A stretch of DNA of 64,000 nucleotides from assembly GCA_964622095.1 (NCBI GenBank), contig CAZUPP010000001.1:67393-131392 (forward strand), written 5' to 3'. The DNA is from an uncultured Verrucomicrobiales bacterium. GTDB lineage: Bacteria; Verrucomicrobiota; Verrucomicrobiia; Verrucomicrobiales; CAZUPP01. A model generated the notes under the pieces. It was given only the letters and a program-made list of their open reading frames with translations. It searched no databases and had not been told where the DNA came from. Shown one piece after another: positions 1 to 64,000 of the stretch (positions are counted from its first letter, which is position 1; every line of letters starts with the position of its first letter). The translations under genes and the position numbers were made by a program.

Positions 1-678
1 AGCGGTAGCAATTGGACTCTGGAGGCGGATACCTCGGTGGCCCCGTCTTACAACACCTTCGGAGGGCAGGCTGTAGGCGGGACCATTTATTTTTCAGGAA
101 CGGTATCAGGCAGCACCTTTATTTCCCGTTTGGATAGTCAGGGCAGGAGAGATTCCCTTGTCAGTATTGGCGGATTTTCGGCCGGACTGGCGGTAAACGC
201 TGCCGGAGATATCTACTATGGGACGACCGGCACCGGCAATGACGGAGTCTACCGGTGGAGCGCAGCGGATATTCAGGCCGCGATTGATGATCTGGATACC
301 ATGGCAGATTCGTTCTTGGATTTAAGTGACGGCCAGCGTCTGTTTGACTTGCCGGCCGGCGGATCTGGGATTGCCGTTGATGACGATGGTAACGTAATTT
401 TTACCGCCAATGATTTTGCCGCTTTCCCGGACGTTGGCAGCACCTTGGGAATCTGGGATAATGATACGGGTGAAATTTTCACTCTAAGCCTGACGGGTGA
501 TGGCGACGCACTCGGAAGCATTTCGGCCGAAGGCAATGTCCTCGCCGGTGATCCGTTCTACGTCGCATGGAATGACGGCACTGCACGCCAGGCTTTTTTA
601 ATTCCAGAAACTTCATCTGGTCTTCTCGCCGCCTGCTTCCTCGCGGCTTGGTTCGTAAGGCGGCGTAATCGCAGGTAA
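1..678 (+). CDS. PEP-CTERM sorting-domain secreted protein (5' end probably outside window)
   Basis: The frame is open from nt 1, with no stop upstream of the GTG at 37. The C-terminus IPETSSGLLAACFLAAWFVRRRNRR has a PEP-like motif, a TM helix and an Arg-rich tail. The body is Gly/Asp-rich and repeat-like. Confidence 0.7.
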   Translation, partial: SGSNWTLEADTSVAPSYNTFGGQAVGGTIYFSGTVSGSTFISRLDSQGRRDSLVSIGGFSAGLAVNAAGDIYYGTTGTGNDGVYRWSAADIQAAIDDLDTMADSFLDLSDGQRLFDLPAGGSGIAVDDDGNVIFTANDFAAFPDVGSTLGIWDNDTGEIFTLSLTGDGDALGSISAEGNVLAGDPFYVAWNDGTARQAFLIPETSSGLLAACFLAAWFVRRRNRR

Positions 679-686
679 TCTCTCGA

Positions 687-2096
687 ATGAGACAGGCGGT
701 ATTTATGCGTTTAAGCCATCATCTTCCACCTGCGGGGCGGGCAATTGCTCGCCTCGTGACGATGATTTCGGTGCTCATCGTTAATCTTATCTTGGTTTCT
801 GCCCATTCTTTTGCCGGACCCTATTCCGAGGCATTGAATGATCCGACGAATGAGAATGATGCCCCAATCCCCGGTTTTGTTGGGCCTGACGGGGACGGGA
901 TTTCCGATTTTTCGGAGACTCAGTCGAACTTTGTCAATCCCATCTTTTTTGGCTGGGTCACACAGGTTTTGGATTACTCACCTGCACCGGGCGTTGCCCT
1001 TCAATGGACGAATACGGACAATCTGGAAGGAATTGTCACTGGAGACAATTTTCATGTTGTCTCCCTGGGAGACCTCCGGGATCCGGAGACCGCGCCTGTC
1101 CTGGGCGTCGACCCCAACGACCTTACTGATGACTTGGGTTTCGTTGGCGTCGACGAGCCAGGCTCGGTTACGGTAACCTTTGATCAACCGATCGTAAACT
1201 TGTCTGGGGCGGATTTTGTCGTCTTTGAGAACGGCTTCCTATCCGATTTCAGCATGACCGGAGATGAGGTCTTTGCTGAACTTGCGTATGTGGAAGTATC
1301 TTCTGACGGAAACAACTTTATTCGTATTCCTCCATTGAGTCTGACTTCAGAAGCGGTCGGGCCGTTTGGTGCGGTTGATCCCTCCAATGTTTTCAACCTT
1401 GCGGGTAAGCACGTAAATGAACAAAGCAATTCATGGGGAACGCCCTTTGATCTTGAAGACGTGGGAGTGGATAGCATCACTCACATCAAGCTGATCGACA
1501 TTCCGGGCGACGGAACATTTACGGATTCTTCTGGAAACCCGATCTATGATGCCTGGGTCACGATCGGCTCAGGCGGGGCTGATCTTGAGGCGATTGGCGC
1601 AATATCTCAGATTCGCCAGTATAATGGCTGGCCGCAACTCGCCGAATTAAATGTCGCCGATCGTGATCCACTGGATGATCCCGAACTCGACGGTAAACTG
1701 AATCTTTGCGAATACGCTTTTGCCACCCTTTGCTGGCTGCCAGATGCAGGAGTGGGAAGTCCGGTTTCATCGGTCGTGAAGGACAATGGCAGCCTGTTTG
1801 CCGAAATCCAATTTCGCCGTGACGAACGCGCCCGTGATGTCACCTATGAAGTGGAAGCGGCGGATCACCCGAATGGTCCGTGGACGGTCATCGCGCGCAG
1901 CGAGAATGGCAATCCACTGACGGCGGTCAACAACTCCGGCGCGATCATTACAGAAGCGTCCGCGTCAGAGATCGCCTCGATTGGGGTAATTCGTAAGGTG
2001 ACGGTGCGTGATTCCGTGACGACGGGTAATACCAGGCTACGCTTTTTGCGGGTGCGGCTATCGTTGGCTGACCAGAACTTTACTTCCCTGCCATGA
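687..2096 (+). CDS. Secreted/anchored hypothetical protein
   Basis: 469-aa ORF with an N-terminal hydrophobic segment (MISVLIVNLILVSAHSFAG). Its stop overlaps the next gene's start (ATGA at 2093-2096). I recognised no family. The start is uncertain; an internal Met lies at 762. Confidence 0.55.
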   Translation: MRQAVFMRLSHHLPPAGRAIARLVTMISVLIVNLILVSAHSFAGPYSEALNDPTNENDAPIPGFVGPDGDGISDFSETQSNFVNPIFFGWVTQVLDYSPAPGVALQWTNTDNLEGIVTGDNFHVVSLGDLRDPETAPVLGVDPNDLTDDLGFVGVDEPGSVTVTFDQPIVNLSGADFVVFENGFLSDFSMTGDEVFAELAYVEVSSDGNNFIRIPPLSLTSEAVGPFGAVDPSNVFNLAGKHVNEQSNSWGTPFDLEDVGVDSITHIKLIDIPGDGTFTDSSGNPIYDAWVTIGSGGADLEAIGAISQIRQYNGWPQLAELNVADRDPLDDPELDGKLNLCEYAFATLCWLPDAGVGSPVSSVVKDNGSLFAEIQFRRDERARDVTYEVEAADHPNGPWTVIARSENGNPLTAVNNSGAIITEASASEIASIGVIRKVTVRDSVTTGNTRLRFLRVRLSLADQNFTSLP

Positions 2097-2896
2097 GATA
2101 TCTGAACGAAAAAGCCTTTACCCTTGTTGAGATTCTGATTGTGCTCGCAATTCTTGCGGTCCTGGGAGGCCTCGTTTTTGCCGCTGTAAATAATGCGAAA
2201 GACCGGGGACTGATGGCGCAGAGTACGAATAATATCCGGCTGATCACCACAGCGAATCTCGCCTATGCCGCGGATAATGGTGAATATGTCCCGGCCGCGG
2301 ACCGCTGGAATAACCGGCGGTGGTGTGGAGCACGACCTTCAAGAAAAGAATCTTATGACGCCTCAGAAGGTTTTCTTTCTCCTTATCTGGGTAGATCACG
2401 CAGCGTGACGCCTTGCCCTTTATTCAGGGATATGCTCACCGGCGGTGATTCGTTCGAGAGTGGAGCAGGCGGCTATGGTTACAACTCCCAGTATGTCGGT
2501 GGGCGACCGGGCGGTGGCTATGATGAAGATGGAATCCTCATTTCAGCCACAATCGGCCAGATTTCCAATCCGGACAGTGTTGTAATGTTTGCTACGACCG
2601 CTCTGGCTCGTTCCTCCGGGGTTCAGGAGTATCCCTTCGCCGAGCCGCCTTTTTGGGATTTTGGATATGGCCCGACATCCTCGCGCCCAACCCCAAGTGT
2701 TCATTTCCGGTTTAATGGGAAAGCCATTGTATCATGGTGTGATGGACATATTTCAGTTGAAGAACCCAACGACAGTGCCGGTGGATTTAATCCCTATGGC
2801 GGTGATCCAAAGGAGCATAATCTCGGGTGGTTCGGGCCGGATGAAGGCAATGGGTATTGGAATCCTCAAAGCCCTATCGCCAATGGAATCCAATGA
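2093..2896 (+). CDS. Prepilin-type N-terminal cleavage/methylation domain protein (pseudopilin-like, H-X9-DG-type C-terminus)
   Basis: The N-terminus KAFTLVEILIVLAILAVLGGLVF is the classic type IV pilin/T2SS pseudopilin leader plus hydrophobic helix. The C-terminal FRFNGKAIVSWCDGHIS resembles the DG-H motif of the PVC-abundant family. Confidence 0.8.
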   Translation: MRYLNEKAFTLVEILIVLAILAVLGGLVFAAVNNAKDRGLMAQSTNNIRLITTANLAYAADNGEYVPAADRWNNRRWCGARPSRKESYDASEGFLSPYLGRSRSVTPCPLFRDMLTGGDSFESGAGGYGYNSQYVGGRPGGGYDEDGILISATIGQISNPDSVVMFATTALARSSGVQEYPFAEPPFWDFGYGPTSSRPTPSVHFRFNGKAIVSWCDGHISVEEPNDSAGGFNPYGGDPKEHNLGWFGPDEGNGYWNPQSPIANGIQ

Positions 2897-2912
2897 AGTC
2901 TATTTCTTGATC

Positions 2913-5900
2913 CTAAGTCAAAGACGGATAGAAGGGGTCCTTCGGCATCAGCTGAGCTGCCCGGCTCAGGAAATAATTCACTTCCTCGGCTTTATCCAGC
3001 CGGCCGCGGCTTGCACTCTCCAGATGAAGGAGGGCGGCATGCGGGGTGTAGATTATCTTTAGCCCGTCCTCGCGCAGGCGCAAGCAGTAGTCGATGTCAT
3101 TGAATGACACGGCCAGATTGTTTTCGTCAAAGCCACCAGCTTGCAGAAATGCTTTTTTCCTCGTCAGCATGCAAGCCGCGGTGACCGCAGCAACTTGCCG
3201 CGTCAGGCCAGCCAACATCATGGGGCTCTCATAGGCCGATAGAATTCGCGTCCAGCAATGCGTCGCTCCTTTATCGCCCTGCACGGAAACACCCGCATGT
3301 TGGATCGTAAAATCTCCGTAGTGCAGTCTTGCTCCTACTGCGCCGACCTCAGCCCGCTGGCCGTGTTCCAGCATAGCGCTCAACCATTGTGGATCGGCTG
3401 CTTCCGTATCATTATTCAGAAAGAGCAGATACTCTCCGCGGGCTTCCTTCGCCGCCATATTATTCATTGCGGAAAAATTGAAATTGCCGGAATGCTTCAC
3501 GACGCGTAATTCTTCTTTCTCCAGATATTCCAGCGTTTCAGGCTTTTCGCTCTCATTATCAACCACGATGATCTCGTAGTTCTCGTACTCTGTAATCTCG
3601 CGAATTGATTGGATGCAATTGCGCAGTAATTCGACCCGGTCGCGGGTTGGGATAATGATCGAAACCAGATCACGTTCTACAATCGGCCGGGTCAGCCGAA
3701 AAGTATTTGGAAGAGGCGATGATTCGATCCTGGCCGGCAGCGCCTCTTTCTGCGAAATCCAACTAACGATCCATTCTTCCAGTAAAGTCCGGTATGATCT
3801 AGGCAGGACCAGGGGCTCTCTCCGCGTGATCGTCGGAATATCCACGCGACTTGGAGTTATCCCGTTCTCCCTTAATTTCACCAGCAGACAGGCGATCTGC
3901 CCTTCCGCGATCAATCGCCATACGCTGCTATCGTCATTTAAGAGATCCCGCTGAAACAGATAGCCTTCCCGCCAGCATGGGCTGGAGACAAAAAGATCAT
4001 CATCCCACTCCAGCGCTGGCTCCCAGGTTAGAGTATTATTTTCGACGACCGCTTCATGGCCATAGAGAACTCGCGTGTCCACATTTGCTTTAGCCGATAC
4101 GATTACTCCGGCGAGGAGCGCTTCGTCCACGAGGCATCCACTTCGCAAAGGAAAAATCCAATCCACGTCCCGGCATACCTTACGGCTCATTTCACGCAAG
4201 CCCTCCGCGTCACCGGGTGCGACACGATGAACCTGTTCGTCGTCATTCACATCGTGTGCTTCCGCCAGCACAATCAATGGACACGAGCCGCCTTCTATTA
4301 AAGCGTGAAGGCTATTGAGGGTTCTTTTTAGTTCTACCGGGTCGACCTGATTGTAGATAATAAAACCTACCCTTGCCAGATTTTGTCCCGCCTCCTTTAT
4401 CGCAGCGGCTTTCTTCTCACGAATCCGCACTCCAGAATCGATATCCACTTCAAGAAAGTGCTCCGAAACATCCCCGCCCGAAATGGTGTAGAGTTCCGTC
4501 AGTCGTTGCCGGGTTTTATCTAGCGCCTTCTGCAACGGACCATAGGGGATGACTTTACTCCCATCGCCTTTCATCTTCGCCTGCATAAACCGCGGCAAGT
4601 TCGCGGCCTTCCAACGCTTGCTCCTTGTCAGGCGATCCACGGATTGCTGAATTTCCGCGAGGCCTTTGGATAACTTAACCAGTCCCTTGTGAGTTTGTCG
4701 ACGCAGTTTCTGGAAGCGCCTCGCTGCGGCGTGGCCTGCGGAACTTGCCTCCGCCGCATGCTGGGTAGGCAGCCAGAAGACATCATTGACCCGGGTTGGA
4801 TGCGCCTGCGCCCACTGTTTATCATAGCTCGGCCCGTCTCCATGAGCTCCCTCCTGAAAAAGTGGTTTCGCTTCAAACTCCTCCCGAAAACAAGGTAGTT
4901 TTTCCCATTCATCAATCGCATCTTTGAGTCTTGCGTAAATATTTGGTGGTATGGAGTCGATACGTTCCTGTTTGACCTCATCGGAACCTATTTTGAAAAA
5001 ACGTTCCTCCCCGGCCTCCATGAAATCATATTCCGTCACATCCGCACTGATTAATCCACGGACCAGTTTATACTCTTCAGTTGTCGCGCATACGCTTCTC
5101 AGAAATGAATCATCCCCGATGATAATTCGCTCCTTGGGCTGTTCGGCTTGCGGTGGCCAAAGGACCTTTCCCTTCACGTCGGGAGGAACGTCGTATTCCA
5201 AAAACTTGCCCAGCGTAGGATAGACGTCCAGAAGAGAGACCGCGCCTCTGCTCTCTATCGTCTGCCTTGCTTCATAATTGCCGGGTAAGCGAAACATCAG
5301 TGGTACTCGAAAGACCGCTTCATGATCCAGGTGATGGTGAAACATCACCCCTTCCTCACCAAGGAGATTCCCATGGGGCGAAGTAAAGACGATCAGGGTA
5401 TCTTCATAAAGATTTCGTTGCTTTAAGCCTGCGATTACCTTGCCTATCTGGGCATCCAGATAGCGGACGGATGCATCAAAGCCGCGGTGAATGTAATCAA
5501 TTTCGTCAAAATCCTCCGGCCATGGCAGAATATTTTTCTCCGCCTCAATAAAGAATTCCTCCAGTTCAGAAAGCCATCCTGCCATTTCAGGGGTGACCTG
5601 GTCTGCTGCGACGCAGTCCAGCCTCACGCGCTCGAGCCATCCGCCAAACTCGTATCCCTCGAGCCCCCGGCGAAGTTTTGCTGGAGCGTGCGGCAATAAT
5701 TCGGCAATATCTGTCGCCATCACCGGTGCCCCTTGCAGATACGCTGCTGTTTTCTTAATCGTTCGATCCATTAAGGGTGGCCACTCGCCTCTGGATAAAC
5801 TGGTCTGCACAGACTGCAGGTGTGAGTAGGTTTCGATTCCCCGGATTTGCTCCACCGCGTTACGATCCCTTACCGGTCCCGCAGGGTTTGGCCGAAAATA

Positions 5901-6935
5901 TTCCTTCGGGACATGTGCTGGAGGATGAACATCAAAAAACTGCGTCCAGATAAACCAGGGTGTACTTTGAGGCATGCTGTCCAACTCTCTCAGAAGACGT
6001 CGTGCCATAATGCCTCCATCTTCGCTCGGATTGCCGTTGGACGGCACCACCTTATGAAACAGCCATTGAAACCCAGCCGCGGCCTGACCTGTATCGTGTT
6101 TCGATGGGAGAAAGAGTGTCCGGTAACCTTTCTCCGCGAGGGACAGCGGCATGGAGCGCACGTAGAGAGGCAAGCCATCCGTTTCCGTCAGCGCCCCGAG
6201 TTCTTTGGAGAAACGACCAGTCAGCAGCCCGCAATACGCACCTGTGGTATTGACATAACTCGTTCGTGCCTGCGGAAAGGACACGCTCTCCTCGCGCAGC
6301 GCGTCGATATGAGGTGTGCCGATCCGTTCGTTGTTCAGACAGTCCGCCCGCAAACCATCCGCCGTCAAAAGTAGCACGTTAGGTCTCGAAAACTTTCGTT
6401 CCTCCCAAACTTGGAGAAGTGGCGCTTTTTTTACGCGCACGCCCTGCAAAACTGGGTCACTCCATCCAGACCAGGCATGAGCGCCCGCGGCGAGCCCCTC
6501 ACTTCTTGTTTCAAAACGAAGAAAAAACTCCTCCCCTTTATCCACCTCCAACATCAATTCTACCTCATGCCAGAACCGGCTCTCATCTTTTCTCGGATCC
6601 AGCACATATTCCCAGATCAGTTCTTCGGCAATATCATTGCCAGTCCGTGAAAGAAATAATCGCATCCGCACCGTCCCAGGCATGCGCTTTCGAATCGCAG
6701 GTTTCAGACCCACTCCAAATTCCATCGTCGGCTGCTCTTTTTCAGTCAGCAGCTTGGGTGTGCGCACCGTAGACGGGGGATGCATGAACAGCGTCACCCG
6801 TGCATCCTGTTCCAGATTAAAATGCTGAATCTCAATGAACGAAGCCTCTGGTGACTTTCGCTCTGAGTCGCTAACAAAATCTATAAGATGGATTTCATTC
6901 ATATCTAATTTGATCCTTGACTGAAGTTTCTTCAT
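2913..6935 (-). CDS. Multidomain polysaccharide-modifying protein: N-terminal unknown region, sulfatase-fold (alkaline-phosphatase superfamily) domain, degenerate GT-A-like region, C-terminal family-2 glycosyltransferase
   Basis: The sulfatase-like N-motif is RPNVLLLTADGLRADCL...GTPHIDALREESVSFPQA, followed later by LIVFTSPHGNLLGEEG. The GT2 motifs are VSIIIPTRDRVELLRNCIQSI, EIIVVDNES and LLFLNNDTE. The ORF extends to 6974, but the Met at 6935 overlaps the upstream stop (TGATG), so I prefer 6935. Confidence 0.8.
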   Translation of the reverse strand: MKKLQSRIKLDMNEIHLIDFVSDSERKSPEASFIEIQHFNLEQDARVTLFMHPPSTVRTPKLLTEKEQPTMEFGVGLKPAIRKRMPGTVRMRLFLSRTGNDIAEELIWEYVLDPRKDESRFWHEVELMLEVDKGEEFFLRFETRSEGLAAGAHAWSGWSDPVLQGVRVKKAPLLQVWEERKFSRPNVLLLTADGLRADCLNNERIGTPHIDALREESVSFPQARTSYVNTTGAYCGLLTGRFSKELGALTETDGLPLYVRSMPLSLAEKGYRTLFLPSKHDTGQAAAGFQWLFHKVVPSNGNPSEDGGIMARRLLRELDSMPQSTPWFIWTQFFDVHPPAHVPKEYFRPNPAGPVRDRNAVEQIRGIETYSHLQSVQTSLSRGEWPPLMDRTIKKTAAYLQGAPVMATDIAELLPHAPAKLRRGLEGYEFGGWLERVRLDCVAADQVTPEMAGWLSELEEFFIEAEKNILPWPEDFDEIDYIHRGFDASVRYLDAQIGKVIAGLKQRNLYEDTLIVFTSPHGNLLGEEGVMFHHHLDHEAVFRVPLMFRLPGNYEARQTIESRGAVSLLDVYPTLGKFLEYDVPPDVKGKVLWPPQAEQPKERIIIGDDSFLRSVCATTEEYKLVRGLISADVTEYDFMEAGEERFFKIGSDEVKQERIDSIPPNIYARLKDAIDEWEKLPCFREEFEAKPLFQEGAHGDGPSYDKQWAQAHPTRVNDVFWLPTQHAAEASSAGHAAARRFQKLRRQTHKGLVKLSKGLAEIQQSVDRLTRSKRWKAANLPRFMQAKMKGDGSKVIPYGPLQKALDKTRQRLTELYTISGGDVSEHFLEVDIDSGVRIREKKAAAIKEAGQNLARVGFIIYNQVDPVELKRTLNSLHALIEGGSCPLIVLAEAHDVNDDEQVHRVAPGDAEGLREMSRKVCRDVDWIFPLRSGCLVDEALLAGVIVSAKANVDTRVLYGHEAVVENNTLTWEPALEWDDDLFVSSPCWREGYLFQRDLLNDDSSVWRLIAEGQIACLLVKLRENGITPSRVDIPTITRREPLVLPRSYRTLLEEWIVSWISQKEALPARIESSPLPNTFRLTRPIVERDLVSIIIPTRDRVELLRNCIQSIREITEYENYEIIVVDNESEKPETLEYLEKEELRVVKHSGNFNFSAMNNMAAKEARGEYLLFLNNDTEAADPQWLSAMLEHGQRAEVGAVGARLHYGDFTIQHAGVSVQGDKGATHCWTRILSAYESPMMLAGLTRQVAAVTAACMLTRKKAFLQAGGFDENNLAVSFNDIDYCLRLREDGLKIIYTPHAALLHLESASRGRLDKAEEVNYFLSRAAQLMPKDPFYPSLT

Positions 6936-8218
6936 CACCCCTTGCCCGTCACTTGCTCGACGAGCCGTAACCACTCGCTCAGGTTTCTTGAGAAAATAGG
7001 CGCCCGTTCAGGAAATAATTGGACCGGCCTGGGTGTTGCACCCTGCCTTTCCTGGATTACCGCCGCCATTGCGTCCGCCCAAGCCTTGGCGTCATCCGGT
7101 TTAACGAAGCGAATATGCGCTTGGTCGGCTTCGTTATATTCCTGCAGTTCCCGCAGCCCCGGCAGATCACTCATCAGTAAGGGTGCACCGCAGAGAATCG
7201 CGGATTTCGCAACCATCGTGCCGCTCTCGTGCCATTGTGAGGGCACTGCGACCGCCGAGCATTTTTGGATTTCTTTCCAGATCTGACGGTGCGGCACCGG
7301 ATCTTCAAGGCGTAATCGTGGATGCCTATGCGCTACTTCCTGGAGCTGAATATAGTCCTGCGACTTATTAGGCGTCATGATCATTCGGACCTGTATCCTT
7401 GGTGTTTCCGGGAGATAGCTTAGGGCCTCCGCCAGAATATTTGCGCCTTTCCAGGGAGCGGATGGGCCCACAAACAGCACCGAAGGCGGATCATCCGGCT
7501 CAACGGTTTCCATCTCGGGCTGCTCCCAGTCTTCGATCCGTGGTCCGTTTTCAATGAGCACCAGTTTTTCCGGTGGATATCCGTGCTCCTCCAGTAAAGA
7601 GCGGACCAGCCGCGTCAGCACAACAATATGCCGCGCCTTTTCAAAATTCTCCCGCATGGCGTCTGGACGGCGTGCCATCTTCGCCTTTATCTGCTCTTCA
7701 TTCGTTCCGTAAAAGCCGGGAAATCTCTGGGTCACACATCGCGTACACCAGTTTGGTTCTGGACCGTCACAGATCTGGCCATCCACCCGCCATAGCGTAT
7801 GCAGCGGACATAGCGCCCAAAAATCAGTCAATAAAGCGATCGCTGGGATTCCATGCCTCCGGCAAGTCTCAAAAACCGCCGTGGAATGCTTCAGGGCATG
7901 CGTCACGATGACTAAATCCGGCTGCTCCCGGTGCAGTTCTCGTTGGAGAAAAGAACACTGAAAATCTCCGCGCCACTCGCGTTCTGCCCCTTCTGCCGCC
8001 AGGGCCAGATTGAATCGGAGCTCCGCCACCGGTATGCCATCATATTCTCTGCGGGATACACCAAAGTCATGAAAGCGATTTCCGGGTACGTCCCGGAAAG
8101 TCCACACCCGCACCTGATGCCCCTCTTCAGCAAGCCCCTTCGCCAGCCAGTGGGTGTAATACTCTGTCCCTGCTGGAAAGTCCGGCAGATACTGGTGAAC
8201 CACAAATAAAACCGTCAT
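6935..8218 (-). CDS. Glycosyltransferase, GT4/GT-B fold
   Basis: The N-terminus MTVLFVVHQYLPDFPAGTEYYTHWLAKGLAEEGHQVRVWT is typical of GT4 enzymes. The C-terminal half (VLFVGPSAPWKG...VPSQWHESGTMVAKSAILCGAPLL) matches the Glycos_transf_1 E-x7-E region. It is translationally coupled to the downstream gene. Confidence 0.75.
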   Translation of the reverse strand: MTVLFVVHQYLPDFPAGTEYYTHWLAKGLAEEGHQVRVWTFRDVPGNRFHDFGVSRREYDGIPVAELRFNLALAAEGAEREWRGDFQCSFLQRELHREQPDLVIVTHALKHSTAVFETCRRHGIPAIALLTDFWALCPLHTLWRVDGQICDGPEPNWCTRCVTQRFPGFYGTNEEQIKAKMARRPDAMRENFEKARHIVVLTRLVRSLLEEHGYPPEKLVLIENGPRIEDWEQPEMETVEPDDPPSVLFVGPSAPWKGANILAEALSYLPETPRIQVRMIMTPNKSQDYIQLQEVAHRHPRLRLEDPVPHRQIWKEIQKCSAVAVPSQWHESGTMVAKSAILCGAPLLMSDLPGLRELQEYNEADQAHIRFVKPDDAKAWADAMAAVIQERQGATPRPVQLFPERAPIFSRNLSEWLRLVEQVTGKG

Positions 8219-8375
8219 CCCGGGCGGGACCTTGGGCCCTCTGCCGACGGCGTGACAAGGCTCTTCTTCTTCCAGCCGCTGAAATCCTCAAAAACCACTT
8301 GATGACCATTCAAATCCAAAGCATCTTTCCAACTCTGGAAGAGGTGATCTGTCTCACCCTCCCATCCCTGTCTGA

Positions 8376-8450
8376 TCCAGCGTAGCTCAGCGGTAGAGCA
8401 GGTGGCTGTTAACCACTTGGTCCTAGGTTCGAATCCTAGCGCTGGAGCCA
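8376..8450 (+). tRNA. tRNA-Asn (anticodon GTT)
   Basis: The cloverleaf is readable by eye. Acceptor TCCAGCG/CGCTGGA; D-arm GCTC-AGCGGTA-GAGC; anticodon arm GGTGG-CTGTTAA-CCACT (GTT); variable TGGTC; T-arm CTAGG-TTCGAAT-CCTAG; discriminator G; encoded CCA. Confidence 0.92.
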
Positions 8451-8621
8451 TTCTCCGCCCCTCTCTCCCCCTGTTCCGTCAGGCATCGGGGAATGGTTCC
8501 TTCCCACTTGACCTGGCGTGATTTGATCTTGCCATGGAGCGGCTACTTTGGCGACAGGCCGGGTCATTCCTTATGGAACTTTCACTTGCGCGAATATGCA
8601 ACTTTCGGTATATGCAGACTC

Positions 8622-8996
8622 GTGAAGGTTATCCAGGTTTACAAGTGTCTCTGTGACGAGTTCCGCCTGCGCATCCTGAATCTCCTCAAAGACGGGCCCT
8701 TATGCGTCTGTCATCTCATTGAGATTCTTGATTGTGACCAGGTCAGGATGTCCAAACAGCTCCGCTACATGAAGGAGCTCGGTATGGTCGAAGGCACGCG
8801 CCAGGCCCAGTGGATCGTCTATCGGTTGGCTGACCCCACCCATCCCATCCTCGCGGAGAATCTCAAGTGCCTCCAGGATTACACCCGAGAGCAATTCTAT
8901 TTCGCTGAAGATCTGCGTAAGCGGGCGCGCATTATCGAGCGCCTTGAGGCCTCCGGTGAGCCTTGCCCGGACCTCCTGAACGCCCCCGGAAAATAA
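8622..8996 (+). CDS. arsR: ArsR/SmtB-family metalloregulator
   Basis: Contains FRLRILNLLKDGPLCVCHLIEIL with the CVC As(III)-binding motif, plus a wHTH (MSKQLRYMKELGMVEGTRQAQWIVYRL). The ORF opens at 8493, but the GTG at 8622 gives the usual length of about 124 aa. Confidence 0.8.
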   Translation: MKVIQVYKCLCDEFRLRILNLLKDGPLCVCHLIEILDCDQVRMSKQLRYMKELGMVEGTRQAQWIVYRLADPTHPILAENLKCLQDYTREQFYFAEDLRKRARIIERLEASGEPCPDLLNAPGK

Positions 8997-9087
8997 GTCC
9001 AGATCCGCGCCTCTCCCTCCACCCGCCGCTCATCATTTTCTTTTCCTCATCTAACCTCCATAAACACCAGCCCCGCCACCTGCCACC

Positions 9088-9789
9088 ATGAAACCCGCCA
9101 TCTCATCCATCTTCATCCCTGCCCTCGCCATGATCACTGCAAACGGCGCCATCTCGGCTCCCTTGGATATTCTGGAAACGTTGCACCCCACCGTGATGCA
9201 GGTCACCTCTGAGTTCGACCAGATTCCCGCTGAACGCCAAGGTGAACTGAAAAAAATCGCCTTGGCCGTTCGCTCAAAAATTGAAGCCGGCGAAGAACCG
9301 CAACTGACTTTTATCTGCACCCATAACAGCCGGCGCAGTCATATGAGCCAAATCTGGGCCCAGACCGCGGCCGCCTACTATGGTGTGCCAGATGTCAAAA
9401 CCTTCTCGGGCGGCACCGAAGCGACCGCCTGCAATCCTCGCACCGTGCGTGCTCTGCGCCGGGCCGGTTTTTCGGTCGTCAATTCGACTCCCCAGGCGGA
9501 TAATCCTCACTACCTGGTTCAATATAGTGACGCCTCCGCCCCTCTCGAAGCATTTTCCAAAGTTTATCATAAAGACGGAAATCCCGAATCTGATTTCATC
9601 GCCGTCATGACTTGCTCTGATGCGGACGAGAATTGTCCCATCGTCAAAGGCAGCCTCCTGCGCGTCGCCATCCCTTATGTTGATCCCAAGGTATCTGACG
9701 ACACCGATAAAGAAGACGCCACCTATGACGAACGCTGCCACCAGATCGCCCGGGAAATGTGTTACCTCATGTCTCAGGTCAAAAACTGA
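9088..9789 (+). CDS. arsC: LMW-PTP-family arsenate reductase (thioredoxin-coupled ArsC type) with a roughly 70-aa N-terminal extension
   Basis: The P-loop is LTFICTHNSRRSHMSQIW (C-X5-R). The distal Cys pair in VMTCSDADENCP matches the B. subtilis-type C82/C89 relay. The gene sits within an ars cluster. Confidence 0.75.
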   Translation: MKPAISSIFIPALAMITANGAISAPLDILETLHPTVMQVTSEFDQIPAERQGELKKIALAVRSKIEAGEEPQLTFICTHNSRRSHMSQIWAQTAAAYYGVPDVKTFSGGTEATACNPRTVRALRRAGFSVVNSTPQADNPHYLVQYSDASAPLEAFSKVYHKDGNPESDFIAVMTCSDADENCPIVKGSLLRVAIPYVDPKVSDDTDKEDATYDERCHQIAREMCYLMSQVKN

Positions 9790-9887
9790 ATAACCCTCGG
9801 CTCGACGGCGGCCTTCCAGTTTCCTTGATCAAAAATTAATCAAATTAATTCCGAATCCCGACATCGCGCCCATCAACTTCGTTAATC

Positions 9888-10721
9888 ATGAAAGACGTCA
9901 CTTCTGCTGAAGATGCCATAGCTCCAAACACGGATACGCGGGATCTTGTTCGGGAAAAGTATGCTGACATCGCTCGGGGCGAATCAAGCTGTTGTGGCAA
10001 GCGCACCGCGGCATCTACCTACGCCGAAGTCGGGGAGGATTACGCGGCCATTGATGGCTACGTTCCTCAAGCCGATCTCGGATTGGGTTGCGGGGTTCCT
10101 ACGGAATTGGCCGGGATGAAACCGGGCCATACCATCCTCGACTTGGGCGCCGGCGCGGGAAATGACGTTTTCATCGCCCGGCGTGTCGTCGGCGATTCTG
10201 GCCGGGTCATTGGTGTGGATTTTACGCCGGAAATGATTGCAAAAGCCGAAACCAACCTCGCCAAGCTCGGCTACCGCAATGTCGAGTTTCGTCAGGGCGA
10301 AATTGAAGACTTACCTGTATGCGATTCCGTGATTGACGTGGTTATCTCTAACTGCGTCCTCAATCTGGTGCCGGACAAAGCAAAGGCCTTTTCTGAGATC
10401 TTCCGTGTGCTCAAGCCGGGCGGACACTTTTGCGTTTCGGATATTGTTCTTGAAGGCCTTCTGCCGGAGAAAATCCGGACCGCCGCGGAGTTTCACGTTG
10501 GTTGCGTGGCCGGCGCCATGCAGAAAAAGGACTACCTCAGCACCATCCAGGCTCAGGGTTTTGCAGCCATTGAAATTGTGAAATCCCGCGCGATTCATAT
10601 TCCCGATCAGGATCTGCTCGAGCACCTGACCTCCGATGAACTCGCCGCTTTCCGCGCTTCAGGCACCCATATCCTCAGCGTCACCGTTCGGGCCAGTCGC
10701 CCTGCAACTCAATCTGCCTGA
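9888..10721 (+). CDS. arsM: Arsenite S-adenosylmethionine methyltransferase
   Basis: Contains VREKYADIARGESSCCG, DLGLGCGVPTELAGMKPGHTILDLGAGAGNDVF (SAM motif I), NCVLNLVPDK and FCVSD. This is the conserved ArsM Cys set and methyltransferase fold. Confidence 0.85.
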   Translation: MKDVTSAEDAIAPNTDTRDLVREKYADIARGESSCCGKRTAASTYAEVGEDYAAIDGYVPQADLGLGCGVPTELAGMKPGHTILDLGAGAGNDVFIARRVVGDSGRVIGVDFTPEMIAKAETNLAKLGYRNVEFRQGEIEDLPVCDSVIDVVISNCVLNLVPDKAKAFSEIFRVLKPGGHFCVSDIVLEGLLPEKIRTAAEFHVGCVAGAMQKKDYLSTIQAQGFAAIEIVKSRAIHIPDQDLLEHLTSDELAAFRASGTHILSVTVRASRPATQSA

Positions 10722-10954
10722 ACGCTCAGGGTTTATTCCGTTTTTCCTCAATCATGTGACCAAGCGAGCGAGAGCGTCCCCGCTCTCCGTTATAACCACG
10801 GAGCGAACCAAGCCACTCGCACATCACTTGGCTGACCATACCAGTCGTTGAAGGCGTGATCAGCCAGATCATTCCATGCCGGAGAGAGGGTAGGGCGCAT
10901 TCTCCCCATAGGCTGTAATCACAAAAGTAGGCGCTGCCCCCAGCCAGACAAGAA

Positions 10955-11081
10955 GCCACATTCATCTGCGATGAACGAACGTTCATTCTTGGTGCGCCCG
11001 ACACTCCCGCCTCGGCCCGACCCCGCACCCCATCTTTTTTCTCTTTTTTGTCGCCCGAACGTTCCGGACGTCCCGGACGTG
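10955..11081 (-). repeat. Intergenic structured element, copy B (inverted relative to copy A at 52859-52991)
   Basis: On the minus strand it reads ACGTCCGGG ACGTCCGGA ACGTTCGGG, an A-tract, a G-rich spacer, then GAACGTTCGTTCATC-GCA-GATGAATGTGGC. It shares 18-nt and 13-nt identical blocks with copy A. Confidence 0.5.
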
Positions 11082-11329
11082 TCGCGTCCCTCTTTTTCTT
11101 GAGGTAGGTTATACATAGAGGAAGGAAAACCATCCATGGCATGGGCGATGATGATCTCTCGCTTCAGCCGCCTTCTTCCATCCCCATGCCGGCAGTCTCT
11201 CTCACCCCACATCAAGCCCATTTTACCTTTCGGTCAAACCATCGCCAGCTCCTTACTCCCTCATTCTCAACCATCAAAGCAGATGGATTTTTTTCTGTTT
11301 TACCGAATGTTCGGTAAAATGCGCCGCCC

Positions 11330-12490
11330 ATGAATCCCCTCTTCCTCCTTCAGGCTGTCTCCTTCTTCCGGGTATTGGGTGACAGCATGATGGCTCTGGC
11401 CTTGCCTTGGCTCGTCCTGCAATCCAGCGGCAGCGTTTTCTTCACCGGCGCGGTCGCATCCGTCGGGTTGAGCGCCACCTTTCTGGGCGCTCTTTTCAGC
11501 CCATGGATCATGCGTCGGATCGGCTTGCAGGCGTCGATCCTCCTCAGCCTTGGGGCCAGCCTCGCTGGTATTGCCGGTCTCGCCTGGTGTTTTGCCCAGC
11601 CCACCCTCCCGATTGTGGCCCTCTTTCTCTTTGTCCCTCTGGATCGTGGCCTTGATGCCACTGGCAACATCGCCCTGGAAAGCCGGTTCCCTGAGATCGC
11701 CCGTTGCTTCATGGTCAATCTCTCCAGCCTCAATGCCATCAAAGAAAGCCTCGCTCTCGGGGCCATGACTCTTGGCGCTGCCGCGGCGGGAGCCCTGCTC
11801 GCCGCTGCTCCTGGCGCGACCACCCTTCTCTCTGCCGCAGCTCTTACTCTGCTCACCCTCCTTCTCTTTCTCCCCTTATCCCGGCTTTACCGCACCACCC
11901 GGCGGCGATTCATCCCTCCACCTCTCGGGCAAACCGCTCTCTGGCTGTGGCGTCACAAAAAGCTGCGCTCTCTGGTCATTCTTTTGCTCGTGGTCATGGC
12001 CAGCCTTGCGGGGCTGGATGACATCGTGCTCCCCGCCTACATCGAATCGGCCAGCGGCAACCCGGTTCATCTCGGCTGGATTCTCGCGGCCTACGCTATT
12101 GCCGCGCTGATCAGTTCCCTCGCTTACGCCCACTACGCGGCCATGCTTCATCCCGCCCTGCTTATCCGCACCGGCGTCATCGGCGTCGCCCTCTTTTTTG
12201 CCGGCCTCGCTCTGGGTCTGCCGATTCTGCCTATGCTCATCCTCACCTTTCTCAGCGGCCTTCTCTCAGGTGCCCTCGGTCCGGTCATCGATACCAGTTT
12301 CCTGCTGGAGACCCCTAAGATTCATCGCACCGGCATGTTGACCGCCCTGAATCTCCTCGTCACCGGCAGCGCCCCTCTCACCGTCATCCTCTACGCCACG
12401 CTGATCGATCTGACCTCCGTTTCTGTCTTCGGGACCCTCGCGACCGGTATGATCCTGCTCACCTTGCTCCTTCCTTTGCCCAAAAAATGA
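11330..12490 (+). CDS. MFS transporter
   Basis: 386 aa with about 12 hydrophobic helices. The N-terminus LLQAVSFFRVLGDSMMALALPWLVLQ is typical of the MFS_3/EntS-like group. Confidence 0.8.
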   Translation: MNPLFLLQAVSFFRVLGDSMMALALPWLVLQSSGSVFFTGAVASVGLSATFLGALFSPWIMRRIGLQASILLSLGASLAGIAGLAWCFAQPTLPIVALFLFVPLDRGLDATGNIALESRFPEIARCFMVNLSSLNAIKESLALGAMTLGAAAAGALLAAAPGATTLLSAAALTLLTLLLFLPLSRLYRTTRRRFIPPPLGQTALWLWRHKKLRSLVILLLVVMASLAGLDDIVLPAYIESASGNPVHLGWILAAYAIAALISSLAYAHYAAMLHPALLIRTGVIGVALFFAGLALGLPILPMLILTFLSGLLSGALGPVIDTSFLLETPKIHRTGMLTALNLLVTGSAPLTVILYATLIDLTSVSVFGTLATGMILLTLLLPLPKK

Positions 12491-12555
12491 ACTTTTTTCA
12501 GAAAAACATCGCCTCGTTCATCTTCTGTTCATCTTCGGTGGGGTAGCTTGATCTC

Positions 12556-13269
12556 ATGAAACTCCTGCTCATCGAAGATAACGACCAGCTCCGCAAGAGC
12601 GTGGTAGAGTACTTGAGAGACGAAGACTTCACCGTGGATAGCGCGGAAGACGGCTTCGAAGGTCTCTACAAGATCATAAACTGGGACTATGACCTCATCG
12701 TCCTGGATGTCATGCTCCCCGGACGCGATGGCTGGGACATCCTGGGTAAGCTCCGTGACATGGGCCTGCGCACCCCGGTCATCATGCTCACCGCCCGGGA
12801 CCAGCTGGATGACCGGCTCAAGGGCCTCAATCACGGGGCGGACGACTACATGACCAAACCCTTTGAGATGGACGAGCTCGTCGCCCGTATCCGGGCCGTC
12901 GTTCGCCGGGCGGGCGGCACCCCCAACCCTCGCCTTACTCTGGACGATGTGACGCTCAATACCTCCCAGCGCACCGCCTTTGTAGGTGACTCCCAGATCG
13001 AGCTTTCCGGACGGGAGTTTTCCCTCCTGGAGATCCTCATGACCCGCCATGATCAGCTCGTCACCCGCGACTTCCTGCATGGCCGGCTCTTCGACGAAAA
13101 TGACGAGAGCTACTCAAACATGCTGGATGTCTACATCTATCGGCTCCGCCAGAAGCTGGGCCGGGACCGCATCCAGACCCGGCGCGGGCTGGGCTATATG
13201 TTCTGCACGAAAGCTGATCCGCATACTGCTGAGGTGAGCAATGGCTCCTCACTCTCACCCGCTGACTGA
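12556..13269 (+). CDS. OmpR-family response regulator
   Basis: The receiver is MKLLLIEDNDQL...DLIVLDVMLPGRDGWDIL...MLTARD...DDYMTKPF. The winged-helix C-terminus is LSGREFSLLEILM...IQTRRGLGYMF. Confidence 0.9.
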   Translation: MKLLLIEDNDQLRKSVVEYLRDEDFTVDSAEDGFEGLYKIINWDYDLIVLDVMLPGRDGWDILGKLRDMGLRTPVIMLTARDQLDDRLKGLNHGADDYMTKPFEMDELVARIRAVVRRAGGTPNPRLTLDDVTLNTSQRTAFVGDSQIELSGREFSLLEILMTRHDQLVTRDFLHGRLFDENDESYSNMLDVYIYRLRQKLGRDRIQTRRGLGYMFCTKADPHTAEVSNGSSLSPAD

Positions 13270-13271
13270 AT

Positions 13272-14762
13272 GTGAACGCCTCCAAGGCCCCAGCTTTCTC
13301 TTCATCATCCGCCCCGGTTAAAGCGCGTTCTCCGCAGCGTCGCCCGCGGATTCACGTGCCCCCATGGCACAGTATCAAGTGGCGCGTTTTCTTTTACTAC
13401 TCCCTGCTCATCCTCCTCACGGTAGGGCTGCTGAATCATCTATTCTATAATTTCGAGCGGAACTCCCAGATCCGCCTGACCGCCATGGAGATGAATCTGG
13501 AGGGCGTCCGGATTCTCCCGCTCTTTATTGCAAATCCGGGCCGGGAAAGACGCTCGAGCAACCGTTCACGTCAATTGACGCAACTCCAGAAAACTGAGGA
13601 GGCGGGGAGCTTCATCTACTTCTTCGGCACCGGCGGAGATGTTGAGTATGCATCGGATCACGCGCCTGATCCGGCTGAGCTGAATCTGCCTGCCATCTCG
13701 CCCCGACCCTCTCAACAGTTCCTCCAGCGTGGTGACTTCATCCTCATGCTTCATGATCATCCCCGCAGCCAGCGTATCGTCATCGGCCGGGACCGTCGTG
13801 AATTGGATAAAATGGTCCGGGCCGAGCTATTCCAGGTTTTGCTTTGGAGTGGAGGGGTCGCTCTGGCTGCCTGCAGCTTCGGGTTCCTCATGCTGCACGT
13901 CTCACTTCATCCCCTTTCCCGGATCAGCGCCGCGGCCGAGCGGATCGCCCGGGGAAACCTGCAGGAGCGCGTTTCTACCCGGGACCCCAATTCCGAAGTG
14001 GGCCAGCTTACCCGGGTTCTTAATAATACCTTTGACCGTCTCGAAGATACCCTCAACCGTCAGGTGCGCTTCACCGCGGATGCCTCTCATGAACTGCGCA
14101 CCCCTGTCGCGGCCATGCTCGCGGACTGCCAGTTTTCCCTGAAGAAAGAACGTCCGTCTGAAAGATACAGGGAGACGATTGAAGTTTGTCACAGCTCCGC
14201 TCAGCATATGAGAGCGCTTATTCAGGATCTCAGCCAGCTTGCATCTTTTGATGGAAACAGCGCTGAGCTGGTCTTCGAGCCACTCGATCTTCGCGATGTC
14301 TTGCGGCGGTGTCTCGATATTACAAAACCTCTCGCAGAAACTCATCAACTCACCCTCGAAAGTGACTTGTTTCCCGCATGGACCCTCGGTGATGACCGGC
14401 GCCTCTCTCAATCATTTATTAATCTCTTGAGCAACGCGGTCCGCTACAATCGGCCGGAAGGCAAAGTGGTTGCCCGATGCGGCCTTCATTCAAAAAATGG
14501 CGCGAGCCAGGTTTATGTCGAAATCCAGGATACCGGCATAGGTATTCCATCGGATCAGCTCGATAAAGTCTTTGACCGGTTTCACCGGGTCGATCCCTCG
14601 CGCAGCCAGAAAACAGGCGGCAGCGGCCTGGGGCTCGCCATTACCCAAAGCATCATCCGCGCGCATGGCGGCAGAATTATTTTAACCAGTGAGCTGAATA
14701 AGGGCAGCTGTTTCCGCGTCGAGCTGCCCGTCTATGATTTTGCGCGGCAGAATGTCGCATGA
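13272..14762 (+). CDS. Sensor histidine kinase (TM-HAMP-HisKA-HATPase)
   Basis: H-box FTADASHELRTPVAAM, N-box LLSNAVRYN, G-boxes IQDTGIGIP and GGSGLGLAITQSI. The GTG start is 2 nt after the regulator's stop. Confidence 0.9.
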   Translation: MNASKAPAFSSSSAPVKARSPQRRPRIHVPPWHSIKWRVFFYYSLLILLTVGLLNHLFYNFERNSQIRLTAMEMNLEGVRILPLFIANPGRERRSSNRSRQLTQLQKTEEAGSFIYFFGTGGDVEYASDHAPDPAELNLPAISPRPSQQFLQRGDFILMLHDHPRSQRIVIGRDRRELDKMVRAELFQVLLWSGGVALAACSFGFLMLHVSLHPLSRISAAAERIARGNLQERVSTRDPNSEVGQLTRVLNNTFDRLEDTLNRQVRFTADASHELRTPVAAMLADCQFSLKKERPSERYRETIEVCHSSAQHMRALIQDLSQLASFDGNSAELVFEPLDLRDVLRRCLDITKPLAETHQLTLESDLFPAWTLGDDRRLSQSFINLLSNAVRYNRPEGKVVARCGLHSKNGASQVYVEIQDTGIGIPSDQLDKVFDRFHRVDPSRSQKTGGSGLGLAITQSIIRAHGGRIILTSELNKGSCFRVELPVYDFARQNVA

Positions 14763-14843
14763 CATAAAGGTCCATGAATGAGCGTTCGATTTAATCCGTC
14801 TTGTTAGGTGCTAAGCAATTTTCACCTTGCACATTTCAAGACA

Positions 14844-15998
14844 ATGAAACCCAGTCGATTTTATATCATATTACTTCTCTTCCTTTTAGGAGCAGTGTTC
14901 GGTATCCCTGCTCAGGGTAAGACCTATACTTACAAGGGCGGACAGATTCAAGGCAGCACCTCTCAGGGTTCGGTCGCTCACCAGAGCCTCGCAACCTGGG
15001 GATTTCCCCAAAGCACCCAGCTTTTCTGGAATCCGGGAAACCATGATAAGGGAACCCTGTTAATCTCCGTTCCCCAGGATTTACCTGCGGGTTCCTATCG
15101 AGTGAAAGCCAAGCTGACTCTGGCCCCCGTCGCCGGCACCTTTACTTTTCTCGCTGGTGATACTCGTCTTAGTGAAATTGTAGATTGCCATCATTCCGAA
15201 ACAAAACCATTCGGTAAGACAGTAGATCTCGGGGAAGTCAACTGCTCGCCGGGCGGGCAATTTACCGTCAAGCTCATCGGAAAGAGTTCGGCTTCAAGCC
15301 ATTACTACTTTGGTCTGGACGGAATGTCCTTTGTCTCCACCTCCCACGACACCATCATTATACCCACTCAGGTTACCGAATACATTTCGCCTCGTGCGGA
15401 ATGGCAAACACGCCGTTGGCATGATTCGAAGGACAAAACCGTTGGGCCCACCAGGCTATCTTCTTATGGAAGTGCTCCGTCTGAGGTTTCAGCTGCAGGA
15501 CGCCAGATCCAAGCAGGCTTCCAACGGTTTTACCGGAAGAACGGTCTGAACAAATACACTCGGGTCACAAATTTTCTGGGCCACATCCGTTTCCCTGACA
15601 TCGCGAAAGAACTCGGCTATCGCCCGGTCAAATCTGCCTATCTCAAGCTTACGTTAGTGGGCACTCGCGGCTTCCAGATGGATGGTGTCGCCTCAAACGC
15701 CCTTCGATCATATGCTACGAAATTGACTCGTCCCACCCAGGAGTATAATGGCTGGAATGAGACGGATCGTGATTTCATCACTGAATTGCCTGACAAAAAT
15801 GGGCAATCCACCGAATACGCAAGTATGGAAAACAACGCCATCATCATAGATGTCACGGATACCGTTGAGCGCTGGCGCCGCAATTTCCTCCCAAACCACG
15901 GCTTTATTATTGAGGGGCCCCGTCATGGGCGCCAGGAGAATAACGATTACCACCACTCCATTTATGAGTTCGAATTAATTGTTGAAGTTGAGAAGTAA
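14844..15998 (+). CDS. Secreted hypothetical protein
   Basis: Signal peptide MKPSRFYIILLLFLLGAVFGIPAQG. The ORF opens at 14808, but the Met at 14844 starts the signal peptide. The body is beta-rich, and the C-terminal NHGFIIEGP/ERWRRN region is reminiscent of DNRLRE-type domains (weak). Confidence 0.55.
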   Translation: MKPSRFYIILLLFLLGAVFGIPAQGKTYTYKGGQIQGSTSQGSVAHQSLATWGFPQSTQLFWNPGNHDKGTLLISVPQDLPAGSYRVKAKLTLAPVAGTFTFLAGDTRLSEIVDCHHSETKPFGKTVDLGEVNCSPGGQFTVKLIGKSSASSHYYFGLDGMSFVSTSHDTIIIPTQVTEYISPRAEWQTRRWHDSKDKTVGPTRLSSYGSAPSEVSAAGRQIQAGFQRFYRKNGLNKYTRVTNFLGHIRFPDIAKELGYRPVKSAYLKLTLVGTRGFQMDGVASNALRSYATKLTRPTQEYNGWNETDRDFITELPDKNGQSTEYASMENNAIIIDVTDTVERWRRNFLPNHGFIIEGPRHGRQENNDYHHSIYEFELIVEVEK

Positions 15999-16027
15999 CC
16001 ACCACAATTAATCCAACGAGCCTGTAA

Positions 16028-16061
16028 CCAGCGAGGTTTTGCCTGAACAGAACCTCGCTGG
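16028..16061 (+). terminator. Terminator-like hairpin (no U-tract)
   Basis: CCAGCGAGGTT-(12 nt)-AACCTCGCTGG is a perfect 11-bp stem 30 nt after the stop at 15998. No T-run follows. Confidence 0.3.
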
Positions 16062-16131
16062 CCGCACGTAGACTGAGCGCTTTCCTTCCGTCAATTCTTG
16101 TCCTAACCTCTCCCCTTCACACCCTTCCTTA

Positions 16132-16881
16132 ATGGTTTCTCATTACTTCGCCGGACCCGTGATCGACTCTGCTCCAGCTGCTGCCAACTCGCCAACCTCC
16201 CCTAAGCGCGGGCTGTTCATCACCTTTGAGGGTGGGGAAGGCTCCGGCAAAAGCACCCAGATCACCCGCCTTGGCCAGGCCCTGAATGACGCTGGCTTCA
16301 AAACCGCCATGACCCGGGAGCCCGGCGGCACGCCCATCGGGGAAAAGATCCGTGACTTGCTCAAGCACGACCCTGCCGGGCAACATCTGACCGACGAAGC
16401 GGAGCTGCTCCTCTTCGCGGCCAGCCGCGCTCAGCTCGTGCGCCAATTCATCGAGCCCCGTCTGGAGCGCGGCGTCTTCGTCCTGAGCGATCGGTTTTTG
16501 GATTCCACCACCGTTTACCAGGGCATCGCGCGGGGGCTTGGCATCAAAACGGTCACCGCGATCAACGAGCTGGCCGTTGGCGGGCTCATGCCGGACATTA
16601 CCTTCCTGCTCGATATTGACCCGGACAAAGCACAATCACGCATCCGCGCCCGGCAACTGGAACTGGCCTTTGATTTTGCTGACGGTGAAATGGCTGACCG
16701 GCTGGACAGCGAAAGCCCGGAGTTTCATCGCATGGTCCGGGATGGATATCTCGGTCTGGCCCGCAGTCATCCCCGCCGAGTTCATGTTCTCAATGCGGAT
16801 GAACCGGTCGAAGTGATCGCCGAACGCATCATCAACCATCTTTGTACGGAATATGGCCTTCCCCTGGCAAAAAGCCTTTGA
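16132..16881 (+). CDS. tmk: Thymidylate kinase
   Basis: Contains GLFITFEGGEGSGKSTQITRL (P-loop), TREPGGTPIGEKIRDLL, and the DRFLDSTTVYQG DRY/H-like motif. Confidence 0.9.
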   Translation: MVSHYFAGPVIDSAPAAANSPTSPKRGLFITFEGGEGSGKSTQITRLGQALNDAGFKTAMTREPGGTPIGEKIRDLLKHDPAGQHLTDEAELLLFAASRAQLVRQFIEPRLERGVFVLSDRFLDSTTVYQGIARGLGIKTVTAINELAVGGLMPDITFLLDIDPDKAQSRIRARQLELAFDFADGEMADRLDSESPEFHRMVRDGYLGLARSHPRRVHVLNADEPVEVIAERIINHLCTEYGLPLAKSL

Positions 16882-17842
16882 ATTTCTTTGCCGCGCACAT
16901 GACTCCGGGCGCCTGGGTCACGCCTATCTCATTCAGGGTCCGCGTCGCAGTGGCAAAATGCAGTTGGCCCACCAACTGGCGGCGCATTTAAATTCCTCCA
17001 CCCTCAAGAATCCGGATGCGGTTACCCAGCATCCGGACGTGCACACTATCGCGCCGGAATCAAAAAGCCGTCGCATCCTCGTTGAGCAGATCCGTGCTCT
17101 GGAACATCCCTTTCACCGCAAACCCAACGCGGGCCCGTATAAAATCGGGATCATCCAGGATTGCGATCGCCTCCAGCCGCAGGCCGCCAACGCTTTTCTC
17201 AAAACGCTCGAGGAACCTCCCCGCGACTCGCTCCTCTTGTTGCTGACGGAATCGCCCGAGGCACTGCTCGACACCATTATTTCACGATGCATCGGCGTCA
17301 CCCTGCTGCCGCGGGAAACCGTAGTGACGGAACGCGACGACGAAAAAGAAGAGTTACTTCGTATTCTGCAGCATGTTCATGGCAACGGTGAAGATGCTCC
17401 CATTGCCGCTGCCTATTCTCTGGCCCGGCATTTTGGCGAGCTGCTCGGCCGTATCCGCGCTGAGGTTACAGCGGATCACGAAGATTCTCTCAAGGAAGAG
17501 GAAGCGCATTATAAAGATACGACGGAGAGCAAAAGCTATCTCGACTCCCGAGAAGATTATTATAAAGCGCTCACGGAATCACTCTTCGCCCGGCGCCGAG
17601 GCGAACTCGTTGAAGTTCTGATTGAATGGTGGATGGACGTCCTGAAACTGCACCAGGGTCATGACGGTGGACTGGCCTTTCCAGACTACCGCGAGGTGAC
17701 CGGTGCCATCGCTCAGGAACTTAATTTTTCTGAAATCATGCGACGCCTTCAAACGGTGCAGGAACTGCACGATCACCTGAATCGGAATATTCAGGAACAG
17801 CTGGCCCTCGAAGTGGCTTTTCTGAAAGCTTGCCCGGCGTGA
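16853..17842 (+). CDS. holB: DNA polymerase III delta' subunit
   Basis: Contains GRLGHAYLIQGPRRSGK and ANAFLKTLEEPP. It sits downstream of and overlaps tmk, which is the conserved tmk-holB order. Confidence 0.85.
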   Translation: MAFPWQKAFEFLCRAHDSGRLGHAYLIQGPRRSGKMQLAHQLAAHLNSSTLKNPDAVTQHPDVHTIAPESKSRRILVEQIRALEHPFHRKPNAGPYKIGIIQDCDRLQPQAANAFLKTLEEPPRDSLLLLLTESPEALLDTIISRCIGVTLLPRETVVTERDDEKEELLRILQHVHGNGEDAPIAAAYSLARHFGELLGRIRAEVTADHEDSLKEEEAHYKDTTESKSYLDSREDYYKALTESLFARRRGELVEVLIEWWMDVLKLHQGHDGGLAFPDYREVTGAIAQELNFSEIMRRLQTVQELHDHLNRNIQEQLALEVAFLKACPA

Positions 17843-17847
17843 GCGAA

Positions 17848-18513
17848 TCAGTTCTTCGGATCTCGCGCGGCCCAGATCAGACCGCGTTTGGTCAATTCAC
17901 GCGCTTCCGGAACATCAAAGTCCACCAGTTTATGGCCGAGCGAACAATAAAATACGCGGCCTTCGCCAAAACTCTTTTTCCATGCCACCGGCATCTGCAC
18001 CCCGGCACACTCCGTCGCGCCGGTATAGGGCGCACTGTAAACGGATGATGCAAGGATGTTAATCGCCGGGTCGACATGCATATAGTATTGCTCAGAAACA
18101 ATTTCAAAATCACCCAGTCCCGCACAGATGGGGTCACGTGGCTGCACCAGGTTTACCGTCCACCGTTTCACATTTCCCGGGTGGCCCACGAATTGTCCGC
18201 CGACCATTCGCTGAAAATCGCAGTGCTTCCGGAAGGCATCGCCCATCCCTCCATGCCAGCCCGCACAGCCTACCCCGCTTGTAATAGCCTCCCTCATTCC
18301 CGCCCAGGCTTCACCGGGTAATTCACCCATCGTCCAGCACGGCACGAGCAGATCGTATTCCGCCTTTAACTTTTCGCCATCGGCGAAGGCCATCAGGTCA
18401 TTCGCCAGATCGACTTTCCATCCTTCCTTGCGAAGCTCGTTCGCAAATAAATTCGAGCACTCTTCCGGTTCGTGCCCTTGCCAGCCTCCATAGACAATCA
18501 GTGCACTTGGCAT
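17848..18513 (-). CDS. ThuA-domain (class-I glutamine-amidotransferase-like) protein
   Basis: MPSALIVYGGWQGHEPEE...HGGMGDAF...GGQFVGHPG...YYMHVDP resembles the ThuA/trehalose-utilisation family. Confidence 0.65.
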   Translation of the reverse strand: MPSALIVYGGWQGHEPEECSNLFANELRKEGWKVDLANDLMAFADGEKLKAEYDLLVPCWTMGELPGEAWAGMREAITSGVGCAGWHGGMGDAFRKHCDFQRMVGGQFVGHPGNVKRWTVNLVQPRDPICAGLGDFEIVSEQYYMHVDPAINILASSVYSAPYTGATECAGVQMPVAWKKSFGEGRVFYCSLGHKLVDFDVPEARELTKRGLIWAARDPKN

Positions 18514-18544
18514 GGTTTTAATGCTGTTCAGTCAATTATGATGG

Positions 18545-19006
18545 TTAATCTTTTTTCTCTTCCGTCGCCGGTTCGGCGTTGCTTTCCACGACTTCGACTG
18601 CCTCGACCGTGCCCGGGGCATCCACCCACTCAATGTAGGCCATGGCCGCGGAGTCTTCATAGCGATTCGGCAATTTCAAAATGCGCGTGTAGCCGCCCTG
18701 ACGATCTTTTGCTGCTGGTGCGATTTCTTCAAAGAGTTTGCGCAGGTGATCCACCCGCTTGCCGTCCTTCAGGCGCTTCCAGTGGGCATTCTGACGAAGA
18801 CGCGCTTTAACCAGGCGGCGTGCGTGGACGCTGTCTTTCTTCGCAATCGTGACGAGTTTTTCGACAAACGGCCGCAAAGCTTTCGCGCGAGCCTGCGTCG
18901 TGCAGATACGCTCATGCTCAATCAGGCTGCACGCCAGATTGGCCAGCATCGCTTTGCGGTGGTCAGCCGTGCGGCCGAGTTTTTTGGTTTTGTTTTTATG
19001 GCGCAT
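18545..19006 (-). CDS. rplQ: 50S ribosomal protein L17
   Basis: Starts MRHKNKTKKLGRTADHRKAMLANLACSLIEHERICTTQARAKALRPFVEKLVT. It has an acidic C-terminal extension. Confidence 0.95.
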   Translation of the reverse strand: MRHKNKTKKLGRTADHRKAMLANLACSLIEHERICTTQARAKALRPFVEKLVTIAKKDSVHARRLVKARLRQNAHWKRLKDGKRVDHLRKLFEEIAPAAKDRQGGYTRILKLPNRYEDSAAMAYIEWVDAPGTVEAVEVVESNAEPATEEKKD

Positions 19007-19037
19007 GGGCGTCGTGCTCGAGGCGGTTGAAAGTTAC

Positions 19038-20165
19038 TTACTCGTTATTGGCAGAAATCAGTCCCACGTCGGCCTGCGGCTGCGGATCAATCAAGCCCGG
19101 CTCGAACTTCATGCCAAGAGTCAGGTTCAATTGAGCCAGCTTATCTTTGATTTCGTTAAGAGATTTTTTCCCGAAATTCCGATATTTCAGCATCTCGGCT
19201 TCCGTCTTCATGGCCAGTTGTCCCACCGTCGTGATATTTGCGTTATTCAGGCAATTGGCTGCGCGTACGGAAAGCTCGATTTCATTCACGCTCATATTGA
19301 GCAGCTTCTTGAGCTTGCTGTTTTCCTGGCTGGCCTGCTGCGGAGCCCGGTCAAATTCCACCTGATTATCGTCATAGTTAACAAATACATCCAGGTGGTG
19401 GCGCAGAATCGCGCTGGCCTGCAAGAGCGCGTCATGCGGAGAAATGCGTCCGTCCGTCCAGATATCCAGGTGCAGCGCGTCGTAGTCTGTCCGCATCCCT
19501 ACGCGGGTCTGGGTCACGCTGTATTTAACGCGGGTGACCGGGGAAAAAATGGAATCGATCGGGATAATACCAATCGGCATGTCCGGGCGCTTATTTTCAT
19601 CACCCGTGTTAAATCCGCGGCCTTTCCGGACCTCCAGCTCCATCTCAAAGCGCTGTTTCTTATCCAGCGTGCAGATGAGCTGATCTTTATTCACCACCTC
19701 GCAAGCCTCGCTGTCCTTGATGTCTGCCGCGGTGACCGGACCTTCCTTTTCGACATCGATCTGGAGGGTGCGCGGTTCGTGGTCGACCGCCTTAAATTTC
19801 ACCTTTTTCAGGTTCAGAATAATGTCCACCACATCTTCTGTCACCCCATCAAGAAGGGCAAATTCATGGTCCGCGCCTTCGATCCGCACCGCCGTGATCG
19901 CGGCGCCTTCCAGACTGGAGAGCAGCACGCGGCGCAGACTGTTACCGACGGTATGACCATAGCCTTTCTCAAACGGCTCTGCCGTGAAGCGCGCGAAGGT
20001 GTCCGTCGCGCCTTCCTCATGCTTGATCAGGCTGGTAGGCATCTCAAAACGCCCCAGCTTCACCGCATTGGATGACGCGCCGTTCTCATTCTCTACGATT
20101 TCTTCCGTTGCCGCAGCCTCTGCTGCGACCGCTTCCGCGGCGGCTTTTTTTGCTTTTTCAGCCAT
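19038..20165 (-). CDS. rpoA: DNA-directed RNA polymerase alpha subunit
   Basis: Contains FTAEPFEKGYGHTVGNSLRRVLLSSLEGAAITAVRIEG and the C-terminal domain ELSVRAANCLNNANITTVGQL. It is followed by rplQ. Confidence 0.95.
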   Translation of the reverse strand: MAEKAKKAAAEAVAAEAAATEEIVENENGASSNAVKLGRFEMPTSLIKHEEGATDTFARFTAEPFEKGYGHTVGNSLRRVLLSSLEGAAITAVRIEGADHEFALLDGVTEDVVDIILNLKKVKFKAVDHEPRTLQIDVEKEGPVTAADIKDSEACEVVNKDQLICTLDKKQRFEMELEVRKGRGFNTGDENKRPDMPIGIIPIDSIFSPVTRVKYSVTQTRVGMRTDYDALHLDIWTDGRISPHDALLQASAILRHHLDVFVNYDDNQVEFDRAPQQASQENSKLKKLLNMSVNEIELSVRAANCLNNANITTVGQLAMKTEAEMLKYRNFGKKSLNEIKDKLAQLNLTLGMKFEPGLIDPQPQADVGLISANNE

Positions 20166-20492
20166 AGAATGGGTCTTTCTTATCTTCAGGGATTTTCCAC
20201 CGGGTTTCCCCTGGCGAGCATCTCGATCAACACACTGCCCAAGCTCATCAAAAGCCCCCTGCTGAATCAGCCGGCGACTGCCCGGATAGGCGGATGAGAC
20301 GGGGTAAGTGATTGATCCTCAGGGACCAACGGTGGGTGGTGAACTCGCTCTTTCTCCCACCTGCCAGCACACAACAGACCACATCCGCTCCGCCCCGGCA
20401 TCAGGGAGAAGCGGAATATGCACACCTGCCCGGCTCGCGCAACGAGAAAAAGCACTCTCGCGCCTCTTCCTGAGCCGTGCGATACTCTCATC

Positions 20493-20726
20493 ATGGACAT
20501 TGCCAAGATCATCACCCGCAACGGCCATCAATACGTTGAACTGCCCGAAGACCTTCGCTTCGAGGAGGGCGAATTCTACATCAAGCGGGTTGCCTCCGGC
20601 ATAATACTGATTCCAAAATCGCGGCCTTGGGAACTGTCATTCACGGCAGCAGATGAGTTTGCCGCGAGACTTACAATTGAGCGTGATCAACCCGCCTGCC
20701 AACAAGAGCGCGATTTATCCTTCTAA
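20493..20726 (+). CDS. vapB: AbrB/SpoVT-type antitoxin (VapB/VagC-like)
   Basis: MDIAKIITRNGHQYVELPEDLRFEEGEFYIKRVASGIILIPK is the swapped-hairpin antitoxin motif. It lies 9 nt upstream of a PIN-domain reading frame. Confidence 0.7.
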   Translation: MDIAKIITRNGHQYVELPEDLRFEEGEFYIKRVASGIILIPKSRPWELSFTAADEFAARLTIERDQPACQQERDLSF

Positions 20727-20735
20727 GATAAATTC

Positions 20736-21144
20736 ATGGCTATTCTTCGGCTGATTGATACTTCAGTATGTATTTCAGTCTTGCGCGGCAGATCTGTCCA
20801 GTTGTCTTCACGATTTGAATCCTACGGCTTTGAGGAACTTGGCATTTCCTCCATCACAGAGGCAGAACTTCGTGTGGGAGCCGAAAAAGGAGGGCAAGGA
20901 AGCTATGCACATAAATTGATCGATGAATTTTTTCTCCCTTGATGATATGTTCTTTCGATTCTGCGGCGGCTAAGAGCTAGGAAAAATCCGCGCGCATCTG
21001 GAAAAAACCGGCACTCCCATCGGACCGCTCGACATGCTTATCGCTGCGCATGCTCTTGCGCTGAAGGTTCCTATTGTTACCCATAACGTCCGCGAATTCT
21101 ATCGCGTGCCAGGTTTGCAGGTGGAAAATTGGGGCGACGCCTGA
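20736..21144 (+). pseudogene. vapC: PIN-domain toxin VapC, disrupted by frameshifts
   Basis: The N-terminal part is in frame 0: MAILRLIDTSVCISVLRG...ISSITEAELRVGAEKG, with a stop at 20940. The middle part FDSAAAKS is in frame +2 and ends at the TAG at 20978. The C-terminal part GKIRAHLEKTGTPIGPLDMLIAAHALALKVPIVTHNVREFYRVPGLQVENW is in frame +1, with its stop at 21142-21144. Confidence 0.7.
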
Positions 21145-21145
21145 G

Positions 21146-21586
21146 TTAACGTCCCTCCAACTGCGCTATTTTCGCAATGCGCTCCACGTGACGGCCGCCC
21201 TCAAATGCCGTTTCCAGCCACGTGTCGACAATCTTCAACGCAATTTCTTCAGTCACCATGCGGCCGCCGATGGAAATGACATTGGCGTTATTATGCATTT
21301 TCGTCAGGCGCGCGCTTTCTTCATTCCAGCACAGGCCACAGCGGACGCCTGGCACTTTATTCGCCACGATCGCTTCTCCGTTCCCGCTGCCACCCAGCAC
21401 AACGCCCAATTCGTTGGCCCCATCCGCCACACTTTTCGCGGCCGGATAAATATAGTCCGGATAATCTACGGGGTCCTCGCTTGAAGTTCCGAAATCCGTT
21501 ACGGCATGTCCTTTCGTCTCCAGGTAGCGTTTGATCGCTTCTTTATGGGTGAATCCGGCGTGATCACTGGCGAGGGCAATTTTCAT
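21146..21586 (-). CDS. rpiB: Ribose-5-phosphate isomerase B
   Basis: Matches the RpiB/LacAB family: MKIALASDHAGFTHKEAIKRYLETKGH...GVVLGGSGNGEAIVANKVPGVRC...NNANVISIGGR. Confidence 0.9.
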   Translation of the reverse strand: MKIALASDHAGFTHKEAIKRYLETKGHAVTDFGTSSEDPVDYPDYIYPAAKSVADGANELGVVLGGSGNGEAIVANKVPGVRCGLCWNEESARLTKMHNNANVISIGGRMVTEEIALKIVDTWLETAFEGGRHVERIAKIAQLEGR

Positions 21587-21636
21587 GGGCGTGCTGATTT
21601 TCTACAACTATCCCTCAGAGCAGGCAAGCGCCACGC

Positions 21637-22344
21637 TTAATCCCGCCGATCTTGGACTCCATCTATCATTGCGGCCTCCGCCCGCAACCGGGCTGCTTCC
21701 AGTTGATGGTCTTCCAGCTGCTCGACAGGCAAGTCCACCGCCGGGCCCAAGGTAATCGTCACCCGGCTGAAGGGCTTCGGAATCATGAACCGGTCCCATG
21801 TCCGCAATTGCCACGCCTTTTCGTAATGCACATGGAAAGGCGCCAGTGCCGCGCCGCATTTCTGCGCGAGGACAATCGGCCCAACCGCAAATCGGTAGCG
21901 CGGTCCGCGCGGACCATCCGGGATAATTGCTACGTCCTGACCGCTTCTAAGCAGCTTAACGGCGTGCAGGAGAGCTTCGCCGCCACGGCGGCTGCTTGAT
22001 CCGCGGATCGCGCCCACTTTGAAATGACTTACCACCGCGGCCAGGATGTTCCCGTCCCGGCTGGCACTGGTCATCGCCCTGGCTTTGCGATGGCGTCCCC
22101 ACCGCCGGAAAGCGTAGGGGAGCATGAGAATGCGGTTGTGCCAGCATACCCAGACCGCGGGTGCCTCAAACTTCCCCTCAAAATATCCCAGCCGATCCTC
22201 CAGCCGCACGCGCAGGGTCAGAAAGATCAGCTTCATGACGTGCGCAGCCAGCCAGGCCAGCAGCGGGTCGGCCCATTTCCGATAGGCTTTGCTGCGGCGC
22301 TTCTTCTTTTTTTTCTTCTTAGTCTGGCTCGTAGGCTCCGCCAT
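21637..22344 (-). CDS. DUF374-type lysophospholipid-acyltransferase-like protein
   Basis: Contains VWVCWHNRILMLPYAF...MTSASRDGNILAAVVSHFKVGAIRGSSSRRGGEAL...VAIIPDGPRGPRY, with a Lys-rich N-terminus. Confidence 0.65.
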   Translation of the reverse strand: MAEPTSQTKKKKKKKRRSKAYRKWADPLLAWLAAHVMKLIFLTLRVRLEDRLGYFEGKFEAPAVWVCWHNRILMLPYAFRRWGRHRKARAMTSASRDGNILAAVVSHFKVGAIRGSSSRRGGEALLHAVKLLRSGQDVAIIPDGPRGPRYRFAVGPIVLAQKCGAALAPFHVHYEKAWQLRTWDRFMIPKPFSRVTITLGPAVDLPVEQLEDHQLEAARLRAEAAMIDGVQDRRD

Positions 22345-22389
22345 GGCTTGCGCTTTGCATGGGCCAAGCCCGGCTGCCGGTCAACTCAA

Positions 22390-23037
22390 TCAATCACTCT
22401 CGCCATTGGTCTGGATGGAACGCAGATCTCGCGGATCACTGATTCCGGCGGATTCTGCCCGGCGTTGTCCGTCTGCTTCCTGCCAGCGCCGGGTCTGTTG
22501 GGCCGGGGCACCCATGTGATCCAGAATTCGCCATACCACGCTGTCCACCACCTCATCAATCGTCTGTGGCCGGTGATAAAAACTCGGGCTTGCCGGAATG
22601 ACGGTGGCGCCGGTTTCCAAAAGCGTGACGACATTCCGGGCGTGAATGAGATTCCAGGGTGTTTCCCGCGGCACGATAATCAGTTTCCGGTTCTCCTTGA
22701 GGAAAACATCGGCTGCCCGAGTGATCAAATCCTCCGCCGTCCCGTGGGCGATCCTTGCCATGGTGCCCATGCTGCAAGGCACCACGGCCATTGCATCAAA
22801 AACCGCCGAGCCACTCGCGAACGGCGCCAGCATGCTCTTTGGCCCGTGCTGAATAACGCTCTCCGGGATGCGCAGTCCGCCCTCCTCCAGCTCCTCATTC
22901 GCCACCTGCCGCGCATAACCGCTCATGACCAGATGCAGTTCATGCCCGGCCTCGGGTGCGGACAGATAATCCAGCAGCCGCTGCAGATAGATCGCCCCGC
23001 TCGCTCCCGTCGCGCCAATCACAAATCGCATTCCCAT
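22390..23037 (-). CDS. ubiX: Flavin prenyltransferase UbiX
   Basis: Contains RFVIGATGASGAIY, VVPCSMGTMARIAHG, ADVFLKENRKLIIVPRETP and PASPSFYHRP. Confidence 0.9.
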   Translation of the reverse strand: MGMRFVIGATGASGAIYLQRLLDYLSAPEAGHELHLVMSGYARQVANEELEEGGLRIPESVIQHGPKSMLAPFASGSAVFDAMAVVPCSMGTMARIAHGTAEDLITRAADVFLKENRKLIIVPRETPWNLIHARNVVTLLETGATVIPASPSFYHRPQTIDEVVDSVVWRILDHMGAPAQQTRRWQEADGQRRAESAGISDPRDLRSIQTNGESD

Positions 23038-23150
23038 GCTTCCGCTACGACCGGGGCCCGGTCAAGGTGTGCCGGAACGAAGCGTCCTCCTCGGCTTTTC
23101 CAGGCCAAACCGGAGTTAAACCTTGCGGCCAGAAAGAAATCTTGTCTTCT

Positions 23151-24047
23151 CTACACTTCATCCCGGTAAACATAACCACCCCGGAATTCCGTCCCGTCTT
23201 CACTGATATAAGCCGGCAAAAATACTTTTCCCAGTGAGGCTTCATCAAAATATGGCGTCCAGACCTTGCCCCCCCGCAGAAAAGCAAAGCCCCAGTATTC
23301 CACCGTGATCTCGCTTTCGCCGCCCCGATCCGTGGCCATTTCTACCGCGCCGGGCGCACGGACCACAAAACTCACCTCAGACATCCAGAATCCCCGGCCT
23401 TTCGCGGAGATCAATTGCGGCTCACTCGCCTCCTGCAAAATCAATTGGCGCTTTTGCGAGCTGCGCACGGACAGATAGTCTTCCATAACCTTCTGCACGT
23501 CCGGGCGCGGTCCGGCTTCTTTTTTCATCCGGGCGAAATAATCGCTGTCTGAGGCCTCGCTTTCTTCCGTGATCATTTCATCAATGATCGAATCCGTGCG
23601 TTCATTGAGCAGGGCTGCGTCCAGTTTCGCCTTCAACACCCGCAGCTCACTGTATTTCTTACGCAGCCGCTCATAACGATCCTCCATCTCAGCGATCTGC
23701 TCTTCCGCATCGTCCAGCTTGGCCCGCATGGTTTCCGCCGCTTTCCGGGCAACGAGCGCTTTATCCCGGTTTGACACGGCGATCTCTTTTACCCGCGCGA
23801 AGTCCTTTTTCAGCTGCTTCAGCTCGGCGCGCAGCTGATCCTCAACCCTGGGCGTGGTGACCTGAGCATTGCCCGCGGGCACCATGATGAAGAGCACGAG
23901 CAGGAAAGGAAAGAGAACCACACCCAGAAATGCTCCCCGAATATCGCTCCGCCGAGGGGAGTTATCCGGCGCGGCGCGGACAGCTCCCAGACTTTTGGCG
24001 CCCCTGACCGTATGGGCCGGGACCGCTCCCTGGGCATGAGCTTTCAT
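23151..24047 (-). CDS. Hypothetical single-pass membrane protein with coiled coil
   Basis: TM segment GAFLGVVLFPFLLVLFIMVPAG, then heptad-rich ELKQLKKDFARVKE...AEEQIAEMEDRYERLRKKYSELRVLKAKLD. I recognised no family. Confidence 0.5.
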   Translation of the reverse strand: MKAHAQGAVPAHTVRGAKSLGAVRAAPDNSPRRSDIRGAFLGVVLFPFLLVLFIMVPAGNAQVTTPRVEDQLRAELKQLKKDFARVKEIAVSNRDKALVARKAAETMRAKLDDAEEQIAEMEDRYERLRKKYSELRVLKAKLDAALLNERTDSIIDEMITEESEASDSDYFARMKKEAGPRPDVQKVMEDYLSVRSSQKRQLILQEASEPQLISAKGRGFWMSEVSFVVRAPGAVEMATDRGGESEITVEYWGFAFLRGGKVWTPYFDEASLGKVFLPAYISEDGTEFRGGYVYRDEV

Positions 24048-24142
24048 GTGGTGATGTGAGGCAAACGGAGAAGAGCGAAGCGACCGGTCCCCGATTTTGT
24101 CTGCGGCCCGGACGGGACAGGTCCTTCACACACCTTAATTAT

Positions 24143-25636
24143 TCACAACTTTCCGCCATCATGCAATACCTTCGTGAGGGAGATATGTTTCTCGCTGATT
24201 TCTTTGTAAAGCTCGTGGGCACCGGGGTTGGGCTGAGAACGGGTCCTTTCGTCCGGCTGCACGAGGCGCGAAGTCATCCGTTCAAGCTGATCCCAGCCGT
24301 CCACCGTTAAGGCTGCCTGAATGGCTGCGCCCAGCGCCGCGCCTTCCCCGGTCCGCAGACAAACCACCGGCACGCCGAAAACATCTGCGACGATCTGGCG
24401 CCAGACCGGACTGGCGCTGCCCCCGCCCGTCAAACGGATCTCCGTGGGCCGGATATTCATCTCCGCAAAGCGCTGCATGCCATAGGCCAAGCCGAGGGTA
24501 ACCCCTTCCGTGACCGCCCGCGCCATCACGGCGGGGACCATCGTTTTCGTTGTCAGCCCGTGAAAAACACCCGAGCCTGCGGGCAGGTTTGGGGTGCGTT
24601 CGCCATTGAGATACGGAAGGAAAAGCAATCCCCTCGCACCCGCCTCCACATCCCTCACCGCTGCTTCCAACTGGGAAATGTCCCACCCAAAAAGCGCTCG
24701 CACCTGCTCGGTCGCCACCGTGACGTTCATGGTGCAGACCAGCGGCAGCCACGCATCCGTGCTGTCACAGAAAGCCGCCGCCTCACCCATTTTTTCATCG
24801 ATAGCCGGGCCTTCGGAATAGGCATAAAGCGTCCCACTCGTCCCGAGGCTCGCCGTCACCCGGCCCGGGACGATGTTTCCCGTGCCGATCGCTCCCATCA
24901 TGTTATCGCCGCCCCCGGCGCTCACGATGATCTCCGCACTCAGACCCAGCTCCTCCGCCAGATCATGCCGGAGCGTCCCCGCGGCCTGACGTGAGGATTG
25001 CGGGGCGGGTAACATCTCATGCACGCGCGGGTCGATAAAATCGATGAGTGGTCCGCACCATTCACGGGTGCGCACATTCATCAGGGCAGTGCCGGAAGCG
25101 TCTCCGTATTCCATCGTCTTGCTGCCGGTCAGCCAGAAATTCAGATAGTCATGCGGCAAAAGAACACTTCGCGTGTGCTGAAAGTTTTCCGGTTCGTTCT
25201 GCTTCAGCCACAGGATCTTCGGCGCGGTGTAGCCGGGCAGGACAGGATTCCCTGCCAGCTCAATCAGTCCTGATTCCCCGCCAAAATGTGAGCTGAACTG
25301 CGCACACTGTGCGGCGGTGGAAGTATCACACCACAGCTTCGCCGCGCGCACCGGGTGATCATTCTCATCCAGCGGCACGAGTCCATGCTGTTGCCCGCTC
25401 ACCCCGATAGCCCTGATCTCACCGCGCCGGTCCGGCCCGACTGCCTCCAGACATTTTGCCACGCCGAGGCGCGCTGCCTCGATCCAGTCTGCCGGATTCT
25501 GCTCCAGATGACCGGGCGGCAGGTCCGGCACCAATTCATACCCGAACTGCGCCGTGGCCAGGATCTCGCCACTTTCCGTATCCAGGACGAGCGTCTTCGT
25601 GCTCTGCGTCCCGCTATCAATTCCGATCGTCAGCAT
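24143..25636 (-). CDS. xylB: FGGY-family sugar kinase, xylulokinase-like
   Basis: MLTIGIDSGTQSTKTLVLD (the DSxTQSxK form seen in XylB), GVSGQQHGLV, and GGGDNMMGAIGTG near the C-terminal half. Confidence 0.75.
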   Translation of the reverse strand: MLTIGIDSGTQSTKTLVLDTESGEILATAQFGYELVPDLPPGHLEQNPADWIEAARLGVAKCLEAVGPDRRGEIRAIGVSGQQHGLVPLDENDHPVRAAKLWCDTSTAAQCAQFSSHFGGESGLIELAGNPVLPGYTAPKILWLKQNEPENFQHTRSVLLPHDYLNFWLTGSKTMEYGDASGTALMNVRTREWCGPLIDFIDPRVHEMLPAPQSSRQAAGTLRHDLAEELGLSAEIIVSAGGGDNMMGAIGTGNIVPGRVTASLGTSGTLYAYSEGPAIDEKMGEAAAFCDSTDAWLPLVCTMNVTVATEQVRALFGWDISQLEAAVRDVEAGARGLLFLPYLNGERTPNLPAGSGVFHGLTTKTMVPAVMARAVTEGVTLGLAYGMQRFAEMNIRPTEIRLTGGGSASPVWRQIVADVFGVPVVCLRTGEGAALGAAIQAALTVDGWDQLERMTSRLVQPDERTRSQPNPGAHELYKEISEKHISLTKVLHDGGKL

Positions 25637-25780
25637 ATCCTTTGTCTATCGCGAACGGTTGCGTCTGGCCATGCCGAATTTATGCTGCGACGCAAGTGGG
25701 CAGACCCCTTTTCTCCGCGTCGTGTTGTCGTAAAGAAATAAACGCTCAGCACGAACTGATCAGAATCTTTTCAACAGATA

Positions 25781-27031
25781 ATGTTGGGTATCGCGTCAGC
25801 TGAGCCTCCATCGATGGTTCTTCCGCGCCGTCACGAGATCGATGCGCTCCGATCCATTGCGCTCCTGTTACTTATTTTTTACCATGCGTTCTGCGCCTTC
25901 CAGCCATTTGCCCATGATGCTGGGTTTATTCAACCCTCACCACAGACTCTGGAGAAATTCTGGTTCCTGGGTGAATTAATCAATCTCTGGCGTATCCCGG
26001 TTCTTTTCCTCATCGCCGGACTGGTAGGTGGTTATCTCCTACAAAGGCGCTCCGTTAAGATGCTTTTAAAATCTCGCCTGATACGGCTGGTGCCGCCCCT
26101 GATTTTCTGCAGTCTATTTCTGGGACCCCTCGCTCCCGCACTCTTTCAGATTCATGAACAGAGCCCACCGGTTTATCGGCCGGACCCCCTTCATCTCTGG
26201 TTTGTCTGGAACCTCGTTGTTTATTTTATTTTTAGCCTGCCGTTGTTACTTTACCTGAAGGATTCCCGTGGCTCCCGGTGTTTACGTTTTCTGAAAAACG
26301 TATCGCCTTGGGCCTGGCTCATTTTCCTGCCGCTAACCCTTGGGGCGATCACCATTTTCCTGGAACCACAAATTGAAGCAGAAACTGTCCCCAATCATTA
26401 CACCCGGTTCTGGCATGGATTCGGATGTTTCATCTGGGGTCTGATTCTGATTTCCCTGGGTGACGATTTCTGGAGGGGCCTGCGGCGAATCTGTCATCTC
26501 GCTCTGTGCCTCAGTGCGACATTATATCTGATGCGTGTCACAGACTTCGATCTTCAGTTGGACGCTGGACGAAATGGCCTGCTCTTCCTGCGCCTGATGG
26601 AATCGAGCTGGGCCATGCTCAGTTTTGTCGGCTACGGTTCCCTGTTATTTTCCCGGCCATGGCCTCTTTTCCATTACCTCAATCGCGCCGCTTTCGCCCT
26701 TTACATCCTTCATTTTCCCATTCAGCAGGCCGCCGCGTTTTTCCTGGTCCAAGTGGACCTCCCCGCGCCGCTGGCATTTCCTGTGCTGCTCGCGGCGACC
26801 CTGATCAGTTCTATTCTGATTTACCAGTGGATCCTGCTTCCACTCCCCGGGCTACACCCATTTTTCGGGATCGCACCCGTGCAACCTTTCAAGGCACCGG
26901 CTCCGTCCCTTCCGGATCAGTCTTCCTGGCTGCAGCGGGCCGGGCAATTCCTTATTCTCTACCTGATTGCACCGGTCATCGCCGGGGTGACCGCGTTCAG
27001 ACTTGTCCTTGCCATGTTTCACAATAATTGA
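25781..27031 (+). CDS. Acyltransferase family 3 (OpgC/OafA-like) integral membrane protein
   Basis: RRHEIDALRSIALLLLIFYHAF followed by about 10 TM helices. The start is uncertain; an internal Met lies at 25814. Confidence 0.7.
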   Translation: MLGIASAEPPSMVLPRRHEIDALRSIALLLLIFYHAFCAFQPFAHDAGFIQPSPQTLEKFWFLGELINLWRIPVLFLIAGLVGGYLLQRRSVKMLLKSRLIRLVPPLIFCSLFLGPLAPALFQIHEQSPPVYRPDPLHLWFVWNLVVYFIFSLPLLLYLKDSRGSRCLRFLKNVSPWAWLIFLPLTLGAITIFLEPQIEAETVPNHYTRFWHGFGCFIWGLILISLGDDFWRGLRRICHLALCLSATLYLMRVTDFDLQLDAGRNGLLFLRLMESSWAMLSFVGYGSLLFSRPWPLFHYLNRAAFALYILHFPIQQAAAFFLVQVDLPAPLAFPVLLAATLISSILIYQWILLPLPGLHPFFGIAPVQPFKAPAPSLPDQSSWLQRAGQFLILYLIAPVIAGVTAFRLVLAMFHNN

Positions 27032-27141
27032 GAAGCAGATTGCACCGCATGGCCGTGCTCCACATTGAAGTGCACCTCCCGCGCCACGGTCCGTCACCTC
27101 CATTCCATCGGCTCAACCTCCAGAGAAAAGAAAAATCTATT

Positions 27142-28572
27142 ATGAAAAACCTTCCCCCTTTACGCCTCGGCCTTTTTGGCATCGGCCTGGACGCTTACTG
27201 GCCACAGTTCGCCGGGCTGGAAGAACGTCTGCGCGGTTACGTGGAGATCACCGCCAACCGCCTTCAGCGCGACGGCGTTGAGATCGTTAACCTCGGCCTG
27301 ATTGATACCCCGGAAAAAGCGCTCAACGCCGGGCACGACTTCCGACGGCAAGACGTCGATCTCATTTTTCTGCATGTCACTACCTATGCTCTCTCTTCCA
27401 CCGTCCTGCCCGTGGTCCGACGCGCGAAAGTGCCCGTGATCGTCCTCAATCTGCAACCGGAATCCCGGATTGATTACGCGAAATTCAATGCTCTCCCGGG
27501 CCGGACAGAAATGACCGGGGAATGGCTCGCTTCCTGCGCGGCCTGTCCCGTCCCGGAAATTGCCAATGTATTTAATCGGGCAGGCATTCCATTTTATCAG
27601 GTCACCGGCACCCTCCAGGAAAATGACCCGGTGTGGCTGGAAATCAGTGATTGGATCGAAGCGGCGCGCGTCGCCCATATCATGGAACACAATCGCCTCG
27701 GCGTCATGGGTCATTACTACAATGGCATGCTTGATATCTATTCTGATCTCACCCAGCAAGTCGCCGCTTTTGGCGGACATATTGAAATTGTCGAAGTAGA
27801 CGAACTCAGCGCCCTGCGCCGGGAAGTGACGGAGGACGAGATCACCGCACGCGTCGCACATTTCCGTGACGTCTTCGATGTCACTCCCGAATGCAGCCTG
27901 GAAGAATTGACTCGCGCTGCGCGCACCTCCATCGCCCTGGACCGGCTGGTCGATGCGAAAAATCTCGGCTCACTCGCTTACTATTACATGGGCACGGGCG
28001 TGCCTGAGAATGAAGACACGCTCTCTTCCATTATTCTGGGTAATTCGCTTCTGACCGCTCGCGGCATCCCGATGGCGGGCGAACTGGAAATCAAAAATGC
28101 TCAGGCCATGAAAATCATGGACAGCTTCGGCGCGGGCGGCTCCTTCACGGAATATTACGCGGTCGACTATGAAGATGACATCGTCATCATGGGCCACGAC
28201 GGCCCGGGCCATATTGCGATTGCGCAGGGTAAAACCAAGGTGCGCCCGCTGGAAGTTTATCATGGCAAGGTCGGGCGCGGTTTATCGGTAGAAATGTCCG
28301 TCAAACATGGCCCGGTCACCTTGCTTTCCGTGGTCCAACGCGCCGATGGCCAGATTGAACTGCTCTACACAGAAGCGGAATCTGTTCCCGGACCGGTTCT
28401 GGAGATCGGCAACACGAACAGCCGCTATCGGTTTGCCGGCGGGGCACGTGCTTTCATGGAAAGCTGGAACGCCCGCGGCCCGGCGCATCACTGCGCGGTC
28501 GGAGTCGGGCATATCGGCGGCCGGCTGGAGAAGCTCGGACAGCTTCTCGGCCTGGATACGTGCAAAATCTAA
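27142..28572 (+). CDS. L-arabinose-isomerase-family sugar isomerase
   Basis: Collinear with E. coli AraA from memory. AGELEIKNAQAMKIM corresponds to GEGDWKTAALLRIM, GGSFTEYY to TSFMEDY, IMGHDGPG to LGSHMLE, and ARGPAHHCAV to AGGAHHTVF. The ORF opens at 27028, but MKNLPPL at 27142 gives the usual length. Confidence 0.7.
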   Translation: MKNLPPLRLGLFGIGLDAYWPQFAGLEERLRGYVEITANRLQRDGVEIVNLGLIDTPEKALNAGHDFRRQDVDLIFLHVTTYALSSTVLPVVRRAKVPVIVLNLQPESRIDYAKFNALPGRTEMTGEWLASCAACPVPEIANVFNRAGIPFYQVTGTLQENDPVWLEISDWIEAARVAHIMEHNRLGVMGHYYNGMLDIYSDLTQQVAAFGGHIEIVEVDELSALRREVTEDEITARVAHFRDVFDVTPECSLEELTRAARTSIALDRLVDAKNLGSLAYYYMGTGVPENEDTLSSIILGNSLLTARGIPMAGELEIKNAQAMKIMDSFGAGGSFTEYYAVDYEDDIVIMGHDGPGHIAIAQGKTKVRPLEVYHGKVGRGLSVEMSVKHGPVTLLSVVQRADGQIELLYTEAESVPGPVLEIGNTNSRYRFAGGARAFMESWNARGPAHHCAVGVGHIGGRLEKLGQLLGLDTCKI

Positions 28573-28607
28573 ACGCCACCCCGGTCTGCCGCGTCTACAC
28601 CGGTCCT

Positions 28608-29303
28608 ATGAAGCTGCACTACTACGGACACGCCGCCTTTGCCGTTGCACTCAACGGCAAGTTTCTCCTCTTTGATCCTTTCATCTCACCGAACCAGGCG
28701 ACCCATGGCAAGGTGGACATCGGCGAGCTCACCCCTGACTATATTCTGCTCAGTCACGCCCATGAAGATCACGTCGCGGATGTGGAAGCCATCGCCAAGA
28801 AAAGCGGCGGAATGATTGTCGGTATGGCGGAGGTCGCCTATTATTACATGCAGCGCGGGTTCGATAAAGTGCACGCGATGAATTATGGCGGCCAGAAAAC
28901 CTTTGATGACGGCCTCACCGTGAAACAGACGCTCGCCCTCCATTCCAGTTCGTTCCCGGACGGCAGCTATGGCGGTAATCCGAGCGGCTACGTTGTCAGC
29001 TCAGAAAATGACGGCACCTTTTATTTTGCCGGGGATACCGCCCTTTTTTCTGACATGAAACTGATCGCGGAAACTTCACCCAGACCGCTCGATTTTGCCG
29101 TGCTGCCCATCGGCGATAATTTCACCATGGGCGTGAACGACGCCGTGCGCGCGGCTGATTTTCTCGGCGTAAAAAAGGTGGTGGGCTGCCATTACAATAC
29201 CTTTCCACCCATCGAAATCGATACCGGCGCCGCTCAATCCGCTTTCTCTCAGGCCGGTAAAGAATTGCTCCTGCCCGGCATCGGGGAGACGATTGAGGTG
29301 TGA
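28608..29303 (+). CDS. UPF0173-type metal-dependent hydrolase (MBL fold)
   Basis: MKLHYYGHAAFAVALNGKFLLFDPFISPN...ILLSHAHEDHVADV...YFAGDTALFSDM. Confidence 0.8.
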   Translation: MKLHYYGHAAFAVALNGKFLLFDPFISPNQATHGKVDIGELTPDYILLSHAHEDHVADVEAIAKKSGGMIVGMAEVAYYYMQRGFDKVHAMNYGGQKTFDDGLTVKQTLALHSSSFPDGSYGGNPSGYVVSSENDGTFYFAGDTALFSDMKLIAETSPRPLDFAVLPIGDNFTMGVNDAVRAADFLGVKKVVGCHYNTFPPIEIDTGAAQSAFSQAGKELLLPGIGETIEV

Positions 29304-29321
29304 AGAACCTCTGCCGAAAAG

Positions 29322-30155
29322 TCAGGCGACCAGGCTTGTCGAAAACAAATGTTCCCCGACAATAAACACCGGACTGACCGCAGTAGGTGAAGCACAATGG
29401 ACTTCGATGTGGGTAGCCTGCAATAATTCCAGCCGTTCCCGGACAGTTTGACGCGCCAGCTCAGGCGTATTACAATCCATACTCAAATGACTGAGCACAA
29501 GCCGTTGCAGCCGGGTCAGCGGCATGAGCGCTGACAACACCTCACACGCGGCATCATTACTGAGATGCCCGTGCCGGTTCATGATGCGTTGTTTCGTTGA
29601 CCACGGCCGCCGGTTATCCGCGAGGAGCAGCGCCCGGTCATAATTCGTTTCGATAACCAGGGTGTGCACGGTTTTTATCCGGTCAATGACCGCCCGGGTT
29701 GGATGGCCCAGGTCCGTCAGAAAACCGATGCGTTCCCCTTCATTGGCAAAGACCAGACCCACCGGATCCACCGCGTCGTGCGGCACGGGAAACGTTTCGA
29801 CGCGCAGATCATTTATTTCGAAACCGTTACCCGTTTGAAAATATTGAAAATTCGCCGTCTGCGCCAGATCATCCGAGCTGCTCATGAGCACCTCCGCGGT
29901 GAATGGATTAGTGTAAACGGGGATGCCACGCGTAAAATATTTCCGGCACATTACCTCCAGGCCGCGGGTATGATCACTGTGTTCATGGGTAATAATTATC
30001 CCTTCCAAATCCTCCGGCGCACAACCCGCCGCAGCGAGGCGCTTGGTTAATTCACGGCAGGAAAATCCGGCATCCACCAGAAGAGTGGCGTGATCTGTCC
30101 GCACCAGCGAACTGTTCCCGGATGAACTACTGCCCAGAACGGTCAGGGTAAACAT
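29322..30155 (-). CDS. MBL-fold metallo-hydrolase (YycJ/PhnP-like)
   Basis: MFTLTVLGSSSSGNSSLV...LLVDAGFS...IIITHEHSDHTRGL. Confidence 0.8.
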   Translation of the reverse strand: MFTLTVLGSSSSGNSSLVRTDHATLLVDAGFSCRELTKRLAAAGCAPEDLEGIIITHEHSDHTRGLEVMCRKYFTRGIPVYTNPFTAEVLMSSSDDLAQTANFQYFQTGNGFEINDLRVETFPVPHDAVDPVGLVFANEGERIGFLTDLGHPTRAVIDRIKTVHTLVIETNYDRALLLADNRRPWSTKQRIMNRHGHLSNDAACEVLSALMPLTRLQRLVLSHLSMDCNTPELARQTVRERLELLQATHIEVHCASPTAVSPVFIVGEHLFSTSLVA

Positions 30156-30340
30156 AGCAACAAAACAAAATACACAATCACGCCATCGACCGGGCGCCGT
30201 CTCACCTCAATCCGCCCGGCCATCATGCATTGATTCATTTGATTGCACAAGATATTGCGGACACCTCGCCAACTCGCAACCAAATCTTGCGAATTAATCC
30301 GCCCTTGCCAAAGACGGTCCATGCCAGATGCTAATCAATC

Positions 30341-31591
30341 GTGGAACCTCAGAAAATCGATTCACCACCGGCTGACGAGCATCCTCCCGAAGAATTCGCC
30401 GAGGCCGAATTCTTCCCGGAAGACGAACAGAATGGCACCGCCGCCGGCCTTGCCCTGACCAGCATTAAAGAGTTACGCCGTCGCGCGCGCGACCTCGCGC
30501 AGGGGGATCCGGCCGCCACCGTGCCTGCCTGCCTGCACGCTCAGCTGGAACGCATCCTGGAGCGCACGACCCGTAAAGGTGACCGCTACCATGAACTGCA
30601 TCTGGCCGACAGCGAAGCCAGCCTCAACCTGAAAGCTTGGGCGGACAGCCCGGCTGCTCCCCTTTGTGACAGCGGCACCCTGCGCGCCGGGCAGTTCCTC
30701 GAGATCACCGGCAATTTCAATCACGACGAACGTTTCGGGCTCAGCGCCGATACCGATCTGCGCGTGCGCCTGATGCAGCCGGAGGACAACGAAGCGGACG
30801 CGCGCGACGTCGACAACCTGCTTCATGGCGGCCTGGAACATCGCCGCGAGGCCCTGGAACAGGAATGGCGTGAACTGCGCGAGATGCTCGCCACCGTGCG
30901 TGATCCCCGTCTGCGCGCGTTGCACGACGCTTTTCTGGATCAGCATGGCCCACGCTTCCGCCGCACCGCCGCTGCCCGCAGCTATCACCATGCGCGCCGG
31001 GGCGGTTTACTGGAGCATACCACGCAGATGATGCGCAGCGCGGTGGCTCTGTGCCGGGTTTATCCGCAATTGAACCGGGATCTGCTTATCGCGGGCGTCC
31101 TTTTTCATGACAGCGGCAAACTCTGGGAGACCGCCTGCCCGGAACGCGGATTTCGGCTGGCCTATCAGGTGCGGGCCGAGTTGCTCGGCCACATCAGTAT
31201 CGGCATCGAACTGGTTAACAAACTCTGGGCCGGGCTCGATACCGCGGCGTGGGATGATCTCCAGCCGAAGAGCGATGAGGTGCGTCTGCATCTGCTCCAT
31301 CTCATTGCCAGCCATCACGGCACGCGCGAGTTCGGGTCGCCGATCGATCCGAAAACTCCGGAGGCTTTTGCCCTGCACTACATCGACAACCTCGACGCCA
31401 AGCTGGAAATGATGCGCGATGTCTATGCCGAAGGCGCCCTGCTTGATCCGGGGGTTTATGAACGGCAACGGCCTTTCCCATCCAACCTCACCGCGGCCTT
31501 GCCGGCCTTTGCATTCCAGTATGAAGAAAATGCCGCGGAAACCGAAAGGGCACCCGGCCCGGTCTCAGATGATTCGCCGCGTCCCGATTAG
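30341..31591 (+). CDS. OB-fold plus HD-domain phosphohydrolase (YhaM-like 3'-5' exoribonuclease family)
   Basis: GGLLEHTTQMM...GVLFHDSGKLWE...LIASHHGTREFGSPIDPKTPEAFALHYIDNLDAK. It has a GTG start and an acidic N-terminal extension. Confidence 0.7.
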   Translation: MEPQKIDSPPADEHPPEEFAEAEFFPEDEQNGTAAGLALTSIKELRRRARDLAQGDPAATVPACLHAQLERILERTTRKGDRYHELHLADSEASLNLKAWADSPAAPLCDSGTLRAGQFLEITGNFNHDERFGLSADTDLRVRLMQPEDNEADARDVDNLLHGGLEHRREALEQEWRELREMLATVRDPRLRALHDAFLDQHGPRFRRTAAARSYHHARRGGLLEHTTQMMRSAVALCRVYPQLNRDLLIAGVLFHDSGKLWETACPERGFRLAYQVRAELLGHISIGIELVNKLWAGLDTAAWDDLQPKSDEVRLHLLHLIASHHGTREFGSPIDPKTPEAFALHYIDNLDAKLEMMRDVYAEGALLDPGVYERQRPFPSNLTAALPAFAFQYEENAAETERAPGPVSDDSPRPD

Positions 31592-31648
31592 AACAGAGAC
31601 GGGCTGCTTTGCGCATTCGCTGGACAAAACATCTGCCCTTGCGAGAGG

Positions 31649-32206
31649 GTGCAGCGTCATATGATGGATGCCACTGAGGAGAATGTCCGGAAGCGTTTTG
31701 AGGCGCATTTTTTTAAGGATCCCCAAATTGATGAGAGCGCCTTTGTCGCAAAAAGCGCGGAGATCATGGGGGACGTGCGTCTGGGCCCGTTAACCAGCGT
31801 TTTTCCCCAGTGCGTCCTGCGCGGGGACATCAGTTACATTGAGGTGGGGGAGGGGTCCAACATCCAGGACGGCACCGTCGTCCATCTGGCGGATGATTTG
31901 CCCGTGGTCATCGGCAAATATGTCACCATCGGGCATCAAGCGATGATCCACGCCTGCACCATTGAAGATGAATGTCTCATCGGGATGAGTGCCACGGTCC
32001 TGGATGGCGCGGTCATCGGGCGACGCTCAATCGTTGGGGCCGGAGCGGTGGTCACGCCGGGTATGCAGGTGCCACCTGGATCAATGGTCCTCGGCGTCCC
32101 GGCCAAGATCGTGCGCCGGCTGACTGAGGAAGAACAGGCCAGCGTCCGCACCTGGGCAGATAAATATGTCGCCGGCTCCCGTATCCATAAGGAGGCGGGC
32201 ACATGA
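31649..32206 (+). CDS. Gamma-carbonic-anhydrase-like hexapeptide-repeat protein
   Basis: Left-handed beta-helix repeats: VRLGPLTSVFPQCVLRGD...IEVGEGSNIQDGTVVH...VIGKYVTIGHQAMIHACTIEDECLIGMSATVLDGAVIG. Confidence 0.85.
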   Translation: MQRHMMDATEENVRKRFEAHFFKDPQIDESAFVAKSAEIMGDVRLGPLTSVFPQCVLRGDISYIEVGEGSNIQDGTVVHLADDLPVVIGKYVTIGHQAMIHACTIEDECLIGMSATVLDGAVIGRRSIVGAGAVVTPGMQVPPGSMVLGVPAKIVRRLTEEEQASVRTWADKYVAGSRIHKEAGT

Positions 32207-32217
32207 GGTTCACCGAT

Positions 32218-35200
32218 TTATTCCAGCGAGAGCCTTTCCGCTTCGAGAGGATTTAGCATGCGCGAATAAACGCGCACCTGCGCGAGGGCGCCATCCAGCG
32301 GTTGCAGTTCAACCCCGTCTTCACGCTCGAAACCCTCGACAATTTCGCCGAGGGCGCAGCCGAAGCTCAGCCCTTCGGTGGCCGGGCGGAAATCGTGGTG
32401 CACCGCGGACTGGTCCACCAGTGCGCCATTCACATACAGCTGCGCTAACCGGCCGAGTGAAAAAACGATTAAGGGCCAGTCATCCAGCGGATCAGGCGCA
32501 AGCTGCTCCAGAGTGGGATCCGCCGGGGCGGGATCTGGCGGTGCGATGGGCGCAAGCTGCGCTTCAAGCCGTTGAACCGCCGCGCCAAGCCGGATCAGAC
32601 CCACGACACGCGGGAACAACTTCAGATCCCCGCGCCCACGTTCTTCGATTGATTCACGCTCGAACTCGACCGCCGCCGCAAAACCCATTTCGGGCGAACC
32701 AAAGTCAACCAGCAGCCGGGGCTGAACTGGCTGCGGGATGCCTCCGGACTCCGTGAGCCGGGTCAGTTCTTCGTAACTGGGCAGATTCAGCCGGAAAGCG
32801 ATCGACCAGCCATCGGAGGCACTCTCCATATGGCGGAGGTTGATGCTGCCCGCTTCGAAAACAACCAGCCCGTCAGGCTCAAGGGCGCCAGGCCCAGGCT
32901 CCGAATGATCCGCATCGAACGTCGCGCCGATCAGCTCGGCGTCCGAACGAATCAGTGACATTTTCGGTCCGGCGATCGCGTGTTGTCCGCGCCCCGACTC
33001 ATCAAATCCCGGAAAACTGGCCGAACGGAATTCGTAGTGAGCGCACAGTCCTTCGTTCAGGGCGATTTCGTTGTCGAACCGGACCAGAAGCAGATCTGGC
33101 CGTGGCTGCCGGACAGACGGGGCATGATGAGTGGCGTCGTCGATGAGATCTTTCTCTGGTAGCGCCGGAAAAAAGCGCGCTATGAGCGGCGGCGGATTTC
33201 CCTCCTGCCAGATCCAGATCAGGGCAGAGTCCGCGTCCGGGACTTGGTCGAAGGCCGGTTGCGCAAGGTGCGGTTTCCCTTGTTCAGCGTCCCGCGGCAT
33301 TTCCGGGATCACAAGGCTCGCCCCGGGAGTGCCGGGGTGAAAGATTGCGACCGGTTGATTCCGCGGAGCCTGATCCATCACCGTGCCGAGGAATCGTCCG
33401 CTCGCAGCCGCATTGTCTGAAGGCAGACCGGAGACGATGCCGCCATAAAAATTATGCCTTCCTTCTAAGGGCCCATTGATGTGCAACCGGATAGCATCGT
33501 CTGATTTCAGGATCAATCCATGGTGCTCCGAGCGCGCACCACAAAGGAGGTGCTTTATACCCGGTGCCCCAAGGGTTTCTCCGGCGGATTCGTAGGCGCA
33601 GGATTCCGTAAAGAGCGCTCCGGCGCCGGGCATCTGCTGAAAGAGCGCTCCGCCTGTCGTGCGAACTTCTCTTAGAACAACGTCCCGGCCATTCTCATGC
33701 CGCAACACGGCCAGCCGGGAGAGCGCATGCATCGGGATCTCAAAACCCTCGATCGTGAGCGGACCGGCTTGTGCCGGGGCCTCCGGTTCGGAGGCAGCCT
33801 CCTCGTCTTCTTCGCCGCCGTCTTTTTCTCCGGGTTCCGTGTTCTTTGGATTGGCGGCATAAAAAATGGCACCTGCCTTTTCCTGCATCTCCAGGGTGGG
33901 GATCAGCACGGTCCCGGCACCAAGAATCCGGCCGGCACCGCCGGGAATGGTCAGCGGAGAGCTGATACTGAATTCACCCGCAGGGAGAAAAACTGTTTCG
34001 CCATCTCGCGCTTCATCAAGGAGTGCCTGGAAGCTTCTCGTGTCATCGGCGCTAGCTCCAGGCTCGGCCTTGAGCATGAGCCAGCGCTCCGGTTTCGGCC
34101 ACGGCACCTCTTCGATTTCCAAGACAGCAAGTTCCCCGGCAGAATCGTCACCATTCAACGATTCGAGCCATTGCGACTGGCCTTCACTCGGCTCTGCCGT
34201 GAGCGGTGTCGCCAATCCTTGAATCTCCTTCCGGCCCGGTCCGTCCGTCACGCGGGTGAAGGCTCGGTCTGTATCGTCCGACAGGTCTTTCGGCACGGCC
34301 AGATCATGGCGGCGTATCGTGCTGTCCCAGATAAAGGCCGCTCCGGTTTTAAGAGCGACCGCCGCATTCTCCCGCTGAGACCAGGCATCCAGGTCAGCGC
34401 GTCCCAGGACAAGAAGGCCCCCTGCATTGTCGCTGCTCTGCTGCAGGACCGGCTGAGACACACCTTCGGTCCGAAGATTCAGGGCGGTGACAGCCTGCCC
34501 TCGGGCCCATAGACCGGCCTGACCCTGTTCACGGAGCCGGACGTTGTGCAGAAGGAGTGATGACGGCTCTCCAGCTGTGACGATCCCCGCAAGAAATCCT
34601 TCGATACTTACCTCCCCCACGAGGAGTGATCCGAATGGTTCATCATCCAGTTGCAGCCCGATGCGTGGTGCTTCCGCGACTCCCAGAGCGGTTGGCGCGG
34701 CGATACGGACCCGGCGCAGGGTGCCACCGGGGGCGGAAGAAAATCGCATGCCCACCGCGCCCGGATTCCCCTCAGTGAGTTCCAGGGTGAAATCGCTGAC
34801 GTGCACCCGGGGCCGCCGCTCGTCTTCCTGACTCTTTCTGGGCGGCGGAAAATCAAGCAGCGCCGCGGGTTTGGACGAATCCTGAAAATCTGGTGAATCC
34901 CCATCCAGACGGATGATGGTTCCTTCAAGTGACTGCCCGCGAAAGGTGACAGATTCCCCGAAACGAGGCGGCATAACCAATGGCCGGCTGATCCGGTAGG
35001 TTCCATTCGGCAGGAAAACACCCTGCGGAGCGGTCGTCAGCGCCAGGAGGAGCGCTCCCCAGGAGTCATTCTGTCCGGTGGGATCTGCCAGGTATGGCTC
35101 AGCCGTCACGTCCAGCCAACCTGGCATTTCCGGAGGCAAAGGCTGGGTGAACTCGCCTGGCCGCGGGTTCAAACGGGGCGGCGCGGTTTCCGGCCGCTCG

Positions 35201-35859
35201 AGCTGCGTAAAGCCGGTGCGTCCCTGAAAAAGGTCACCCAACCGGATGCTGGCGTGGCGGAGATAACACAGGTCTTCGATTCCGCCATCGGGCGTCTCAG
35301 CTTCCACTTCCAGGCGGATCAGCAGGAGCGGTTTCTCGGGTGAAAGCAGGTCAAGACGCAGGTCATGCTGCAGGCGCGCAGTCAGCATGAAGTCGAACTC
35401 ATGAGGGGCGTCCGGCTGAGTTTCGATTTGCCTCGTCGCGATGACTGGCCCACGGGTTTCTTCGAGCCAGTCCCAGCTTTCTTCCTCCAGCTCAGAGAGA
35501 TTGGTGGTCGCCTGGATCCTGATAATCGCCTGCCCTTTTTCCGGCCCGGATAGCTTGATCTGGAGGGAGACCGCGGGCTCGAGTTCATCCAGAAGATGCA
35601 GCACCGGAGAGAGATCCCAGACCAGAACCGCTGACCATTGATCACGGCCGATCGGACCGAGAGGGACGCTTTTGGGTGATAACTCGCCCCCCGCCTCCAG
35701 CCGCCGCATGGTCCCTGAACTATTCAGGACAAAGACATCTGTCGGCTTTTCCTCGAGCGTTTCGTCCCGGGTCAGTCCTTGCCCTGACGTCAGTAAACTG
35801 CCAGCGACCAGGATCAGGCAGGAGCTGGTAAGGGAAAGGCGGCGCACAGCATCAGCCAT
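32218..35859 (-). CDS. Large secreted protein with two pectate-lyase-fold (beta-helix) modules and LamG-like C-terminal domains
   Basis: Signal peptide LILVAGSLLTSGQG. Two Pectate_lyase_3-like starts: DPTGQNDSWGALLLALTTAPQGVFLPNGTYRISRPL and DDTRSFQALLDEARDGETVFLPAGEFSISSPL. LamG-type end: LDGALAQVRVYSRMLNPLEAERL. Confidence 0.65.
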   Translation of the reverse strand: MADAVRRLSLTSSCLILVAGSLLTSGQGLTRDETLEEKPTDVFVLNSSGTMRRLEAGGELSPKSVPLGPIGRDQWSAVLVWDLSPVLHLLDELEPAVSLQIKLSGPEKGQAIIRIQATTNLSELEEESWDWLEETRGPVIATRQIETQPDAPHEFDFMLTARLQHDLRLDLLSPEKPLLLIRLEVEAETPDGGIEDLCYLRHASIRLGDLFQGRTGFTQLERPETAPPRLNPRPGEFTQPLPPEMPGWLDVTAEPYLADPTGQNDSWGALLLALTTAPQGVFLPNGTYRISRPLVMPPRFGESVTFRGQSLEGTIIRLDGDSPDFQDSSKPAALLDFPPPRKSQEDERRPRVHVSDFTLELTEGNPGAVGMRFSSAPGGTLRRVRIAAPTALGVAEAPRIGLQLDDEPFGSLLVGEVSIEGFLAGIVTAGEPSSLLLHNVRLREQGQAGLWARGQAVTALNLRTEGVSQPVLQQSSDNAGGLLVLGRADLDAWSQRENAAVALKTGAAFIWDSTIRRHDLAVPKDLSDDTDRAFTRVTDGPGRKEIQGLATPLTAEPSEGQSQWLESLNGDDSAGELAVLEIEEVPWPKPERWLMLKAEPGASADDTRSFQALLDEARDGETVFLPAGEFSISSPLTIPGGAGRILGAGTVLIPTLEMQEKAGAIFYAANPKNTEPGEKDGGEEDEEAASEPEAPAQAGPLTIEGFEIPMHALSRLAVLRHENGRDVVLREVRTTGGALFQQMPGAGALFTESCAYESAGETLGAPGIKHLLCGARSEHHGLILKSDDAIRLHINGPLEGRHNFYGGIVSGLPSDNAAASGRFLGTVMDQAPRNQPVAIFHPGTPGASLVIPEMPRDAEQGKPHLAQPAFDQVPDADSALIWIWQEGNPPPLIARFFPALPEKDLIDDATHHAPSVRQPRPDLLLVRFDNEIALNEGLCAHYEFRSASFPGFDESGRGQHAIAGPKMSLIRSDAELIGATFDADHSEPGPGALEPDGLVVFEAGSINLRHMESASDGWSIAFRLNLPSYEELTRLTESGGIPQPVQPRLLVDFGSPEMGFAAAVEFERESIEERGRGDLKLFPRVVGLIRLGAAVQRLEAQLAPIAPPDPAPADPTLEQLAPDPLDDWPLIVFSLGRLAQLYVNGALVDQSAVHHDFRPATEGLSFGCALGEIVEGFEREDGVELQPLDGALAQVRVYSRMLNPLEAERLSLE

Positions 35860-35899
35860 ACGCCGCCCTTGCCTGAAATCAAAGTTCGTTCGGCCAGGA

Positions 35900-36523
35900 T
35901 CAGTATTTCTGGGCTACTTCCGGATCAACCTTCTCATCCAGCTTCAACGAAGCCGAATTGATGCAGTAACGAAGGCCGGTCGGCTTCGGGCCATCGGGAA
36001 AGACATGACCCAGATGTGAACCGCAGTTATTGCAGATCACCTCCGTGCGGCGCATGCCCAGCGAATTATCTTCTTTCTCCCCCACATGATTTTTCTCCGC
36101 CGGCTTGTAAAAGCTTGGCCAGCCGGTGCCGGAATCAAACTTCGTTATTGAACTGAAAAGCGGCAGCTCGCACACGATGCACCGGTAGAGCCCGGGAGTC
36201 TTTTCGTCATTGTATTCATTCGCGAAAGGACGCTCCGTGCCATGTTCCTGCGTCACGTAATACTGCTTGTCCGTGAGCTTTTCTTTGATTTCTGCGTCAC
36301 TGGGGACCGGGTATTGTTCCATTGTGTGTTTCGGTAGGGGTGAGTTGATTTCGCGCAAATTGGCCTCGAGAGATTCCTCTGCCGCAGTCTGCGGATTCCA
36401 GAGATTCGTCAGGCCCACAAAGATCACAGCCAACCCGGCCAGACCCATGATGCCGATGGCGACTTTGTAAACGACGGGGTTTTCATTGTTGTTCGTTTCC
36501 ATGGCGTTATTGATTAGAATCAA
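35900..36523 (-). CDS. msrB: Peptide-methionine (R)-S-oxide reductase MsrB with N-terminal membrane anchor
   Basis: [17 protein letters not shown]...[24 protein letters not shown]...[17 protein letters not shown]...RYCINS. A TM helix [18 protein letters not shown] precedes the catalytic domain. Confidence 0.9.
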
Positions 36524-36575
36524 TTTAAGCGGGATTCATTCCTTGGAAAGATTTGATCGATCTCGCACGCATGCC

Positions 36576-37115
36576 ATGACAAAAAAAGAACTTGCCCGGC
36601 GGGTCTATGACCTGAGTCATCTGACCGGCACCTTTACCTTAAGATCTGGACAGCTAAGCACGGAGTACTTCGACAAGTATCTCTTCGAAGCGGATCCGGA
36701 GGTTCTGCTCGAGGTTGCACGTCATTTGGCCGAACTCGTGCCGGAAGGTACTGAAGTCATCGCGGGCTTGGAAATGGGGGGTATCCCGCTCGCCACCATG
36801 ATCTCCCAGTTCACCGGTTTACCGACTGCCTTCGTGCGGAAAACGGCAAAGGAATACGGCACGGCTAAAGTGGCCGAGGGCGCATCTCCCGAAGGGAAGC
36901 GGGTGGTGGTGATCGAGGATGTGGTCACCTCCGGAGGCCAGATCATTCGTTCCGCGCGCGACCTGAGAGATGCGGGAGCTCACTTGGAGACCGTCCTGTG
37001 TGTCATTGACCGGCAGGCCGGGGGTGCGGAGAAGCTTCAGGAGAATTACCTGGAGTTACGCAGCCTTTTTACGATGGAGGAACTAAAAGCCGCGGCGGCG
37101 GACGCCGGTGAATAG
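36576..37115 (+). CDS. pyrE: Orotate phosphoribosyltransferase
   Basis: FTLRSGQLSTEYFDKY, GLEMGGIPLAT and the PRPP motif RVVVIEDVVTSGGQI. The ORF opens at 36486, but the Met at 36576 avoids overlap with msrB. Confidence 0.9.
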   Translation: MTKKELARRVYDLSHLTGTFTLRSGQLSTEYFDKYLFEADPEVLLEVARHLAELVPEGTEVIAGLEMGGIPLATMISQFTGLPTAFVRKTAKEYGTAKVAEGASPEGKRVVVIEDVVTSGGQIIRSARDLRDAGAHLETVLCVIDRQAGGAEKLQENYLELRSLFTMEELKAAAADAGE

Positions 37116-37144
37116 CTTGCGCGTGAAGGCTGCGCACAAAAAAA

Positions 37145-37173
37145 GCGCGGTCTCTTAAAGGCAGAGACCGCGC
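37145..37173 (-). terminator. Rho-independent terminator (mainly for the minus-strand gene; possibly bidirectional)
   Basis: GCGCGGTCTCT-TAAAGGC-AGAGACCGCGC is a perfect 11-bp stem. On the minus strand a T7 run follows it (A7 at 37138-37144 on plus). It lies between convergent pyrE and 37205-37471. Confidence 0.6.
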
Positions 37174-37204
37174 CCGGAAATCAATTCTTAGCACTCCCTG
37201 AGGG

Positions 37205-37471
37205 TCAGGGTGTGTAAGTCGACGGCTTCTCGATCGCCTGGAATGCTTCCGGCGCCGAAGAAGGCCCGGGGCCAGACGAAGAGGAGCTGGAAGAAGAACC
37301 GCTGCTGGGCCGTGGTTTTGGTTTCGGCTTGGGCTGGGGTTGGGGCGGTTGGTCCACCGGTTTTTCGACCACTACGGTCGGCTCAACCGTGGTGCAGGCC
37401 ATGTGACTCAGGCCCAGAAGCGCGACGCCAAGGACGCACACAATGAAGCGAATGCTGAGCAGCTTACGCAT
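37205..37471 (-). CDS. Small Pro/Ser-rich lipoprotein-like protein
   Basis: MRKLLSIRFIVCVLGVALLGLSHMAC (signal with lipobox-like Cys), then PPQPQPKPKPKPRPSSGSSSSSSSSGPG. The ORF opens at 37561. Confidence 0.5.
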   Translation of the reverse strand: MRKLLSIRFIVCVLGVALLGLSHMACTTVEPTVVVEKPVDQPPQPQPKPKPKPRPSSGSSSSSSSSGPGPSSAPEAFQAIEKPSTYTP

Positions 37472-37623
37472 AATCAGATCGTGATGATTAAGTGATTGGT
37501 ATTCAGTGGTTAAGGGTTCCCGGAAACAGGCTGCACACCGTCTTTGGCGGTGCGCAACCAAGTCAAGAAACCAGCCAGTCGCCGGTTAATGAAGCGGGCC
37601 GGATCAAAGGTGTCGAGCCGCAA

Positions 37624-38109
37624 TTACGGTCCTGTGGTCAGATCCGCTTCTCCGCGGGAAGCCGTTTCACCCACCCCCACGCCGCGGCGTCCGACAAGGA
37701 CAAACCAGGAAGCAAGGCCATCGGCGCGTTCCATCACGACGTAAACGGTCGCCGTTCCATTATAGGAGGAGCGGAATTTGACGCCGGCGAGCGGATCGGG
37801 GCGGCGGTCATCCAGAATCAGAGATCCGACTTCGTCATAGACATAAACGTCCGTGTCCTTGGCAAAGGGATCTGTGCCCACGAGAAAGACGTAGTCCACT
37901 CCCTTGGTCACCGGAATGATGAAGCGCACGGACTGGCCGGTGCCCATTACGCCGCTGTGGTCCGTGGGAGCCATGTTAAAGCCGCGTGCGCGGTATTGCA
38001 TGGCCATGCGGAAAGCAACGTCTTCCGCCTGAGCGGGATCAGCTTTGGCCGGAAGAGCCGCCGAAAGAACCAGTGCAGCGGCGCCTAGTAGCAGGATGAA
38101 GGTCTTCAT
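37624..38109 (-). CDS. Secreted hypothetical protein
   Basis: Signal peptide MKTFILLLGAAALVLSAALPAKA. 161 aa, beta-rich, with no recognised family. Confidence 0.55.
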   Translation of the reverse strand: MKTFILLLGAAALVLSAALPAKADPAQAEDVAFRMAMQYRARGFNMAPTDHSGVMGTGQSVRFIIPVTKGVDYVFLVGTDPFAKDTDVYVYDEVGSLILDDRRPDPLAGVKFRSSYNGTATVYVVMERADGLASWFVLVGRRGVGVGETASRGEADLTTGP

Positions 38110-38180
38110 AGGTTAATGACTATTGAAGGTTGTGGGGTGGTGATACGCGAGAATTAGAGTGGTTGGTTGGGCAATCCGGA

Positions 38181-39032
38181 TCACGGGGTCGCGATGTTCA
38201 TGACGATCCCGCTGGTCAGTTCATTCATTCGGTTGACCTTGTCCTGAGCAATGGAGCCGTTCAGCGGAATATTGACGATTTCGTAGATCTCCGGAAGACG
38301 CGCGATGATGGACGTTACCTTATCATCAGACTTGATCGGGCTCGGCAGGGCATCCATTTCCCGGATCAATTGCTGCACGAGCAGAGGTTCGCGGAGAAAG
38401 TTCGAGGTTTCCTCACTGTAATGCTGGGCAATGATCGAGGAGGTGTAGTTGGCGCCCTGCATCCAGCCGCTACAGATAATGAGGGTGCGCAGATCATCAT
38501 CCTCGGCTTCGCGCAGTGCGTCCATGATATCGGTCTGGAGAAATCCCAGCTCCAGGAAGACGGCCAGCCACTCCCCTTCATTGGCCATCCTTTTAACGGC
38601 CTGGGCGCGGAGCATCTGCTGATCTGATACACCCAACTGGCCCGCCAGAGTTTCAATCTGATCCGCGCAACTGTTGAGCCGCTCGGCATCGCGGGCCTTG
38701 ATGGCCATCACGCCGTCGGCGATTTTCACGCCCAGGGCAAGGGCGGTGGGAACGTCCTCTTCCATTTCATCGCTCGGCACGTCCACCGCGATATCATCGT
38801 AAATCTTGAGCCAGTCGATTTTCTCTTCCGCCAGAACCAGGTCGAGCCCGAGGAATTTGTCGTAGGGGCTGGGAAGGCCAAGGCCGTAGTCCTGAGCCTG
38901 GGTACGATCAAAGGATTTCTCTGATTCCTGCGCGAGCCCGGGCAGGGAAAGAGCGATGAAGAGAAGCAGGCTGCCGGCCAGAACGAAGACGGAGCACTTG
39001 CTGGAGTGGTTGGAGACAGTAGGTTGTTGCAT
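38181..39032 (-). CDS. Secreted hypothetical protein (alpha-helical)
   Basis: Signal-like SVFVLAGSLLLFIALSLPGLAQE. 283 aa with no recognised family. It is the first gene of a three-gene same-strand set. Confidence 0.55.
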   Translation of the reverse strand: MQQPTVSNHSSKCSVFVLAGSLLLFIALSLPGLAQESEKSFDRTQAQDYGLGLPSPYDKFLGLDLVLAEEKIDWLKIYDDIAVDVPSDEMEEDVPTALALGVKIADGVMAIKARDAERLNSCADQIETLAGQLGVSDQQMLRAQAVKRMANEGEWLAVFLELGFLQTDIMDALREAEDDDLRTLIICSGWMQGANYTSSIIAQHYSEETSNFLREPLLVQQLIREMDALPSPIKSDDKVTSIIARLPEIYEIVNIPLNGSIAQDKVNRMNELTSGIVMNIATP

Positions 39033-39220
39033 GGTCAGTCAGTCAGATTCAGAGAACGGGAAACGGCTGATGCTTTGATTCTTATTGAGGGGGACGCTAG
39101 GTCCTCACCGCAGCGGACGCAAGGGCATTTCCTGGCCGCCGCGGGAGGGCATTGAGCGCCTCGATTGATCACAATGTCAGTGCAAGGGAGCTGGACGTTT
39201 ATCCAAGCAAAAAATTCAAT

Positions 39221-40411
39221 ATGAACGAAACTGGCAGCTTGGAGAGCCCTGCCGCCATGAATGCTCGAAGAATTATGCGCCATTTGAACCTGAATCACAG
39301 CTTTCTGCCACTGCCGGGTTTCCTCATGCTGACCGGCATCCTGATCACCGCTTCTTTGCTGCCGGCCATCGCACAGCCTGCGGGTGGCGGCCAGGCCAGC
39401 CTGCAAAAGGTCGATCAACTCCTGAGTGAAGCGCAGTCAGAAATCGACAAGCTCCAGAAACAGCTGGATGAGGCCCGCGCAGCCCTGAGCGCTCTGGCCT
39501 CCGAAGCGAGCGGAGGAGAGATTCCCAGCGGCATGACCCCGGAAGCCCTCCGTCTGGCCGGTCTTCTTTCCAATCCGGGGACCCTCCAGGAGAAAGTGGA
39601 GTCAAATTTTGCCGCCTCCGCCCGGGAGTTGCGCCAACGCATTGAAAAGGAGCTGGATACTTACCGCATTGAAGCAGCCACCTTGAATCGCGTGGACTAT
39701 CCGGACATTGAGCGGCCGTTTCATTCGTCGATCACCCTCAACATGCAGGATACCGATACCGGAAGAGATTTTCGCCTGAGCTTTGATGTCCACGCGGATG
39801 CGGATGGCAACTGGAGCTTTCCGCCCATGGATCAGGTCGAGCGCTGGGCCAACTACGCCCTGGAACAGCGGCCGCAGGATGGAGAGCAGGGTTCCACCGT
39901 GCTGATTGCGGATCGCGGCAGCGGCGAAATTCAACAGGCTCAGCCCGCTGATAGTGGCTCCTCATCATCCTCCTCCAGTGGCGGCTCCGGCCTGCGCCCG
40001 CCTCCCCGGGTTACGCAGGATGGACGGGAGACGAACACGGGTGGGGATTCTTCGGGTGGATCCAGTCAGGCCGCAGCGGACCCGGGCCAGGGAGGCACGA
40101 CCCAAACCACACCCGCCGGGCCAGGGGCGGGTGACTCGCAAACTTTCCGCATAGAATGGCCGGAGGACGGTGAAGAGCGCACCACCCGCGGCCAGCAATC
40201 GGCCGGCGGAGATTCCAGCGGTGGACAAAGTGCCCAGACGGCGCCCGCGGGAGGTCCCGGGAATGCCCAGGATACCCGTCAGGTGGTCTGGCCGGAAGAC
40301 CAGCAGGGCAGTGGCAGTTCCGGGGGCAGTGGCAGCAGTTCAACGGCAGAGCCCGCCCAACCCGCTGGCGGCCCGCAGGCTGACCGGACCATTCGCATTG
40401 AATGGGATTGA
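39221..40411 (+). CDS. Secreted low-complexity protein with three C-terminal Gly/Ser-rich repeats ending in an R-I/V-x-W-P/D motif
   Basis: Signal-like LPLPGFLMLTGILITASLLPAIAQ, a coiled-coil segment, and the repeats SQTFRIEWPEDGEE / TRQVVWPEDQQG / DRTIRIEWD-stop. The start is uncertain (39152, 39221, 39257 or 39275). Confidence 0.5.
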   Translation: MNETGSLESPAAMNARRIMRHLNLNHSFLPLPGFLMLTGILITASLLPAIAQPAGGGQASLQKVDQLLSEAQSEIDKLQKQLDEARAALSALASEASGGEIPSGMTPEALRLAGLLSNPGTLQEKVESNFAASARELRQRIEKELDTYRIEAATLNRVDYPDIERPFHSSITLNMQDTDTGRDFRLSFDVHADADGNWSFPPMDQVERWANYALEQRPQDGEQGSTVLIADRGSGEIQQAQPADSGSSSSSSSGGSGLRPPPRVTQDGRETNTGGDSSGGSSQAAADPGQGGTTQTTPAGPGAGDSQTFRIEWPEDGEERTTRGQQSAGGDSSGGQSAQTAPAGGPGNAQDTRQVVWPEDQQGSGSSGGSGSSSTAEPAQPAGGPQADRTIRIEWD

Positions 40412-40429
40412 GGTTGAGCGGCGGAGCTT

Positions 40430-40957
40430 TCAGCCGCTGGCCATGGTGGCCAGATCTGACCGGGCTTCCCGGCGATCCTTGAGATCCCGCCGGACGCGCA
40501 GGATGAACCAGATGGTGAGGATCAGCAGACCGTTCGCTTGCAGACCGTAGCCGGTCAGCCAAAGATTGATCACCGGCCAGTTGACTTCCATTTTCTCCAG
40601 GAGCTGCGCTTTGATCTGTGGATTGATCGGATTATTTGAGAATTGATCCTCAGTTTGCTGCCGGAAAAAAGAATAGGTCGTGTAGGTGGTGTAAAGCCCG
40701 TAAAGAAACGGTGCCCACGCCAACGGACGCACCAGCGGTAAAAGCGCGATCAAAGCGGCGAGACCGGCGCACCAGAGATGAATGCGAAGCGCTCGAGAGT
40801 CTGCTTCCCTGTAGCCGACATCTCCGATCGGCAAATCCATGACGATGGGCTGATAGGCGCTCCAGATCAGAAAAAAAGCACCCAGCACAACCATTTGCAG
40901 GGCGATCACCTGCGGGAGGCTGTTTCGGAATCGAGATGCCGTCAATTCTGCTGCCAT
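40430..40957 (-). CDS. Hypothetical 4-TM membrane protein
   Basis: 175 aa with four hydrophobic helices and no recognised family. Confidence 0.45.
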   Translation of the reverse strand: MAAELTASRFRNSLPQVIALQMVVLGAFFLIWSAYQPIVMDLPIGDVGYREADSRALRIHLWCAGLAALIALLPLVRPLAWAPFLYGLYTTYTTYSFFRQQTEDQFSNNPINPQIKAQLLEKMEVNWPVINLWLTGYGLQANGLLILTIWFILRVRRDLKDRREARSDLATMASG

Positions 40958-41078
40958 GCTGTTCTGGATTAACTTGGAAGGGGAGTCAGGCGGCGGATCG
41001 CCGGGTCAAAGGGGGTGGTGGCATCGCCGTCGCGTGCTTGGGACGCCGGGTGGGCGCAGGACATCATTCAACTCTCCA

Positions 41079-41813
41079 TCATTTGCCGATGGAAAGCCTT
41101 TCGGCAAGCCGCAGCGGTAATCCATTGTCGATGATTTTGCGCTGAGCGCTTTTGATATCATACTCCAGCCGGCGCAGTTCCACCATATTCAGGTCAGCAT
41201 GGTAAATGGAGTAGGCCGCGCGCCAGTCCCCGTCACGGGGTTGACCGACACTGCCGACGTTGATGAAATATTTGCGGCCGGGCGCGAGCGGAATGCGCTT
41301 GAAAGGCGTGTAGCCGAGGGTCTGGACCTCCCCGCGTTCACTTACAAAAACCTTGGGGATGTGGGTGTGCCCGCAGAAACACACCGCAGTATGCTGGTAA
41401 GTGAAGCTGGCCGTGGCATCCAGTTGATTGAAGACATAACCCCAGCGATAGGGTGTATCCAGGGTGGCGTGGACGATCGTGAAATCCCGGATGTGCTTGA
41501 GAAAAGGCAGATCGTTGAGGAATTTCTTGTCCTCATCTGACAACTGGTTGCGAGTCCACATAAGGGCCTGGGAAGCGAGCGGATTGAAGCCTTCCAGCGG
41601 ATCAGAAATCGCCACCTGTTCGTCATGGTTGCCCTTCACCGTGGGGCAATCCATTTCCCGGACAATCTCCAGACACTCCCTCGGGTTGCAGTTGTAGCCC
41701 ACGATGTCCCCCATGCAGATGTAGTGGGTGCACTTCTGCTGCTCGGCGTCAGCCAGCACCGTCTGTAACGCTTCAAGATTGGCGTGAATATCTCCAAAGA
41801 GGGCAAAACGCAT
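41079..41813 (-). CDS. Metallophosphoesterase (calcineurin-like)
   Basis: MRFALFGDIHAN, CMGDIVGY, GNHDE and FCGHTH cover the motifs D-x-H, GD-x-x-D, GNH-D/E and GH. Confidence 0.8.
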   Translation of the reverse strand: MRFALFGDIHANLEALQTVLADAEQQKCTHYICMGDIVGYNCNPRECLEIVREMDCPTVKGNHDEQVAISDPLEGFNPLASQALMWTRNQLSDEDKKFLNDLPFLKHIRDFTIVHATLDTPYRWGYVFNQLDATASFTYQHTAVCFCGHTHIPKVFVSERGEVQTLGYTPFKRIPLAPGRKYFINVGSVGQPRDGDWRAAYSIYHADLNMVELRRLEYDIKSAQRKIIDNGLPLRLAERLSIGK

Positions 41814-41929
41814 GGCGAAGTGGTCTGTTTGTCGGGGATTTTACGGGCCTTGGCAACCGTTTTTGGCCGCCTTCCACCCAAGCGTGGGGGCGGGGTTGAG
41901 TCCCTGACCCTCAACAACCCCGGAAAGAG

Positions 41930-42760
41930 CTAGCCAGCATCTGCCCCAGCTTCGTCCAGATCCGGAATTCGTTGGTCCGCGGGAATGTCGAATTGTTCTT
42001 CAAAGTCCTTTATCAGCCGAAGAAGGGTGGGCACATGGTTTTTTTCGTCTTCATGATAAAGTTTGAGCAGACGCTCGTACGCTTCACGCTCACGCCCGGG
42101 GCACTTGGCCATTTCATAAAGGGCGGCCCGCCTGGTGTAGCCCAGGGCTTCTTCCTGTCTGGACGCTGCCAGATAGGCTTCCGCCGCTGCGCAATGGTCC
42201 TTATACTTTTCACGCAGGAGAAAGCCTAATTGCTCGTGGATCCGCCAGTCATCCGGGTTGTTCTGAATGCCCCGTTCCAGAAAGTCGCGGCCCACGTCCC
42301 AGTAATATTTTTCCCGCTGCCGCCGGAGAGCCTCAATTTGAATCTCCGGATTGCGTCTCTGTGCCACGCTCGCATTAAATGCCATATGCCAGGCTGATTC
42401 CGTCCAGTAAAGCGTGCTTCTGGGCTGCAGCGTTACGATGGTGTTGAAGAGAAAACGCATTTTTTCCCAGTGAGTTTTCTCCCACTCCGTATAGGCCTGA
42501 ATCCAGAGCAGGTTGGCGACTAACGCACGATAACCTCCCAAGGCAGCGATGAATCCGCTTTGGCCCAGATTCTCCCGCATTTCCAGGTTGAGCTGGGTGG
42601 GCCGAAAACCAGCTTTCTGCTGCGCTTCACGCAACCCGGTTTCCACCGGTAACTTCAAAAAGCCAAAAACCAGCAGAACCCCGACCGCCAGGAGGCGATA
42701 GGTTATTTTCTGCCAGAACATTTTACGGTTGATGGGGATCTCAGAGTTCACGCTTGGCAA
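41930..42760 (-). CDS. TPR-like membrane-anchored protein
   Basis: N-terminal TM segment YRLLAVGVLLVFGFL and TPR-like helices (AAAEAYLAASRQEEALGYTRRAALYEMAKCPGREREAYERLLKLY). It overlaps the upstream permease gene by 20 nt. Confidence 0.55.
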   Translation of the reverse strand: MPSVNSEIPINRKMFWQKITYRLLAVGVLLVFGFLKLPVETGLREAQQKAGFRPTQLNLEMRENLGQSGFIAALGGYRALVANLLWIQAYTEWEKTHWEKMRFLFNTIVTLQPRSTLYWTESAWHMAFNASVAQRRNPEIQIEALRRQREKYYWDVGRDFLERGIQNNPDDWRIHEQLGFLLREKYKDHCAAAEAYLAASRQEEALGYTRRAALYEMAKCPGREREAYERLLKLYHEDEKNHVPTLLRLIKDFEEQFDIPADQRIPDLDEAGADAG

Positions 42761-43694
42761 AGATCAGGTAACCGATGAGCAGATAAACAAGAATGTAAAC
42801 AAGCCCCCAGCCAGCCGTCTGCAAAAATAGATCAGGCGCCAGTTCAACCCCAGCATTGATTTCGTCACTCAGATTGAAGGCATTCATATCCGGGAAAATT
42901 ACCGCGATTGACTTTGTAATAAATTCTTGAAGTGGCCCCGATTCTTCTGGCCCGCGGGATTTATAGTATTCCAGGGCGACGGACTGAATGTGACAGATGA
43001 AATAAATCCCGGCAGAACACAGGATAGTAAAGAGGGTGGAGCTGGTGATGGTAGAGATCATCAGCGTGATCGTTGCGACGAGGCAGGCCTTTACGAAAGA
43101 AAGACCGACACCATAATAGAGAGACGGAGAAAAGGTGGAGCGGTAAACTTCGCGCTGGCCAAAGTCCAGCTGTTCCTTCAGCTGATCCCGCTCCTGCTCC
43201 GTCGTGACCTGCTCCAGAGCGGCCTGATAGGTCGCTCGCTGCTCGCTGAGAAGGGATTCCTGTTTCCAATAAATAACCGCGGAAAAAACCAGGCTCATGA
43301 AAAAAGTCAGCGCGGCCAGCAGCAGAAAAATACCGGTCAGCTTACCCGCGAGATATTCATACCGGTTCACCGGTTTGGAGAGAATGCTGTAGAGCGTGCG
43401 GTCTTCCAGATCATTCGGTAAAAGCATGGCCGTTGCAGCGATGGCCAGAACAGCCGCAAAAATATCCAGTGCGCCAAGGGAGGAATCCTTTAAGACCTTG
43501 AGCTGTTCCTCAAAAGAAAAGTCCGCTAAAAATCCGGCTGCGCCGAGGCTGACAATCCCAAAAATCAGGACGAAGTAAAAGATCTTCGAACGAATCAGCC
43601 CTAACAGGGTCGCGAGGGCAATTGCCCAAACGCGCTGAAAACTCATCCAGGGTGATCGTCTGATCAAAGAAGAATCGGTGACAGAATGATTCAT
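42741..43694 (-). CDS. ABC-2-type transporter permease
   Basis: 317 aa with about 6 TM helices. The DLEDRTLYSILSKPVNRYEYLAGK motif is typical of the NosY/ABC-2 permease subunit. It follows the ATPase gene. Confidence 0.7.
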   Translation of the reverse strand: MNHSVTDSSLIRRSPWMSFQRVWAIALATLLGLIRSKIFYFVLIFGIVSLGAAGFLADFSFEEQLKVLKDSSLGALDIFAAVLAIAATAMLLPNDLEDRTLYSILSKPVNRYEYLAGKLTGIFLLLAALTFFMSLVFSAVIYWKQESLLSEQRATYQAALEQVTTEQERDQLKEQLDFGQREVYRSTFSPSLYYGVGLSFVKACLVATITLMISTITSSTLFTILCSAGIYFICHIQSVALEYYKSRGPEESGPLQEFITKSIAVIFPDMNAFNLSDEINAGVELAPDLFLQTAGWGLVYILVYLLIGYLIFAKREL

Positions 43695-43753
43695 TGTGCC
43701 AGTGCAGATTCGGAGGTTCGAGCAAATAGAGGTTGAGAAAAGGTTTCGGCGGC

Positions 43754-44710
43754 TCAGTCCGCGGAGGTCCTGGGTTCAGTTTCCGGCTCCGTTTCCGGGA
43801 CAGGAGCAGATGTTTCGCGCAGAAAAAGATCTTCCAGGGTCGTTTGCGGGCGGCCGGACCGGACAATTTTTCCTTGGCGCCCCGGACCACTGACCGTGTT
43901 CTTCATCGCCTCGATCGTCGGTTCATCTGCGCCTTCCAGGACGATCTCATATTGGCTCTCGACCTTGATCAGATCCTCCAGGGGTCCTTCGCGGACAAGC
44001 ACTCCCTTACTCATGATCCCGATGCGGTCACAGACCTGCTGAACCTGCGCGAGCAGATGGGAGCACAGCAAAACGGTTTTTCCGCGTTCTTTAAGCTCCA
44101 GGATGAGATCCCGGATCTCCCGCGAGCCGACCGGATCAACCCCGGCCGTCGGCTCATCCAGGACAACCAGACGCGGATCCTGAATGATCGCCTGGGCGAG
44201 GCCGATGCGCTGGAGCATCCCCTTGGAGTAACCCGCAATCCGCCGGTCGGCCGCTTCTTCCAGTCCCACCAGCTTGAGCAGTTCCGGGATGCGCTCCCGC
44301 AGCACTTTGCCGGACATCCCGCAGATGCGGCCATAAAACCGCAGGGTCTCACGTCCGGTCAGATACCGGTAAAAATAGGGATTCTCCGGAAGGAAACCAA
44401 CCGACTGACGGCTGCGGACCTGGGTGCTTTCGATTCCAAAAACCCGGGTGCGGCCCACCGTCGGTGGGATGAGTCCGAGAAGGATCTTCATCGTCGTGCT
44501 CTTGCCGGATCCGTTCGGTCCAAGCAGGCCATAGACCTGTCCGGGCTGCACGGTGAGTGACAGGTTGCGCACGGCGACGACGGGCCGGGCGACCAGACCG
44601 GGTCGGAAAACTTTGGTCAGGCCTTCGATTTCGATCGCGGCCGGGCGGTCTGGTGAGACCAGCCCAGGCTCAGCGGATGGCTTCTCTTCAGAAACGGGCG
44701 GGATGCTCAT
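43754..44710 (-). CDS. ABC transporter ATP-binding protein
   Basis: Walker A GLLGPNGSGKST, signature YSKGMLQRIGLA, Walker B LVVLDEPTAGVD. Confidence 0.9.
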   Translation of the reverse strand: MSIPPVSEEKPSAEPGLVSPDRPAAIEIEGLTKVFRPGLVARPVVAVRNLSLTVQPGQVYGLLGPNGSGKSTTMKILLGLIPPTVGRTRVFGIESTQVRSRQSVGFLPENPYFYRYLTGRETLRFYGRICGMSGKVLRERIPELLKLVGLEEAADRRIAGYSKGMLQRIGLAQAIIQDPRLVVLDEPTAGVDPVGSREIRDLILELKERGKTVLLCSHLLAQVQQVCDRIGIMSKGVLVREGPLEDLIKVESQYEIVLEGADEPTIEAMKNTVSGPGRQGKIVRSGRPQTTLEDLFLRETSAPVPETEPETEPRTSAD

Positions 44711-44769
44711 CTTATCTTCCAGGGAACCGTGGATAACTCGCAGTTATGAAGAAATGCACACTGGTGGTA

Positions 44770-45042
44770 TCAGCAAATCCTAAAGCCGGAAAGCTCAGGT
44801 GCCGGGTCAAGGGTTTTAACCTCAGCGTGGCGAATGTTGCTGCCCAGGGGACCATTCTCAACTGCTTTCAGAAACTCTTCGATCTCTTCGCTGTCCCCGG
44901 TCACCTGCATCTCGACCCGGCCGTCGGGAAGGTTGCGCACCCAGCCATTCACCTCATAGCCGCTCGCAATCTGCTTGGTGGTGAAGCGGAATCCCACTCC
45001 CTGAACCCGGCCTTCATAGAAGACGTGCCTTCCGGTCATCAT
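44770..45042 (-). CDS. acyP: Acylphosphatase
   Basis: FYEGRVQGVGFRFTT...GWVRNLPDGRVE across 90 aa. Confidence 0.85.
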   Translation of the reverse strand: MMTGRHVFYEGRVQGVGFRFTTKQIASGYEVNGWVRNLPDGRVEMQVTGDSEEIEEFLKAVENGPLGSNIRHAEVKTLDPAPELSGFRIC

Positions 45043-45086
45043 GCGTTAAGTTCTGCCAGTTCAAGCGCCGAAGGCAATTCCCGATC

Positions 45087-47333
45087 ATGAGCACCCCACC
45101 ATTTCTGATGACCGCGGCGCTCCTTTACTGGGGCCTGACCACTTCGAGGCTAGCCGACGCTGGGCAGCTTTTCATCGCCGGGGCGATCGCGCTTATCCTG
45201 GAAGGCAGCCGGCTGGTGCCCTGGCGCTTCGCCTTTTCTGGAGAGCGTCTGACCAGTTTAGGAAGGCTGTGTATCGTCATTCTGGTCAGCGTCGCGATGA
45301 TGTTCTTTTTCGGACCGGAAAGCTGGATGGCCCTGGCTGAGGTGCCGAAATGGCTGCCTGTCATTTTCCTGCCCATCTTTGCCGCCCAGGTTTACGCGGA
45401 GCCGTCACCCGGCGAAAAAGTTGCCCGTGTTCCGGTGACCGTTTTCTCTTTCGGGCTGGGCCTGACAAAGGAAGAACGGCAAGCCCTGAATCGCGGCGAG
45501 TCTGAGGGCATGCATCAGCTGGACCTGACCTATTTTTATTTCGGGCTCGTCCTGGCCGCGGCGAACGTGATGAACAAACCGACGGTAGGAAATTACCTCA
45601 TGGTCTCTCTCCTGCTGGGCTGGGCACTCTGGCAGCCCGTGACGCGTCGATGGCCGGCCTATGGGCGCCTCGCTTTATTGCTCGTGATCACGAGTGGAGG
45701 GTTTGGGGGATATCTGGGCCTGCGCGCGCTGCAGCATTGGGTCGAAAATCTGGGATTTGACCATCAAGCCGAAGTCGATCCCTGGAGGTCCTATACCCGG
45801 ATCGGTGATGGCCTCATGCAGCTCAAGCAGTCTGACCGCGTTCGCTACCGGGTCAAACCGCTGAAGGGCGGAGCACCTTCCCTGATTCGTGAGGCTTCCT
45901 ACCAGAACTACGAGATTAACAAAAGCTGGTCGGTGCCTGAGCCTAAGGGCAACGAAGCCTGGTCACCGGTTGAGCAGTCCGAAGTCCAGGAGGCTGGGGC
46001 GGATTTCGCCTGGCTCATTGCCCCCAGCGCGCAGGGCAAGCGCCAGGTCAGGATCACGGGACGCCGGGGACGTGGATCGCCCATGCTTCTGGCCGTGCCG
46101 GAGGAACCGTCCAGAATCTATGGACTGCCCGTCAATGAAATGGAACAGAACCGCTTTGGGACCCTGCGGGTAACCGACCCCATGGCGATCTTAAGTTACA
46201 CCACGGAATACATCTCCGGAATATCGAATGATTCACCTCCCACTGAAGCGGATTTGGCCGTCGGTGATCCGCAACAATTGAGCCGGGAATACCAGCGCGA
46301 AATTCAGGACAACCGCAATTTCCGGGCAGATATGGCAGGGGTGCGTGAAGTCGCGGAGGAAATCGGACTCACGGCATTGGATAATGACCGGGAAAAAATA
46401 AGAAGGCTGCGCGAGTATTTTTGGCAAAATGGATTTTCCTATTCCCTCACCGCCGCTGGCAGGGCGGGGAATAAGGATGGTGATAAACCCTTGACCTATT
46501 TTCTGCGCGAGCTTCGCCAGGCGCATTGTGAATATTACGCGACGGTGAGCGCCCTGCTGCTGCGGGCGGCTGGTGTCCCGGCACGCTATGCCGTCGGTTA
46601 CAGTGTGCAGGAATATAGTCCATGGGAAGGGCAATTTCTTGTCCGGAGTTCACATGCCCACGCCTGGACGCTCGTCTATCTGGACGGGAAATGGGAGGAG
46701 GTAGATTTCACTCCCCCAAGCTGGGTCAATGAAGATGTCGGGAAACTGGAATTATGGCAAAGAATCCAGGATATTTTCGGAGCGCTCTGGCTGCGCTTTG
46801 AAGAGTGGCGTCTTTATCATGGGCGCGACCAGATCCGCCAGGCGCTGCCTTGGGTGCTGGGGGTAATTCTCTTGCTCGTCCTCTTTCGAGCTGTTCTGAA
46901 AAAAGGGAAAAAGAGACGGCGAACCAGGTCCGCCACGGCAACCGGTTCCTCCATGGATCTTGTAAAAATGGGTCTGGACTCGCCCTATTATCAGGTGGTG
47001 GAAGCGCTCAAGATGATTCTGCCAGAACGGCGGCCGGGCGAAACCCAGCGCCGCTGGCAACACCGCGCGGCAGAAAAGGCGCCGTGGCTGGATGCACCGC
47101 TTTTCCATGAGTTATTGGAAAGGCACTACCGCTATCGTTTCAGCCATGAGCAGGGAAAAACAACCGCATCAGACAAGCAGCGACTCGAGGAGCTCTCCCG
47201 GGTTGCGCTCGAAGAATTAGCAGCGCAGCGTGCCGGGGACTCCCAACCGTTATCCAGAGATGAGCCGCGGGAAGTTTTCGCACTGGCCGGCACTGCCTCC
47301 GGCTACTATGACTCAGATGATGTTAAGAAGTGA
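45087..47333 (+). CDS. Transglutaminase-like domain multi-pass membrane protein (TgpA-like)
   Basis: N-terminal multi-TM region. The catalytic core is [26 protein letters not shown]...[20 protein letters not shown] (Cys-His-Asp). Confidence 0.8.
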
Positions 47334-49638
47334 GCCACCATTCTCCAGCGAGAATCCGCCCGAACCCGAGATCACGCCGGACTTGATAACCAGGCACGGC
47401 ATCACTCCGGAGGAATACGAGAAAATCCGTGAGATTCTTGGCCGGGAACCGAGCTTTACGGAGCTGGGAGTTTTCTCGGTCATGTGGAGTGAGCACTGTT
47501 CCTATAAGAACTCAAAGCTGGAGCTGAAGAAGTTTCCTGCGGGCGGTCCGCGCATGCTGATCCGGGCAGGGGAAGAGAATGCCGGTGTTGTCGACATCGG
47601 GGATGGGTGGGCCATTTCCTTTAAGATTGAGAGTCATAATCACCCCAGCGCGGTGGAGCCATTTCAGGGAGCAGCGACGGGCGTGGGGGGCATCATCCGG
47701 GACATCTTCACGATGGGCGCACGACCGGTCTTTGGGCTGAACTCCCTGCGCTTCGGGCCAATCAGTGACCCGCGCGGGGAGATTTCCGCTGAACGGCTGA
47801 AACGCAATCAGCAGCTTTTCCGCGGGGTGGTGGCGGGCATTTCTCACTACGGAAATTGCGTGGGGGTGCCGACGATCGGAGGGGAAGTTTACTTTGATGA
47901 AAGCTACGAAGGGAACCCGCTGGTGAACGTCTTTTGCCTGGGGGTGCTCCGGCATGAGGAAATCCGGCGCGGTGCGGCCGAAGGAGTGGGCAACGCGGTT
48001 TTTTATGTGGGCGCGGAGACGGGCCGGGATGGACTGGCCGGTGCAGCCTTCGCCAGCCGGGAATTGACGGAGGAGAGCAAGGAAGACCGGCCGGCCGTGC
48101 AGGTGGGTGATCCATTTCGCGAGAAACTCCTGCTTGAGGCGTGCCTTGAGCTTTTCCAGGGAGACGCGGTGGCCGGGGTGCAGGATATGGGGGCGGCCGG
48201 GCTGACCTGCAGCACATGCGAAACCGCGAGCCGGGCAGGAAACGGAGTTGAGATTGAGCTCGATCTCGTGCCGAAACGGGAGGACGGAATGACCCCCTAT
48301 GAGATTCTTCTGAGCGAAAGCCAGGAGCGCATGCTCATCATCGTCAAGCAGGGCCGGGAAGGTGAAGTGGAGCGGGTGTTCCAGAAATGGGAATTGCCCT
48401 ACGCCCGGCTCGGCGAAGTGACGGCGGATGGAATGATGCGGGTGAAACAGGGGGGACGAACCTTTGTCGAAATCCCGGCCCGCGCCCTGGCAGATGACGC
48501 ACCGCTCTACGCGAGAGAATTCCGTGCCCCACTGCCAAGAGCGACGGTGGACGAGGTGTGGAGCGGGCTTCCGCATCTGCCGATCCCGGAAATCCTGCCC
48601 AGGCTTTTGGCCGATCCGGTCTTTGCCTCGAAAAATTGGGTTTACCGGCAGTACGATCACATGGTGCAGACTGGCACGGTGCTTCGGCCCGGGGCGGACG
48701 CGGCGGTCTTTTACCTCCGGGAAGCCAATAAATATCTGGCGGCGACGACCGATTGCAATGGCCTGTATTGCCTCCTGGATCCCCGCGAGGGTGCCCGGGC
48801 GGCGATCGCGGAGGCGGCGCGGAACATTACCTGCACCGGAGCGGTGCCATTGGCTGTCACGGACAATCTGAATTTCGGAAACCCTTACAAGCCGGAGAAT
48901 TTCTGGCAGATCCGCGAAGCGGTTGAAGGGATGGCGGAGGCGTGCCGGGTCTTCGAGACCCCGGTGACGGGAGGGAATGTCAGTCTGTATAATGAAAATC
49001 CTGCGGGAGCCGTCGATCCCACTCCGGTGGCCGGCATGGTCGGGTTGATCGAAGACGAGGCCCATATCACCCCCGGCGTTTTCCAGCAGAAAGGAGATGA
49101 TGTGATCCTGCTGGGGCCGCTGGGAGATGAAATGGGTGGCAGCCAGTATCTCCTTCGCCTGCATGGGATCAAGGCGGGTCCGCCGCCAGCGGCGGATCTG
49201 GAAAGACAGAAGCAGTTGCTGAATGTGCTGCGTGAGATGATTCAGGGCGGGCTGGTGCGCGGTGCGCATGACTGTGCGGAGGGCGGATTAGCTGTCGCTC
49301 TGGCGGAATGCTGTTTTGCAGATGATGAAAGCGGAGACGGGGCGTGCTTAGGAGCGGAGATCGATCTGGCGTCGGATGATGCACCGGAGAATGCGGTGCT
49401 GCTCTTCAATGAGACCCAGGGCCGCATTGTGATCTCGGCAAAGCCGGAGCAGACCCCCGAGATTCTTGAGTTGGCCCGCCGAGGCGGCGTCCCCGCACAG
49501 CGCCTCGGCCGGGTATGGCCGGAAGCCCTGATCATCCATACCGCTCGTGCCACCTACCAGTGGCCAGTGGAAGAGTTGCGCCGGATCTGGTGGGAAAGTC
49601 TCGCTCGCATCATGTCAGGTGCGGCCGAGCAGAAGTGA
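47308..49638 (+). CDS. purL: Phosphoribosylformylglycinamidine synthase subunit PurL
   Basis: [39 protein letters not shown] and [13 protein letters not shown]. The start is uncertain (ATG at 47308, 47317 or 47320); the ORF opens at 47230 and overlaps the upstream gene. Confidence 0.9.
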
Positions 49639-49757
49639 ACGCTTTTCTTGCCCTGGCGGTCTGGAGAGGACAGTCTGCGCGTGACGCAAGGGGAAGGCTA
49701 TGCGTCTTTGGCCTTCACCACTGTGATTTTTTCAAGACTACCACGATCCATCATCCT

Positions 49758-50498
49758 ATGACTCATTTCATGTCCAACGCGACCCGCCGGGTACTTTTAA
49801 TCCTTTGCCTCAGCGGGCTTGGAGCCACCGGCACGATAAGCTTTGCACAGAAAGAAAGCGCTACCGCGACCGCGGCCAGCGATAAAATTGAGACCAATAT
49901 ACCCGAGAATTTTTCCGTGACCGCCACGCTTCGGGATATCGGCGGGACCGAAACAAAAACTCAGGTCAAAATCTATCGGCTGGGCGCAAAATATCGCGCT
50001 GAAATAAAAAGCCCACAAGGTCTTGGACCAGATATAACCATGATCGTGGATACCGAGTCAGAGAAAAACATCCAGCTGATGGAGGCGGACAAACTATACT
50101 CGGAAATGAGCTATAATCCGGAAGTGGTCATGTTATTTGAGTTAGATAAAATGGCTGAGGAAGAAGGGGTGACAATTTCACGCCAGGGCGAAAAGGAGGT
50201 GGAGGGCCAGAAAACGATCGAATATGAGATCACTGATTCCAGCCGGGATTTAGAGATTTTGGCTTATTTGAACAAAGAAAACGGATTTCCGGTGCTCTTT
50301 AAGAACGAAGCTGAGAAAGAAGAGATCGTCCTTTCAGAGTTTTCCGGGGAAGCTCCAGATAAAGCACTTTTTGAAGTGCCCGAAGATTTTCGTGATATGA
50401 ACTCAATCCGAACGGAAGAGCCGGCGGAGAACGAAGCAAAACCGGTCGAAGCTCCGGAGAGTGAAGGGGAAGGGGAAGAAGAGGGGTCGGAAGAATAA
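49758..50498 (+). CDS. Secreted hypothetical protein with acidic tail (LolA/DUF4412-like impression)
   Basis: Signal peptide RRVLLILCLSGLGATGTISFAQ, a beta-rich body, and the C-terminal tail EAPESEGEGEEEGSEE. The ORF opens at 49515. Confidence 0.5.
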   Translation: MTHFMSNATRRVLLILCLSGLGATGTISFAQKESATATAASDKIETNIPENFSVTATLRDIGGTETKTQVKIYRLGAKYRAEIKSPQGLGPDITMIVDTESEKNIQLMEADKLYSEMSYNPEVVMLFELDKMAEEEGVTISRQGEKEVEGQKTIEYEITDSSRDLEILAYLNKENGFPVLFKNEAEKEEIVLSEFSGEAPDKALFEVPEDFRDMNSIRTEEPAENEAKPVEAPESEGEGEEEGSEE

Positions 50499-50529
50499 GC
50501 GCCGGGCCGAAATATTCAGTAATCTGAAT

Positions 50530-50805
50530 TTATCTTTCCTGGGACGGCATTTCCTCAAGGAGATAATCTTCCACCACGGGATTGGAAAGCAGGTCCCGGC
50601 ATAAGCGGTGGAGGGTGGTCTGAAGGTCCTCGCCGTGGCTGGCGACCGTGCCGACCTTCTCAGGGTCAATGTCCAGATAGATCACCTTGCCCACCCGCGT
50701 TTCCCGGAGGGCATCCATGCCCTGATGATGAATAGCGTCCCGGACGGCCACGCCCTGGGGATCCAGGACACTTTCTTTCGGCATGACGATGACTCGGTAT
50801 TTCAT
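50530..50805 (-). CDS. purS: Phosphoribosylformylglycinamidine synthase subunit PurS
   Basis: MKYRVIVMPKESVLDPQGVAVRDAI...LSNPVVEDY across 91 aa. Confidence 0.85.
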   Translation of the reverse strand: MKYRVIVMPKESVLDPQGVAVRDAIHHQGMDALRETRVGKVIYLDIDPEKVGTVASHGEDLQTTLHRLCRDLLSNPVVEDYLLEEMPSQER

Positions 50806-50817
50806 GGAGCTGGACAG

Positions 50818-52332
50818 TCAGGTGTTTTTGCCATTCTCACTGAGCTTGGACCAGTCCACCCCGCGCATATCACCCGTTTCCAGGAAGCGCTGGTGCATGG
50901 CGAAAGCGAGGGCGAGCGTCTCTGGAGTGTAACCTTCCTTGGCCAGCTCACAGTAGCCCTGGAGTTCATCACGAAAATCCGGGTGGGCACAGTTTTGAAT
51001 GATGGTGCGGGCACGCGTCGCCGGGTCCAGGGTTCTGAGGTTGGCCACACCCTGTTCGGTGACCACGACCTGAACGGAGTGCTCACTGTGATCCATATGG
51101 CTGCAATGCGGGACGACCGCACTGATCGCCCCATTCTTCGCCACGGAGGGGCAGGTAAAGATCGACAGGTAAGCATTTCGCGTGAAATCCCCGGAACCGC
51201 CGATCCCATTCATCATATTGCGACCGAATACGTGAGTACTGTTTACGTTGCCAAAGATATCCACCTCAATCGCGGTATTGATGGAAATAACGCCCAGACG
51301 GCGTGCCACCTCCGGGCTGTTGGAAACTTCCTGGGGACGAAGAATGATTCTGCGCTTCATCTCATCCAGGTGCTCATAGAAAAACTTCATTTTCTCCGGG
51401 CTCAACGTCAGGGAGGTTGCGCTCACGAAGCGGACATGGCCCTCCATGATTAAATCCACGACGGAGTCCTGGAGCACCTCAGAATACATCTGGAACGGCG
51501 GGATATCCGGGTGTTCACCCAAGGCGCGCAAAACGGCATTGGCGACATTTCCCACGCCGGATTGAATGGGCAGGAATCCTTTCGGGATGTGGTTATCATG
51601 CATTTCCCGGGCCAGAAATTCCGCGACGTTTTCCCCGATTTTCTGGGTGACTTCATCACTCTCGCGGAAGGCGGCGGTTTCATCCTCCTCATTGGAGTGG
51701 ACGATGCCCGCGATCTTGGAGGGATCAATCTGGACGACCTCGGAGCCGATCCGGTCATCGGCGGCATAGACGGGGATTTCCCGGCGGTAGGGAGGATCGA
51801 GCGGTTCGTAGATATCGTGAATCCCGCGCAGGTCCGGCGGGTGACGCTGATTCCACTCCAGAAGAACGCGCTGAGCCTGTTTGAGATAGGTGGGAGAAGC
51901 CCCGATGGAAGTGGAAAGGACAAGGCTGCCATCCTCGCGGACATCGGACACCTCCACGACGGCCCAGTGGATCGGCCCCAGAAAACCGTAGCGTACGTAC
52001 TGGGGGACGAGGGAAAGGTGCATATCAAAGAAGCGGGTCTGGCCGCGGTTGATGCGCTCCCGCAGCGTTTTGTCAGACTGGTAGGGGGTACGCCAGAGAA
52101 CGGCGTCCGCCTTGGCCAGTTCACCGTCCAGGGAGATCCCGGTAGAGGCGCCGGTGAGCACCCCGATCTTGAAGGAGCGGCCGCCTTCATGCTCCTGCAT
52201 GGCGCGTTTGGCAATCGCTCGTGGAATGGCCTTGGGAGCGCCTGCCGGGGTGAAACCGCTGAAGCCAACGGTTTGGCCGTCTTCGATCATGGCGGCAGCT
52301 TCTTCAGGGGTCAAAGTCGGGAAATTAGACAT
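50818..52332 (-). CDS. Acetyl-CoA hydrolase/transferase family protein (succinate/acetate CoA-transferase-like)
   Basis: LTPEEAAAMIEDGQTVGFSGFTPAGAPKAIPRAIAKRA...GIGGSGDFTRNA...HSEHSVQVVVTEQGVA across about 500 aa. Confidence 0.85.
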   Translation of the reverse strand: MSNFPTLTPEEAAAMIEDGQTVGFSGFTPAGAPKAIPRAIAKRAMQEHEGGRSFKIGVLTGASTGISLDGELAKADAVLWRTPYQSDKTLRERINRGQTRFFDMHLSLVPQYVRYGFLGPIHWAVVEVSDVREDGSLVLSTSIGASPTYLKQAQRVLLEWNQRHPPDLRGIHDIYEPLDPPYRREIPVYAADDRIGSEVVQIDPSKIAGIVHSNEEDETAAFRESDEVTQKIGENVAEFLAREMHDNHIPKGFLPIQSGVGNVANAVLRALGEHPDIPPFQMYSEVLQDSVVDLIMEGHVRFVSATSLTLSPEKMKFFYEHLDEMKRRIILRPQEVSNSPEVARRLGVISINTAIEVDIFGNVNSTHVFGRNMMNGIGGSGDFTRNAYLSIFTCPSVAKNGAISAVVPHCSHMDHSEHSVQVVVTEQGVANLRTLDPATRARTIIQNCAHPDFRDELQGYCELAKEGYTPETLALAFAMHQRFLETGDMRGVDWSKLSENGKNT

Positions 52333-52605
52333 CGTGAACAGTCAGTGATGTGATCAGGGATGAATGAAACAGGCAGCTGCGGTGAGCTGTGGATCGGAGG
52401 TGTCCGGGCAGGTGACTCCGGATGCCGAAGCGTGTCAATCACCGCGAAGTGATTGGAGGGCGTCCCCCCGCCGGAACAATCGTCTATCAGAAATGGAGGG
52501 CGTTCAAAGTTCAAAGTCACGGCGCTACATCTTGCCGCACTTGATCTGGATCGACGGCGGAAAGCGTGCGAGGACGCGGACTGGGCAGGTTGCGGGAGAA
52601 GAGCA

Positions 52606-52627
52606 TTTTACCGAACGGTCGGTAAAA
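52606..52627. repeat. Perfect 9-bp inverted repeat TTTTACCGA-ACGG-TCGGTAAAA
   Basis: Read directly from the sequence, inside the 943-bp divergent intergenic region. A near-copy lies at 52681-52700. Confidence 0.6.
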
Positions 52628-52680
52628 CGGGAAAGAAACGTGTGAAGCAAGGTGGTTGAAAATGAGGTAGTTAGAGAGAT

Positions 52681-52700
52681 ATTTTACCGATCGTTAAAAC
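52681..52700. repeat. Near-palindrome ATTTTACCGATCGTTAAAAC (related to 52606-52627)
   Basis: It shares ATTTTACCGA and T-C-G-(G/T)-T-A-A-A-A-C with the first site, has no spacer, and has one arm mismatch. Confidence 0.5.
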
Positions 52701-52858
52701 TGGCAAGAGAATCCGCGAGGTGTCAGTGGATGCTGAGCGCGAGAGAAAGTGCATCAGGAGGAGCGGGAGCGGAAGCAGAGCGGCGCTGGGGGCGGAAGGA
52801 TGAATGAGCGGAATGATGGCTCCAGTATCAATATGCCACAGGTCCGGGTGGGATGCAT

Positions 52859-52991
52859 CACGTCCGGGACGTCCGGGATGTCCGGGGCGAAAAAAGTAGG
52901 CGGCGGAGAAAATAAGCTGGGTAAGGGAGAGGGGGGCGGCCAGGCGGAGCCGCCTCGCAACGAACGTTCGTTCAGCACAGCTGAACGTGGC
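52859..52991 (+). repeat. Intergenic structured element, copy A
   Basis: ACGTCCGGG ACGTCCGGG ATGTCCGGG (52860-52886), an A6 tract, a G-rich spacer, the palindrome AACGAACGTTCGTT (52959-52972) and the hairpin CGTTCAGC-ACA-GCTGAACG (52969-52987). A homologous inverted copy lies at 10955-11081. Confidence 0.5.
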
Positions 52992-53275
52992 AAAGGCTCT
53001 GGGTTCCGGCGTTTTGTCCCATATTCTTCCGCCGAGCGAGTTTTGACGGACGCTCTGACACATGGTGTGTTCTGTTCGATCAGGCAGCGGATGAGGGTAA
53101 GGGGTGGCCCTTGTGGTAATCCCGTTGGTCTCTGGATGTTAACTCCACAGAACAGAGTCCATCGAGAGGGGGGTAAGGAAACTGAATATCGTACTAATAG
53201 GCTTGCTGAACGCACGGTTCTGTTCCACGAAAGGTTATTGGCGGTAAAGGTGTCCACTGGCACCCGGGGTATACG

Positions 53276-56200
53276 GTGATGCGCTCAATCCTTCCCAGTT
53301 TCACGAGCATCCACTTTACCATGGTGGTATGCATGACCATGGTCGTGACCATGCTGGCGGCCGCTCTCCTGTTTATCGGCAGGAAGAGTGAGCAGGAGAA
53401 GGTCAGCCGTCTGGCCAGTGAGCTGCATGACCGCACCGGATTCTGGGCCGGGCATATGCTGGAGGATGACCTGGAAGAAGCGGAGATCGCCTCCGATCTC
53501 GCCGCAGGCGCGACCAGGCTCAACCTGATCAATCCGGCGAGCGAGGAAGAATTCGGCTACGAATCCCTGCTGGAGATTTTCCACCGGTTTCCGGGAGTTT
53601 CATCCATATATTTCTGTAATGCGGACGGGAGAATGGCCGGTCCGGCCCGAACGGGTGAGCACATCTTTTTTGGAATGCTGGAGGAGGGATCCAGTGAGCT
53701 GCAAATCTATGAAGTCCGTCACGGGGATAAACTGGGAAAGCGGAAGCACACCATTCGTAATTATTTTCCTAAAGAACGAGTTTGGTATCAGCGGGCGATT
53801 CAAGCCAAAGGCGAACCGGTCTGGACGGTTTACAGCAGTGTTCTGACCGGTGAAGCCTGCATCACGATATCTTCTGCCGTCTACGGCGAGGCCGGTAGTT
53901 TAAAAGCCGTGGTGGGCGCTGATATTTCTGTGGGATTTGATCTGAAGAAAATCAGTGAGCAGATTGATCTGGGTGAAGGGATTATTCTGCTGCTGGACGG
54001 TGAAGGAAGACTGTTGGCCAAGGAAGAGCGGTCAACTCTGCAACCGGCCACGGCTGACTGGTCGGAGCCCCTGCCCATCGCGGCGGACAGTGAAGACCCC
54101 ACCATTCAGCAAATCCTGAAGATATTGCAGGAGGAAGGCGGTGACAGCGAAGACGGAGAGCAGGGAGGCCGTTTGGGCAAGGCGTTCACCAGGGAGTTGC
54201 TGGGCGAAAAACATATCATTTCAGCGCATGACCTTCAGATCCCGGAAGAGCTTGGGCTAAAATTGATTGTGGCAACCCCGGAAAGAATTCTCATGGCTGG
54301 TTTTCGAAAAGTGGAGTCGACGTGGATTCGCTGGAGCGCACTTACCTTAATTTTGGCTCTGGCTGGAGGTTTTGTCATCGCACAGGTTTTGACAAAGCCG
54401 GTGCGGGCGCTGAGTAAGGCGACCGATCAATTAGCTAAAGGGAAGTGGGATTATGAATTGCCGACCGAACGGAAGGACGAGTTTGGAAAACTAGCACGAG
54501 GTTTTCGAAGCATGTCGGAGAAACTGAAGCATTCCTTTGATGCGCTGGAGAACCGGGTTCGGATCGTGGCAGACAGCCTGCCGGTGACCTTCTTTGAGTT
54601 GGAGTTCAGACCTTCCACAGGAGTTCAGTTGATTTATATCAGCCCACAGAGTGAGGAAATGTTCGGTATATCTCCGGCCGAGGCAATCAACGATGGAGAC
54701 GCTTTCTGGAAAAAATTAGCGGCAGATTCAGACCGGTTGTATGGCAGTTTGGCGGAGGCGACGGAGAAGAACAGCATCTGGAGATTTGAAGGCCACTTTC
54801 AGTCCGGGGAGAAACATTCTTCGTGGCGGGCGACTGCCGTCCCGGTTCCAGTGGATAACGAAGTGCCCGCAGAGAGCGAGGCGGCTTCCCTCCGGTTTCA
54901 TGGCCTGATCCTGGACGTTACCCAGGAGGTGGAGGCGGCGGAGAAAATCCGGCGGGGACAGGTTAATCTCAGAGAAAGCGAGGAACTCTACCGCAGCCTG
55001 GTTGAGCGGGCGAAGGAAGGGATTGTGATCATGCAGGATGAGCGCTGTGTTTATGCCAACAGATCATTTGAAGAGATGCTGGGCTATGAAAGCGGGGAGG
55101 TGGTCAACCTCCAGGTTGAACAGGTGGTGCATCCGTCCGAGCTTATTAGAATTGTAAAAAACTACCGTCGGCGCATGCGTGGAGCGGAAGATGTCCCGGA
55201 CATGTATGAAACGAAATTACTGCGCAAGGACGGATCCGTATTGGAAGTAGAGGTCAGCGCGGTGAGGGTGCAGCACCAGGGGCGGCTGGCCAATCAGGCG
55301 ATCTTCCGGGACATCACCGAGCGCAAAGAAGCCGCCGAGGCGATTGAACGGAGCCAGAAATACTACCGGGCGCTGATCGAGCTTTCCTCCGAAGGAATTG
55401 TGATCATGGACCGGGAAGGACGGGTGACCTATGAGAGCCCGGCCAACGAACGCATTCTGGGATATCCAACCGGAGAATCAATCGGGAAGAAGGTCTATGA
55501 TTTCATTCATGAATCAGACCGGGACATGGTGCAGGAGCGCATGAATATGCTGCTGACCCGGCCAGGAGCGATGGACAGTACAGTCTTGCGGGTAAAAGCA
55601 AAGAACGGCTCCTGGCGCATGCTGGAGGTCAGTGCGCGCAACGCTTCAGAGGATCTGTTGATCAACGGGGTTGTTCTGAATTTCCGCGACATTACCCGGC
55701 GCATTATAGCCGAGCAGGAACTGCGTATCGCGAAAGAGCAGGCGGAGGCGGCCAACCGGGCGAAGAGTGAGTTTCTGGCAAACATGAGCCATGAGATCCG
55801 CACACCGATGAATTCGATTCTGGGTTTTGCGAAGCTGCTGGAAATGGAATTGAGTTCAGAGCGGCATCAGGCTCATCTTCGCTCGATCACGAGCAGCGGC
55901 AATACACTGCTTTCCCTCATCAATGATCTGCTTGATCTATCAAAAATTGAAGCGGGCAAACTCTCTCTGCAGATTGAACCGGCGGATATCCGGCGCATGG
56001 TCCATGACGTTTATGAGATGTTTTATCTGCGGGCTTCACAACGGGGGGTGACCGTGATTACGGAAGTGGACCATGCCCTTCCCAGCCGTCTCTGTCTCGA
56101 TGAAATACGGGTGCGTCAGATCCTGATCAATCTGGTTGGCAACGCAGTTAAATTCACGCACCAGGGACATATCAAACTCCGCGCCCAATTAATTGAAGGC

Positions 56201-57334
56201 GCCACGCAAGCGGGCCGGGTCAATTTGCGGCTGATGGTGGAAGATACAGGAATCGGTATCGCACCTGAGGATCAGGAAAGAATTTTTCAGGCATTCGAGC
56301 AGAAATCCAACCAGAAAAACCGTGATTACGGCGGCACCGGTTTGGGGCTGACGATTTCCCGGCGTCTGGCGGAGATGATGGGTGGAAAGTTGACTCTTCT
56401 AAGCACCCCGGGACGCGGGAGCCGATTTATATTTGAGCTACCGGACATAGTTCCCGTCACGGCGGAGACAAACGCCGTCCAGGTCAGGGAAACGGCGAGG
56501 GAGCGGGCCTTGTCATCTGTCGAGATCGAAGACCACCGGGATAATCTGACCGAGATCATGCCGGCGCATCTTTTGCTTATTCAGGAGGAAAGCGAGGAGC
56601 GCACGGTGCTGACGAAGCAACTGGAAAAACTCGGGATGTGCGTGAGCCATGCCACCAATGGCTCGACCGGCCTGAGAAAAGCGAGGGAAGGAAATGTAGA
56701 CGCGGTCTTGCTGGATCTTCATGTGCCCGTGATTGACGGGCGTGAAGTAGCCCGGCGCCTACGCGAAGACAGGCAAACCGCATCAATACCGATTTATGCT
56801 CTAAAAAACAGTCTCTCGACGGTGGCTGATTCCGTCCGGGAAATGCTGGGCTTGAATGGCGTGATTTCGCAGCCGGCCGATCTGCCTGCCCTGCACCATC
56901 AATTGACGGACCTGCCGCGAAATGCTTCCGCCGCTCCGCCCACGGAGGGAAAGCCTCTCCTGTTTGAACGCCGGGTTTCTCCTCATCTTCCGGACTCGGT
57001 TGAGCGGGTGGAAGAATTGCTGCCGGAAACCCTCCTGACCGAGGAGACGCTGACTCGACTCAGTCAACGGATCGAGACAGACCTGCTGACAGACTACCGC
57101 CAGTTAAGCCGCCGCCGCCGGTTGGGAGCAATCAACCAGTTTGCTGATTCCCTTGCTCAATTGGGTGAAGATTATGATCTCCCGCTGCTGCGCGACTATG
57201 AAGCAGAACTGCGCGGAGCCATCGAAGCTTTTGACGTTCAGCATATCAGCAATTGTCTGGAGCGTTTTCCGGTTCTGGCTGATGCCCTGCAGGCAGAGAT
57301 TTCCAAGGCGCAGCGCAAGGCTCAGGATCACTAG
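53276..57334 (+). CDS. Hybrid sensor histidine kinase (Cache-like periplasmic domain, HAMP, 3 PAS, HisKA, HATPase, receiver-like, HPt-like tail)
   Basis: TM plus periplasmic region, then a second TM (WSALTLILALAGGFVIAQV) and HAMP. PAS motifs appear (e.g. GIVIMQDERCVYANRSFEEMLGY). H-box NMSHEIRTPMNSILGF, N-box LINLVGNAVKFT, VEDTGIGI, GGTGLGLTISRRL, and the receiver-like segment AVLLDLHVPVIDG. Confidence 0.9.
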   Translation: MMRSILPSFTSIHFTMVVCMTMVVTMLAAALLFIGRKSEQEKVSRLASELHDRTGFWAGHMLEDDLEEAEIASDLAAGATRLNLINPASEEEFGYESLLEIFHRFPGVSSIYFCNADGRMAGPARTGEHIFFGMLEEGSSELQIYEVRHGDKLGKRKHTIRNYFPKERVWYQRAIQAKGEPVWTVYSSVLTGEACITISSAVYGEAGSLKAVVGADISVGFDLKKISEQIDLGEGIILLLDGEGRLLAKEERSTLQPATADWSEPLPIAADSEDPTIQQILKILQEEGGDSEDGEQGGRLGKAFTRELLGEKHIISAHDLQIPEELGLKLIVATPERILMAGFRKVESTWIRWSALTLILALAGGFVIAQVLTKPVRALSKATDQLAKGKWDYELPTERKDEFGKLARGFRSMSEKLKHSFDALENRVRIVADSLPVTFFELEFRPSTGVQLIYISPQSEEMFGISPAEAINDGDAFWKKLAADSDRLYGSLAEATEKNSIWRFEGHFQSGEKHSSWRATAVPVPVDNEVPAESEAASLRFHGLILDVTQEVEAAEKIRRGQVNLRESEELYRSLVERAKEGIVIMQDERCVYANRSFEEMLGYESGEVVNLQVEQVVHPSELIRIVKNYRRRMRGAEDVPDMYETKLLRKDGSVLEVEVSAVRVQHQGRLANQAIFRDITERKEAAEAIERSQKYYRALIELSSEGIVIMDREGRVTYESPANERILGYPTGESIGKKVYDFIHESDRDMVQERMNMLLTRPGAMDSTVLRVKAKNGSWRMLEVSARNASEDLLINGVVLNFRDITRRIIAEQELRIAKEQAEAANRAKSEFLANMSHEIRTPMNSILGFAKLLEMELSSERHQAHLRSITSSGNTLLSLINDLLDLSKIEAGKLSLQIEPADIRRMVHDVYEMFYLRASQRGVTVITEVDHALPSRLCLDEIRVRQILINLVGNAVKFTHQGHIKLRAQLIEGATQAGRVNLRLMVEDTGIGIAPEDQERIFQAFEQKSNQKNRDYGGTGLGLTISRRLAEMMGGKLTLLSTPGRGSRFIFELPDIVPVTAETNAVQVRETARERALSSVEIEDHRDNLTEIMPAHLLLIQEESEERTVLTKQLEKLGMCVSHATNGSTGLRKAREGNVDAVLLDLHVPVIDGREVARRLREDRQTASIPIYALKNSLSTVADSVREMLGLNGVISQPADLPALHHQLTDLPRNASAAPPTEGKPLLFERRVSPHLPDSVERVEELLPETLLTEETLTRLSQRIETDLLTDYRQLSRRRRLGAINQFADSLAQLGEDYDLPLLRDYEAELRGAIEAFDVQHISNCLERFPVLADALQAEISKAQRKAQDH

Positions 57335-57435
57335 CCGGTCCCGAATTGTGTCAGAATTTTCACGAACGGAACGGAGTTGGTTCGGAAGTTGCTCTTGTCA
57401 ATGACATCGTGCGTGCCATTTTCACTGACCGGACC

Positions 57436-57897
57436 ATGGCTTACAAACCCCGTATCCTGATCGTGGATGATGAGGATGACGTTCGTCATCTCATTCGTCT
57501 GAACTTTGAAAGACAGCGCTTCCAGGTGGAAGAGGCCTCTGATGGATTACGCGCGTTGGAACTGATCTCTTCCACGGGCTTTGATGCTATCATTCTGGAC
57601 GTGGCCATGCCGGAGCTGGACGGATTTTCCGTCCTGCAACGCCTGCCGGAAAGCTATCTGGAGACCACTCCGGTGCTGTTGCTGACTGGTTTCTCTGGCG
57701 AGGAGTTTGAACAGGAGGCCCTGGAAGCCGGGGCGGCCGGCATGGTCGGCAAACCCTGTAACATGGCGGAGCTGGTGGACCGGGTGAAATGTCTCTTTGA
57801 GAAAAGTAAAGGCAGCTCCAGCCGGGACAGCGTGAACAGTGTGATCATCAAGTCAGTCCCCGTCCCGGCAACACGGGAGACGGATCTGGTCAGTTGA
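57436..57897 (+). CDS. Single-domain CheY-like response regulator
   Basis: RILIVDDEDDV, AIILDVAMPELDG, VLLLTG and MVGKP supply all canonical receiver residues. The ORF opens at 57346. Confidence 0.85.
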   Translation: MAYKPRILIVDDEDDVRHLIRLNFERQRFQVEEASDGLRALELISSTGFDAIILDVAMPELDGFSVLQRLPESYLETTPVLLLTGFSGEEFEQEALEAGAAGMVGKPCNMAELVDRVKCLFEKSKGSSSRDSVNSVIIKSVPVPATRETDLVS

Positions 57898-57923
57898 GTC
57901 CCTCTGATCAGTTGCCTGCTTTT

Positions 57924-59528
57924 TCAGTAGATATCTTTTTTCGGCGCGTCTGGATTGGGCGCGTGGCGCTCCTGGGCCTCACCCAATACCTGCTCGACGG
58001 CGATCGGTTTTTTTCCGATCATCGCGGTCAGACCTGCCGCGGTAAGGGTTTCGAATTTCTCACCCAGATTTTTTTCCAGGCTGGTTGCGTGGAAGGCTTT
58101 GCTCTGCACGTACTCCGTCCGGAAAAGCGCGAGGAAAAGGTCTGCGGAGAAAACCGCGAGCAGCCACATACTGCCCAGGACACCGACAAAGAAACTGATG
58201 ATCTGATAAGGCTCCAGGTTGAGCTCCTCCATCTCAAGGATGTTCGTTCCAATAAAGACGATGCCCACCAGATTAGCGATCGCGGAGAAAAGCCGGGCTT
58301 GCTGGACTATCGGTCCCAATTCTTCCGCGCTGTGAGGCCGGAGAACATCTTTTGCGCGGAATATATAGATCAGTGGCGCGGCCGTGATGCAAAGCATGCC
58401 CACGAGAATGCCGAGATTTGCTCCGATCTGATTGAGAAAGATCGTGATGACAAACATGGAGAGCGCGTAGATCGGCGCGAAAATCGCCACGAGCCAGCCG
58501 GGAGCGGGAGATTCCGGCAAAAGCACCTTTAAGGCCATGGCAGAACGGATCGTGCCGGGGAAAATCGCGATGACCTTGGGGCCAAGAATCGAAAGATAGG
58601 TCAGCCCAAAGGCCAGCCCCATGATCATGGTCATCTGTTTCGCCATTTCCGGATCGTCGATCTGACTGAAATCAACCAGCACACTGGCAGGAACCAGGCC
58701 GATGAGCATCGGGACGAAAAGCAGGACGAGCCACGCGCTGCGGGCCAGGAAGCGCGAGCGCAGAATGTTATGCCAGAACTTGGCCGCGTTCATGATGAGG
58801 ATGATGCCGATCATCTGGACAATCGTCAGCGTCCACGTCACGCCATCGATGGTTTCCATGTTGTCCCGGCCAAAATTCTTCACCTGTTCATCAACCAGGG
58901 CTTCGACTTGGCTGTCGTCCACCTCCATGCCAAGGGCGGCCTGCGCGACGGCGATTTGCTGGTCAATCTGGGCCTGCTGATTCTCCAGCAGTTGGGCCTG
59001 ATATTCATTGCCCATGCTCCGGTAATACTGAATCTGCTGATCATACTGCTCGGAGGTCTGCTCGAGCTGATTGAGCTGCTGACGGTATTGCTGAGTCTGG
59101 CCTCCATCTGCCATCGCTTCGCGCTGCTGCTCCATGGCGGTCTCAAAGGAGGCACGCAAACCTTCCCGGTACTGGGTTTCAAAGTCTTTGTAGTTGGCCA
59201 GAGAAAGGAGTAAACCGATCGTCAGCATGATCCCTGAGCCCCAGAGAAGCGCCTTCCGCCAGGCCGCGTAGTTCTGGACGAGCGGTTCGCTTACCCCCGC
59301 GCTCTCCAGCTTGGCCCGTTCTCCATCAGTCAGGGTATCTTTGCGGAATCCGCCTACAAAGGCTCGCAGGGCGGCCCTTTGAATCTGAAGACCGATGTCC
59401 TGGGCGCGTGATTTCGCGAGGTCCGCGGCTGCTCCGGCCATCTTTGCGCCGGACTCTTTGATGGAGCCTGGCTTGCCGCCGTTGCCGTTGTCGTTGGGGG
59501 GTCCCTTGTCGTTCTGATCTCCGCTCAT
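57924..59528 (-). CDS. Hypothetical multi-pass membrane protein with Gln-rich coiled-coil loop
   Basis: 534 aa. After the first TM comes QQYRQQLNQLEQTSEQYDQQIQYYRSMGNEYQAQLLENQQAQIDQQIAVAQ, then about 8 further TM helices. I recognised no family. It lies 55 nt downstream of 59584-60342 on the same strand. Confidence 0.6.
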   Translation of the reverse strand: MSGDQNDKGPPNDNGNGGKPGSIKESGAKMAGAAADLAKSRAQDIGLQIQRAALRAFVGGFRKDTLTDGERAKLESAGVSEPLVQNYAAWRKALLWGSGIMLTIGLLLSLANYKDFETQYREGLRASFETAMEQQREAMADGGQTQQYRQQLNQLEQTSEQYDQQIQYYRSMGNEYQAQLLENQQAQIDQQIAVAQAALGMEVDDSQVEALVDEQVKNFGRDNMETIDGVTWTLTIVQMIGIILIMNAAKFWHNILRSRFLARSAWLVLLFVPMLIGLVPASVLVDFSQIDDPEMAKQMTMIMGLAFGLTYLSILGPKVIAIFPGTIRSAMALKVLLPESPAPGWLVAIFAPIYALSMFVITIFLNQIGANLGILVGMLCITAAPLIYIFRAKDVLRPHSAEELGPIVQQARLFSAIANLVGIVFIGTNILEMEELNLEPYQIISFFVGVLGSMWLLAVFSADLFLALFRTEYVQSKAFHATSLEKNLGEKFETLTAAGLTAMIGKKPIAVEQVLGEAQERHAPNPDAPKKDIY

Positions 59529-59583
59529 GGCGGGCGAAGCCTAAGGGAGGAGAAAAGGGAAAGTCGACCGAAAAGGGCCGGAA

Positions 59584-60342
59584 TCACCTGCCTGCCGCAT
59601 GGGCCGCTTTCTCTTCCCAGACCCTCCAGCGAGGCGCAAACATGAATTTGCGCAGGAGCCGTTCAGCCCGCTCAGTTCCGAAGGCGCTCGTGAGGAAGCG
59701 CCGACCCTGGCTGCCCGCGTAGCGTTCATCCAGGAAGTCTCCTGCCGGGTCCGGTAAATCGAGCCTGAACGCATTTCCCGCAGGTGCAGGCATTCGCTGA
59801 AACCACCGGATGACGTAATCCCGCATCAGCTCAATCAATTCCCGGGTCACTCCGTGGTCTGGTGTGCGGGCAAAAAAAGGGATGGAACGGTGCGCCGCGC
59901 TGATTACCTCCGGGCCGCCCTCCAGCGCCAGATCCACTCCACCGGCCGCGGCGCGGTGATGCAGGTCCGCCCCCATTGATCCCGCTACCTTGCGGGCATC
60001 TTCATGCCCCGCCACACTTGGAAAATCCGCGTAGATCACCCGGGCCGTTTCTCCAAACATCACCAGCTCGATTTCCAGGCCCGGCCATGATTTCGCATCA
60101 GCGGGCAGACCCAGGATGGAACAGATTGAGACGCGTGGACTTTCGATCAGGACCAGCCGGCACGCTGCCTCGTCCTTGCGCCGGAGTGCTTTGAAGACCA
60201 GCCGCGCCGCACCGCTCCCGTCCATCTGCGCAATTTCCCTCACGACCGGCAGCTCATAAAACTTCGCGCCCAGCGCCATGGCAAAAGCCTGCCGTGCGAT
60301 CAACCCCGGTGAAAGCGGACGGCTGGAGGCGGTGACTGACAT
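59584..60342 (-). CDS. Ferredoxin-dependent bilin reductase (FDBR/Fe_bilin_red)-like protein, divergent
   Basis: Comparison by eye with PcyA recalled from memory. CRLVLIES corresponds to FRKMHLEL, SICSILGLP to DILHCVMFP, VIYADFPS to AIADLSP, IPFFARTP to CLFIRPS, and the C-terminal RRFLTSAFGTERAERLLRKFMFAP to [23 protein letters not shown]. The length of 252 aa fits the family. Confidence 0.45.
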   Translation of the reverse strand: MSVTASSRPLSPGLIARQAFAMALGAKFYELPVVREIAQMDGSGAARLVFKALRRKDEAACRLVLIESPRVSICSILGLPADAKSWPGLEIELVMFGETARVIYADFPSVAGHEDARKVAGSMGADLHHRAAAGGVDLALEGGPEVISAAHRSIPFFARTPDHGVTRELIELMRDYVIRWFQRMPAPAGNAFRLDLPDPAGDFLDERYAGSQGRRFLTSAFGTERAERLLRKFMFAPRWRVWEEKAAHAAGR

Positions 60343-60539
60343 CAGCCAACAGTGTAGCAGCCATCGAACTGAAAAAGAATCGGGAATGGCATGCCAAGCG
60401 GGAATTGACTGGCAGATCTTTGCTCCGAAGGATTAGCTTTTTGAGCGCGCACTTGAGACCAGCCGTCTTCAATGCCGCGACCTGAATCTCACCTCACAAT
60501 TTTCACGCCCAGAAAAACGCACCTGCTTGCCCACACATT

Positions 60540-62153
60540 ATGACCGCATCTCCAAATGAGCTTTGGCACCGCTTAAATGAATATTTCCTGCGCTACGAAG
60601 ATCTCGGGATTTCCCTGGATGTAAGCCGGATGAAGTTTCCCCGGGAGTACATCAGCAATCTCCAGCCGAAGATCGAGCAGGCTTTTGCCGCGATGAAAGA
60701 GCTGGAATCCGGCGCCATCGCCAACCCCGATGAAGGCCGGCAGGTAGGTCATTACTGGCTCCGGGCCCCGGAACTCGCCCCCAGTGACGAGCTGCGCAAA
60801 GAAATTATTGGCCCGCGCGATGGCATCCGTGATTTCGCCGCGCGAGTCCGGAATGGTGAGATTCACGCGGAAGGCCAGCCTTTTACTGATGCCGTCATCG
60901 TCGGCATCGGAGGTTCAGCGCTCGGTCCTCAGCTCACGGACGACGCCCTCCGTTCTCATGCGGACTGTCTCAAGCTGCACTACCTTGATAACACGGATCC
61001 GGACGGCATCGACCGTTTGCTCAGCGAGATCGAACCGCGTCTTGCCACGACCATGGTCGTGGTCATTTCCAAATCCGGCGGCACGAAAGAAACGCGCAAC
61101 GGCATGCTGGAGATGGAACAGGCCTATAAAATGCGCAATCTCGCGTTCGCTCCCCGCGCCGTCGCGGTTACCGGTCCGGGCAGTCAGCTCGACCAGTATG
61201 CGGAGTCCCATGGCTGGCGGGCGCGTTTTCCCATGAGCGATTGGGTGGGAGGCCGGACCTCGGTCATGAGTTCCGTCGGGTTGCTGCCCATGGAACTGCA
61301 GGGATTAAATACGGGGAACTTTCTCGCTGGTGCCGCGGCGATGGACGAAAAAACCCGGCAGAATAATCTTTGGGATAATGCCGCCATGCTGCTGGCGGTG
61401 ATGTGGCACTACGCCGGAAATGGACGCGGTGAGAAAGACATGGTGGTGCTGCCCTATAAAGACCGGCTGGTTCTTTTCAGTAAATACCTTCAGCAACTGG
61501 TCATGGAAAGTCTGGGCAAAGAAAAGGATCTGGATGGAAATGTGGTGAATCAGGGTATCGCTGTCTACGGCAATAAAGGATCGACCGATCAGCATGCCTA
61601 TGTGCAGCAACTCCGTGAAGGCGTAAATAATTTCTTCGTCGTCTTTATTGAGGTCCGGAAAGACCGCCACACCGCCAGCTTTGAAGTGGAAGAGGGCGTC
61701 ACCTCCGGGGATTATCTGCAGGGTTTTCTGCGGGGAACACGAGCCGCCCTTTATGAAAACAACCGGGAAAGTGTGACCATCAGCCTGCCGCGGATGGACG
61801 CTTTTAACCTCGGGGCGCTGATTGCGCTTTTTGAACGGGCCGTCGGTTTCTACGCAACGCTCGTCAACGTCAATGCCTACCATCAGCCCGGAGTCGAGGC
61901 GGGGAAAAAAGCTGCGACACGCCTTCTGGAATTACAGAAGCAGGTTATCGAAGTGCTTCAGGCCACCAGCGGTGAATCTCTCACGGCGGATGATGTGGCC
62001 TGGAGAATCGGTGAGCGCGGAGGCTCGGCCAGCGCGGAAGATGTCTACCACACCCTCGTTCATCTCAGTGAGAACCGCACCAGCTTTACGGCGGATTATT
62101 CCAGTGACGGTACCCCGAAAAATGACCGGTTTAAATATTTGCCGGTGACTTAA
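60540..62153 (+). CDS. pgi: Glucose-6-phosphate isomerase
   Basis: [43 protein letters not shown] and [12 protein letters not shown]. Confidence 0.95.
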
Positions 62154-64000
62154 TCAGTTCGCTGGGTCGCGTTCTCTTCCGCCAGCACTTCCGCGACGGC
62201 TGCTGTCACCTCGCTGACCGTGATTGCTTTCATGCATTCCATGTCAAAGGGACACTCCCGCAGGAAGCACGGGCTGCAGGGTATGTGATGCCGGATAATC
62301 CGGTGACCACGCCCGGGTGGCCGGGTCAGAGAAGGCTCCGTCGAGCCGAAAAGCGCGATGGTCGGTACGCCCAGCCATCCGGCCAGATGCATGGTCCCGG
62401 TGTCATTACTCACCAGCAGACGGCATTCCCGCAGGCGATGGATAAGTCCTTCCAGGTTTGTCTGGCCGATCAGATTTTCTACCCGGGCAGCCGGCAGACT
62501 TCCTTCGATCATTGCGCCGATTTCCGTATCTTTCGGCACGCCGAAAATTCGCCACGTGATTTCGGGATATAATTCCGCAATTCGAGCGGCCAGCTCCGCA
62601 AATCGTTCGGGAAACCAACGCTTGGTCGCGCCGTACTCCGCTCCCGGACATAGACCCAGGATGATTCTCGATTCACCATTCGCGGCTGACCTTGGTGAGG
62701 ATGACAGTCTTTCTTTCAGAAGTCCTTCAACCTTCGCTCCGCAGCGTTTGGCCAGGCGAAGATATTTCTCGGCATGATGCTCGGGCGGGCCGGGTTTTTC
62801 CTTTCGCTCTCTTTCCGGAATAATCTGATTCAGGAACCAGCGGCGGTTGTGCCCGGGAAAACCGATTCTGCGCGGAATACCTGCGAGAAATACCTCCAGA
62901 GCGCTGCGTAAAGAATTCGGGAAAAGCACCGCGACATCAAACTGGCCCGCTTCACGGATCCGTTTGGCGACCTGCGCCGGCTTTTTCTGATCTGGCGAAA
63001 TGGCGATTACTTCATCGGCGAGCGTTGCTTCGCGCCAGAAACCCGCCAGTTTTTCCGGAGAAAGGATCGTCACATGAGCATCCGGGCGGCCCCGGCGAAA
63101 AGCTTCCATCGCCGGAGCGCTCATCACGGCATCACCCAGCCAGTTTGGTGATCGAAGTAAAATACGGAAAGGTTGCAGCGGTTCACGCATGGATTCCGGC
63201 GGCAAAAAAATCCCACGCTTGTAACGGTCGAGCAGAAAATTAGGCTTGGGAGCTTTCCAGCGGTTATGGACCCAGAACCAATCTTCCGGCTGGTGCCGGA
63301 TGGCAGCCTCCAGCGCCTGCGTGAGCCGGTAATCGATTTCTTCGGCGCTGAGTTCATTTGGACCGCAGATTTTTGTATAGTTTACCGCCCACCGGCCGGC
63401 TTTTACGGTTCGCATTCCGGCAAATGCCACGATCGTTTCATTGTGCGTCGCCAGAATCCCTGGCAGGGGTGAAGTGGAGGCGAGGCGGTTGAAAAAAGGC
63501 AGCCACCTTCCCTGGTCGCCCGCGTGTTGGTCGATGAGAATGCCGACGCCATCACCGCGCTTCAAAATGGTATTGGCTTTGCCCATTTCCCGCCCACGTT
63601 CAATCGCGATCAGTCCGCGGCGCGAACGCGTGCGCCGGATATGCTGGTCAAACGCTTTCCCCCGCAGGCGCTGATAAACAAATGAACCGGTGTTGCCGGT
63701 GTAAATGTGGGTGGCTTGGGAAAACAGTTCCCATAGAGACAAGTGGGAAACACCCAGAACGCTGCCCAGCTCGCGCGGATCAGCCTCAGTTTTCGGATAA
63801 GGTCCGCCTTCCAGGGAAACCAGTTTTTCGATCTTTTCCGGGCGCATCGATTCAATGCGCAGGCCGCTCAGCATATTTGCGCCCAGCCGGCGGAAATGCC
63901 GGCGGCAAAGCTGTCGCCGTTCTCTTTCTGAGCGCTCCTCATCCGGAAATGCGATGCGTAGATTGCGCATGGCCAGCGTCCGGTAGCCGGGCAGGAGAAA
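62150..64000 (-). CDS. Fused LpxL/HtrB-like lipid A late acyltransferase (N-terminal, 5' end outside window) and GT9 heptosyltransferase (WaaF-like, C-terminal)
   Basis: The frame stays open upstream of the Met at 63970 to the window edge ([19 protein letters not shown]). Acyltransferase part: VSHLSLWEL (H-x4-E) and [20 protein letters not shown]9 part, from about 63172 down: [33 protein letters not shown] and [26 protein letters not shown]. Confidence 0.8.

Follow-up and report, generated by a model that had tools for sequence, protein, structure and literature searches.

The intergenic element at positions 52859-52991 of the window and its inverted counterpart are probably members of a lineage-specific, dispersed composite (mosaic) intergenic DNA repeat, BIME/BOX-like in kind and carrying predicted protein-binding sites. 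The window is the whole stretch of DNA analysed here, 64,000 nucleotides from an uncultured Verrucomicrobiales bacterium, and corresponds to C1:67393-131392 of a 3.79-Mb, 107-contig, 56% GC draft assembly. The original prediction had described an unrecognised structured intergenic element present in two copies. Every part that it gave for the first copy (copy A), that is the 9-mers, the A6 tract, the palindrome and the hairpin, is there to the base. The inverted second copy (copy B) lies at 11080-10959, with 18-nt and 13-nt blocks identical to those of copy A and a hairpin that differs by one compensatory pair (G:C vs T:A) and one G:C to G:T change. Instead of a two-copy RNA, however, what had been recognised is a fragment of a composite repeat that occurs at about 85 loci.

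Composition of the repeat family

The repeat is non-coding, about 0.35-0.7 kb long, multicopy and intergenic, and it combines a fixed order of modules with variable module numbers (one or two P3 sites, two to four 9-mers, none to three M2 units). Its modules form clusters at 85 loci, all in one invariant order and with zero orientation conflicts: P3 (one or two, 40-110 nt apart), 94-398 nt, M1, 45-273 nt, and M2 (none to three).

P3 is a 22-bp palindrome, TTTTACCGAMCGKTCGGTAAAA, present once or twice per element and at 86-97 sites genome-wide. A search allowing five mismatches or fewer returned 101 sites, and one allowing two or fewer returned 86 vs 0 for the control. The commonest 12-mers of the genome belong to P3, with CGTTCGGTAAAA the commonest of all. 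M1 is a conserved block of ~86 nt made up of (ACGTCCGGG)x2-4 and phased A-tracts, and there are about 60 copies of it. A stricter pattern for the 9-mer block gave 63 copies, and the array pattern CACGTCCGGRNCGTYCGG occurs 56 times in the genome vs 0 times for the reversed control. When 54 copies were aligned on the array, conservation was gap-free from about -37 to +49, with the consensus TAyAAyAAyaTAgCCCAGAAA..GGG.GCGCGAC or GCATC, then (ACGTCCGGG)x2-4, then GTGAAAAAAGTGAAAAAAAGTTT, the last of these holding two A-tracts ~10 nt apart. M2, with about 26 copies and present in only ~40% of elements, consists of GAACGTTCGTTC and a hairpin and has the consensus GAACGTTCG-TTCnnn-GCA-nnnGAA-TG.

The spacers between modules are unalignable across the family and yet share a composition, being purine-rich on the element strand in 45 of the 45 spans measured. 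These spans, which run from P3 to the last module and in some cases include M2, average 65% purine with a G-C skew of +0.36. Within subfamilies, whole elements are 72-85% identical over 420-530 nt, with the alignment beginning ~10 nt before P3. We also found an extra module, AACCACGAAGACACGAAGGGCACGAAG, after M1 in one subfamily and another, GTTGGTTGGTGTTTGCTCGGGTTC, after M2 in a second subfamily; the loci of such modules, downstream of M1, are C22:44315, C28:43692, C40:15193, C40:16825, C16:68225, and C22:55483. Since these modules are shared within subfamilies, the mosaic must have more modules than P3, M1, and M2.

Many contigs end in or near the repeat (e.g., C8:61, C12:166, C17:103, C26:26, C35:120, C37:24, C48:136, and C63:45), and scaffold N-gaps lie inside copies at C6:130 kb, C10:105 kb, and C22:29.6 kb. 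As contigs end, and N-gaps fall, within copies, the copy number of the repeat is a lower bound. Most incomplete loci are at contig ends, showing that the repeats break the assembly, and the repeat is a main cause of assembly fragmentation.

Copies A and B in the window

Both copies are larger units than the coordinates of the original prediction suggested. Their starts are set at P3, 52606-52627 in copy A and 11319-11298 in copy B, because P3 belongs to the fixed module order of the family. Their features are as follows.

Copy A
about 52606-52987, + strand: whole unit
52606-52627, + strand: P3, 22-bp palindrome TTTTACCGAACGGTCGGTAAAA, TetR-operator-type, 1 of the 86-97 genomic sites
52656-52683, + strand: promoter-like pair TTGAAA-16-GATATT, which precedes the degenerate second P3
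52681-52699, + strand: second P3, degenerate, TTTTACCGATCGTTAAAA; a pair of P3 sites 40-110 nt apart is typical of the family
52823-52859, + strand: M1 leader block TATCAATATGCC...GATGCATC, family profile positions -37 to -1 (frequency table of 54 copies, and alignment)
52860-52886, + strand: M1 tandem array of three 9-mers, ACGTCCGGG ACGTCCGGG ATGTCCGGG
52887-52909, + strand: M1 A-tract segment, family positions +27 to +49, with A6 at 52890-52895
52910-52958, + strand: unalignable, purine-rich spacer between M1 and M2
52959-52987, + strand: M2, a GAACGTTC-centred palindrome overlapping the hairpin
52959-52972, + strand: 14-nt palindrome AACGAACGTTCGTT within M2
52969-52987, + strand: hairpin CGTTCAGC-ACA-GCTGAACG, 8 bp with a 3-nt loop

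Copy B
about 11319-10959, - strand: whole unit
11298-11319, - strand: P3 palindrome TTTTACCGAACATTCGGTAAAA (element strand)
11221-11238, - strand: second P3, degenerate, TTTGACCGAAAGGTAAAA
11031-11117, - strand: M1, 68.7 bits with the M1 model
11117-11081, - strand: M1 leader block
11080-11054, - strand: M1 array ACGTCCGGG ACGTCCGGA ACGTTCGGG
11050-11031, - strand: two M1 A6 tracts
10959-10986, - strand: M2, ATGAACGTTCGTTC followed by the hairpin
10977-10959, - strand: hairpin CGTTCATC-GCA-GATGAATG

A pairwise alignment of the two copies shows common blocks with dissimilar spacers between them. The neighbours of copy A are a divergent gene for an acetyl-CoA hydrolase/transferase and a gene for a Cache-PAS hybrid kinase. 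Copy B has the 3' end of a methyltransferase gene on one side and the 5' end of a gene for an MFS transporter on the other. The transporter gene is divergent and begins at 11330, with the P3 of copy B ending ~10 nt before its start codon. Elsewhere in the window, a tRNA gene at 8376-8447 is the sole Rfam match at gathering level.

The P3 palindrome and its TetR homologue

A metagenome scan for the exact P3 palindrome returned nine contigs, with one site each and a GC content of 29-70%. In four of these contigs (L118, L121, L122, and L123), the distance between P3 and the start of an orthologous TetR-family gene is 32-173 nt, and genes for PNPOx-like FMN-binding and GST proteins often adjoin. 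In the same four contigs, which range from 40-70% GC, the exact palindrome TTTTACCGAACGTTCGGTAAAA is conserved as a single operator-type site at a promoter. This pairing of P3 with a TetR gene across unrelated contigs looks like a widespread regulon, and we found no description of such a regulon in the literature looked at.

The genome studied here has a sole homologue of these TetR proteins (C1:42303-42863), which shows 31-49% identity, has TetR_N and TetR_C_13_2 (LmrA/YxaF-like) domains, and carries in its recognition helix an invariant A-GL-KASLY motif. No close solved structure was found for it. Its gene is the second of a two-gene operon (C1:41111-42863; locus L125 812-2564) shared with a gene for a DUF6503 secreted protein, and the start codon of the operon lies 5 nt after a P3-P3-M1 copy. 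P3 thus stands at or near TetR genes both in four unrelated contigs and in this genome, which makes it an operator type, with an amplification of about 90-fold in this genome. From gene neighbourhood, we infer that P3 is bound by the single LmrA/YxaF-like TetR homologue of the genome, and the repeat may have its seed, or its master locus, at the TetR operon.

TetR-family operators of the QacR, LmrA, and YxaF type are palindromes such as TAGACCGATCGGTCTA. P3 and its degenerate partner TTAGACCGATCGGTC resemble them in being palindromes of 18-22 bp with ACCG/CGGT arms and a variable centre, in often being paired, and in adjoining, here and in other bacteria, a gene for a TetR protein with a TetR_C_13_2 domain. 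Ordinary TetR operators number one or a few per genome, whereas P3 occurs in 86-97 copies within a repeat and in all gene contexts, including between convergent genes.

RNA structure and transcription signals

The original prediction spoke of a structured element, and this holds for one part of it and not for another. In an alignment of 23 distinct copies of the M2 hairpin, 98.9% of cells are paired, which bears out the earlier claim that pairing is kept by compensatory changes. Pair 27:35 is AU in 14 copies and GC in 9, and pair 28:34 is UA in 11, AU in 7, and GC in 5. The covariation score is 0.321 vs 0.122 in shuffles, with 0 of 500 shuffles reaching it, and the pairing collapses when the partners are slid. 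The 9-mer block, in contrast, has no covarying structure: the only stem that RNAalifold detected in M1 is the invariant self-complementary part of the array, and it shows no covariation. The copies of M2 are related and fall into at least four or five stem types; template switching at the DNA level could also yield their compensatory changes. Pair 23:39 is G.U in 21 of the 23 copies, so the 8-bp form of the hairpin is limited to the element strand, while the 6-bp core is possible on either strand. This G.U pair and the strong strand asymmetry of the elements would also fit a strand-specific function in RNA or single-stranded DNA.

The mutually exclusive folds proposed for copy A did not generalise. 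The perfect 14-nt palindrome is present at only 8 loci vs 23 aligned copies of M2, so the fold switch is not a conserved property of the family, and riboswitch-like alternative folds are rejected, with the competing palindrome not conserved and covariation confined to the hairpin. The elements are indeed conserved and non-coding, and neither element region has an Rfam match even at E<=5.

Signals for transcription were considered as well. Promoter-like matches accumulate only at the edges of P3 (TAAAAT), where the -35 and the critical T are not conserved, and a conserved sigma-70 promoter is rejected on these grounds. No terminator-like site is present at M1 or M2. What comes after the M1 array is an A-run, and after M2 GAATGnG; an intrinsic terminator, which would need a GC-rich hairpin and a T-run, is likewise rejected.

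These observations bear on the possibility, in our view a rather improbable one, that the repeat is a multicopy non-coding RNA gene or module transcribed from its purine-rich strand, in which the M2 hairpin would stabilise the RNA, serve for processing, or bind a protein. Such an RNA would be in keeping with the compensatory pairs of M2 and its G.U pair, which forms on the sense strand only, with the purine-rich sense strand of all 45 spans (some including M2), with the -10-like TAAAAT hexamers given by the outer edges of P3, and with the random orientation of the elements relative to their neighbours, which would suit an independent transcription unit. It does not sit well with a -35/-10 pair that is not conserved and a hexamer whose critical T is shared by no more than roughly a third to a half of the P3 sites, nor with the lack of an intrinsic terminator after M2. 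Moreover, the best-conserved block, M1, is the one without covarying structure, Rfam has no match, the folding energies of single sequences do not stand out (z of -1.4 and -0.9), and compensatory changes in short palindromes could, as noted, arise by template switching. The composite DNA repeat remains the reading that we prefer.

Gene context and mobility

Gene context was taken from our own crude ORF caller run on the draft assembly. The elements are intergenic, and their orientation relative to the neighbouring genes is random (tandem-antisense 10, divergent 9, tandem-sense 9, convergent 7). With orientation classes this even, and convergent gene pairs among them, we rejected a role as promoter or 5'-UTR of a downstream gene. 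The proteins encoded beside the elements belong to abundant families only (sulfatases, oxidoreductases, AraC regulators, and sensor kinases), with no partner protein among them, and no transposase recurs among these neighbour families.

An alignment of three full-length copies, all of one subfamily, placed the left end of the element at P3; at the right end it passes into unrelated sequence with a fuzzy boundary. No terminal inverted repeats or target-site duplications were visible in these copies. We infer a non-autonomous spread, because the copies are dispersed, the left boundary is sharp, and there is a subfamily structure; what speaks against a mobile repeat is that the analysis turned up neither terminal inverted repeats nor target-site duplications nor a cognate transposase. 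Islands of conserved motif within unalignable spacers are also unusual for a recently mobile element. With no terminal inverted repeats or target-site duplications in the one subfamily aligned, and no transposase among the recurrent neighbour families, the repeat does not match a MITE. Nor does it match a REP or REPIN, since M2 is tagged by neither GTAG nor CGTC and its copies stand alone or in direct tandem, with no inverted dimers.

The genome has a single IS200-type Y1_Tnp gene at C1:44241-44693. This gene is bracketed by a 26-nt direct repeat, AATGCCGTCACCACGCGGCTAATYTG (C1:43825-44722; locus L115 1070-1967), which is found nowhere else in the genome. If this one Y1 transposase moved the element in single-stranded form, as a repeat of the REP/PATE kind, that would explain why inverted terminal repeats and target duplications are absent, why the hairpin conserves its structure, and why the orientation is locked to the strand. 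Moreover, ~3 kb separates the transposase gene from the P3-P3-M1 copy of the TetR locus, the ends of the elements do lack inverted repeats and duplications, the hairpin stem covaries, and orientation is coupled to local skew. Nevertheless, we consider this scenario very improbable, as the transposase gene is flanked by its own 26-nt repeats and not by P3, M1, or M2, as M2 lacks the GTAG/CGTC tag and the head-to-head dimers of REPs (PMC3733652), and as only ~40% of elements have an M2 at all. A link to IS200/RAYT elements in the manner of a REPtron was rejected on the same grounds, the flanks of the Y1 gene being private and free of P3, M1, and M2.

Strand skew around the elements

The orientation of the elements, random with respect to gene direction, agrees with the third-position G/C skew of the neighbouring genes at 45 of 58 loci within 15 kb on either side (p = 3e-5), while the genes themselves follow third-position skew only 52-56% of the time. 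For a profile of this GC3 skew, we used genes of >=300 aa lying >=700 nt from any element and took the sign from the element strand.

GC3 skew as a function of distance
beyond 10 kb upstream: about -0.04
-5 to -2.5 kb: +0.12
-2.5 to 0 kb: +0.22
0 to +2.5 kb: +0.25
+2.5 to +5 kb: +0.16
+5 to +10 kb: +0.09
+10 to +25 kb: +0.035

The effect is equal for genes co-oriented and anti-oriented with the element. Genes within 2.5 kb of an element average a |GC3 skew| of 0.26 vs 0.10-0.11 beyond 20 kb, and the high-skew genes away from elements are mostly at contig ends. First and second codon positions have a skew of only about +0.05. The skew is graded by constraint, from +0.36 in the spacers through +0.25 at third positions to +0.05 at first and second positions, and because of this gradation the data suggest one local strand-asymmetric pressure, against which the motifs have been preserved.

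Several sources for such a pattern were considered and set aside. Replication direction was rejected as the cause of orientation, as the skew of C1 fluctuates over 15-45 kb without replichores and the effect is local. An inversion between copies was rejected as well, as it predicts equal upward and downward jumps at the element, which were not seen. The symmetry of the peak is left unexplained by origin, ColE1-type, transcription, deamination, and inversion models alike. As for a resemblance to iteron origins, tandem 9-mers and A-tracts are present, and no initiator-like gene recurs beside the elements. An orientation bias relative to replication is known for insertion sequences (PMC3971601), and we found no description in the literature of a skew peak centred on a bacterial repeat family.

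As a tentative proposal, the copies might be fixed sites of a strand-specific DNA process (extra DNA-synthesis initiation, nicking, or repair-tract initiation), possibly gated by the TetR protein at P3, which leaves a bias of G over C on the element strand for ~5 kb on each side whatever the direction of the genes. A related reading, and an unlikely one in our judgement, has the elements being or marking start sites of a strand-specific DNA transaction, with the local skew as its footprint. The candidates for this transaction are secondary DNA-synthesis initiation (R-loop-primed, in the manner of ColE1/cSDR), site-specific nicking with single-strand exposure, and polar fork stalling or restart. 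P3 and the TetR protein would provide the gate, the G-richness of the sense strand would help an RNA-DNA hybrid to persist, and the M2 hairpin would be like a single-strand initiation signal on the displaced strand.

Several observations argue for such a transaction. With the clusters themselves excluded and the sign taken from the element strand, raw GC skew within 4.5 kb is positive upstream at 44 of 48 loci and downstream at 45 of 48 (92-94%); the GC3 skew of +0.22 to +0.25 within 2.5 kb decays over ~10 kb independently of gene strand; and long intergenic regions without an element, 266 in all, have no comparable effect (|skew| of 0.108 vs 0.201, p = 5.5e-12). Per-locus skew profiles are sawtooth-like, the window itself has its GC skew minimum at copy B (-0.150 at 8-12 kb) and its maximum at copy A (+0.182 at 52-56 kb), and the effect size is graded by constraint. 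On the other side, the near-field skew is symmetric and positive upstream too, which neither a bidirectional origin nor a unidirectional ColE1-type one predicts, and T/A skew near the elements is close to zero or slightly A>T, unlike what C-to-T deamination of exposed single strands would leave. There is no Rep or initiator gene beside the elements, and the canonical dnaA is elsewhere, at C1:203 kb, with no element nearby. The step in the far field is weak, raw GC skew being higher far downstream than far upstream in 17 of 23 loci (p = 0.02), and the gene models come from a crude ORF caller on a draft assembly.

Distribution outside the genome

The comparison genomes consisted of genomes of the same order and a phylum sample, with none from the same family. 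The exact M1 pattern was found in 0 of 40 same-order genomes. A covariance model of M1 run on 149 same-order genomes gave single matches only, at 22 bits or less, and in a phylum sample of 400 genomes M1 was at background level. P3 was found at 1 site in total across 150 same-order genomes, and none of P3, M1, and M2 was found as a family in the 150-400 related genomes searched. The original prediction had pointed to the genome and its relatives for further copies; dozens were found in the genome by blastn and patterns, but no family in the related genomes. The composite repeat is, as far as these searches indicate, lineage-specific.

In a wider scan of contigs, the matches listed for the three-unit pattern were only single chance ones in high-GC Actinobacteria. 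Viral contigs gave one or two chance matches in coding sequence and none for P3, a plasmid collection gave no match to the element, and a full-text literature search for the motif strings returned nothing relevant.

Comparison with known elements

The BOX elements of Streptococcus pneumoniae are arranged as boxA-boxB(n)-boxC, and mosaic intergenic repeats of this sort (BIME, RIME, and BOX) are the closest known kind to the repeat described here. The likeness, drawn partly from a review of BIME/RIME-type mosaic elements and BOX (PMC3184786), lies in an intergenic, non-coding unit with tens to hundreds of copies in one lineage, in a fixed order of short modules with one module variable in number and linkers that vary, and in the presence of palindromes and protein-binding sites, which in our case are predicted. 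The repeat differs from these elements in that its module sequences are unrelated to theirs, its unit is bigger (0.35-0.7 kb), and its spacers are long, biased, and unalignable. It also has no alternating head-to-head palindromic units, carries a TetR-operator-type palindrome, and has an orientation locked to local strand skew.

M2 can in addition be compared with the GTAG- and CGTC-tagged REP superfamilies, in which a 20-40-nt palindromic unit has a tag at one end (Di Nocera, De Gregorio and Rocco 2013, PMC3733652). Like these, M2 is a short stem-loop whose stem opens with two A-T pairs and varies with pairing kept, and it has a short conserved tail; like the CGTC REPs, it has no dedicated transposase. 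The resemblance to CGTC-type REPs is only a loose one. CGTTCG stands where a REP has its tag, the stem measures 6(8) bp and encloses a 3-nt loop vs 8-9 bp and a 4-5-nt loop, and there are about 26 copies vs >100. M2 is also single or in direct tandem, never in head-to-head dimers, and is always subordinate to M1.

The skew pattern recalls the skew N-domains of mammalian replication initiation zones and the skew jumps at origins, with many fixed sites, a local rise in skew, a slow downstream decay, and a sawtooth shape. Here, however, the peak is roughly symmetric without a jump in sign, and the chromosome is a bacterial one with a canonical dnaA.

Proposed model and significance

Returning to the composite repeat as the preferred reading, we propose that a non-autonomous, BIME/BOX-like mosaic repeat spread through this genome, with the TetR operon's control region as its possible seed. 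The element would function chiefly as DNA, offering several sites for proteins to bind. The TetR homologue would bind P3, with its own operon directly behind a P3-P3-M1 copy, and the 9-bp ACGT-centred boxes beside phased A-tracts would be bound by some factor on bent DNA. Selection would hold the motifs in place, with the spacers drifting under a pressure that is strong, local, and strand-asymmetric, presumably the same one that is seen in the neighbouring genes.

As a class, mosaic intergenic repeats are ordinary, and the family described here makes three unusual additions to it. The amplification of a transcription-factor operator type to about 90 sites predicts that the TetR protein is either a genome-wide binder or titrated by decoys. 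At >90% of loci, the G/C skew of the 9 kb around an element reveals which way it is oriented. By distorting local skew and fragmenting the assembly, the repeats matter for the prediction of origins and the inference of inversions in such genomes. Should the element prove to be the cause of the skew, it would mark a strand-specific process of mutation or DNA synthesis that is localised; were our tentative proposal of fixed sites for a strand-specific DNA process true, the elements would point to an undescribed class of bacterial chromosomal element that organises local strand asymmetry.

Follow-up and report, generated by a model that had tools for sequence, protein, structure and literature searches.

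Does a heterotrophic member of the Verrucomicrobia encode a working ferredoxin-dependent bilin reductase (FDBR), and if so, of which kind? The question is raised by a 252-codon open reading frame (ORF) in a 64,000-nucleotide stretch of bacterial DNA, here called the window. An earlier note on this DNA regarded FDBRs as enzymes of phototrophs and their phages, and hence saw the gene as out of place. This part of its argument has been overtaken by the literature of 2023 and 2026: pre-PcyA FDBRs (Pre-1 to Pre-3) have been reported from bacteria that do not photosynthesize, Planctomycetes and Verrucomicrobia included (PMC10151467, PMC13446030), and examples of Pre-1 include MCC5789364, from an Opitutales MAG, and POZ53557, from Methylovulum psychrotolerans (Rockwell et al., 2023, PMC10151467; Frascogna et al., 2026, PMC13446030). 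Because such pre-PcyA enzymes of heterotrophs, Verrucomicrobia among them, are published and partly characterized, the headline claim is not new. An FDBR outside the phototrophs has ceased to be a novelty, and this one is real but mostly expected.

The gene and a second candidate start within it are as follows.

59584..60342, minus strand: coding sequence of the FDBR homologue, 252 aa, an ATG-to-stop ORF with its stop codon at 59584-59586
60277..60279, minus strand: internal ATG (Met22), the start in some gene callers, giving a 231-aa product, P0001 (residues 22-252)

The 252 codons are free of stops, with a GC content of 63%. Two gene-calling sources annotate the ORF at 59584-60342, and the 252-aa form is recorded in NCBI (P0036), on a 354-kb contig. 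Met22 is probably not the true start. In an AlphaFold model of the full-length protein, residues 12-25, which lie upstream of and span Met22, form an N-terminal helix (pLDDT of about 90 for the block), and the same residues align with the N-termini of relatives. Because of this confidently modelled helix and alignment we prefer the 252-aa long form, and all residue numbers refer to it. Every motif quoted in the earlier note (ACRLVLIES, SICSILGLP, LEIELVMFG, VIYADFPS, IPFFARTP and GRRFLTSAFGTERAERLLRKFMFAP) is found in this product. The same protein was found in four sequencing runs, and no SNP within the gene is among the differences, at ~0.1% of sites, between the window and contigs of three runs.

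The gene looks like a long-resident, native one. Its codon usage correlates with that of the rest of the window at r=0.80, a mid-range value on which we reject recent horizontal transfer. Its GC content is raised (z=1.9), with the excess coming from codon positions 1 and 2, because the protein is rich in Ala, Gly, Arg and Pro (40.5% of its residues). The host itself is, judging from a PurL at best 67% identical to those of Chthoniobacter, Chthoniobacterales and Spartobacteria MAGs, a Verrucomicrobium to which no species representative is close.

Is the protein an FDBR at all? When the single protein was used for searching, PF05996 (Fe_bilin_red) was the sole Pfam family to turn up, in a collinear position over the C-terminal 35 residues, and its 12.5 bits (E=0.11) do not reach the gathering score of 31 bits that sets membership by the Pfam profile. 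NCBIfam and PDB sequence searches gave noise only, with spurious or sub-threshold matches to an M20 peptidase and to designed ankyrin repeats. A word-indexed homologue search of 5.8 billion clusters returned the protein itself and nothing else, and no relative came out of a scan of the GTDB species genomes. When 1.84 billion representatives were searched exhaustively with phmmer, nine other proteins were recovered at E<=1e-3. Eight are near full-length FDBRs (E 1e-6 to 9e-4, identity 21-29%), and the ninth, P0009, is a low-complexity false positive. Seven of the eight FDBRs score above the PF05996 gathering cutoff, with P0002 falling narrowly below it at 28.3 bits. The query is a singleton, its closest identity being about 28% among ~15 billion proteins.

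In profile comparisons, nearly the whole protein proves homologous to bona fide FDBRs. The query alone aligned to a 7-sequence FDBR profile with a probability of 99.1% (hhalign, E=9.7e-19, 210 columns), and an HMM built from 22 relatives, with the query left out, scored the ORF at E=3e-24 across HMM positions 17-227 of 232. The same HMM matched none of the other 654 ORFs of the window (655 in total). Since seven of the eight relatives pass the Pfam cutoff and the profile methods tie the query to them, the PF05996 miss reflects the sensitivity of the model. The whole-length collinearity with FDBRs that had been claimed by eye is far beyond chance in the phmmer, hhalign and query-free HMM results alike. 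On these comparisons, the 252-aa ORF is a real gene and a true FDBR homologue.

Structure prediction agrees. Modelled from its single sequence, the protein gave a poor AlphaFold result (pLDDT 38); with a 9-sequence alignment, the AF2 model reached a pLDDT of 77 and a pTM of 0.80. In a Foldseek search of the PDB with this model, the 44 significant or top matches were all FDBRs or red chlorophyll catabolite reductases (RCCRs). PebA (2x9o) came first (E 1.1e-8, TM 0.74/0.79), followed by PcyA, PebB, PebS, HY2 and then RCCR; the FDBR matches span E 1e-8 to 2e-5, and the RCCR matches are significant at about 1e-5, the FDBR matches being about 1000-fold better. The protein is thus predicted to adopt an alpha/beta/alpha sandwich with a central antiparallel sheet, like PcyA, PebA and PebS, a result that is not fully independent of sequence homology because the AF2 alignment consisted of FDBRs. 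The earlier note had named, as the outcome that would speak against it, a PF05996 E-value above 1e-3 together with no PcyA-like match in Foldseek. The first half of this was seen (E=0.11) and the second was not, since PebA, PcyA, PebB, PebS and HY2 were all matched; as the test is conjunctive, the FDBR reading stands. With the PurL match to Chthoniobacterales MAGs, the homology evidence bears out the proposal of a divergent FDBR family member in a PVC heterotroph.

Which FDBR lineage the protein belongs to can be approached through its active site. We aligned the query and its relatives (MAFFT) with Synechocystis PcyA, identical to PDB 2D1E chain A. In this alignment PcyA Glu76 corresponds to Val64 of the query, and four further positions are the following.

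60118..60120, minus strand: codon of Ser75, the equivalent of PcyA His88; Asn in 20 of the 22 relatives
60067..60069, minus strand: codon of Glu92, the equivalent of PcyA Asp105 and Pre-1 Glu91
60025..60027, minus strand: codon of Asp106, the equivalent of PcyA Asp119; invariant in all FDBRs aligned (26-sequence alignment)
59710..59712, minus strand: codon of Ser211, the equivalent of PcyA Asp220 and HY2 Asp256

The published Pre-1 signature consists of Glu at the Asp105 position, Thr or Asn at the His88 position and Ser or Thr, typically Ser, at the HY2-Asp256 position (PMC13446030, Table 2), with nothing conserved at the Glu76 position (PMC13446030). For example, MCC5789364 has Ala63/Asn74/Glu91/Ser202 (PMC13446030), and enzymes of the Pre-2 and Pre-3 kinds have Asp at the PcyA-Asp105 position (PMC13446030). 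The query's V64/S75/E92/S211 fits the Pre-1 signature: Glu92 occupies the Asp105 position, where we predict that it serves as the central acid of the active site, and Val64 and Ser211 are of the Pre-1 kind at the Glu76 and HY2-Asp256 positions. At the His88 position the query likewise has a small polar residue, although Ser75, a conservative variant of Thr, differs from the Asn or Thr of Pre-1. Like Pre-1 enzymes, the query has the FDBR fold, a length in the range of about 230-250 aa and a non-photosynthetic host from a group, the Verrucomicrobia, in which they occur. It also keeps the conserved motif positions P80, P87, D106, W180, G213, F221-G222 and F233, and the PGR and FG core motifs.

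This alignment changes how the substitutions are read. Of the residue equivalences given in the earlier note, His88 to Ser75 and Asp105 to Glu92 hold up, and the retention of Glu76 does not: the Glu it took as kept is E67, which aligns with PcyA Lys79, and the true Glu76 equivalent is Val64. The PcyA catalytic triad Glu76/His88/Asp105 is accordingly Val64/Ser75/Glu92 in the query, with all three proton-relay positions changed and not two of the three as had been counted. Nor do the substitutions hint at new chemistry, as had been suggested. They are ordinary, published features of Pre-1, and a Pre-1 enzyme with such a signature is active. What they do argue against is synthesis of PCB (18-vinyl reduction), which is not expected of the query because all three PcyA catalytic residues differ. 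Otherwise the likeness to Synechocystis PcyA (2D1E) is one of fold (Foldseek E about 1e-7, TM about 0.67) and of whole-length collinearity, with PcyA Asp119, the RPx motif and the C-terminal FG...F helix conserved in the query, whereas identity over the aligned columns is only 13% and the changes E76 to V64, H88 to S75 and D105 to E92 set the two proteins apart.

In a neighbor-joining (NJ) tree computed from 219 columns with 300 bootstraps, the query and Glu-type metagenomic FDBRs form a clade (98.7%) that excludes PcyA, PebA and PebB. Within this clade, its grouping with P0002 and P0005 is weak (53%). The best explanation of these results is that the query is either a pre-PcyA enzyme of the Pre-1 lineage or a branch next to that lineage, an assignment that rests on signature and context because the tree, which is NJ and not ML, was built without named Pre-1/2/3, PcyX or RCCR reference sequences. 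The other FDBR classes resemble the query in particular respects. PebA is the best structural match, and the A-ring reduction carried out by HY2 and PebB is the type of reaction that we propose below; yet PebA and PebB fall outside the query's clade, and the Glu and Ser of the query at the D105 and D256 positions are both Asp in PebA, PebB, PebS and HY2. RCCR (2zxk/3aga) has the superfamily fold in common with the query and is also ferredoxin-dependent, but its weaker fold match, the lack of an RCCR Pfam hit and a set of sequence relatives that are all PF05996 proteins distinguish it.

Among its own relatives, the query stands out by its rate of change. Its distance from the ancestor of the clade is 1.57, whereas the 22 relatives have a median of 0.90 and reach 1.08 at most, so that its branch is about 1.7 times the length of theirs; given these values, the long branch fits relaxed or changed constraint. 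Four positions that are invariant in 22 of 22 relatives are replaced in the query alone (Q to P108, W to V146, P to Q212 and W to R225), and the Trp lost at R225, in the C-terminal helix, is also present in PcyA, PebA and PebB. Ahead of the PGR motif, HH has become ER. Strongly conserved positions of the family are nonetheless kept at 24 of 44 sites, the same share as in P0002, whose gene belongs to a canonical cluster. Against the relatives found, the query thus differs by an identity of about 28% at most, a score below the PF05996 threshold, a longer branch, four lost invariants and, as described next, its gene context. It is a relative of the Pre-1 bilin reductases that evolves fast and stands alone.

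The surroundings of the gene are laid out as follows.

57924..59528, minus strand: downstream gene for a multi-pass membrane protein, 534 aa, with about 8 hydrophobic segments in the hydropathy profile
59529..59583, minus strand: spacer of 55 nt to the downstream gene, with only a weak terminator-like hairpin
60343..60539, no strand assigned: divergent intergenic region of 197 nt, common to the gene and pgi, the presumed promoter region
60540-62153, plus strand: pgi, identified as PGI by domain assignment
62150-63970: LpxL-heptosyltransferase II fusion, the neighbour of pgi

As the only hairpin of the spacer is a weak one, co-transcription with the downstream gene is possible (the terminator scan gave 4 sites where chance alone would give 3.1), and the 534-aa membrane protein is a possible operon partner of the FDBR homologue. 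It matched no family in Pfam or NCBIfam. Its only close homologue is P0012 (58% identity), on the 5.6-kb contig L084, where a divergent WD40 gene lies upstream and no FDBR gene is called. The linkage is therefore not conserved, since this sole related contig has the WD40 gene instead. No match to the sigma-70 consensus was found in 60343..60539, and no Rfam element or riboswitch lies near the gene. The neighbours on the other strand include a response regulator and a dCache/HAMP/PAS hybrid histidine kinase.

The relatives of the query have another context. That of P0002 is kinase-FDBR-HO-Fer2-V4R, and that of P0005 is MerR/B12 beside FDBR-HO-Ser/Thr kinase-Fer2-V4R-75 aa-phycobiliprotein-like globin. 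A cluster of heme oxygenase (HO), Fe-S protein, V4R and globin is the Pre-1/Pre-3 context of Rockwell et al. (2023, PMC10151467), and in having nearest relatives within HO/Fer2/V4R/BBAG clusters the query again resembles Pre-1. The query itself is different. The typical, though not strictly defining, Pre-1 cluster of HO, Fe-S protein, two V4R proteins and a BBAG globin is absent from the 64-kb window: Pfam assignment of essentially all ORFs in 1-64000 found no heme oxygenase, V4R, Fer2/ferredoxin, globin/phycobiliprotein or GAF/phytochrome, and phmmer searches with the relatives' own cluster proteins found no match among window ORFs of at least 50 aa. Both searches agree with the earlier note, which had seen no heme oxygenase, phytochrome/GAF, phycobiliprotein or globin gene in the window. 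The partner-free span covers 59 kb on one side of the gene and 3.6 kb on the other. With so little visible on that side, and as the Pre-1 clusters in the literature are in some cases dispersed over the genome (PMC10151467), the partners may sit elsewhere in it.

Based upon this homology, fold, residue pattern and context, we infer a substrate, a product and partners by analogy. The most likely function is that of a still-functional Pre-1-type reductase converting biliverdin to phytochromobilin, and we put the probability of Pre-1 affiliation and activity jointly at roughly 0.55. Biliverdin IXalpha would be made by a heme oxygenase whose gene lies in another part of the genome, and would occupy the pocket that has the central antiparallel beta-sheet on one side and the C-terminal helices on the other. 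Two single electrons would be supplied by a [2Fe-2S] ferredoxin, and protons would arrive via Glu92 and nearby hydroxyl residues or water. The diene of the A-ring would then be reduced, yielding phytochromobilin, probably the 3E isomer by analogy with the characterized Pre-1 enzyme, and the product would be passed to a bilin-binding acceptor encoded elsewhere. The analogy draws on MCC5789364, an active Pre-1 enzyme that converts biliverdin to 3E-phytochromobilin (PMC13446030). In this enzyme E91Q flips the stereochemistry of the product with turnover kept (PMC13446030), and a D91N variant of Pre-2 also stays active; given these two variants, the family tolerates change in the active site.

Divergence on this scale has a second, less probable explanation that we take seriously, namely that the protein is a relic or a re-purposed FDBR fold. 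Activity would have been lost after separation from the cluster, and the protein would either be decaying slowly or have a non-catalytic tetrapyrrole-binding or regulatory role, possibly acting with the downstream membrane protein. The longer branch, the lost invariants, among them the C-terminal helix's pan-FDBR Trp (W to R225), the singleton status, the partner genes missing from the window and the sub-threshold Pfam score would all fit such a history, and single substitutions in a Pre-3 enzyme suffice for binding of heme and protoporphyrin IX. Yet 252 intact codons with native codon usage make a long-dead gene unlikely, and the protein retains Glu92, the invariant Asp106 and the PGR and FG motifs, with a conservation score equal to that of P0002. 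The activity of the Pre-1 E91Q and Pre-2 D91N enzymes indicates that change at the active site is tolerated, and the split clusters published for Pre-1 weaken the argument from absent partners.

A step beyond relic status, and unlikely, is that the FDBR-fold protein has left the HO/globin pathway for a new role in which a different tetrapyrrole is bound or reduced. Candidates could include scavenged bilins, chlorophyll catabolites and cyclic tetrapyrroles of the kind known from engineered Pre-3 variants, perhaps with the participation of the orphan 8-TM membrane protein. If true, this would be a natural case of a shift in ligand specificity so far known only from laboratory mutants.

It is quite improbable, in our estimate, that the protein is an active reductase with another substrate or regiochemistry, acting on imported bilins, on algal or cyanobacterial chlorophyll catabolites in the manner of RCCR, or on some other linear tetrapyrrole. 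Under this reading no cognate heme oxygenase would be needed, in keeping with the absence of HO from the window, although, for a genome of several Mb, not finding HO in 64 kb carries little weight. Pocket-lining positions are changed (S75, ER for HH, Q212 and R225), and the FDBR family is known for plastic regiospecificity. RCCR structures are significant fold matches (E about 1e-5), but the FDBR structures match about 1000-fold better and PF05996 is the only Pfam family found. The adjacent membrane protein matches no known family, and the one related contig does not preserve its linkage to the gene. That the ORF is not a gene, or resembles FDBRs by chance or composition, might be read from the Pfam E-value of 0.11, the single-sequence pLDDT of 38, the 40.5% of Ala, Gly, Arg and Pro and the low-complexity P0009 among the phmmer matches, but is effectively refuted by hhalign (E 1e-18), Foldseek and the query-free HMM (E 3e-24), with almost full-length alignments, eight independent full-length FDBR matches, conservation at the level of motifs (P80, P87, D106, W180, G213, F221-G222 and F233) and annotation by two gene-calling sources.

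What is new here is a modest addition: an extreme, singleton, cluster-detached, Pre-1-like offshoot that standard Pfam annotation misses. Interest in it is moderate to low unless biochemistry brings out a new ligand or role. For the family, the locus indicates that threshold-based annotation under-counts the real diversity of FDBRs, and it is a natural case in which to ask how far the bilin-reductase scaffold can change in sequence, and whether such proteins turn to other tetrapyrrole ligands after parting from their heme oxygenase and BBAG partners. Both questions bear on current work concerning the plasticity of the ancestral FDBRs.

Gene callers differ over where the FDBR-like gene starts within 60277-60342 on the minus strand: in the Logan assemblies the product is 231 aa long and begins at Met22, and in the NCBI record it is 252 aa long. 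Most of the predicted N-terminal helix would be lost in the shorter form. The genes on either side are as follows:

57924-59528, minus strand, 534-aa membrane protein, with the FDBR-like gene 55 nt upstream
60540-62153, plus strand, glucose-6-phosphate isomerase, divergent from the FDBR-like gene
62150-63970, minus strand, single 606-aa ORF, LpxL-like plus heptosyltransferase II

The 534-aa protein has a first hydrophobic segment at residues 92-112 and about seven more within residues 227-469, separated by a Gln-rich stretch (approximately residues 113-226) that is probably a coiled coil. Searches of Pfam and NCBIfam matched it to no family, and only three homologues, distant or rare, were found among 5.8 billion clusters. 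For the glucose-6-phosphate isomerase, the NCBIfam equivalog PRK14096 is a very strong match (795 bits), and the other PGI models score far lower (PRK00179 among them, 254 bits). In the 606-aa ORF beyond it, an LpxL-like domain of the lipid A lauroyl acyltransferase type, missing roughly the first 57 positions of its profile, is fused with a domain of LPS heptosyltransferase II (TIGR02195, 187 bits). It is unusual for two enzymes of LPS core and lipid A to be joined in this way.

Further features lie elsewhere in the window:

2913-6974, minus strand, 1353-aa ORF with a sulfatase/phosphodiesterase-type domain (residues 198-590) and a family-2 glycosyltransferase domain (residues 1105-1320)
8376-8450, tRNA-Asn, just upstream of the following gene run
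8493-12490, plus strand, genes for an ArsR-type HTH regulator, a low-molecular-weight phosphatase-like (ArsC-like) protein, a SAM methyltransferase (Methyltransf_31) and an MFS transporter
18849-20075, plus strand, 408-aa ORF opposite rpoA (RNA polymerase alpha; 19038-20165, minus strand)

The run at 8493-12490 resembles a cluster for resistance to, and methylation of, arsenic or metalloids. With near certainty, the 408-aa ORF antisense to rpoA, which has no family match, is a shadow ORF that does not code for protein.

Among metagenomic relatives of the FDBR-like protein, all three with visible context (P0002, P0003 and P0005) come from an FDBR cluster that adjoins or includes a gene for a Ser/Thr protein kinase. 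The kinase-associated loci are:

L086:3-500
L087:1014-1832
L088:2831-4189

Besides the kinase, L088 carries a MerR/B12-binding regulator divergently upstream. The presence of these kinase and regulator genes may represent a signalling link for the sub-clade of pre-PcyA clusters that holds P0002, P0003 and P0005.
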